Of a DNA stretch of 44,301 bases, positions 1-44,301 are shown piece by piece. The position numbers and the translations under genes were made by a program. The notes under the pieces are model-generated. The model searched no databases and was not told the origin of the DNA. It saw only the letters and a program-made list of their open reading frames with translations. Positions within the stretch are counted from its first letter, which is position 1; the number at the start of each line of letters is the position of its first letter. The DNA comes from Eremomyces bilateralis CBS 781.70 (taxonomy: Eukaryota), in the NCBI GenBank assembly GCA_010015585.1, contig ML975196.1, one strand, 5' to 3'.

Positions 1-838
1 CTTAATGGGGTATATTGTGCATCAGGAGTCGAGATGGATGGAAATATGTTGAGAGCCCTTAACATGGAATAGTGCAACTAGATTGCAATTGATCTCAGTC
101 CATAGGGCGTAGGGACTCTTTAAAAGTAGATAGTCTGAAAGGTAATAATCAAAAGTATAGTATCTATATTTTTTTTAAACGCCAATTAGTTGTCGAAAAG
201 CAGCAGAATGGCCTTCAATATGTTCGTTATCGTGATTTCGGTTGGGAAAGCTACACCAAATCCTGGGATTTTGGCTCAGACGCTGTTGGTAGTGGCGCCA
301 AGTCTTCGGATCTTCCTTGTCACGTGCCTTTCAGCGGCTGAGGTATCTGAGACTAATTTTCATTTCAGACAGAACTTTTCTTTTCTTCTCGAACGTTGAC
401 ACAGCCCGCCAAATCTCTTGGTGTTCAGTCCGGGACGCGCGGGTCGCGCTGGCTCGAACCTACCTGCCTAACGTACACATCACCTTCTTATGAACTTCGA
501 ATTAGCCAAGGCCCAGCCTATACGGGACCCAAGAAGAGATGGATTTCGTCGCGTCCCATAACTACTTCGTAGAATCCGCGCGTTCCAGCTTACAGATCTT
601 TGGGTCAAACTTTGCAGGGCACTCTTTCGTTGCCTGTTTCCCGAAACCATTGTATTGTATTTTCTCTTCCCTGACTTGTCCGCTCAAGGGCATAAGGATC
701 CTGATATTCTTTCCTTTAAGTCGCTTTGCATTCCTGCCGCTCCTTTGTTCCCACTTTCCTCAATCCATCGCCACAGGGTCGTCTAGGTGTTGACGTAGGT
801 ACACCAGGTTGTCAACACCACAACTCTCAGGCGCCATC

Positions 839-3800
839 ATGGGCGCAGATATCGTCGAGAAGGAGAAGGCCGCGGAAGAGGCGCGCGGCGATGAGTATCC
901 CATAGATGCCGCCGCAAAGGCTCCTACTCCAGATATTCCCGAGGAGATGACCCCATTTGCCGCTTACACGCGCGTTTTCACGTACGGCGGCGCGTTCGAG
1001 TATACTCTCCAGGCCATCGCCATCGTCGCCGCCCTTGGCTCAGGCGCCGGAATTGCCCTCCAAAACCTCATATTTGGTAGATTCGTCACTGTCATCACCG
1101 GCTTCGTCTCTGGGGTGTCAAGTCCTCCCGGTTTCCGGAGCGATGCCGCCGAACTCGCCCTCTACTTCGTATATTTGGGTATCGGCAGGCTGGTGCTCTC
1201 GTACATCTACAACAGCCTGTTCACCTATGTTGCCTACCGTCTCGTTCGCAATATGCGCTACGCCTACCTCAGGGCAGCCCTCAGCCAGGAAGTCGCCTAC
1301 TACGATTTCGGAACCGGTGGCTCCATTGCGACGCAGGCCACATCCAATGGTCGCCAGATCCAGAACGGTATCGCAGAGAAGCTCGGCCTGACCTTCCAGG
1401 GATTGGCTGCCTTCGTCACTGCGTTCATCATCGCTGTCGTTGTCCAGTGGAAGCTTGCACTCATCTGCCTCTGCATCGCCCCTGCCATCATCATCGTTAT
1501 GGGCGTCGTCGCCAGCATCGAGGCCGGTTTCGAAACCAAGATGATGGAGATACATGCCCAGGGTAATGCTTTTACAGAAGCGGTTCTCTCCGGCGTACGC
1601 ACTGTTCACGCCTTCGACATGCGCGCGAGGCTCGTCAATCGATTTAACACCTATTTGACCGAGACCCATAGGATCGGTGACAAGATCTCGCCCCTATTTG
1701 GTATCCTGTTTTCCGCCGAGTACACCATAATTTACTTGGGATTCGGTCTGGCCTTCTGGCAGGGGGTCCGAATGATGGCCACTGGCGAGATCGAAGACCC
1801 AGGCACAATCTTCACGTAGGCTAAACCCTTGCACGATGGCGCTTTTGGCTCCTTGTATTCGGTCCTAAACTAACCCTATTTATCAGTGTTCTTCTTTCTG
1901 TTGTTATTGGTTCCATCCAACTGACCATTTTGGCTCCTTATGCTATCGACTTCGGCCGCGCCGCTTCTGCTGCTGTCATGCTGTTTAGACTGATTGACCG
2001 CAAGTCGTCAATTGACCCCTTCGACGAGGATGGCGAGCAGCCGACCGAGACTGAAGGTGTCATCGAGATCGAGAATGTCACCTTTGCCTATCCCACTCGC
2101 CCCAGCGTCACTGTTCTGGATAACTTCTCCCTGAAGGTCCCGTCGGGCAAAGTCACTGCCCTGGTCGTAAGTTCTACCTTGGCTTTCGTACCCTGGTCCG
2201 TCGCTAACGACTCCTTCAGGGTCAATCCGGCTCCGGCAAGTCCACCATTGTTGGCCTCATCGAGCGCTGGTACAACCCGGAGTCAGGCACCATCAAGTTA
2301 GATGGTCGCCCCATCGACATGCTGAATTTGAATTGGCTGCGTAAGAACGTCCGCCTGGTTCAGCAGGAGCCCGTACTTTTTCAGGGCTCGGTCTTCGACA
2401 ATATCAAGCATGGCCTCATCGGAACCGAGTGGGAGAACGCGTCCCGCGAGAAGCAAATGGAACTGATTCAACACGCTGCCAAGATGGCCTTTGCCCACGA
2501 TTTCATTTCCGAACTCCCAAACGGCTACGGCACCCAGATCGGTCAGCGTGGAGGTCTGCTCTCCGGCGGTCAAAAGCAGCGTGTTGCCATCGCCCGCAGC
2601 ATCGTATCTCAACCGAAGGTTCTCTTGCTGGATGAGGCTACCAGTGCCCTAGACCCTCATGCCGAAGGTGTCGTCCAACAAGCCCTCGATAAGGCCGCGG
2701 AAGGTCGCACCACAATCGTCATTGCCCACAAGCTCGCTACTATCCGCAAGGCAGACAACATTGTTGTCATGCGCAATGGTCGCATCATCGAGCAGGGCAG
2801 CCACGAGTCTCTTATTGCCGACGGCGGTGCTTACGCTCGCTTGGTGGAGATCCAAAGCCTCGCTGTCGGCGAGGGCAAGTCCGAAACGGAGACTGAGGAC
2901 ACCCAGAACCCAGATCCTGCGGACCTGCACAAGCCCCTGACTCGGTACGCCTCGTCTGTCCAGGGCCGCATGGAAGCGAAAAAGGAGCGCGACAACTACG
3001 ACCATCACAAGCAATTTGGTATGCTGCATGTTGTGTTCCGCCTGATGAAGATGACTCCTGAATTGTTCTGGTGGTACGTACTAGTGCTTCTTGGATGCAT
3101 CGGTGCAAGTAAGTTTCAAAATTTCCCATACCCGATTCAAAATATCCGGTCGCTAACCAGCATGAAGGTGGTATTTTCCCTGGCCAAGCTATCCTCCTCG
3201 CCAACGTCATGGATGTCTTCACGCTCACCGGCGCCGCGATGGAGCGCGAGGGCAACTTCTACGCCAAAATGTTCATCGTCCTCGCGGCCGGCGCTCTTAT
3301 CAGCTACTTCGCCCTTGGCTGGTCCACCAACTGCGTTGCCCAGGCACTGAGCCAACTGATGCGCAGGCAGAGCTTCGATATGATCCTCCGCCAGGATCTC
3401 CAGTTCTTTGACCGCGAGGAGAACAGCACCGGAGCCCTTAGTAGTCGCATCGATTCCAATGCACAGTCCATTCTTGAGCTGATGGGTTTCAATGTCGGTC
3501 TCATTACGATCTCCGTCCTGAACGTTCTCACGTGCAGCATTCTTGCTATCGCCCACTCCTGGAACCTGGGCCTGGTCGTGGTTTTTGGTGGTCTCCCCCC
3601 TCTTTTCGGCGCTGCCTTTTTGAAGATTAAGCTGGACTCCAAGCTCGATCGTGACACGTCGAAGCGTTACTCCGCCAGCGCCTCGATCGCGTCGGAAGCC
3701 GTCAACGCCATTCGTACCGTTTCATCTCTCGCCATTGAAAAGTCTGTTCTGGAACAGTACACCAACGAACTCGACCATGCTCTGTCCGACTCTACTCCCC

Positions 3801-4876
3801 CGTTGTTCGCAGCCATGATCTGCTTTGGCTTCACACAGGCTATTGAGTACTGGTTCATGGCCCTTGGCTTCTGGTACGGCTGCCGCCTTCTCTCCTTCGA
3901 CAAGATTAGCATGTACAATTTCTTTGTTGCCTTCCTGGCTGTCTTCTTCTCTGGCCAGGCCACCGCCCAGCTCTTCCAGTTCTCAACCAGCATCACCAAG
4001 GGTGTCAACGGCGCCAACTACATCCTCTGGCTCAGCGGGCTAGAGTCCACCATCCGGCAAACCCCCGAGAACCTAGATAAGGGCCCTGGATCCGCCGGTC
4101 CCATTGCCCTGGACGATATCCGCTTTTCCTACCCTCTCCGACCCGACGCCCAGGTCCTTCGCGGCATCAACCTCACCGTCGAAAAGGGCCGGTTCGTCGC
4201 CTTCGTCGGCGCCTCCGGCTGTGGCAAGTCCACCATGATCGCCATGCTCGAGCGCTTCTACGACCCCACAACCGGCCGCATCGTCATCGACGGCTCGGAC
4301 CTCACCACCCTCAACCCCCGCCTCTACCGGCGCATCGTATCCTTCGTCCAGCAGGAGCCGATCCTCTTCAAAGGCTCCATCCGCGAGAATATCGCCCTCG
4401 GCCTCGACGACCCGACCATGGACGAACTCTCGTCCACCGATGCCGCGCTACGGGTTAGCGACGAGAAAATTGAAGCCGCTCTGCGCGGCGCCAACGCGTG
4501 GGGTTTCGTCTCTTCTCTTCCCGACGGGCTGAATACCCAGGCCGGTTCGGGCGGTACCCAGCTGTCCGGCGGTCAGCGCCAGCGCATCGCCATCGCGCGC
4601 TCGCTCATCCGCGACCCCAAGGTCCTGCTACTCGACGAAGCCACCAGCGCCCTCGATACGGAGAGCGAGAAGATCGTCCAGGGCGCCCTGAACGAAGCCG
4701 CCAAGGACGCCGACCGTATCACTTTCGCCGTCGCCCACCGTCTTAGCACCATCAAGGATGCGGACGTCATCTGCGTCTTCTACGGAGGCAAGATCGCCGA
4801 GATGGGCACTCACGAAGAGCTCATAGCCAACAGCGGCATGTATCGCAGGATGTGCGAGGCGCAAGCCCTGGATTGA
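839..4876 (+). CDS. Full-size ABCB/MDR (P-glycoprotein-like) ABC transporter; exons 839-1815, 1887-2166, 2220-3108, 3168-4876
   Basis: TMD-NBD-TMD-NBD order. Walker A GQSGSGKS (restored by splicing) and GASGCGKS; signature LSGGQKQR and LSGGQRQR; Walker B LLLDEATSALD twice. Three GT..AG introns with CTAAC branch sites join the ORFs in frame. Confidence 0.96.
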
Positions 4877-5040
4877 GCATCCTTTGGTTTCCTGTTTCTG
4901 CCTAGTACAACGGGATGTGGGTGCAGTATCACCCCAAAATGATTGGCGATAATGATTGGCCTGAAGTTGGCGACGACGTGACTCTTGCGGTCTTGCCATT
5001 ATAGTCACGATACATAATATAGAACCACGGAAAACACCCA

Positions 5041-5363
5041 TATCTAATGAGGTCTCTCAATACCTCGCAGAGGGCCTTTTCCCTACCGAAACTCCTATCG
5101 CCTGGTGGGTAGCTAATCGCACGCGATATCCCTCTCTATATTAGATCGCGATAGACCTTTTCGTGACTCCTTCATCGGCCGCTGATATGGAGCGGATCTG
5201 GTCAGCTTGCGGGAGAATCTTGGATACGGAGAGGACACGGATGGAGGCGCCCACCTTAAGGAATTTGATCTGCTTACAGCACTGGTTTAGGCAGGGTGTT
5301 AATGGTGATATAGAGCTGGAGACCATCATCTATAGACAAGATGTCTGGATAGACGTAATATAG
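5041..5363 (+). pseudogene. hAT transposase C-terminal dimerisation-domain remnant
   Basis: Reads YLAEGLFPTETPIAWWVANRTRYPSLY*IAIDLFVTPSSAADMERIWSACGRILDTERTRMEAPTL, the WW..YP.L..A.D....P.SS...ER..S pattern of hATC domains, with an in-frame TAG. Confidence 0.8.
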
Positions 5364-6054
5364 GAGTCCAGACCATCTTCTTGATCACCACGTAATTAGT
5401 CTGTACGGGCGAATTCGTGGTATAGACCTATTTTGGTCGGCGAAACCATAGAATATAGCATGTGTCGCATTACGCGGGGTGATGATTAAGCAGGTTCGCA
5501 GCTTAAGCTCAGTTACTGTAGAGACACAATATATGTTATTATTGACGATTCCCCTTCTCTCCAAAAAAGAGATCTAGCTAGATAACCGTTGAAGATATGT
5601 AAATACGTCGGAAAGGACTGAGCAGTCCTAAATAGGCTTAGTTCTAGGGGTAATGGGCAGCGAAATGAATATAGGTGGCAATTGAAATCAACAGGGCCAT
5701 CTTGCGACTAGGGAATGATGAATTACTGTACTGTAATTAGAAGGGCTGGTGAGATTTTCATTGAAAACGAAAATCAGCGCTATACCAGATAGGGCGATGC
5801 TAATCTACGAACGGAAGTTCGGTAGCACACAGTTTACGGAGTACAACTGTGGGTCATCAGAATTTATTCCGTAACTAAACTCTATTAGGACCTAGGGTAA
5901 CAGAAAGGTGGGTTGTAGTGAAGTTGTAAAATGGTTTTTGAGGTTGCAAAACCTCTCCAGTAAGAAACTGGACTGCTTCGCTGTGCTTAGATGGTGCTGG
6001 AGCCCGAAAGCGACTCGTCGTGCTAAAGTACTAGTTAAGTACATCAACTAACTA

Positions 6055-6489
6055 ACGTAATCCACCAGCGAGCTGCGAATACCACCGAGCTGCGAACTTC
6101 AAATCTCACCAAAATCGGGATATTTCATAACCCGATATCTCAACAACAGCATCATAATAAAATCTACAAGTTGATAGATAGACTTTACTAGTCATTTTAA
6201 GCCTTTACTCATATTTATAGAGCTCTAGCTATTGTAATGGTAGATATACCTAGATCCTAGGTGCTAAAAGGTGCAAGAATCTACTATGACCTAGGTATAT
6301 CTACAACTACAATAGCTAGAGCTCTGTGAATTTGAGTAAAGGCTTAAAATGACTAGTAAAGTCTATCTATCAACTTGTAGATTTTATTATGATGCTGTTG
6401 TTGAGATATCGGGTTATGAAATATCCCGATTTTGGTGAGATTTGAAGTTCGCAGCTCGGTGATATTCGCAGCTCGGTGGTGGATTACGT
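6055..6489. mobile_element. Fold-back MITE of pogo/Fot1-Pot2 (Tc1/mariner superfamily) type
   Basis: Starts ACGTAATCCACC and ends GGTGGATTACGT; TA on both sides (6053-54, 6490-91). Near-perfect ~200-bp inverted arms around a ~35-bp spacer; no ORF. Confidence 0.9.
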
Positions 6490-6677
6490 TAAGTTAACTA
6501 ACTTAGCCTACCTCTCCTCTATCGTCTTTCACTTGTTATGACGCTTTTCTATTCTTAATTATTAACTTGTTCACATTTTACCCAGGTCGAATTCAAATCT
6601 ATCTTCTGTCTCTACCATATTGGGCCATTCTAGGTTCCATTATCGTCCCATTTATTCTTCTCTTATCAGCCACTCCA

Positions 6678-8819
6678 ATGGACGAAGAAGCAGACCTTCC
6701 ATCTTATGATGATGCGCGGCAACCGGATATTTGGCCTTTTGTTCTTCCATATCTTCACACCTCAGACTTGCTCTCTTTGGGACAGGCTTCGCGACAGCTG
6801 AGCGGTCGAGTGCAAGGCTTTTTATGGTTCGCACCCAGACGATTCTGGCCCCGTGACTCCGAAGATGCCTTTGTTGTATTTGGAGAATTCCTCCAAATAT
6901 TGCGGTCAACGAACCATCACCCGGAGCGGAATCCGGGGTATTATACCCGTGTTCTCGATCTTTCGAACTTCAAAAGGGAAACATTTTCATTGCCTATGCC
7001 GAGGGACTGGTTATCCATCGTGCTCTCAAGCCTGCCCAACCTTCGCTGTTTGATTGTCGCTCATTCAGCCATATTTGACTCTGACTCGATCAATGGCCGA
7101 GTTCCCCATCATGGCAAGCTTCGACTTCTTGATGCATCCTATTGTCCTAACCTAACTTTCGATGCACTCTCGCGATTTTTGCAACGAGTTCCAGATTTGG
7201 CGTATCTTGACGTTTCTGGGAACCGGACTCCGGATGTTGATAAATCGTCCCTTTGGGCACAACTGCGGAGGCCATCACTTCGGATTCTTCAGCTTCGGCA
7301 AATGAGCATAACACTTCAGCTCGACCAGGCTCTGGATGGGAACGGATCTTTACGGTCCTATTATCACTGCCTGGACCTTCGAGACAGCGACGTAGGGGAC
7401 GCGTTCGTAGGAAGTTTGATTGGTATCCCTGGTAATCCAACTCTGGAACCGCCACCTCCGTATACCTATCATCTACCGACTCCGCTTCATATTGGTAGCC
7501 ATCTTGACTTTGGCGATGATACGGTGGATATCCCTCGCTTTATCGAGTCTAAAATTCGGGGTAGACTCGAAAATCCGATTTTCAAGCATGACCTGGTCAG
7601 CATGGTATCCATTTTTCGGAACATACGGTTGGAGAATACCTGGAGTTCAATAGCCGATTACCATGGTCTGACCCATATTGACGTTTCTGGCACTCGAGTC
7701 AGTCTAAAGCAATGCGCCGGTCTACTTGACGCGTTGCCTCTCCAGAGCTTTGGCTGTGGTCGACACTCATCAAGTAAAAGAGTACAAAATCAATATGGCA
7801 AACCGGATTTTGGCATCCGCGCTATCTTACAAGATATCAAAGATTCGAAGGGAATCGCATCCTCTCTGAAGCGTTGTTCGACTTTGCGAGACTTGCGGTG
7901 TCCCCATTATGTTGTCACCGGATTCTCGTCGGCATGGGATTCGGCGCCTGGCTTGGAGAGGGAAGACAGGTACACCGCTTCCGAGACCATCGAGAGGGAT
8001 CGTCTCTTTTTGACTCCTCCCCATACTTCACATCCCCCGGCACCCTCCACCACCGGCTTCGGACAACCCTCTCATATGTCTTCCGGTTCTCCATCCACCG
8101 TCCCGCACGAAGGCATCCAATGGCAACAAAACTTAACCCCAGACAATCAGCACCGGACCTTTTCTTTTGATGCCGCTTTGGTCTCCCTTGAGCGGCTGGT
8201 ATTGACCGACCTCCCTAGCCAAAGTACCCGTGGTCATGTAAGTTCTTGCTTGAAAGCATTCCTACAGACTGCGGGTGATTGGGTGCGGATCTCGAGACAG
8301 TACCAGGAAATCCAGGTCTCCGCCGAACCGTGTCATTATCAAACTTCTACTATCCATCATCCATCGGAGGCTATTCCGAACGCCCTTGCGAGTCGCCAAC
8401 CGAGAAGTTCCCTAGGTGATCGCCAAAAGCCGCGCATTGTTGACGTATCGTTGCAGTCACTTAAACTCGAGATGAGCAGCGATAGGGAAGAACATCGCCG
8501 TATGGACAGGCGAGCTCGAAACCACGACGAATCAATGGAGAACGATGAGAGCATAAACTCGTTCGACCAACTAATCAAAGACGATTTTTCATTCTTCTCT
8601 AACGAGCGGGTTAGCTCGGGCTTTCAAGAGTCGCCACTTCACACCGTATGGAAGTCTAAGGTTTTAATCGAAGAGCATCCGGATTTTGATGTTGCCAAGT
8701 CTCTCGCCGAGTTTAGGAGGAGATCGAAAGCCAGACCGGGGCACCAGGACGTGCAGAACACCGAGGTGGATGGTATATGGTGCGGTTCTTTAACAATAGA
8801 GAAGTATTCAGTTTCATGA
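6678..8819 (+). CDS. F-box-like / leucine-rich-repeat protein (~713 aa, apparently intronless)
   Basis: First ATG of the long ORF at 6678 (MDEEADLPSY). F-box-like segment DIWPFVLPYLHTSDLLSLGQASRQL, then LRR motifs LPNLRCLIV, LRLLDASYC, LAYLDVSGN, LTHIDVSGT. Confidence 0.8.
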   Translation: MDEEADLPSYDDARQPDIWPFVLPYLHTSDLLSLGQASRQLSGRVQGFLWFAPRRFWPRDSEDAFVVFGEFLQILRSTNHHPERNPGYYTRVLDLSNFKRETFSLPMPRDWLSIVLSSLPNLRCLIVAHSAIFDSDSINGRVPHHGKLRLLDASYCPNLTFDALSRFLQRVPDLAYLDVSGNRTPDVDKSSLWAQLRRPSLRILQLRQMSITLQLDQALDGNGSLRSYYHCLDLRDSDVGDAFVGSLIGIPGNPTLEPPPPYTYHLPTPLHIGSHLDFGDDTVDIPRFIESKIRGRLENPIFKHDLVSMVSIFRNIRLENTWSSIADYHGLTHIDVSGTRVSLKQCAGLLDALPLQSFGCGRHSSSKRVQNQYGKPDFGIRAILQDIKDSKGIASSLKRCSTLRDLRCPHYVVTGFSSAWDSAPGLEREDRYTASETIERDRLFLTPPHTSHPPAPSTTGFGQPSHMSSGSPSTVPHEGIQWQQNLTPDNQHRTFSFDAALVSLERLVLTDLPSQSTRGHVSSCLKAFLQTAGDWVRISRQYQEIQVSAEPCHYQTSTIHHPSEAIPNALASRQPRSSLGDRQKPRIVDVSLQSLKLEMSSDREEHRRMDRRARNHDESMENDESINSFDQLIKDDFSFFSNERVSSGFQESPLHTVWKSKVLIEEHPDFDVAKSLAEFRRRSKARPGHQDVQNTEVDGIWCGSLTIEKYSVS

Positions 8820-10186
8820 ATTGGTGGGCACGAGGAATTGATCTTGGCAATGCATGGAGAGTCCGATGTTATCCATGGCGTGAGTAGGATTAAAAAACCA
8901 TCCGGTTTCGGATAGAATTCGCTAAAAGGATTCCGAAACAAATCGTCGCGGAAATATCCTTATATTCGAATGAATGCAGGGAGTGGGGTAGACATACATC
9001 AGGGGCGCTCAACTTATTCAAACTTTTCAAGTCTCTAACTATAGGCTCGGTGTATCTATCGCTTGTTGCTGCATATGCAGAAGTCGACTTTATTCTCTCA
9101 CATTGGCCCCGCCCGTAGTTCCTGTCTCCAAATGAAACGACTTCTAGGCCTAGACTGCATGCAAAAGGGATTCATTAGCCGCAAGGTCAGTATCCAACAA
9201 GAACGAGTATTGAGCCAGGAGTTCTACTCGGAGCTGCAATACAGAACGAGCTCACTAGGCGAGGGAGAGCGTACTGGGGTCTATGTTCATCCCACGACTT
9301 GTTCTCCTTTGCAGGACCCCAACGCAGTTGAGGCGCAGCTTCAGTAAATTCAGTGCAGTATCCGTACGACTGGCTCTCAAGGACTGAGCCCAGCTGCCTC
9401 ATTGCCAGATATGTAGCAAATTACGAACTTCAGGTGTTCAAAGCGGTTGGGACTCCGCATACCTTGAGATCTGACGGAAGGGTGAGGACAAGCGGACCAG
9501 TTCTAGGGCCATGGTCAATCTCACCGGAATTCGTAGCACGCCAAGGGCTCCACAAATGGTACTTTCCCGTGTGCGCCCACAATGTGCTTGCTGTACTAAT
9601 AGGTCCCACATTCGGTTACTTTCCCGCGCGTTTTTGAATTGCTCGCCCTCTGCTTCAGCCCCATACTAGTGGATACTGTTTTCCGGCATTATGGCTATAG
9701 GATATGCCGTCTGGACCGAGAACCATTTGCTAAGGCGGGTGACATATCCTAACTTTACGGAACTCTCATATTGAGTTGAATTGTGCAACTTTATATTTTT
9801 GGGATCAACGATGTGATGAATATCGGGTACATCGCCTCCTATGCAGCCAAGTTCACTGGAATAAGACCCAGAATATCCACTGGCAAGGCCCCAACCCCCA
9901 TTTTGACTGAATTTAAAAGGCCATTGCGGACATCAGCATCTGGGGCCTCGCACTAGGAACAAAAGCTTTGACAGACTAACTCTAAGAAGTTGGGTGCCAT
10001 ATTGACCAGGCAAATTACCACAACATCTCTCTAGCTATTGGAGGTGTTTGGACGATCATCAAGGGAGTCATAAAGCTAGTAATGTATATTACGGATTTAG
10101 CATACCGGACGAATCTAATTGGATATGTGAGATCAACAACGGACAATTCAGAAGTACAACTCCGGACAAGCAATGAATTCAAACTC

Positions 10187-12286
10187 TCAGGTCTCAATCT
10201 TCTTCGTTTCCAGACCTTCCAGGTTATCAGCCGCTCGCCATTCTTGCAGAATCTTGATGAATGCTGGAGCACCGCCACCATAGGACCCATTTCGGGCAGC
10301 AAATTCGGACGGCTTCCCTTCGTTATTGTAATAACCAGGCGTGCACTCTTTAAGGAAATCTGCCCGCAAGTGGGTCGCATCGAGAATCTTCTGAACCCAG
10401 TCTTGCTCAGCCTTTTCTGATGGCTCAATTGCTCGAATATTGCGAGCTCGACAGGCGGCGATCACATACGCAATATGCCTTGCTTGCTCAGCAGTAACAT
10501 GCATGAAGTTGGGAGTGAGCGCAGCTTGAACGATAGAAACCCAAAAGCAGTTCGGAAAGCCACGGCTTGCCTACAAGGGATCGTCAGTCAAATAAGTGGG
10601 AAGGACATCATTTACTTACCCAGCCGTGGAGGGTGCTGGCACCCTTCTTCCACTTCTCGGTGATAGATATATTGTCCCGACCGTAAATTTCCATGCCCGA
10701 ACGATGGCTCCAATCTGTTGATAGCTCAAAACCGGTGGCGATGACAATGCAGTCGAGTTCGATTTCTTCGCCATTAGCAATGATTCCCTTCTCCGTGAAT
10801 GCCTGGATTCCGTCACCATGCGTATCAACCAGGTGCACGTTTGGACGATTGAACGTCTGAAGGTACTCGTCGTGGAAGCAAGGCCTGTCATACAGTTAGC
10901 AATTTGAATGAGTTGGGGCAGACATCGTTGCTTTCCTCTTGCAAAATTGATTGTAATACGGCTTCAAACTCTCTGCCGTTACTGGATCCTTGACGATGGC
11001 GTCACATCTAGCGCGAACCTGATTCATCTTTTCAAAATCGGCCATTTGGCGATCAATGGCCATCTGAGCTGGATCGATCGGCTCCGAGGTCTTTCTCGGA
11101 ACCAGCAATCTCGCGATGATATCGGTCCATCCGTCGCCGACGAGGTCCTCTTCTTGCATGATTCCATTGACCATCATGTCGAAATTCTCCATTCGGTGGC
11201 TTTGCCACCCTTTCTTGAGTGTCTTGGCCCATGCAGAATCAGTAGGTTTATTTCCTCGAACGTCGATTGACGAGGGAGTTCGCTGAAAGACATAGAGGTC
11301 TTTGGCGGCCTCGCCCAAGTGCGGGACGATCTGTACAGCAGTAGCACCAGTACCAATGATCCCTACCCGCTTATCCGAAAGCTTGCTCAGGCCCCCATCT
11401 GAGTCACCTCCAGTGTAGTTATAGTCCCATCTGGCAGAATGGAAGCTATGTCCTTTGAAAGACTCAATTCCGGGGGCTCCAGGGAACTTTGGACGGTGCA
11501 AGGGGCCTGCTGCGGGGATGACAAATCGAGATCGGATGGAGTCTCCGCGACTCGTTTTGGTTGTCCAGGTGGTATTTGTATCATCCCAATGCATGGTGCT
11601 GACCTCGGTCTGGAAAAGTGTTCGTGGATAGAGGCCGAATTTCTCTCCAATAATCCGGGAGTGTCGAAGAAGTTCCTTCGCACGAGCGTACTTTTCAGTG
11701 GGCATATAACCGACCTCCTCCAGAATGGGCATGTAAATGTACGATTCAACATCGCACTGAGCACCGGGATATCTATTCCAATACCCTGTTTAAAGGTCAG
11801 AATGGTCGTCGACTAATGGGAGGTGTGGGGGGAGGGATACAAGTTCCACCGAAGTCACCAGCCTTTTCGATCAACCGAATATTTTCCACACCAGCCTCGA
11901 GCAGACGAACAGCAATAAGTTGGGCGCCATAACCGCCTCCAATGACCACGACCTCGACTTCTTCGTCGATAGGGTCACGCTGAAATCCAGGTTTAACCCA
12001 TGGGTCCTTCGGGGGAAGTTAGAAGTCAGTTAATTCAGTACCTAGAGAAAGCAAGACTTACCTCAAGGTAATGCAGAAGTTTACCATCAACCATCTGATA
12101 TTGTTCCACTCCTTTGCCATGCTTCAGACGCCTTTCTCTTTCTTCATCGTACTTCTCCTTGAGCTTGACGGGATCGAATGGAAGAGCATTCTCTTGAAGT
12201 ATCTCCGCAACCTTCTCCACCACGTTGACGTTCTTCTCCAGGGGATCGAGGGTGACCGGAACGCCTCGTTCAATATCTGTTGCCAT
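10187..12286 (-). CDS. Type I Baeyer-Villiger monooxygenase (cyclohexanone/phenylacetone monooxygenase family); introns 12007-12061, 11786-11840, 10885-10935 (non-canonical GA donor), 10571-10619
   Basis: Rossmann motifs VIGGGYG and [29 protein letters not shown] fingerprint [42 protein letters not shown]. Confidence 0.93.
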
Positions 12287-12619
12287 AATTCTTGTAGCGG
12301 TTAGCAATACGTTTGAATCTGGGGGCTTTCATCGACCATCCAACGTACATCCTGGATATTTGTCCCACTCAACTGAAAAAGGGGCACTTGCACTGACTTG
12401 ATTTAGCAATCTTGTAGTATTGATTTGCCACAATCTTGATCCTATACGTCAAAAAGGTGGACCGATACCGCTTTGATATAAACAAAATTGTTCCCTGTTA
12501 TCGCATCACCCCTCATTTCTAGTCCCAAGGTTAGCAGCTTCTAGTTCCCAAGGCTCTGCTACCCCACACCCCGCATCTTCCAGGGGCTGGAACTTTGGTT
12601 ACGGATACTGTTACCCGCC

Positions 12620-12904
12620 CACGCGGGGGAAGGAAATATTCGCATCGCCAAATTGAATTGCACCCGCACCCACACAAAAACCTGTAGGATTTAATGCATT
12701 CTACAAATAATTAATACACATCATTTTAATATAAAGACTGCTGAAAGGTAGCATATAACCGCCAACATAGTATAAATCGACGTATTTCATCATATCTAAT
12801 CTCATAATACGTGACTATGGATGGTGATTTGGCGAGGGAGATCCCTCTGCTGTATTAGTGGTTGTGGTGGTGGTAGGGATGGGAATATTTCCTTTCGCCG
12901 CGTG
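12620..12904. mobile_element. Non-autonomous TIR element with CAC...GTG ends and a 5-bp TSD (CMC/Transib-like ends)
   Basis: Left end CACGCGGGGGAAGGAAATATTCGCATC versus reverse complement of right end CACGCGGCGAAAGGAAATATTCCCATC (24/27). CCGCC at 12615-19 and 12905-09. AT-rich interior. Confidence 0.65.
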
Positions 12905-13977
12905 CCGCCCGAGGCACCCAAATCTGTGGGGTAAAATCCGTCCGAGTATTACGCGAACACCACAGACCCTCATGCGAGTATGCGACGGTGTGCTGATATT
13001 AGGGACTATCGTTTACTCGTAGGTGTACTAGGTCTAGGGATGGAACTGCAATGATCTTCTAGCTTATCAGGTCGCTGGTTCCACGTGGGTTGAGAAGGGA
13101 AATATTTAGTACGCCCCGGAGCCCGCCACTGGGATAGGCTTCGATTGTGACGTGATGGAAGTTGGGGGCGCTGATGATAAATGCTTAAATTCCAGGTAAC
13201 GGACCATAAGAGACATCAAAGTTATAAATATATCTACGATATTCGGTACATGTATACAATACAATATAGAACTAGAGGGCCATTAGGTACCGTAGACTTG
13301 GTGCAGCGAAAAAAATAGATACGAAGGTGAACATGAATGAGGACTGAAATTCGAGAGACCGGAGCTTCAACAGATCGAAAGCCAGGTCTGGGCCGCAACA
13401 ATGGGGATGAACGACTGAATAATAGATAATACCCATCCATGCCAAGATTAGTTATGGTGCATCTCCGGTTGGAAAGGTTGATCAAAGAGCGTCGGATTTG
13501 TCTGGCAATAAATATGAAAAGGTGTGCTGGGTAGAGCATGCCTCTAACCCTTCTCTGCGAAATAGGGTGTCATTGGATAACGATGTCTTGTCTTCAGATA
13601 TCGTCCCAGCTCGAGGACGTCTCGCCCATGAAGACCTTGAGAATTCACAAGCATTCGGCATCTCATGATCCATATCAATAGTTTCTTAGTCCAATCAAAC
13701 TACTGGACGCAGAGGACACATACAAGCACATTCCCTCCTTCCAGGTGGCAGGGGGTTCGTTTAGGGTCCTAGCCCCGGACGGAGCCGCCGCGTCGGAGAT
13801 TGTGGGGCCTGTACACCCTGTCATCTGTACGCTAATGCGACCGCAAGGCTTCTTTAAGAACTGGCAGACCGCAAGGGTTCAAAGGTTTCTCATTCGAGTT
13901 GTAGCTCGCCTCGGCTAGGGTGGTTGAATTTCAGTAATTTATATATATTTCTTCAAATGACTGATAGAATTTAAATT

Positions 13978-14064
13978 GGCTGGTGAGATTTGTCCACCAC
14001 TTTTTGAGATTTGTCCACCATTTGAGATTTGTCCACCACGCTAGTCATATTATTACTAGCGTGG
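13978..14064 (+). mobile_element. Orphan terminus of a Mutator-like (GGCTGGTGAGATTT) element
   Basis: Same first 14 nt as the TSD-flanked MITE at 26117. Three copies of TGAGATTTGTCCACCA, then hairpin CCACGCTAGT-N9-ACTAGCGTGG (14036-14064). Confidence 0.6.
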
Positions 14065-14289
14065 AAATATTTTACGTGTTATCTTTATAAGCGCTTTTGA
14101 GGGCTCTGAGGCCTTGACTAAGAAGAATCTAAAGCGTATTCCGATGTCTCGTCGTATTCATGCATTAAAGTACTTAGATTATACTAACGTCGCTGTCTCT
14201 TGCGCGGGCCGAGTCCTTTCCAAGCATTTGAAGCCGTCTCTGCAGCAGCACGCTTAGGACGCTCTCGACGTACATCTTGAGACTGAAGC

Positions 14290-14473
14290 TGTCGGAACTC
14301 CGCGGCTATTACTTAGTCACCGCACCTTGTAGATTACATAAGATTACATAAGCCTGGATATATATACCCGTCAAGGTAAACTATGTACTTCTGACCGAAT
14401 ACAAGCATCTCACTGCCTCTGAACAGGTATCCTATTGTTTCCGTGATTGATTGACACGCCAAAACGATCAACA
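14290..14473 (+). mobile_element. Solo LTR, same family as 24932-25373; no TSD
   Basis: TG...CA ends. Shares CGGCTATTACTTAGTCA and a ~70-bp 3' block (TACAAGCATC...GCCTCTGAACAGGTATCCTATTG...GACACGCCAAAACG.TCAACA) with the 24932 LTR. Flanks GAAGC/GTAAT differ. Confidence 0.75.
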
Positions 14474-14494
14474 GTAATCAACCCTAGAAAACCA

Positions 14495-15970
14495 TCAACT
14501 CGCCAACGCCGTCACGATCCTCGCAAGCACTGGATTTTGTGCAATGAACAACGCTGCTAACCACTTCCCCTCCGCAGACCTATCCCCACCCACTTTCACC
14601 CAAACGGTAGCAAGAGCCCAGTGTGCAATTGGCGAAGGTTCATATCCCGCCAGAGATACCTGGTCCAAGTGATACGGAATACTGCGACATATATCTAAGA
14701 CTGCTAGGCGCTGTGCGGTAATGTAGCGGTTTTCGGTGTCTTCGCGGGTAGGCTTTGAAGGTAGGTAGTCGTGTAATGTATGGTGTGACTTTAAGTAGAA
14801 ACTGGGGTTTTTGAAGTCGAGAGTTAGGAGGAGTTGGAGGATGTAGATTAGTATGATGTTGTAGAACATGAACATGATTGCGATAGATTCGTCGCGGAAA
14901 GTAAAAATGGTGGTGAAAGGCATGAGGTCATCGGGGCGAGGTCCTTCTATTGGCGTCGCGGAGTAGGAATTCCTTTCGTCGCTATCCCATCGCTGTCTCC
15001 AGGCACAGAGCTGCATCGATAGATTCTGTACTTTCTGTTTCAGCGCAGTATGTTGGTCGGGAGGCTTGTCAATATGTAGTCGCCACTTCGCCAGTAATTT
15101 ATCGCGTATAGCGAACAGGACTGTGCAGTCTGCCAGGATATCGTATAATTCTTGTTGCTCTCTTTCTTCGTCTGAGCATGATGACCTTAAGACTCTTTTC
15201 CAATCCGGCCGCGCGAGAATAGACGGCTCTCTTACCCACAGCGCAGAGAAGATAGCCAGATGTCGCACGTGCAGATAGAGCGCTGACAAGTGGGCCGGGA
15301 TCGGCGAGCTAATGTCCTGCAGTTGAAGCAGCCTTTCTACTGCTCTCATGTGTTTGAAATTGATTCCCATCCCCGTAGGCACGAGGGCTTCTAGTATAGC
15401 CAGAGTAAGAACGGAAAGGATGAGTTCATTGTGTTTATAGCAGATCGGATCGGATAGTGAATGGTTTATCTGCTTCAATGCCACGCCGTACACGGCGTAC
15501 CCGCCCTTGGTGATGGAGTTTCGTCGGTGTTCGGTGCCAAAAAAAATCATGGCGAAGCTCATGATAGCTTGGTGGGAGACTCGTTTGGTGGATACTGTCG
15601 CATTGGCTAGTGAAACACCAATGGACGCCATATTCCTGGTAGCCACCTCAATGGGGTCGCCACGAGTCGTGTACTTTAACATAAAACATATATATCTCTC
15701 GAACTCGTTGCCATTGAGTGGGGCTGATGGGGGTGTCTGGTGTAGACTGCGTCTAGACTTGACAATGGTTCCTTTGATAAAACAGACCTCCTTCGGCCCA
15801 TCGCACTCGAAGCCACCTTTTTCACATCGTACGCAGATAGGACGACGTTCATCTTCGAGAGGGTCAATTTACTATTATCATTTGGCGATCTCCAGGTAGT
15901 GCTTACCGCATTTGACTCGTCTTTGGCGGCAAGTGGAGCAGCCTTTTGATCTCCCGGCCACGTTCACCAT
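14495..15970 (-). CDS. Zn(II)2Cys6 fungal transcription factor; exons 15970-15907 and 15852-14495
   Basis: MVNVAGRSKGCSTCRQRRVKC|DERRPICVRCEKGGFECDGP (six-Cys cluster across a GTAAGC..AAG intron), continuing in frame into the 395-aa ORF. Confidence 0.93.
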
Positions 15971-16422
15971 ACTCTGCGTTGCCACCGGGTCGCTTGGCCG
16001 TTGAATATAAGAATTCCGTCTTAACACTGCTTTTCCTTGCGATAATGGTTCGGATCTTCAGATGTATACAGTAGTAGTCGGATGAATTAAAATCCGCCCA
16101 GGCAAATCACATGTATTTAGCCAAGACTTGCTTACTCTAATTCTGCGAGTGACTCAAGGATGAAATGCCAGAGTTATATGATGAATCTCTATCGCTGCTT
16201 TGTATGTCCTACGCCTCTTGCCCCTTAATGCGCGAACAACTTTGTCGCCTTAGCGTTCTCTTACTAATAAGCCCTTGGTTCGAATCATGGAACTAGTCTC
16301 GTGTAACATCATCTTTGGGTGGAGTTTGTTAGCCTCTTTATAGAAGACCCCGCACAGGATTTGGCGCTATGCCTCTTGCGGCTCAATGCGCGAGCAACAC
16401 TGCAGCCTTTTGGGAAATATAT

Positions 16423-16629
16423 TGTCGCAGGCCAAGGCATGAGCTCTAGGAGTCCAAGGCTACAAACTGCATTAATAATCTTGCCGTGACTCTCGTATAT
16501 CTGTAGGGCCGGGGGACCAGGCATTCAGCTAGAACACACAACTTACACACAACTTACACAATACAAACAACTTCGCTGCTGGAACAACAGCACCTCACTC
16601 CCAACCATTTTAGCACATCACGTGCGACA
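16423..16629 (-). mobile_element. Solo LTR (family A), TSD TATAT
   Basis: TGTCGCA...TGCGACA ends; TATAT at 16418-22 and 16630-34. Near-identical inverted copy at 23042-23256. Strand is given only relative to that copy. Confidence 0.9.
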
Positions 16630-16683
16630 TATATGCCTAACCAATGCATTATCCGTGCCCCATGACCGCCCCAACAACCTCTA

Positions 16684-18391
16684 CATACAAAACCACAGAA
16701 TCACTACGGATGGAGACTCATCAAGCGTCTGTTTAAAGCTAAGACACACAGATCCCCACTCGAAGCTACAGCCGAGCTCTTCCAACACATCAATCTGAAA
16801 TCGCTTGAGAAGACAGCAGGATTCGTCAAGCCGCCGTGGCAAGACCCGCCAAGAGTCATCATCGAAGAGGAAGCGGCCGCAATAACAAGGGCAGCCCAGC
16901 TCGGCCTCAGAACTATCTTTACGGACGGATCATGCAGAAACGGCCTTACCGGTATCGGAATTCACGCACCAAATATCCCAGGACTCGAGAAATCTAGTAT
17001 AATAGGATTTGCACCGAGTACAGACGCCCTCCAAGCGGAGCTTATAGCTATTTCCGAAGCCATCTCAGAAGCAACCGCTAAGATCCCGGTAATAGGCTGG
17101 AACCTCGACCAATGCTATATCCTATCCGACTGCTAGAAGGCCCTAGGCATGATCAAAAGACCACAATGGAAAAAGAGTAAACCCCTCCAGGAGATCTTCC
17201 AGAAACTAGCAGAGGCCAAGAAAAGAGGGTTCACCTTCACCTTCCACTGGGTGCCAGCGCACAAGGGAGTGCAAGGTAACGAGAGAGCTCACGACCTCGC
17301 CCAATCTGCCACTGCAACCGGATCTAGACCGGAAGAGCACACCATAGTACTGAGACATGCGATCAAGCAAGGAAGGAGCCACCCAGAGGCAAAGAGAAAG
17401 GCCTTCCTATGTGACAGTCTTGGGCTTTGCCCAGTCTGTGTGCTGTGGCCTTGCGGCCTAAGGCAGAAGGGATGGGTAGACCGTTTGCCCACAGATGTAA
17501 ATAGCAGATCGCAGTGAGAGAGATCTTCTCCTTCTCTCTTTAGCAATTCAACAGCGTTACCAGCTTACCAAATCCTTCGTGGTTTGGGCCCTTGACATCC
17601 TAGCCAAAAAGACCGGGCGTTTCGCGAAGGAGCTCGACAAAGCACTACCAAGCAGGCACATAAGAAAGCTCTACGACAAGCTATCGAGAGACCAAGCAGC
17701 CCTACTAGTACAAGTCAGATCAGGGTACTGCCGCCTTAACAGCTATCTCCACAAGATCGCGGCGGCCGAAAGCAGCGACTGCGAATGCGGAGCAACGGAG
17801 AGTGTCCACCACTTCATACTGGAATGCACGAAATGGGAAGAACAGAGACAGAAACTGAAGACAGCGGCTGGAGCCCGAGCAAGAGACCTGGCTTACCTCC
17901 TTGGAGCATACGAATCAGAAGCAAAAGACGGCCCGATCAAGCGCTGGTCCCCGAACATAGAGGTAGTTACGGCAACACTACATTTCATCCAGGACACTGG
18001 AAGATTAGACCCCGGAACATGATACCCTCCTACACATTCCCTTCCATACCTTCCCTCCCATACCCTCCCTCCCATACCTTCCCTTCTACTAACTATATGG
18101 TCTCAATCCTCCGATCCGACGCTGTGCCCGAGTAAGAGCAGCGTCACTCTAGAACAGAACCTAGAGGAACAGAGACGTCCAGCAAACTGACCATCTTATT
18201 CCCATACCACAGTTATAATAATTTCCTATGTTAGAAGCCGATAATTAGAGAAGATAGAAGAAGGAGATGGAAAAATGGGGCACAAGGCCACAAGGCACCA
18301 ACGCATGTAATTAGTCAGCTTAGGTAGTTCCCCACATGGGCCTCGCTGAGAGGCCTGACGGGCGTATGAATCTCTCTCTCTCTCTCTCTCT
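16684..18391 (+). mobile_element. 5'-truncated Tad1-like LINE (RNase H and C-terminal Cys/His domain), degenerate
   Basis: RNase H motifs IFTDGS, AELIAI, ILSDC*, FHWVPAHKGVQGNERAHDLA; C-terminal CECGATESVHHFILEC; (TC)n tail; 15-bp TSD CCCCAACAACCTCTA at 16669-83 and 18392-406. Confidence 0.92.
17410..17597 (+). mobile_element. Solo LTR (family B) inserted in LINE ORF2, TSD TCCTA
   Basis: TGTGACA...TTGACA ends; TCCTA at 17405-09 and 17598-602. Homologous to the 3' LTR at 38873-39060. Confidence 0.92.
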
Positions 18392-18609
18392 CCCCAACAA
18401 CCTCTAGGACGTATTTGCCTACTTGCTTTGGCATCGGTTCAAATTGTCTCGCCTAATAAAAATATACCACATGTCTACCTAAGCTATTCGGTCATCGCAC
18501 AATCGGTGCTAAGAAATACGAAGCTGACCAACGCAACGTTTTACCCCTCGAATCGACATTCCGCTCTGCCTTCACAAATTGCACAACTCCCTATTACTCT
18601 ACCCCTGTA

Positions 18610-19041
18610 TTGCTAAATTCGCCGTCTTCAGACTCTGGGATCACTTGAGTTTTAATCATCCTGAGATGAGTGTTTTTCATATTCAACCTGGTATTGTGGA
18701 TACGGCGATGAATAGGGAGGCCGGTGGGATTAAGGCTACAGGCATTGAATATAATGGTAAGACTAGGGAATCCCCGACCGGTGCTTTGCAAACAAGGCAG
18801 AATATCTTATAACAATTGGTGATTTTATGATACCTTAGTTTCCCTGCCGGGCGGGTTTAACGTTTGGCTTGCCAGTCCCGAAGCGCGCTTCCTGAACGGC
18901 AAGTTTGTGTAGACGAACTGGGATGTGGATGAGCTTAAGACACAGGTTAAGGAGCTCGAGCCCGGTAGCAGGCTTTCCATTATTGGTCTTGTTGGCTGGC
19001 CGTTTGATAGCTCTGGTTTTGAGTTTAAGACTTCGTGGTAG
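18610..19041 (+). pseudogene. C-terminal fragment of a short-chain dehydrogenase/reductase
   Basis: AKFAVFRLWDHLSFNHPEMSVFHIQPGIVDTAM, intron, then SLPGGFNVWLASPEARFLNGKFV*TNWDVDELK. In-frame TAG at 18910-12; no recognisable N-terminal Rossmann motif. Confidence 0.8.
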
Positions 19042-19883
19042 GCTTGGGAGGATGAGGAAGATGGGATGTATTTCTATATATTTTTGGTGGAGAGGTTCTG
19101 GGTTGTTTGTTGTTTGATATGGTATAACGGATCAAATTATACCCAGAGTCTACTATGCCTGTCTGATACAGTACCATCGGAGCATCTAAACTTAAGGATA
19201 GCCTTTCCAAGCAATATATCTAATATTTGCAGAGCAGTAATGCTCTTTTTTACTAGAATATATAATGCCATTTACGAGTAGCAGACCATAAATACTAGGA
19301 TCGCATTGTAGACGATACTGTTGTGCTTTGATGGTAGAATTCCTAACATGGAATCTATTGATAACTCCTTCCATAGACCCCAAGGATGGATTAATGGTTA
19401 GAAGTCACTATATATAATCAGACTGCCTGAGTATGCAGCTTCTTCGTTGTAATTCTTGAGAGGCATTCTACCCTCGCTATTTCAACGATTATTACCACAG
19501 CTATCCATACAAATACTATGCAATACGATGCTCTCATTTGACTATACCCGTACCTCAATAAGACTATCCTAATCTGATGATAAACCTGTTCAAAAAACAA
19601 CTGCCTCTCATCAAAATACCTTTCTCCCCATCTCAAGCTGTGTTTTCTTATATACTACAGAACCTACTAGTTATACAATTGAATGACTTCAATATCCCAG
19701 CCGGTAGGGTTTGGTCGTGCAGAGATTGGCAGACGTGGATATTGTAGATAGCTTATTTGCATCGGTATATAACTAATAAATAAAAATCAATTGTTTCCAG
19801 ATGTAGCGTCTATTTGTGTAAACAAGATTAATCATATAAAGCCAGGTTATGAATACGCGAATGAGAGGATTTCATTTCCCTTC

Positions 19884-20882
19884 TCACGCCGAGTCCATTG
19901 CAGCTAACATCGCTGGAACTTCCTCCTCCTTCCAAGTAGTCCACACATCCTTCTCCTTGGGTTCCCAACCCAATTCCCGTAACCTGATCGTACGAGTTCT
20001 CGCATTACAACCAAGAACAGGAGTCATAGGGCCCAAAATATCCGCGTAGTCGGCTTCAGTAAATGTCTGTACCTTAGGACCCTTGATCTTGCCAGCCTCG
20101 AACAGAACTTGGCTAAGCTTTTCTGCAACCTCACGCATTGAGACCTCGGACCCGTTTTCGGCGAAAAAGTATGGATTCTCCAGGATGGCTGCCGGTGCGG
20201 ACTTCTCAACATATGCCAACATCGTCATATAGGCGCGCGCAAGGTCCTTGACGTGAATGACGCTCCATATATTTCGACCTTCACCCACATGGCCTGCAAA
20301 CCCATGCTTCAACGTAAAGCGCACCAGAATCGGCAGCACAAAAGAATTGCGCTTATGGACCCGGTCCACCCCATAGACAAGTGCAGGAAGAATGATGGCG
20401 ATCTTTGCCTTCTCCCCAAACTCATGCGCTGCTTGGACGATTGGGATGTCCACGTGGCGGTGGATGGAAGCGGGCGGCAAGGCGTCGATGTCTCCTGGAA
20501 CATCGTCGCCGTAGGCTTTACCGTCCTTGTGCATTCCCATTGCACCATCATCGAGCACGCCTGATCCGCTCGTATGAATATAAATACTCGGCAGGCCCGC
20601 ATGAACACGCTGGCGCACGCCTGACAGTATGGCTTCCACGCTTGGCAAGTCGTCGGATGATGCAGTGTTTATGGTTATTTCATGCAGAGCGGCTTGCTTC
20701 GTGAGTAGCTCGAGATCGCTTAAAGTGCCGAGGACGGTTTTTGCCCCGGCCTCCTCGAATATTGATGCTTGCTCTTGCCGCCGTACAAAGACTGTGACTG
20801 GATATTTCGCTGCAAGAAGCTGATCGAAGACGTTCTGTCCGACATATCCAGCGCCGACGAGAAAGATGCTTTGAGGTGCCAT
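19884..20882 (-). CDS. NAD(P)-binding Rossmann-fold protein (atypical SDR / NAD-dependent epimerase / NmrA-like), 332 aa
   Basis: ATG at 20882: MAPQSIFLVGAGYVGQ; YIHTSGSG; WSVIHVKDLARAY; LRELGWEPK; intact single exon. Confidence 0.9.
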   Translation of the reverse strand: MAPQSIFLVGAGYVGQNVFDQLLAAKYPVTVFVRRQEQASIFEEAGAKTVLGTLSDLELLTKQAALHEITINTASSDDLPSVEAILSGVRQRVHAGLPSIYIHTSGSGVLDDGAMGMHKDGKAYGDDVPGDIDALPPASIHRHVDIPIVQAAHEFGEKAKIAIILPALVYGVDRVHKRNSFVLPILVRFTLKHGFAGHVGEGRNIWSVIHVKDLARAYMTMLAYVEKSAPAAILENPYFFAENGSEVSMREVAEKLSQVLFEAGKIKGPKVQTFTEADYADILGPMTPVLGCNARTRTIRLRELGWEPKEKDVWTTWKEEEVPAMLAAMDSA

Positions 20883-21703
20883 TGTAAAGGATTGTAGTTG
20901 ATTGTTTTGCTGAGTTGGTGGAATGTTGACAAGATGAAGTTTCTGAAGCACTTATAAGTACTGTTAAATAGTACTTTTAAATATGAGCCCCTGCCTGAGA
21001 TGATTGATGGATGACCAAGAAATCTGAGGTCTCTCCACAATGCATGCAGGGGCGGTCCGAACTATACTATAGCTCGCGCATTGAGCCGCAAGAGGAATAA
21101 CGCCAAACATTTATATCAACTATTTATTCGGCCACGAGAGAAGATTACAAACTTACTCTTTGCTTATTAATTGCCCAGGCTGATAAATGGCTACGAGTAA
21201 AATCTAAGTCGCAGCTTTTAATCAATAGTATGTGAATAGTAGTTAGTAATAGGTTACGATTGGGCTAAAGATTGGAAATCGGCCTCGCGGGTGTCTATTA
21301 CTCAGCGTTTCCGGGTCGAAGGAGATTGCGTGCTTGTGAATGAGATCAAATGTAGGAAGATTGACCCCTGCTTCTTGCGATTGCCTCTCCCGCTTCTGGG
21401 CAATATGATCGCACGTACCAACAAACGCCTCGCGACGCCAAGCATTAGATGTCTGTCCCTCACAGTAACGACGGCCATGACGTGGTATGGCATGACAAGA
21501 ATTAATATAAGCGAGTTATTTACTACTGGAAGTAAGAGTACAGAGGACTATAAGTACGACTATATCCATCAACTCAGCCATGTATAGCATTCAGAAGACT
21601 TCATACTCGACAACCCTTATACCTAACTTCTTCGCCCTTTAAGGCACGAGCAAATACGAAACACTCCCAAATAATTTATTATTAGTCTACCTAATATCAA
21701 ACA

Positions 21704-22515
21704 ATGGCCGCCAAATCCCCTATTGTACTTATCTTCGGTGCGGGCGCCAATGTTGGCATGTCCGTCGCGCGCACCTTTGCGTCCCAGGGCTACAAAGTCG
21801 CGCTTGCCGCCCGCTCGCTGAAGGAGGCTGACAGCACCGACGACCAGCTGAACATCCCGAGCGACTTCTCCAACACTGATAGTATACTCAATGCCTTTGA
21901 CAAGGTAAAGCAGGTATTCGGCATCCCCAGTGTCGTTGTATATAACGGTCAGCCCCCGTCCCCTACCATGCAGTTACCGTTGACTAACGCGTAGCAGCCA
22001 GCGCCGCGAGCTTTACCCCCGCCGACGACCCGCTCAGCCTCTCCTTGGCCGACTTGAATCACGTTACGAATATCAACATCTTCAGTGCCTTTGTCGCCGC
22101 GCAACAGGCAGTCTTGGGCTTTGCACAGCTTCCAGCGTCAGCTGCGCGCACTTTCATCTACACCGGCAATATCACCAACGTCGCCATCATCCCGAAATTC
22201 ATGTCCCAGGGCATCGGTAAGTCGGGCGCCGCTCACATGATCTGGGCGGCCGCGGAGGCCTACAAAGATCGTGGATATAAGTAAGCCCTCTATCTACTTC
22301 AGGAATTCGCGCGTGAGAGACTAACGACGTAAAGATTCTACTATGCCGACGAACGTAAGGCGGACGGAGCGGCCAGATACCAAATCAGTGGTGATGCACA
22401 TGCGGAACTCTACTGGGACCTAGCCCACGGCAAGACGCAGGGCCCGTGGATGCAGACTTTCGTCCAGGGTGTGGGATATAAGAAGTTCGACTCCGCATAT
22501 ACGTCTCTCCCGTGA
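21704..22515 (+). CDS. Short-chain dehydrogenase/reductase; exons 21704-21947, 21995/21998-22280, 22335-22515
   Basis: LIFGAGANVG, VALAARS, PSVVVYNA, TFIYTGN, GIGKSGAAH, FYYADERKADG. Two GT-AG introns with CTAAC; tandem TAGCAG acceptor. Confidence 0.9.
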
Positions 22516-23041
22516 GGCATTACTGGCGTTTGATTGTCGGTTTGGCAGGTTCAGACAGGCCAATGTCCCCGATAGGGCCGTTTTCTCAAGGTACTAGATC
22601 ATTAATAGCTTATGGGTGGATTAAATAGCTGTACAAAATATCGAAGCTTGTTTTGTGTAGAGTCTCTTATCGACTATTATTAATTATTTAAGATCAAGAG
22701 AACTTATGTGACGGAGACTACTCACGATCTAGTCCGTGAGCGATCAATACCTGTTAGGCGTGCAAGTGATGAGGAAGCTGGCAATGTAAACATCCCCAAA
22801 AGAGAAGAGAGCCGAGGTAGACGAAACTGTTTGAAGAATGGAAGAGCACGTCGAAGATACGTGAGAAGGAAATGCGGGTGGAAATTAAACGGAACGATTT
22901 GGTATGATCAAACGGAATGGCCGCAGTATTTTGCAAAACATAATATTGCACATGCATATAGTTATAATCTGTCACACGGAGGTCACCTGACTTCAGTGTG
23001 TGTTGGGTCACATGGTTTGTGTTTGCTCGGAGATGTCTATC

Positions 23042-23256
23042 TGTCGCACGTGATGTGCTAAAAATGGTTGGGAGTGAGGTGCTGTTGTTACAGCAGCGAA
23101 GTTGTTTTTATTGTGTGTTGTGTAAGTTGTGTGTAAGTTGTGTTTTCTAGCTGAATGCCTGGTCCCCCGGCCCTACAGATATACGAGAGTCACGGCAAGA
23201 TTATTAATGCAGTTTGTAGCCTTGGACTCCTAGAGCTCATGCCTTGGCCTGCGACA
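23042..23256 (+). mobile_element. Solo LTR (family A), TSD CTATC
   Basis: TG...CA ends; CTATC at 23037-41 and 23257-61; inverted copy of 16423-16629. Confidence 0.9.
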
Positions 23257-24692
23257 CTATCTCTATCTCTTCGCGCTGTATTTTAGATACATCCAAAACA
23301 TCGCTCTTCTCTCTCATACGTGATCTTTGCTTGATTGGAGTATTCTCCACATAATCAATTATGTTATTAGAGAACAAGACAAATAGCTTCATCTATACAT
23401 TTCCCGCCGCTCCTGAAAAAGCCATACCCTGCGCCTGTGCCATATGGTACCATTCGCCTTCGAATTAGGTCTCGTTTCATATTCTTTAATAAACTTGCGG
23501 AAAAAAGAACATTTTTCTGCAGACAGCCCACAACTTGGAAATTCGCTGAGATTAGGGTCGTAATCGATTCTACACACCTTATTCACCTATAATCAACTAT
23601 TGCAGCCTCCTCAACTATCATGGTTGAAGGGCGCACGAGGGGGAAGGGCCCGCAGGCCAAAGACGCGTCGGGGACGCGTCTCCAGCAGGCGGACTACCCA
23701 CGACCCAACACCCGCAACGGAGTGGGAGAACAAACTGGACGGATGGATGAGGGACGGATGCTCCAAATCATGGAATATCATATAAAATTCGCGTTGGAGA
23801 GCTGCCGTAGATAGGCTAGAGCGGAGTCGCTCTGTAGAGTCCTGGAGGCTCACCTAACGCCCGTTCTCCGGCTTATTCCGGAGCTAGTACAGAGAAAGAG
23901 TATAGAAAAGGCGCAGGCGGGAACACCCGCCCGGGACCCAGCGATAGGTCAAATATTAGAGCGTCTTAGACGTATTGAGGCTGGAATCGCGAAAGACCGC
24001 GGTCGCTCAGCCGTGGCCCTAACCACCAAGGCACCAACCTAGAGCGAGATCGCCGTAGGAGGGAAGACCAAAGCGGTCGTTGAAGTGCGTCTCTCTGAAA
24101 TGGCAGGGGCCGTAGAAGAGACGACGGAAGAGAAACTATAGAGAATCAAGAAGGTAATCCTAGACGCGAAAGCGCTTATCCCACACCACAGGGCAGCTAG
24201 TAAGATATCTGTCGTGGTTCCCACGACTACCCGACGGGACTGGATTATCGCTACTAGAATCGCTGGGGATGACGGCGTTAAGCTGATCCGTCGCCCGAAA
24301 CTACTCATAGTAATGGGGATCCCGATTAATATACATATTATAACCGGTGAAAGTGAGGGGAACACCGAATAGGCGAGACAGATGTCGAACTAAAACGCTG
24401 TTAAAATTGAACGAGTCTCCTGGCTCTATAAGAAAGAGAAGCTGGCGGCTATCCGGAAGGCTGGATCCTAGACGAAGGGATTAGTTATTGTCGAGGTGGC
24501 TAACGATACCGACGTGACGCGGCTTATCAAGGACGGCTTCCTCTATAGCGCCCTATAGCTCCTAGTTAAACTATGGGACGTTACTCTCCGGGCGGTCTAG
24601 TGCTTCCGATACTAGAAATGGGGCTACACGCAGTCCGTTTATAACGCGGATAGTGACACCTGTTGGCGCTGCGCAAAACAGCACCCTATAAG

Positions 24693-24869
24693 TGTTACGG
24701 CACGGTAGCTGGATGCACACAACATACACGTAGCCAAAGATATTCTAGATTGAGATGAAGAGTACAAGGTAGCTGTGACAGAGGAATCTTGATGAGGTTC
24801 CATCTCTACGCTAGGTTTGATTAGGCTTAGGCTCTCAGCCTATGCCAACCATGGGCCATGCCCATAACA
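24693..24869 (-). mobile_element. Solo LTR (family C), TSD ATAAG
   Basis: TGTTAC...ATAACA ends; ATAAG at 24688-92 and 24870-74; related to 34679-34866 in the opposite orientation. Confidence 0.88.
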
Positions 24870-24931
24870 ATAAGGGGATATATAATACAAGACCTTCAAG
24901 AGGCAAGGTGCGCAGGGTGTAAGAAACCTGG

Positions 24932-25373
24932 TGTCAAGATCTGATGTCATTACTTAGTCATTCGTTTCCCCGCTTCGGCTATTACTTAGTCATTCGTTTC
25001 CCCTCTTCGGCTATTACTTAGTCATGGGTATATCTACCTCGTGTTATGGTCCCAGGCCTGCGGCCTGTTCCCTTGGTTGTGGCTGAAGACGTGGCTGGTG
25101 GATTATATCAGAGAAGCAAACAAACATGGTAACACAGCAGTAGGGCATTGGAGAGGAGAGTCGCTATCTCGCGCACAAAGGTGCCGGGAGATTTCTTCTC
25201 TCTCTCTCTCTCTTCAGTTTAGATTAATGGAACTTGGTAATCGCAGACCTTGCGCATCCAGACCGTGTCACCTCGTTCTGTATTCTACTTCTTACAGAAA
25301 TACAAGCATCGCATTGCCTCTGAACAGGTATCCTATTGCTTCCGTGATTGACGACACGCCAAAACGTTCAACA
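24932..25373 (+). mobile_element. Solo LTR (family D), TSD CCTGG, containing a ~32-bp tandem repeat and a nested LTR
   Basis: TGTCAAG...TTCAACA ends; CCTGG at 24927-31 and 25374-78; repeat ATTACTTAGTCATTCGTTTCCCC(G/T)CTTCGGCT about 2.4 times. Confidence 0.88.
25042..25270 (+). mobile_element. Solo LTR (family E, chromovirus-associated), TSD CCTCG
   Basis: TGTTATGG...CCGTGTCA ends; CCTCG at 25037-41 and 25271-75; homologous to the 3' LTR at 32232-32471. Confidence 0.92.
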
Positions 25374-25943
25374 CCTGGGCACTTTACCTGGATGACCAGA
25401 AGCTGTACGACATATAAATCCTTCGCAGTTGGCCAGCGAGCCACAGAAAACCGCCTCAATGAGGCTACCGTCGCTGTCCAAAGCCAAAACCAAAACCAAA
25501 ACGTCACAACCCACCAGGTCCGCCACGCCGACGAGGGACACACCCTCGTTAAGCACTCCCAGAAGCGGAAGAGGGCAGGACCTGGGAGGCCCTCAGGAAC
25601 CACGGTGGCTGCCCGAGCCCCAGGGCAGCAGCGGCTCCAGCTCTCGGCTAGTCAGCCGAACGACTTCATGTTCGGCATTAGTATTCCTACCTTTACGACG
25701 CCTACCGGAAAGGACACGACCGGAGAGGACATGACACCTACCGGAAAGGACAATACCCCTAGTGCTCAATAATAGGGACTGGCATCCTCCAATATAACTG
25801 CGGTAATGCGAACAACGATAAGGCTAGGGCTACCTTCGACTGGATTGATCCTACCCGGCTTCCTATACTTGCAATTCAGGAACCGATAGTCGCCGAAACT
25901 AAGCCAACAGTCACCTATACACCGAAGAACTTTCGCCTAAGTC

Positions 25944-26106
25944 TGAGACGGTTTGATCGCAGAAGTTACGAGAACCACTTTCATTTATTGCAAAGCTAAA
26001 GAAGAAGAGCTATCTACGACGCGTGCGCGATGTCCAAAACTTCGACAGTTGACTTAGTCACGTGACTATCATTCAGGAGACAGGCCACAGGCTTGGAACC
26101 ATAACA
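25944..26106 (-). mobile_element. Solo LTR related to family E; no TSD
   Basis: Reverse complement begins TGTTATGGTTCCAAGCCTGTGGCCTGT and ends AAACCGTCTCA, resembling family E ends. Flanks AAGTC/ATACC differ. Confidence 0.72.
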
Positions 26107-26116
26107 ATACCCAGGA

Positions 26117-26571
26117 GGCTGGTGAGATTTTCCCCCCCGTTTTTGAGATTTTCCCCCCTCAGGAGTACCAAAATCACCACATTTCAACTTCAACGCGAAA
26201 CAGCTCAACACCAGCTTCGAAATAATATAATTTTTAAATGCTTAGAAAAATACTAAAGCCTGGGTAACTGAGCCTACTATTTTAGATCTCTATATACCCC
26301 CTGCGTTGTGGTTTAATTTTGTGCTGAAGTTGGTGAGTTGTATGAAAAAACTACCATAACTTTAATCCTAAATCACGTAACACCACAACTTATTAGGATT
26401 AAATTTCGGAGTCTAGGAGCAAGAGGGAGTCCTAAAGAACTCTATCTAAGTTTTGAATTTAAAAATAATGTTGAAAGTGTGGCTATATTGCCTTGTAAAT
26501 TTCCAAAGCGGCGGTTTTGGTACTTCTGAAGGGGGGAAAATCTCAAAACGGGGGGGAAAATCTCACCAGCC
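26117..26571. mobile_element. Mutator-like (MULE) MITE with 9-bp TSD
   Basis: ~45-bp TIRs GGCTGGTGAGATTTTCCCCCCCGTTTT(T)GAGATTTTCCCCCCT; TACCCAGGA at 26108-16 and 26572-80; AT-rich non-coding interior. Confidence 0.92.
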
Positions 26572-27025
26572 TACCCAGGATTATGTAATTAATGTACAGA
26601 ATAGGATGACTAAATAAACCTCTGATTCCTGACAATTACAGACAGGCCTGGGGGCCCTGCTGGCGGGCACAGGAATAATTAACCAACCAACCAATCAATC
26701 AATCGATATGTAGTTCCCCTTCTTTAACTTTATAATAAATGAAAGTGGTTCTCACAACCTCCGCGGTCAAACTGTCTCACCTATGTCTATATAAACCGCT
26801 CTATCCGTACCCAAATCCTAGATCCTTAACCACTAGTTATGAGGTCCCTTCCATATTGCTGATGACACCTACTATCCCCTGCTAAAATCAAGCGATTCTT
26901 GATTCAATATCGGATCACCCATATTATTCCCGGCGCCCTTTTATGTTTTGTCACGTCTCTTCTCTTATTTATCGTTAGATCCAGTTATTTGTTCATATAG
27001 AAGTGTTGGTACGGGTGTTTGAGCA

Positions 27026-28778
27026 ATGGATTTATTTATAGTCTTTCTCGCCAGTTCTCTCGCCCTCGCTAATGCCGAGTGTATGTGTGAAAATGAATCC
27101 TTCGGGCAAAGAGTTAGCTAACCGTAAAACAGTGTCCTATAATGTCTCCAGCTCTATGACCATAACTCCTAGCCCCGAATCATCGTGTTCAGCTAACTGC
27201 TCAGTCGGCCCACCTGACCTTACCTCTTGGGTATGGGTGCCGGTTACAATCACTAGGAACATTACTCTGGCCACGGTTATATATATCGTGAACAACCGCA
27301 CGAACACGACGAAGACCACAACTATAACGAACACGTTACCCGCGGATATTACACCCCCGCCAACCAATGTAGGGGGGACCGTTGTCAATACGTTCACCTA
27401 CGAAGGGTATAATGGGGTTAATACAACGAAGGTTATCACCTATCCGTCCCTTTGGTGGGACTATAACGAGTCGTATTCCTGGGGGGGGACCCTTAATATA
27501 TCGTCGACGACATCGGGAGGTCTAAAGGATACCGCCCCAATATGCATTACAGCGCCAGAAGGGGGTACCACCCTAACACTGAAATCTCATCCGCCATACC
27601 CAGGGGTAACTGATTATTATACCTGGCTAGAGGACGAAGTTCTTTGGGAAAGCTGTATGTCATCCGCATATGGACCATCTATCTCCGCCTGGCCGGTTGG
27701 CTCCGATGCTACTACCTGTTTGCCCGTCTTGTCGACCATCAGACACAAGTATCCTAAATCTGACGACACTCTTGGACTTACGTATACCTTGGTCGAAAAG
27801 TGGGAGAGGAATGGACTCGGGTTATATACCGAGCTCTTCCCAGAGCTGGCAACCTATACCGACTGTAATCAGACTGGAGTCCATCCTGTCCAACCTATTC
27901 ATACCGTCGGCTTCCTAACCGAGACGAGCGTCAGCTTCGACGACTCCATCGAACCAACGCCTCCAGGCAACTCGGAGAATCCCGGTCCTGAGCCTACACC
28001 ACTGCCGCCAACAGTCCTACCACCCCAACCCGAGCCAACACCCCAGCCTGAACAACCTACACCATCGCTGCAGCCCGAACAACCTACACCATCCCCCCAG
28101 CCCGGACAACCCGCCCCATCCCCCCAGCCCCAACAACCCTCTCCCAGCGACGACGTCGGCAGCATCATCGCCTCTCTCCTCAACCCCGGCGGCAACCCAA
28201 ACCCGCCCGCCAACTCCGTTCCAGCGCAACCCGCCGCAGAACCAGCATCCAACGCCCCCGCGAACCCAGGGAACGACGCCAGGATCCCTCCCGGAGCTGC
28301 ACCCGCTGCACCCGCTGCACCCGCTGCGCCGGGCGCTGCGGCACCGAGCGATCCGCTGGCGGGGTTCATCATTAGTGCGATTGGTGGAGAGGCGCCGGTA
28401 GCTGGAGATACTCCTGGTACTGGATCAGGATCGGGATCTGGACAAGAGAATCCAGGGATCCCAGCCGGCACTGGTAGCGGAAGCGGTACTGGCACTGGAA
28501 GTGGCTCTGACAGCGGAAGAGGCACTGGCAGTCGCACTGGTAGCGGCATTGGAAGCGGTACGGGCAGTGGAAACGGTTCTAGCGGCACAAGCGGCGCTCC
28601 AGCAGGCGGCGCTAGTTCTACCGGCAGCCCATCCAACGGAACCAGCAATCCTTCAACTTCGCGACCTACGGCACCCTTGACCAAACCGTCGGGTGCAGCG
28701 TCGCGGGGCGTGACGATGGGATACGGAACGTGGTCGTTCTCGTTTCTTTCGCTGCTATTTAGAGCGTGGTCGGTGTGA
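27026..28778 (+). CDS. Secreted, probably GPI-anchored Ser/Thr/Pro/Gly-rich cell-surface protein; exons 27026-27080 and 27133-28778
   Basis: Signal peptide MDLFIVFLASSLALANA joined via a GTATGT..GCTAAC..CAG intron. Cys-containing N-terminal domain, PEQPTPS/APA/GSGT repeats, and a C-terminal SGAAS..hydrophobic tail. Confidence 0.82.
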
Positions 28779-28943
28779 GTGAGGAAGCGGAGGAAAGAGG
28801 AGGTATTTTGAGATCTTGTTGATGGAAGTATTATAATACGGGGGATTATTTCGAGCGGGGAACAATTAAAGGGAATGGCGGATAACGTGGTAGAGCATTA
28901 TATTGAAGTCGTACGCGCTTAGACTGCTCATGATAGAGAGGAT

Positions 28944-29088
28944 TAGAGCTCCGAAATGAATAAATGAATACGAATATGGCCCATATTCATATTCGCTCTT
29001 CACGAATATGAATAATATAAATATTATTCATATAAATATGCCCAATATTCATATTCATATTCGTATTCATATTTATTCATATATCTCT
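28944..29088. repeat. Short palindromic GAATAT/ATATTC-rich element (probable MITE remnant)
   Basis: ATGAATAAATGAATACGAATATG (28956-78) is mirrored by CATATTCGTATTCATATTTATTCAT (29056-80); many internal GAATATG/CATATTC units. Confidence 0.6.
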
Positions 29089-29489
29089 CCGGGAATTTGT
29101 TGTTCCGGGCCGACCCGTTTCCTCTTCCTATAGTTATATGCTATCGTCTTGCTTATTAATAGACAGATTTCAGTCCAGTTCCTATGCCAGAACATAGGCA
29201 GGTGTTTTTTGCGCTGCTTTGAACCGTGCTGCGAATAGCCATGAATTTGGATCCCATATATCCCGTATGTCTAGGTACGGGGCCCTATTCAATTGCAGGT
29301 AGAGAGCGATTGAAAGATTGCCTCTCATTCCCAATATCATTTTTATTCAAATTTCTGCGCAAACAACCTCTCAAACGTTAACGCTGTCTAAATCCTCCAA
29401 AACCTATTGAATAACTATCAAATTTGCACTGGGAATAAGTTACATGAGTTGACACGTTAATGACGCGTCAAATTATGTACTCGACTATT

Positions 29490-30447
29490 GGTGATAGAGA
29501 ATGGCGGTATATCCTGTAGTATTAGAGAGGAGACCCGGTAGGACTAGAGCGTTTCCTCGATAAGCTGAAGATCTGGTAGTTAAGGCGTCTTCGAAACCTG
29601 TATTGGTAGGGGAAGCGGAATCACTCTGGATTCCTCCCTAAGGATTGTTATTAAGAGGCTGAAATGCCTGATGACTGGACGATTACTGAGAGTCCGGTTC
29701 AGGTGTTGCATTAGGCGTAGCAAGATGACCTAGAGGACTGGATAGGAGCTGTTAGACCTTAGCGCTTGTCTATAGAAGTGGAGATAATAGGCTGTCAAGG
29801 TCTTTGGGCTGGATGCCGTTGTGCGCAGGGTCAAGGGAATCATTATCTAGAATAGGAGGAAGTTCCGTATTAAAGCGAGGAACTATAACCTTAAGCTGTT
29901 AGATATCCTGGTCTGAAGGAGGAGATAGGGTAGCGTAGAGGACTGGGTCGTACTGAATGGACTCATCGATCCGGACGTCTCGGCTATCGAGGATGCGATT
30001 TAGCGAAGGAACCCAGACACGATAGATGTTTAAGGTAGAGTAGCCAGTCAGAAAACCTATATAAGCGCGTTCTTCCATCTTATCCTTCTTTACGTTCTCT
30101 TTACGTACGAAAGCCTTAGATCTAATGATCCGGAGATGGGAGAGGTTTGGCTTCCTCTTCGCGATAATTTTAAAGGGTGTAATGAACTTGTTACGAGTAG
30201 GGTGCTTGAATAGAGTCCGATTAAGCAGATACTCGGCATGCGCGACAAATTCAGGCCAGAGAGACGTCGGAAGTTTAGACTCGATGCAGATTTTGCGAGC
30301 CATAGTTACCATCACCCCCCCAGAACGTTCTATAAAGCCGTTCTGGTTGTGGTACGCGCGAGATCCGCTTTGGGACTTGAGCTAGGTTGCAGGTATCGCA
30401 CAAGGAGTTGTCCTTGTCTGGCGAGGAGCGGGTGATAATTCTGATAC
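29490..30447 (-). mobile_element. Ty1/copia internal fragment (pre-integrase Zn motif plus integrase C-terminal half), degenerate; left boundary approximate
   Basis: CDTCNLAQVPKRISRVP, then QNGFIERSGGVMVTMARKICIESKLPTSLWPEFVAHAEYLLNRT...KPNLSHLRII...GFLTGY...IYRVWVP...SRDVRIDE. Confidence 0.87.
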
Positions 30448-30651
30448 TGTAAGAGTCTCACTGTCGGGAATCTCCAATCGTGAGGCAAACATTGAATTGT
30501 TGCTATGAAGGAGGAATCTATCTAAGGTGTGCGAGGCGTTTATCTGTTCTGGTGTTTACAGAGCAAACCTGCAACACATCGTGAGGCCGTAAGGCATCCA
30601 CATCCCAAGGCCCCAAGGCATCAGACTGAATTCAATCTTCGATCCTTCACA
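30448..30651. mobile_element. LTR (family F) at the copia/Tc1 junction; no TSD
   Basis: TGTAAG...TTCACA ends; first ~75 bp recur at 36652-36714; flanks GATAC/ACGGC differ. Confidence 0.7.
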
Positions 30652-31769
30652 ACGGCTCACGTTCTGGACGGCCTACGAAACAGACTGAAGAGACTACCTC
30701 AGATGTCCTATCTAAGGTCCGTACTGATCGATATGGTCGGGAGAAAACCTGTGCTCAAATTGCCATAGAGGTTGGAGGGGTGTCAGATATCACCGTCTAG
30801 AGAATCCTCCGGTCTTCAGGCTTCAGAAAGACCAAACTAACAAGAAAGCCTAGACTTACAGCCGAAATGAAAGAAGCCCGACTAAGATTTGCGCTTAATC
30901 ATAAAGACTGGACAATCGAAGATTGGAAGAAGGTTATCTGGTCAGATGAGACCTCAGTTGTCTATGGTTTTCGACGCGGAGGATACCGAGTTTGGCGCCG
31001 TCCCGACGAACGATTTAACAAGTCTTGTATCCGTCCACGATGGAAGGGATACTCTGAATTCATGTTTTGGGGTTGTTTCTCGTGGGATCAGAAAGGTCCT
31101 TACCATATCTGGAAACCAGAAACGAAGTCTCAACGCAAGGACAATGATAAGACTCTAGATAAGATCAATGCTGAATTAGAGCCAATTATGAAGACTGAGT
31201 GGGAGCTGAATACGCCATTTCGTCGGTTGGGTCTTCGGAATAAGCCAGGAAAGAAACCAGCTTGGAAATGGAATGAGAGACACGGAAAACTCGCGAGAAA
31301 CTCTACAGGCGGGATTGATTGGTTTCTCTATTATTAACAGGTTGTTATCCCGAAGCTAATCCCATTCGCAAAGAAGCTTGAGGATATACGTCCTAATATC
31401 TTGATTCAAGAGGATGGAGCGAGTCCTCATCGCTCAACGCATAAGGATAGACTCTATTCCTTAAATCAGGTACGAGCTCTCTTATGGCCAGGGAACTCTC
31501 CAGATTTAAACATGATTGAACCATCATGGCCTCATCTCAAACGAGTTACTACGAAGAAAGGAGCTCCTCAGAATCGAGCGCAGGCTGAGAGGGCATGGCT
31601 AGAAGCCTGGGATGAGCTTGAGCAAGAACGGATTCAGGCCTGGATAGAGAAGATTCCGAGACATATTCAAAAGATTATAGAATTAGAGGGTGGAAATGAG
31701 TATAGAGAAGGGAAACAAGAGAAGATGAGACGATTTCAGAGTCTTAAACCTGAATGGGAAGACATCTAG
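30652..31769 (+). pseudogene. Tc1-family DD34E transposase, 5'-truncated, with stops
   Basis: RSGRPTK, RKPRLT, WKKVIWSDE, FMFWGCF, QEDGA-(34 aa)-SPDLNMIE; in-frame TAG and TAA. Confidence 0.92.
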
Positions 31770-31879
31770 AGTAGAAATTGGCATAGAATTCAGGAATTCA
31801 TGATCATTTGCCAAGTCACGCTACTAGGACGCTAGTAGCGCCACAGTGCACAGACCAGGAAAAAGCTTTTGAAAGGCGC

Positions 31880-32471
31880 CTCCGTATCCACAACGTGTTC
31901 CACAAGTCCTTGCTAAGGCTAGTGCCAACGGATCCTTTCCCAAGCCAATAGCAAGACGACATACAACCAGAACCGATCGATGTAGACGGAGAAGATGAGT
32001 GGTCACTACAAGAGATTATGGATGACAGAGTGAAACGAGGACGCGGTAGAGGAGGACTATTAAGAAGAGAATTCCTATGTAAATGGGAAGGTTACGCGGA
32101 ACTAACTTGGGAAGCTGCTTGGTGCGTTGAAGATATAGTAGTATTAGATGATTACGAACGGAAGACAAGGCGAGACATCTTGAACGAACCTCTTAAGCTT
32201 AGTTAACCGCCTTCGGGGAGGAGGAGGGTATTGTTATGGTCCTAGGCCTGTAGCCTGAGCCCTTGGGTGTGGCTGATAGCCACTGAGGTGTGGCTGGTGG
32301 ATTGCATAGGGATTATCAGAAAGCAAACATAGTTACACTGCATTAGGGCAGCAGAGGGGAGAGTCGCTACTTTACGTACAAAGGCGCCAGGAGATTCTCT
32401 CTTTCCCTCTCTCTTCAGTTTAGATTAATGGAACTTGGTAATCGCAGATCTTACGCATCCAAACCGTGTCA
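31880..32471 (+). mobile_element. 3' end of a Ty3/gypsy chromovirus: integrase C-terminus, chromodomain, PPT and 3' LTR (32232-32471)
   Basis: IHNVFHKSLLR...EDEWSLQEIMDDR...FLCKWEGYAELTWE; polypurine tract GGGGAGGAGGAGGG directly before TGTTATGG...GTGTCA. Confidence 0.9.
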
Positions 32472-33098
32472 GACGGCCCCGTTTCCGGCGGTATGGGGCA
32501 CGAAGAGAGCTATATCGAACAAGATGTGCACGATAGCGGTAGATAGTAGAAACTCCTAGGCCAGTTTCCGTTGCAATAGCTTGTGGTGACCAACCTAGGA
32601 GGAAATATCTAATGTATTGAGCGCGTTTCGTGTCTTCTACGCCATGGTGGTTATACTGCAGCTCTAAAGGCTGGCTAAAATTGCGTCAGTAATTTAAACT
32701 ATATTAGTTCTCTAGGAATATATACATTTTAGACATTTGAGCCCCGAATTCAGCGCGTTGTGGTCATAAAATGGGCGATATCGCGTTTTCTGGTGGAATT
32801 GCGGGCGGGATACACACACACTCAAAAAAACGCCAAGCGTTCTCTCACATTTTGTAACCGCCAGCAGCCTAAATTATGAAGGTAAAAGGGTAGGACGCAC
32901 AAAACACGCTAATTCCGAATGAGAAGCTGACTATTCACAAATTACAACCGACGGATTCACCACGCAAGCGCTATATCTACCTCTTCCCGTCTACTGGCGT
33001 CATCTTCGATCTTATTGTCTCCTCTTTTATTTTCTAGGCAGAATTTCAAACCCCAAATATCCTTCCCCATTGGATGAGGGGACACCCACTATAGCAGA

Positions 33099-34296
33099 AT
33101 GTACACTGTTCTTTATCTCCTCAGTCTCGCGCAACCCACCCTATCACTATGGCCAAGCGCCTACGACAAGGACACACGCTCCGGCGCGACAGTTGATTCT
33201 GATCTCGCCCCGCGCCCGACAGATGCACCGTTACAAAGAAGACAGGGAACCGTGACCGAGCATATTCCCGACAATGTCTGTGGATGGTTTCAGGGGGGCG
33301 ATTATTGTACGGTATTAGCAATTCTAAGTTAGGGATAACTACTAATCAACATGGATCTACAGCTGACAGTTACACACTCTCCCCCTCCTGCCACTGGAAC
33401 AGCGACAAGAAAATCGTCGGGGATGATCGCTATACAGACTGTCTTGGGTTTTATGTTGCAACGGCATCCCTTCCCTCCGACTTCCTTACATGGTATACTA
33501 TATACCCTATTTACCCTATTTACATTGTCTATGCGGAGTATACGGCTAATACTTCGTGTGTGACAGTTCCGACCCCAACAATGCCTACTGCGTATCCTTC
33601 GTCTACCCCTCCGGCTATAGCGGCTTTGGCTGTGCTACTCGTGACGCCCCTTTAACCCCGACGATGGAAATGACATGGAGCGGCATGGATACCGCAATCG
33701 CCTTTCCCACATATACAGGGAGGAACGGCGCCTCAATAGGCACTCAGCTACCTATGAAGACCACTACCGAAACGGGCCATCTCTCAGGGACTTCTTCAAA
33801 TGATCCATCTGGCTCTAACTCCAAATCGCCTACCCCAGTTGGCGCCATTGTTGGAGGCGTTATCGGGGGTCTTGCCGTGGTTGGCATCGTTGTAGCCCTC
33901 GTAGTATTCATGGTTATTCGCGCCTCCCGACGGAAACGAGACAATCCCCCTGTACCTCCCAATGGCCCACAGCAACCCGTTATTGAACAGCACATACCAG
34001 CCCTCAATCCAGAGGACGGCAAAGAGGCTGCTCTTGTCTCATATAGCACGCCCCAGCAAGATGCCACTCCGCCGTTTATACAACAACAGAATCAACCACC
34101 ACCACCCCATCCTCTTCCCCAACAGCCAGAGCTTCACAGTCAAGCGGTTCCCCCAGGGCTGCACGACCAATATATCTACGAGGCACCGCAGTCAAACGTT
34201 GCTCCAGCACAACCATCACAGCCGCAGCAACAGCAACAACAATTCATCGCATCAAGCCTGACTGCTGGGCATGCAAACATTTACGAGGCGCCATAG
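33099..34296 (+). CDS. Type I single-pass membrane protein (signal peptide, Cys-rich ectodomain, TM helix, Pro/Gln-rich tail); exons 33099-33306, 33363-33492, 33567-34296
   Basis: MYTVLYLLSLAQPTLS; VCGW, CHWN and AYC..GFGC cysteines; TM PVGAIVGGVIGGLAVVGIVVALVVFMVI followed by RASRRKR; C-terminal IYEAP twice. Two GT-AG introns keep the frame. Confidence 0.8.
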
Positions 34297-34678
34297 CACA
34301 GGAAATAGCACACTAGTACGGGTGGAGACTGGATATAGCGCGACAGATCAGGATTGCCCAAGAACGGGAGAATACCCGTGCCTTGAATTTTCTCAATGGT
34401 GAAGACGTGCAACGGCAGGTCCTTTACCAGGGAGAGCTTATTGAGGTATGAAAGTACATAGCAGTTGTTCCTAGTTTATTGTCAAGCTATGGAAAAAGAG
34501 TACTTTTGGCCTGGGGTGGATGCCATAACCGTGCAAGAAGCACCTTCCAACATGCAGTAGCCTAATTTTATATTCCTTGAGATGCACACTCCAGTATACT
34601 TGAATCGAACCTGACTTTGAGAAAACTATTCTGAGAATGTTCATCCTGATTGATACAATCAAAGGCTCAGCCACAGAC

Positions 34679-34866
34679 TGTTATGGGTTGAAACCCTTGG
34701 TTGGCTCAGGCTGAGAGCCTAGGCCTGATTAGGTTAAGGGCAAATCAGAGTCTAACCTCTCCGATGTAAACAAGAAAGCTTCCCTTTCTTGTTCTCTTCT
34801 TTAGCTTAATCTAGAATATCTTTGGCTACGTGTATGTTGTGTACATCCAGCTACCGTGCCGTAACA
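34679..34866 (+). mobile_element. Solo LTR (family C); no TSD
   Basis: TGTTATGGG...CCGTAACA ends; last ~58 bp nearly identical to the reverse complement of 24693-24750; flanks CAGAC/AGGCT differ. Confidence 0.85.
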
Positions 34867-36271
34867 AGGCTGGGGAGAAGGATGAGCCGAATCCATGGTT
34901 AGCGTGCAGTAGATGGCACAAGTATTTAGGCGATTTAGACCGGGAGGATTTAATGGCGTCGGTAGCCAAGCCTGGCGATGGTGGGAAGGATACCGACCCA
35001 TTAGAGCAAACGGTATGGAAGGCCATGACGGACGTTACCCGGATCAGTCAGGAAACGGTATCGAAAACCGGCATGTTCATCCGGTTAGAAGTCGTTCGGA
35101 CGGAGGAGTATCAGACGAAATATGTGCCGTTAGAGATCTATTAGGATCCGGATTCCATCGACCGACGAGCACAGCCATAGAGACAGATATTGATGTTTTT
35201 TATCCGAACCCAAAAACAGCACGAATGGGAGAGTCCAGCGTATAAGTTCACCTAGGCGCAGATGTAGGCGTTTGTCCGGTTAATAGCGGAGGCCGAGAAA
35301 GTATAAGACGAAACGGAGGAGGGAGAAGAGGACCACAACGACGGCGGCGACGACGACGACGACGAACCACGTCTAGACAAGAGCGACGAGTTCCCCACGA
35401 TGACACCCGTTCAAACAGCATGCTTAGAGTTTTGCATCCAGTTATTGAACCACAAAGTCATGCGGAACGAGTACGAAAGTGCGTTGGTATGCGTCCTAGC
35501 TGTACTAGGCGTTAATGGGGACACATGGAGGGATCCAGAGACATATCCACCTATCTTGTCGTCCACTATCAAGTGTGCCCGGTTTATGGTTATCCAGAAA
35601 GCTGTGAATATGGCCGGTCCCCTAGAAGAGCCAGATAGATATCGACAAGGGACGGTAATCGATTTCGAGGGTAGTAATAGCGGGTACGAAAGTAGCAACC
35701 GGTCCCTATCCCTAGGAGCATCCCTAGGAGCATCCCTAGGAGCATTCCCACCCGAAAGGTCGTCCCAGACATCCCTTAGAACCGCAACATTCCCATAGTC
35801 TAGCCCACGCGTTCGGTTCGGCCGATCGAGCCGCCAATCAGACGAGCCGGACTGTTTGGAATAGGTTAACCGGATGATAGATGGGTTCATGGTTCGCGGC
35901 AGCAAAAGCCCTATGCAATGGATGTTGAATCTGCGCACGTATAGGCTGAAGATCCATTATAACACGACCGCTCGCGGCCATGTCGAGTGGAACGACGGCG
36001 AGACGTTACTGTACAAGGGCACTCAGTTCAGTATGGCCCAGTTCCGCGGTATGGTCCACGGATTACTGTTCGAGACGCGCCAGATTATGGCTGAATTATT
36101 ATTTTGTACTAACGACGGAGCGGGAGACATGCCCATCGTTCCATGGGAGTTATTACGCGACGACCCGACCAATGGACGCCCCGGATGGAACTTTTTACAG
36201 GACCAACGGACCCGATTCCCTGTGAATGGAGAGACATGGCTGTTTGACAGAATTAGCGAGCACGAGGCAAT
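34867..36271 (+). pseudogene. Internal fragment of a fungal DUF3505/telomere-associated RecQ-helicase-like gene, RIP-inactivated
   Basis: One frame with many TAG stops: EPNPWL..RWHKYL, ACLEFCIQLLNH..EYESALVCVLAVLG, YPPILS..IKCARFMV, FMVRGSKSPMQWMLNLRTY.LKIHYNTT, FRGMVHGL, GWNFLQD. Family recognised from recalled motifs; helicase motifs are not in the fragment. Confidence 0.75.
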
Positions 36272-36562
36272 TGAACCCTTCTCCTTCTCCTTCTTTAAGG
36301 ATCAGTCTAAGTATTGAGGCACAGATATTATCAATCTATACCGCTTGACTCGTCCACCACTCGTCTATTACTCGTGACTATCTCACTCTATGCCCATAAC
36401 CATCTCGTGACCTTACATTAAGGTTAGGTTGTGATTTTGTGTCTGTCCCTCGTGCGTCCACAAGGACCTTACGGAACTTCGTTCCTCCAGGCAAAGGGCG
36501 GCATAAACCTTGAGTTCCTCAAGGCACTGTAGTATCGAATCCACTTGACTCGAACCCTTACA
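36272..36562. mobile_element. Probable solo LTR with near-perfect TSD (GCAAT/GCGAT)
   Basis: TG...CA ends; abruptly interrupts the DUF3505-like frame; 5-bp flanks differ by one G/A transition. Confidence 0.55.
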
Positions 36563-36651
36563 GCGATTAATGTTATAACACGTCGGTTTTCTTTGTAGTT
36601 TTCGATATGCCTCGCTCTATTTACGCTCCGCTAGCTAATTCACTTAGTATA

Positions 36652-36714
36652 TATAAGGGTCTCACTGTAGGGAATCTCCAATCGTGAGGCAAACATAAAG
36701 GAGGAATCTATCTA
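36652..36714. repeat. Fragment of LTR family F
   Basis: GTCTCACTGT(A/C)GGGAATCTCCAATCGTGAGGCAAACAT...AAGGAGGAATCTATCTA is shared with 30448-30525. Confidence 0.75.
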
Positions 36715-36727
36715 TGCTTTATTCCTG

Positions 36728-38608
36728 TCAAACTATATCAAAGTCACGTAGTTGAGCCTCCCAGTCACTGCTATCCAACATCTCCCCGTCCATCAAGCCC
36801 AAGACAAAGCACTCGCCAACCAGGGAATAGCATCCCTCCGCATAGCGCAGAACCACTGGAACGCAGCATCCAGGCAAGACACAAACCTGATCGCCTATCT
36901 GCGTCCACTTGGGAGTAAGTCCTATGTATCCCGAGCTCGTCATAATGAAGGCCCAATTCTTAGCAGCACCTAGCGTGAACGAGAAGCGGCCTAGTCCCAT
37001 GTCTCTCGTCTCGTTTCGTTGTGTCTCTGCTTCCCATTCCTAGTAAGCCTTTCCGACATCAGGGTCGTCTTGCTATAGCATGAAAACAACCATCGCTTAA
37101 GCGAGGGGCATGCCTAACTATGTAGCAAAGGCGCTAATTTCCTGTAGAAGCAGACTCGATATTTCTTCGTCGAGTGACAAGAACGTACAGAAGCTGATGG
37201 CGGGGCTGAAGAATGACGTGTCCTTTGGGTCCAATCGGCCCCCAGTCTTAGGATGTTGGCCAGTAAAGAAGGTTCGAAAGTATGCCTGAAGCTGCGGTAT
37301 ACCCATGGAGTCATATACGTCACTTTGTCCGCTCAATGCTAGCCTTAACCAGTTTATATAGGCATTATCTCGTAGGAGCTCAACGATCTCGATGCGTTCG
37401 AACAAGAGTCCTTTAACCATAAGTCTATTCCCTAGAACTGAACACCGAGGCTCTATATCCTTGGCCGCATGATAAAGCCCCTCCTCGAGCCGAGATTGAT
37501 AATCTATATTAGTCCAGTCGGGCACCCACGATGGCAATTGATTGTCACTACCCAGGGTCGAGACATTCCGTCCGGCTTCCTTAAGAATCGAAAGACTTTT
37601 GCTATGACTGATGTACGCGGCCACAAATTTGGTGTATACTTGATGTAAGGGAGTAATATAATTAATATTAAATCCAGGAATGGGCTTCGCGAGGTCAATG
37701 TAAGCGTAAATCTTGTCCCGGGCATCTTTCGCAGCAAACACTCGACACAAAGACAGCAGCTCCAAAAGTTCTACTGCCTCTGTCTTCGTGCTTATATTGA
37801 CCCACAGTAACAATCGAGCATTTACGCATGGGCTGTACATTGCCGCCGTAATTACGTCCTTTATGTCGGGCTTGATCTTAAGCTTCGAAGGCACCGTGAT
37901 GTTATCCGTCTGTAACACGCGTAGTGTATGGTAGAACGGATTAAAAGATATGCTCTTCGTGCCGCAGATTACGGAAACCTCCTTAGCGAGTACTGCTTCC
38001 TGAAGGGTCCAGATACGTGTCCACCAAGGGCGCTTTAACATCTGTGCTACGGCTATCCATCCTCTGTCGAGTAATAATTACGGGGCGCCGCAGTTATTAA
38101 TAAAGTCTACCGCCGCATCCACGCTTTTCAGGTCATAGTAGGCATTACCAAGCGTTTCAATAAAGACGAGAGCGAGAACACCGTCCTCCTGCGTGCCGCC
38201 TATCCAGATGAGAACGTGGTCTGCGTTGCGGTATATGTCGCCCATTAAGCGGACCTGCGCAGCGCGCTCGGAGAGATCCGTCTGGTCGATGCACAGCGCA
38301 TCTGCCCAAATGACCAATTTCTTCACCATTTGCGAGATGTTGCGCAGCGCGGACTCTAGATTTCGGGTGACATAGAACGTCTGGCCTTGCAATTCCAAGG
38401 GCACGGTATCATTTTCGTCCCCCTATATGTATAAGAGCGCAACGTACTTTTCACAATTGTTAAGAGATGTCCTATAAATCGAACACTGTAGAGGTAACGA
38501 TGTAGAGGAGGCACGCTCGACTATTAGTAGCCTAATCTCTCTTTTCTCGGTCGACAGTTGCTGGTAGATTCCTGCTAGTCCAGCTACTGGATTAATAGGG
38601 GATTGCAT
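36728..38608 (-). pseudogene. HET-domain (HET-6-like) heterokaryon incompatibility gene, RIP-inactivated
   Basis: EIRLL, YVALLYI*GD (from ALSYxWGD), VTRNLESALR, IWADALCIDQ..ERAAQVRLMGDIYRNA, RPWWTRIWTLQEAVLA, DARDKIYA, LPSWVPDW, GDQVCVLPG..P.VLR..LVGECFV.GLMDGE. Same frame throughout, with several TAG/TAA stops. Confidence 0.92.
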
Positions 38609-38872
38609 CTTCGTAGAGCTATGTCGCTTGGCCTTAAAGAGTTAGTACAACGAGAGTCCGCGCATTTGGGGCATCTAAGGGTATCGAAATCTCCTGTAGG
38701 CTGTAGCGAGCGCTACAAGCGCACCAGGAACTCTGTCTAAGGTTCGGAAACTTGCTATACAGTGTCAGGGAGTGCAGTAGAATCTCGTTATGGCGATTCC
38801 CGGATAACGATAATCCCGGTATAGCGATACAAATATGCCATTCCGATTTTTCCTTATATAAATTTCCCCTGG

Positions 38873-39600
38873 TGTCATGGGCCCAAACCACGAAGGATTT
38901 GGTAAGCTGGTAATGCTGTTGAATTGCTAAAGAGAGAAGGAGAAGATCTCTCTTACTGCGATCTGCTATTTACATCTATGGGCAAACGGTCTACCCATCC
39001 CTTCTGCCTTAGGCCGTAAGGCTACAATATACAGACTGGGCAAAGCCTAAGACTATTATAAAAGGTCTCTCCTCCCTTTTAAGGAGGCCGTCTATCTCCT
39101 ACCCTTAACGCTTCGGAAGCAATGTTTCGGCCCGTCTAAGCTTCGTAGTCATCTAATGCGACAGTATCTTAAACTATTGCGATATCCTCCCACGTCGGGT
39201 CTACGTAGCCGGTCCATTAGCACAGGCATTAGCGCTTCAGAGGTCCTCCTCGGCCGCGGCCTCGAACGACTCGGTCTGCCAGGATCTTTTCGAGCTCCTA
39301 CTCTTTTTCGCTATCTACTAGTATTAGGTCTGGTTAAACATCGTCTTAAACTTGAGTCGGGAAGGGATTATCTGACGTAGGGCGGAGAAGCGACTCGTGG
39401 AAAACGTTATAACGTTCCCCTGGTGTGTTAAGCCGATAGGCGCTTCCTCCGATGGCTTCTAAAACCGTAAACCGGTGGTGGAGCGGGCTAAGCTTTTTCT
39501 TTCGTAAACGGTCACTCTTCCAGTAGCGGATATCGAGCCAAACTTTATCTCCTACTTAGTATTTCGGGGCTAGTGTAAGGACATAAGCCTCCTGTAGTCA
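38873..39600 (-). mobile_element. 3' end of a Ty3/gypsy chromovirus (integrase tail, chromodomain, PPT, 3' LTR 39060-38873, family B), RIP-mutated; right boundary approximate
   Basis: Minus strand FTVLEAIGGSAYRLNTP..NVFHESLLRP...LEKILADRVVRGRGRGG...*WTGYVDPTWE; purine tract AAAAGGGAGGAGAG before the LTR; LTR matches 17410-17597. Confidence 0.88.
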
Positions 39601-40055
39601 TGTGACCCTGTCACATGACTAGAACATAGAGAATTAGTATATATGGTTTCGGGCATCCTGCATAAGCACTCATCGAGGCGAGGCGAGGAGCCAATTCTGA
39701 AGTCGCATTTGCAATGACCAACGGCTGGTGTAACTCACATAGCGCAGCCAAGACGGAAACTGTGATCCTGCAACATTTCACTACGATTCCAGTCCATCCA
39801 ACGCAGGTCAAGAGAAATGCAAGTCATAAGATCCGGCGACTCTCATCTGCCCTGACCTCCTGTAGAGTATACCTTCGAGACCGACTCTGGTGTCTTATGA
39901 GGGTATCCACGATCACCCGACCACCAGGATGCCTCGTTTTTCTCTCACCGACTGAAGTTTACAATTGCTATCGTCGCATCACGAAACCAACACAATAAGA
40001 AGTCAGCTACTTGCGTGCATGTGGTACTTATTGCCAAATTTGCAGCTAAATCACC

Positions 40056-40824
40056 ATGTCGGAGGCCACACTTGACAAGCCATTCAACGACTTTGTTACT
40101 TCGTAGGTCGACAATAATCTTATCATAATGGCTCATTGACTCATCGAATAGCGTGATTCCGCTGTATTCAGGTCCACAGGTCACCGTTCGAATTGGATCG
40201 ACAAGCCGCGAATACAAGCTCTCAAAAGCTCTCCTCTGCAACCAATCGCCGTACTTCAAAGCCACATTCGAAGGGAACTTTCAAGAGGGGAAAGAGCAGT
40301 CTACAACATTGAAGGAGGAGGATGGTATAGTTTCAATTCAGAGCTTTGAATTACTGGTACAATGGTTATATCTTGGGCGAGTCATCTTGGGCGATTCGAC
40401 ACCGACAGATTCAATCACTGCTATTGTCGAATTTGTAAAAATTGCCGACATGTGTGGTGTTACCGGCATGGAGGGCACCATGGCTGAGCAGATTAAAACT
40501 ATTATCCTCGCAGATCCCGCTCACAGGTACCCCTTGGACTCGAACACTTATTGCCTGAACTCAAACCATATCGTCTCAGCCGCAGGTCTCCCTGACGGAC
40601 ACCCAGTGCGGAAAGTGTTGGCCGCCGCTGTAGCAGGAGAATTCTTCCGAGCGGATAACCATAAGTTCTCCAAGGAGGTCAAAGAGGTCGCAAGCTTCGC
40701 GTCTGACCTGTTAGAAGCAATAAGGGATACTCTCAAATCACACAAAATTGGGAGTTATAGTGTGCATGTAACAGATCCTCTGAGTGGCGTAGATAGGTAT
40801 CTACGTAAAAAAGAAGACGATTGA
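40056..40824 (+). CDS. BTB/POZ-domain protein; exons 40056-40102 and 40152-40824
   Basis: MSEATLDKPFNDFVTS|VIPLYSGPQVTVRIG..YKLSKALLCNQSPYFKATFEGNFQEG..TLKEED..FELLVQWLYLG. Confidence 0.88.
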
Positions 40825-40873
40825 GAAGGAGGTCATGCAATGTTGTTGTGGGAAGAAGCAAGTACAGTCATCT

Positions 40874-41353
40874 TCAATAGTCGTAGGACTCCGCGCAGTG
40901 CCCGCACCAATCACAGTCCTTATCACATAACGTCCAATCTTGATCAAGCTGCATATTTGTCATTTGCCCGGTGAGACTGTTGATCTTCCAACCCCTTATT
41001 GCTCCCATCCCCGCTGACGTTCGGTCTTCTGATCCTATTATCGACGTAGAAACCACTACCGAACCAGTAGCAACATGCCGTACGGCCCTCTGGTGATCCC
41101 TCAAGCCCTGTATAGTCCGGAAATGTCTTTTGCATGTGTCGCACTTGAACATGGTATCGTGGGATGGGGAGCGCTGGTGCTGCAGTAAAGCCTTTTCACT
41201 GCAAAACTGCTGCGTGCAGAGCGAGCATTTATGTGCGACGGCGGGCGTTTGATTTTTGGCTCCGATATGGCTTCTAAGGGCTTTGCGATCAGGAAACCCC
41301 TTTTCACAGATAGGACATCGGTGCTTAACGCTAGCGCTTGTCGTTGAAGGCAT
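40874..41353 (-). CDS. Small C2H2-type zinc-finger protein, 159 aa
   Basis: CPICEKGF..LRSH, CSLCTQQF..LLQHQRSPSH, CDTCKRHF..LRDHQRAVRH; C-terminal CDKDCDWCGHC. Confidence 0.8.
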   Translation of the reverse strand: MPSTTSASVKHRCPICEKGFPDRKALRSHIGAKNQTPAVAHKCSLCTQQFCSEKALLQHQRSPSHDTMFKCDTCKRHFRTIQGLRDHQRAVRHVATGSVVVSTSIIGSEDRTSAGMGAIRGWKINSLTGQMTNMQLDQDWTLCDKDCDWCGHCAESYDY

Positions 41354-41723
41354 CGTTCAGAGGGAGGACGGCGGGTTTGACAGCTGAAATCGTGATATTG
41401 CCTAAGGTTAGTGAGCGTAGATGCTTGAGCTTTGAGAATCATTACTGTACCTCACAGCTGTCACAGTGCTAAGCAGGGAGATCTGTATAGTCACAGTCTA
41501 CATTGGCTAGCTAGTATCGGACCAAACGAAAGATGAAGAAGAGGAAAAGAAGACGGAGAGGAGAGAATCCCTCCTACATAGTGCTTGACTCCTTTGTGTA
41601 ATCTCGCGTTTGTGGTCAACGGTAGATTTTTCGTGCGCCTTTCACGAGTCCTGCAGCAAGAGCTAATCCTGGTATTCCGGTACCTGCTACAACCTCCAGA
41701 GCTCCTCCATCACCTCTATCACC

Positions 41724-42496
41724 TCATACTCCTCGACGCCGTCGCAGCACCAGGAGTTCGTTTTCGGATACTCTGAAGTCATCACTGAAAGGTGCCCTGC
41801 GGACATCTGCCCATCTGTTTTCGGTAAGGACAAAGGACGCCCAGAGAGGGACACACTGTGGTGGGCATCTATTGTCACGAATGCAATTGATTATATTAAG
41901 GATTGGTGAAACTGTAGCTGAGACTGCACGAACTGCTGATTTGACACACTCCCTCTGATTGATATCATTAATCCGGCTCATTATCCATAGAGAGCACGAC
42001 CGGAGACGTAGCTTACACAGTCCCATTTGAGCAGTACGATATGATAATTCATCTGCATAAAAACCTGATTGATGCTGGCACAGCTTTCACGGAGGGCTCT
42101 GCTCTTCTGCGTTTCTGTCCGACTCGGATCCGCCGCAATTACCACCATTGTGTTGACTTTGCCCTTGATTGCGCCCATTTCTGCATCAATATCTTCAAGT
42201 TGAGAATTGAGGATATGCCCATCGTCATTTGGCTTGAATTCATCCCAGCGTTGTGCTTCGTAATTAACGCATTCAACCACGTATGGGACGATTGCAGGTA
42301 GGTTGTTCCCAATCGTCGCTATACCACTGTATTGATTGAATCGTATAATGAGATCGTTGTACTCGCGGCTGATTGTGAGTCCGGCATATGCACTAATGAC
42401 CACATTTCGGAGGGGTTGGAGATCGGCTATCTAGCCTTGGATTGCAGTCGCTGCGCTGGATGGGAATGAGGTAAAGATTCCGGTGGTTTGAGCCAT
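41724..42496 (-). pseudogene. Gene of unknown function with one premature stop; one predicted intron (~41956-42015)
   Basis: ATG 42496 MAQTTGIFTSFPSSAATAIQG*IADLQPLRNVVISAY... continues through the 140-aa ORF; a phase-0 GTAAGC..CAG intron joins RECVKSAVRAVS...; TAG at 42431-33. Confidence 0.55.
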
Positions 42497-44301
42497 GTTG
42501 ATTGATTGGAAATTTACTGAGTGAAATTTGGGAGTAGAAATTTGAAGACCTCATGAAGATGCAATGGAATTGAGGTGAAGAGTGTAGGATCGAAAGCCTG
42601 GGGGATCTTGCTTGATAAGGGAGGCCCATGTGAGAGACAAGTAATGAGTCACTTCCCCAGTGATCTTGAGAATGTGAGGTTCGATTGCCTGCCGTGACAA
42701 GACTACATAGCGAGGACCCGAATCGTCCTGGCTTCTCCGCAGACATGTAATTATCTTAGAGGTAGGATAGCAACAATTGCTGTGCGCAGTAAAGAGAGCG
42801 ATTTGATTAGCTTATTGCAATAGCTGGTTCGCTGATTGAACATGGACGGTTTAGAAACTCTTATTGCTAACGAGAGGGAAGCTTCCATCCCAGACATGCT
42901 AGCGAACGGTGCATCCCCTTGCTGAGAATCGATTCTAGATAGCAATGGCGAAAATCAACGTCGTCGGATGATTGAATAAGCAGCAGCCAAGAAGCTACTT
43001 GCGAAGGGTAAGATATCAATGAAGCAAGATAAGCCTTTCGATCTTCTTCAAGAGTTGGACTTGGAGGCAGGACATGTTCTTATAGCTGAAGAAATCGAGG
43101 CAGGCGGCCAGCCAATTGCATGGGAAACATCAAAGCAAACCCCAATCGATTGTACTTTGAAGCGAGCAATATGAGCGTATCCAGTCTTGACGCGTACTTA
43201 CCCAGTGATGTTGTATTCTAAGCCAACTATTATATTTTGCGGTGCTAGGTCGCCATGGTCGAGAGCGTACGGCGCGCCTTCTAGCTTGGTAAACAGCACT
43301 TGGGGAAGGAGACTTCTCTGGTGGATACAGACTTGCTCAGTTATGTCGGGAAGGCGGCCATTGCGTACTCGATAGGTATTGTTATCGATTCTCCTCGAGA
43401 AGAAATTTGTGGCTGGTTCCCCTGTAATGCCCAGTAAGCAGTTGATTTCGAAGGGGGGCAGCTAGACATACTGTTCTCTTGGGTACACTCAATGAGAGAT
43501 ATCTGTATCGCGGCAACTTGACCAAGTATTTTATTACGAATAGGCCTTGATGGGTAGCTAGGAGTCCAGCGAAGAGGCGAGCCTTTAATCCACGATAACA
43601 CCATAAACGAAATCCAACCGAGTTCTCGAAGGTGAAATTAGAACCATGGAATATTGGAGCCCAGAGAAAGCCATTCTCGCGAATCTTTCGAAGTATATCT
43701 TGTTTCTCTTGGAGGATGCTTATGATGGCGTCTTGGGAGTTACTCTGTACGTGGATCGGAATGCGTACAGACCAGGCTTCTCCGTTCGAAAAGATCGCTT
43801 TGAAGATACGAACTGACCACCATCCAAATAGTGCTCATCCAGTACCGGAATTTCGCCGCCAGTCCGGAAAGTGGAGATAACGATAGAGATGTTTTCCGAG
43901 TGGAAATTTTGCAACAAGACAGATGGCATCTTGGCTACCCTGAGAACTTGGATCCCAAATTTGGGATTCTATTTGCCGGCTTCTAAAAATAATTAGGGGT
44001 CACTTTCCTTATTGGCTGGGCATTTAATTGGCTGCAGGTCAGCCTCTAACTTGTTTGTGAACAGCATATAACGAAGCCCGTGTATACTGTACTAATTGCG
44101 TTATGACTCTACGGATACAGTAGCTGAGCTTAAGCATCATCCCCGCATAAATGCGACAAAGTCTGTAGGGGTCACCAAGGTCGCGGTGCGCCAGTGCTAT
44201 AGTGACGTGCCAGCTCTTGGCTTGTTCAATTATTTAAAAGTGGCTGGATCTGTGGCTGATGACCAGTCACTTCGCTTGGCAAATAAAATCAAGCTTGACT
44301 T

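Follow-up and report, generated by a model that had tools for sequence, protein, structure and literature searches.

The window, that is, the whole stretch of 44,301 nucleotides of contig ML975196.1 (GCA_010015585.1) from Eremomyces bilateralis CBS 781.70 that was analyzed, carries on its minus strand a gene predicted to encode a Baeyer–Villiger monooxygenase (BVMO). This gene and the features in its neighborhood are listed in Table 1. Among the six long frames scanned in positions 1–24000 of the window, no polyketide or peptide synthetase was found.

Table 1. Features of the BVMO gene, its fourth intron, and the neighboring genes (window positions; a slash marks an exon–intron border)
Feature	Position	Strand	Description and basis
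Full-size ABC transporter	794–4876	+	Split over several frames; Pfam
770-aa open frame	6507–8819	+	No match in the Pfam scan
Transcribed region of the Baeyer–Villiger monooxygenase gene	10105–12467	−	Single contig of run X3, 2095 exon letters, six pieces
Coding region	10187–12286	−	ATG 12286–12284 to TGA 10189–10187; 1890 nt = 629 aa, identical to P0002
Coding exons	12062–12286, 11841–12006, 10936–11785, 10620–10884, 10187–10570	−	Five, summing to 1890 nt
Intron 1	12291–12348	−	58 nt, GT-AG, acceptor AAG, in the 5′ untranslated region; X3 joint
Intron 2	12007–12061	−	55 nt, GT-AG (GTAAGT, CTAAC)
Intron 3	11786–11840	−	55 nt, GT-AG, weak donor GTATCC
Intron 4	10885–10935	−	51 nt, phase 2, GA..AG termini; RNA contig joint and sequence
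Intron 4 donor GAAAGC after exon-end AG	10930–10935	−	Noncanonical A at 10934 (+2)
GT of the alternative 39-nt intron (GTCTGC)	10922–10923	−	Only in-frame GT alternative
Branch-site motif CTAAC	10895–10899	−	Presumed branch A 10896, 11 nt before the last intron base
Acceptor AG (ACAG/G)	10885–10886	−	Sequence, joined-exon check
Intron 5	10571–10619	−	49 nt, GT-AG (GTAAGT, CTGAC)
Fungal-specific transcription factor domain protein	14495–15868	−	Pfam
NAD-dependent epimerase/dehydratase-family protein	19884–20951	−	Pfam

The transcript starts near 12467, and only four bases separate its first intron, in the 5′ untranslated region, from the ATG at 12286. The donor of intron 3, GTATCC, agrees with the consensus at four of nine positions and is slightly like those of the minor spliceosome; it is spliced nonetheless. 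A protein search with a 297-aa exon as the query returned a public protein of 629 aa (P0002) with 100% identity, which is named FAD/NAD(P)-binding domain-containing protein [Eremomyces bilateralis CBS 781.70] at NCBI. This protein is identical to the spliced product of the gene, and the deposited annotation therefore already removes exactly the 51 bases of intron 4.

The open frames flanking intron 4 gave Pfam matches to FMO-like and Pyr_redox_2/3, which are flavin-monooxygenase and Rossmann-type domains. Type I BVMOs carry the fingerprint FxGxxxHxxxW[P/D] between two Rossmann motifs of the form GxGxx[G/A], and also the motif [A/G]GxWxxxx[F/Y]P[G/M]xxxD. In the product, the fingerprint is present at residue 240, between GGGYGA at 98 and GTGATA at 275, and the further motif is at 128. 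Judged from these motifs, the product is a predicted type I BVMO. The best solved relative is 5mq6_A (E 1.7e-137, product residues 41–623), which we take to be the polycyclic ketone monooxygenase of Thermothelomyces thermophila. This fungal type I BVMO, deposited under the PDB title “pyridine nucleotide-disulfide oxidoreductase-like protein,” shares a 20-letter stretch with the product. Phenylacetone monooxygenase (1w4x, 8xg7) matched the product at E 1e-76, and a residue count from the printed alignment places Lys413-Arg414 of the product opposite Lys336-Arg337 of that enzyme. Arg337 of phenylacetone monooxygenase is termed “catalytically crucial” in a passage of PMC2956058, and a figure legend of PMC4966971 speaks of the “catalytically important Arg (R337)” for another fungal BVMO. 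Arg414, the codon of which is split by intron 4, is thus placed opposite the catalytic arginine, as the original prediction had it. In the alignment of all 120 homologues among the matches listed, K-R-P stands in adjacent columns with no insertion in 120 of 120.

At the site of intron 4, the minus strand of the window reads TTT TGC AAG AG/GAAAGCAACGATGTCTGCCCCAACTCATTCAAATTGCTAACTGTATGACAG/G CCT TGC TTC, which spelled out is TTT TGC AAG AG/GAAAGC AACGATGTCTGCCCCAACTCATTCAAATT GCTAAC TGTATGACAG/G CCT TGC TTC. The Arg414 codon is divided into AG at 10937–10936 and G at 10884; the donor letters are G at 10935 and A at 10934, and the acceptor AG is at 10886–10885. Retention of the intron would end the frame at a TAA (10898–10896) 12 residues past Arg414, and this stop codon sits inside the CTAAC branch-site motif. 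When the 51 nt are removed, AG and G form an Arg codon, and the sequence CKRPCF is restored. The original prediction had described this sequence with a 51-nt intron, a GAAAGC donor one base away from GTAAGC, and a stop at TAA 10896 in the absence of splicing, and all of this matches the letters of the window.

Other ways of restoring the frame were searched for around the donor. The only in-frame GT alternative is the one named in advance, the 39-nt intron with the donor GTCTGC (GT at 10923), which would add four residues right behind Arg414. As the main form it was rejected, because it is not present in the RNA contig described below and the four inserted residues are matched by 0 of the 120 homologues. 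A GC donor at 10942 would give a 58-nt intron that is out of frame, and none of the remaining GT or GC sites near the intron 4 donor restores the frame. Because AGG is present at both edges, four equivalent placements of intron 4 yield the same mRNA (AA..GG, GA..AG, GG..CA, and AG..AC), and GT-AG is among none of them. The sole placement that keeps both a G at the first position and an AG acceptor is GA..AG, and the true boundary is probably this one rather than one of the three others.

Five sequencing runs were found by the run search (X1–X5), of which X1–X4 were compared as Logan contigs with positions 9900–12600 of the window. X1 and X2 are DNA from one sample. Each gave one contig that was identical to the window over the 2701 bases, with no joints, at a mean word depth of 177 (X1) and 263 (X2); both contigs read A at 10934, and no other letter was listed. 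As these runs are possibly the source reads of the assembly itself, the result excludes an assembly slip rather than adding independent DNA. X4, which has another organism code, contained next to none of the window's words, and no contig of this run was placed on 9900–12600; X5 likewise contained next to none of the words in the run search.

X3 contained 0.81 of the words and is tagged “RNA?”, which is a guess; we judge it to be RNA from the five removed introns and an adapter-like loose end at 12467. It gave a single contig of 2121 letters on the minus strand at a depth of 82, aligned in six pieces from 12467 to 10105. Over the 2095 exon letters, untranslated regions included, there were 0 differing letters and 0 gaps relative to the window. 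The five joints skip 58, 55, 55, 51, and 49 bases, and four of them are GT..AG on the coding strand. The remaining one, joint 4, runs from 10935 to 10883 and leaves out 51 bases (“both 3”). When the pieces were joined by a script, the resulting 2095 nt had a longest frame of 629 aa that was identical to P0002, and the 51 nt are therefore removed from the RNA alongside four ordinary introns. Intron 4 is not a chance look-alike, because the RNA contig skips exactly 51 bases there. The fully spliced form was the only transcript form assembled, and no form retaining the intron was among the contigs, in which rare variants are dropped and only one mean depth is given per contig, so that minor isoforms are hidden. 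A junction check across 10885–10935 had been suggested together with the prediction, and the exact splicing of the RNA contig, which the public gene model shares, supports the first of the explanations then offered, a real noncanonical splice site.

The build of intron 4 was compared with those of the four GT-AG introns of the same gene. The donor sites were scored against the consensus CAG/GTAAGT. The donor of intron 4 (GAG/GAAAGC) agrees with it at six of nine positions (−2, −1, +1, +3, +4, and +5), as against four to eight of nine in the GT-AG introns. Its length is 51 nt versus 49–58 nt, its branch motif is CTAAC versus CTAAC or CTGAC, and the distance from the branch A to the last intron base is 11 nt versus 10–13 nt. 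Except for the +2 position, intron 4 is an average intron of its gene. There was no indication of a repeat or mobile element, in that the first 26 nt of intron 4 occur only once in the window when up to three mismatches are allowed, and an Rfam scan of the window gave 0 matches.

We propose that 10885–10935 is, very probably, a genuine short U2-type spliceosomal intron with GA-AG termini, which is spliced out of the transcript of an intact, expressed BVMO gene. The excision would be performed by the spliceosome and would bring AG and G together to form the catalytic Arg414 codon. The A at +2 is probably tolerated in this U2-type excision because everything else conforms to the consensus: the AG at the exon end, the G at +1, AAG at +3 to +5, the CTAAC motif, the AG acceptor, and the short length. 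As to its origin, the most economical route may be that a GTAAGC donor underwent a T-to-A change.

The donor letter of the RNA's own source is not readable from a spliced contig, and this leaves room for a strain difference, in which the source of the RNA had GT and the T-to-A change in the sequenced DNA blocks splicing and truncates the protein after Arg414, making it a null allele. The sample and study codes of X3 do differ from those of X1 and X2, and a GT-to-GA change at +2 is classically held to be damaging; the title of Brackenridge et al. (2003, EMBO J 22:1620) reportedly contains the word “dead-end.” This account is nevertheless quite improbable, as X3 has the organism label of X1, its contig agrees with the window in every exon letter and without gaps, the remaining gene is intact, and the gene model deposited for this DNA splices the intron out. 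The loss-of-function allele considered in the original prediction is not borne out either, since the only assembled transcript is fully spliced and codes for an intact 629-aa enzyme; the accompanying observation that the rest of the gene is intact does hold, the full frame after splicing being that of P0002. A sequencing or assembly error, also considered at that time, would mean that position 10934 is in truth a T and that intron 4 is an ordinary GT-AG one. GAAAGC is indeed one base off GTAAGC, and the assembly may have been made from these same two DNA runs, but the two were assembled independently by Logan and are identical over the 2701 bases, with A at 10934 at both depths, which makes such an error extremely unlikely.

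The AGG at both edges also raises the question of whether the 51-nt skip arose by template switching across the 3-nt repeat, or as an assembly artefact, while the mRNA itself retains the intron or is spliced in the 39-nt form. The word length of the Logan assembly is 31 letters, and a 3-nt repeat is far below it. Moreover, the skipped form is the only one assembled and lies in one unbroken contig with four canonical splices, the skip coincides precisely with a consensus-like donor, a CTAAC branch site, and an AG, and it brings back a motif found without exception in all 120 of the listed homologues, none of which has the four residues that the 39-nt form would insert. We therefore regard an artefact as very unlikely, even though a passage of PMC7072748 mentions that apparent GA-AG junctions may result from template switching. 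Because the termini are noncanonical, excision by another route was weighed as well, namely of the Ire1/HAC1 type, of the U12 type, or as a nested twin intron (stwintron) that re-creates a GT donor. In the first of these, both cut sites lie in the loops of paired stem-loops, but no stable local fold was found at intron 4 (minimum free energy −12.8 kcal/mol, z 0.98, with 171 of 200 shuffles folding at least as well). U12-type introns have the donor /ATATCC or /GTATCC and a branch site like TCCTTAAC, and neither the donor GAAAGC nor the branch site GCTAAC of intron 4 fits. In a twin intron, the outer donor is interrupted between G1 and T2 by an inner intron that has a donor, a branch site, and an acceptor of its own. 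A nested twin intron is excluded by the AA after the first G and the single CTRAY motif, which leave no room for a second intron within the 51 nt. Taken as a group, these other routes have an almost negligible probability. RNA editing of the donor was rejected, as A-to-I editing yields a G-like letter and not U, so that no GU would be formed.

If intron 4 is a genuine U2-type GA-AG intron, it may be asked whether its donor is a working feature rather than a tolerated accident. We consider this unlikely, but it could take two forms. With a relaxed recognition of the +2 position, AG/GAA donors would recur genome-wide in this fungus or its order, paralleling in a fungus what is seen in a copepod and in Oikopleura. 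If the donor instead acts as a throttle on expression, some transcripts would keep the intron, hit the TAA in the branch site, and be degraded, and the efficiency of splicing would set the level of the enzyme.

The published counts show that the GA-AG class is rare but known in fungi, in agreement with the rarity that had been claimed for it. Table 1 of PMC11590231 gives 35 GA-AG introns (0.038%) for Ganoderma lingzhi. For Fusarium graminearum, PMC3577648 counts GA-AG among the 0.31% “other” noncanonical sites of 2604 inspected introns, and its supplementary file 4 has one GA-AG intron of 52 nt, in FGSG_10550. In human, 14 GA donors among 222,263 introns are cited in PMC5714493. As tabulated, the Fusarium and Ganoderma introns are like intron 4 in that they are short, start with GA, end with AG, and are supported by transcripts, and the 52 nt of the FGSG_10550 intron nearly equal the 51 nt found here. 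This comparison covers termini, length, and transcript support; the cases belong to other genes and species, and in intron 4 it is a catalytic residue whose codon is split.

Human FGFR1–3 have GA 5′ splice sites in a U2-type intron that are reportedly used efficiently (Brackenridge et al. 2003). Passages of PMC7072748 and PMC5714493 describe this FGFR donor as alternatively spliced and as reliant on a nearby consensus site located six nucleotides upstream. Intron 4 differs in this respect, because there is no GT within the 20 bases upstream of its donor. Parallels to the flanks of intron 4 are found in other animals. In the sections of PMC5714493 that concern the copepod Eurytemora affinis, the GA donors are constitutive; an AG at the exon end is obligate, and +3 is nearly always an A. 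The GA donors of Eurytemora affinis and Oikopleura dioica both have the form AG/GAA, as in intron 4, and are described in parts of PMC5714493 and PMC7072748 as constitutive and required for the full-length protein. In these passages, however, GA donors amount to ~10–12% of introns (3.2% of supported splice sites in one species) and imply an altered recognition of the donor, whereas a single case is known here.

With the fourth intron of the BVMO gene, a very rare class gains one fungal member backed by a transcript, and this member obeys the flanking rule of the animal cases, an AG at the exon end and an A at +3. The deposited gene model is shown by the transcript to be correct. Gene finders that demand GT or GC donors would truncate the enzyme at residue 426 or add four residues beside the catalytic Arg. 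No new question is opened by this case, as introns of this class, the outline of their mechanism, and the present gene model had all been public before.

Orthologous loci were sought by scanning metagenome contigs with P0002, which returned 80 loci, followed by tblastn. More than one matching piece was found in 13 of the 80, and a split gene was seen in only three of these 13 (L020, L022, and L027), which are near-identical copies with 69% identity to the query and are the only eukaryotic genomic relative found among the 80 metagenome loci. No intron is present at the CKR/P site in these copies, and their Arg codon there is CGT. Their single intron (2855–2904) is a GT-AG intron with the donor GTGAGT at the position of intron 3, in the same Trp codon (TG/G). 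The other 10 multi-piece loci, read from their overlapping query ranges, appear to be tandem or second copies. A close relative of Eremomyces was not found among the matches listed, in which the nearest named protein reaches 74% identity over the 297-aa exon query.

Several minor observations were made on the distribution of the monooxygenase. Fungal orthologues from other orders have 67–74% identity to the 297-aa exon, and bacterial homologues are almost as near, with 64–68% in Phenylobacterium, Caulobacterales, and other Alphaproteobacteria (e.g., P0003, P0059, P0067, and P0085–P0086). This near equality of the bacterial and fungal identities may point to an ancient transfer between the two groups. 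Six of the metagenome loci (L005, L010, L011, L035, L039, and L045) are intron-less and presumably bacterial, and each has two full-length monooxygenase copies adjoining one another. The top-scoring match in the protein search was a protein of 1263 aa from the chytrid Synchytrium microbalum (P0001), ~2 times the usual length, which may reflect a tandem fusion or the merging of gene models.
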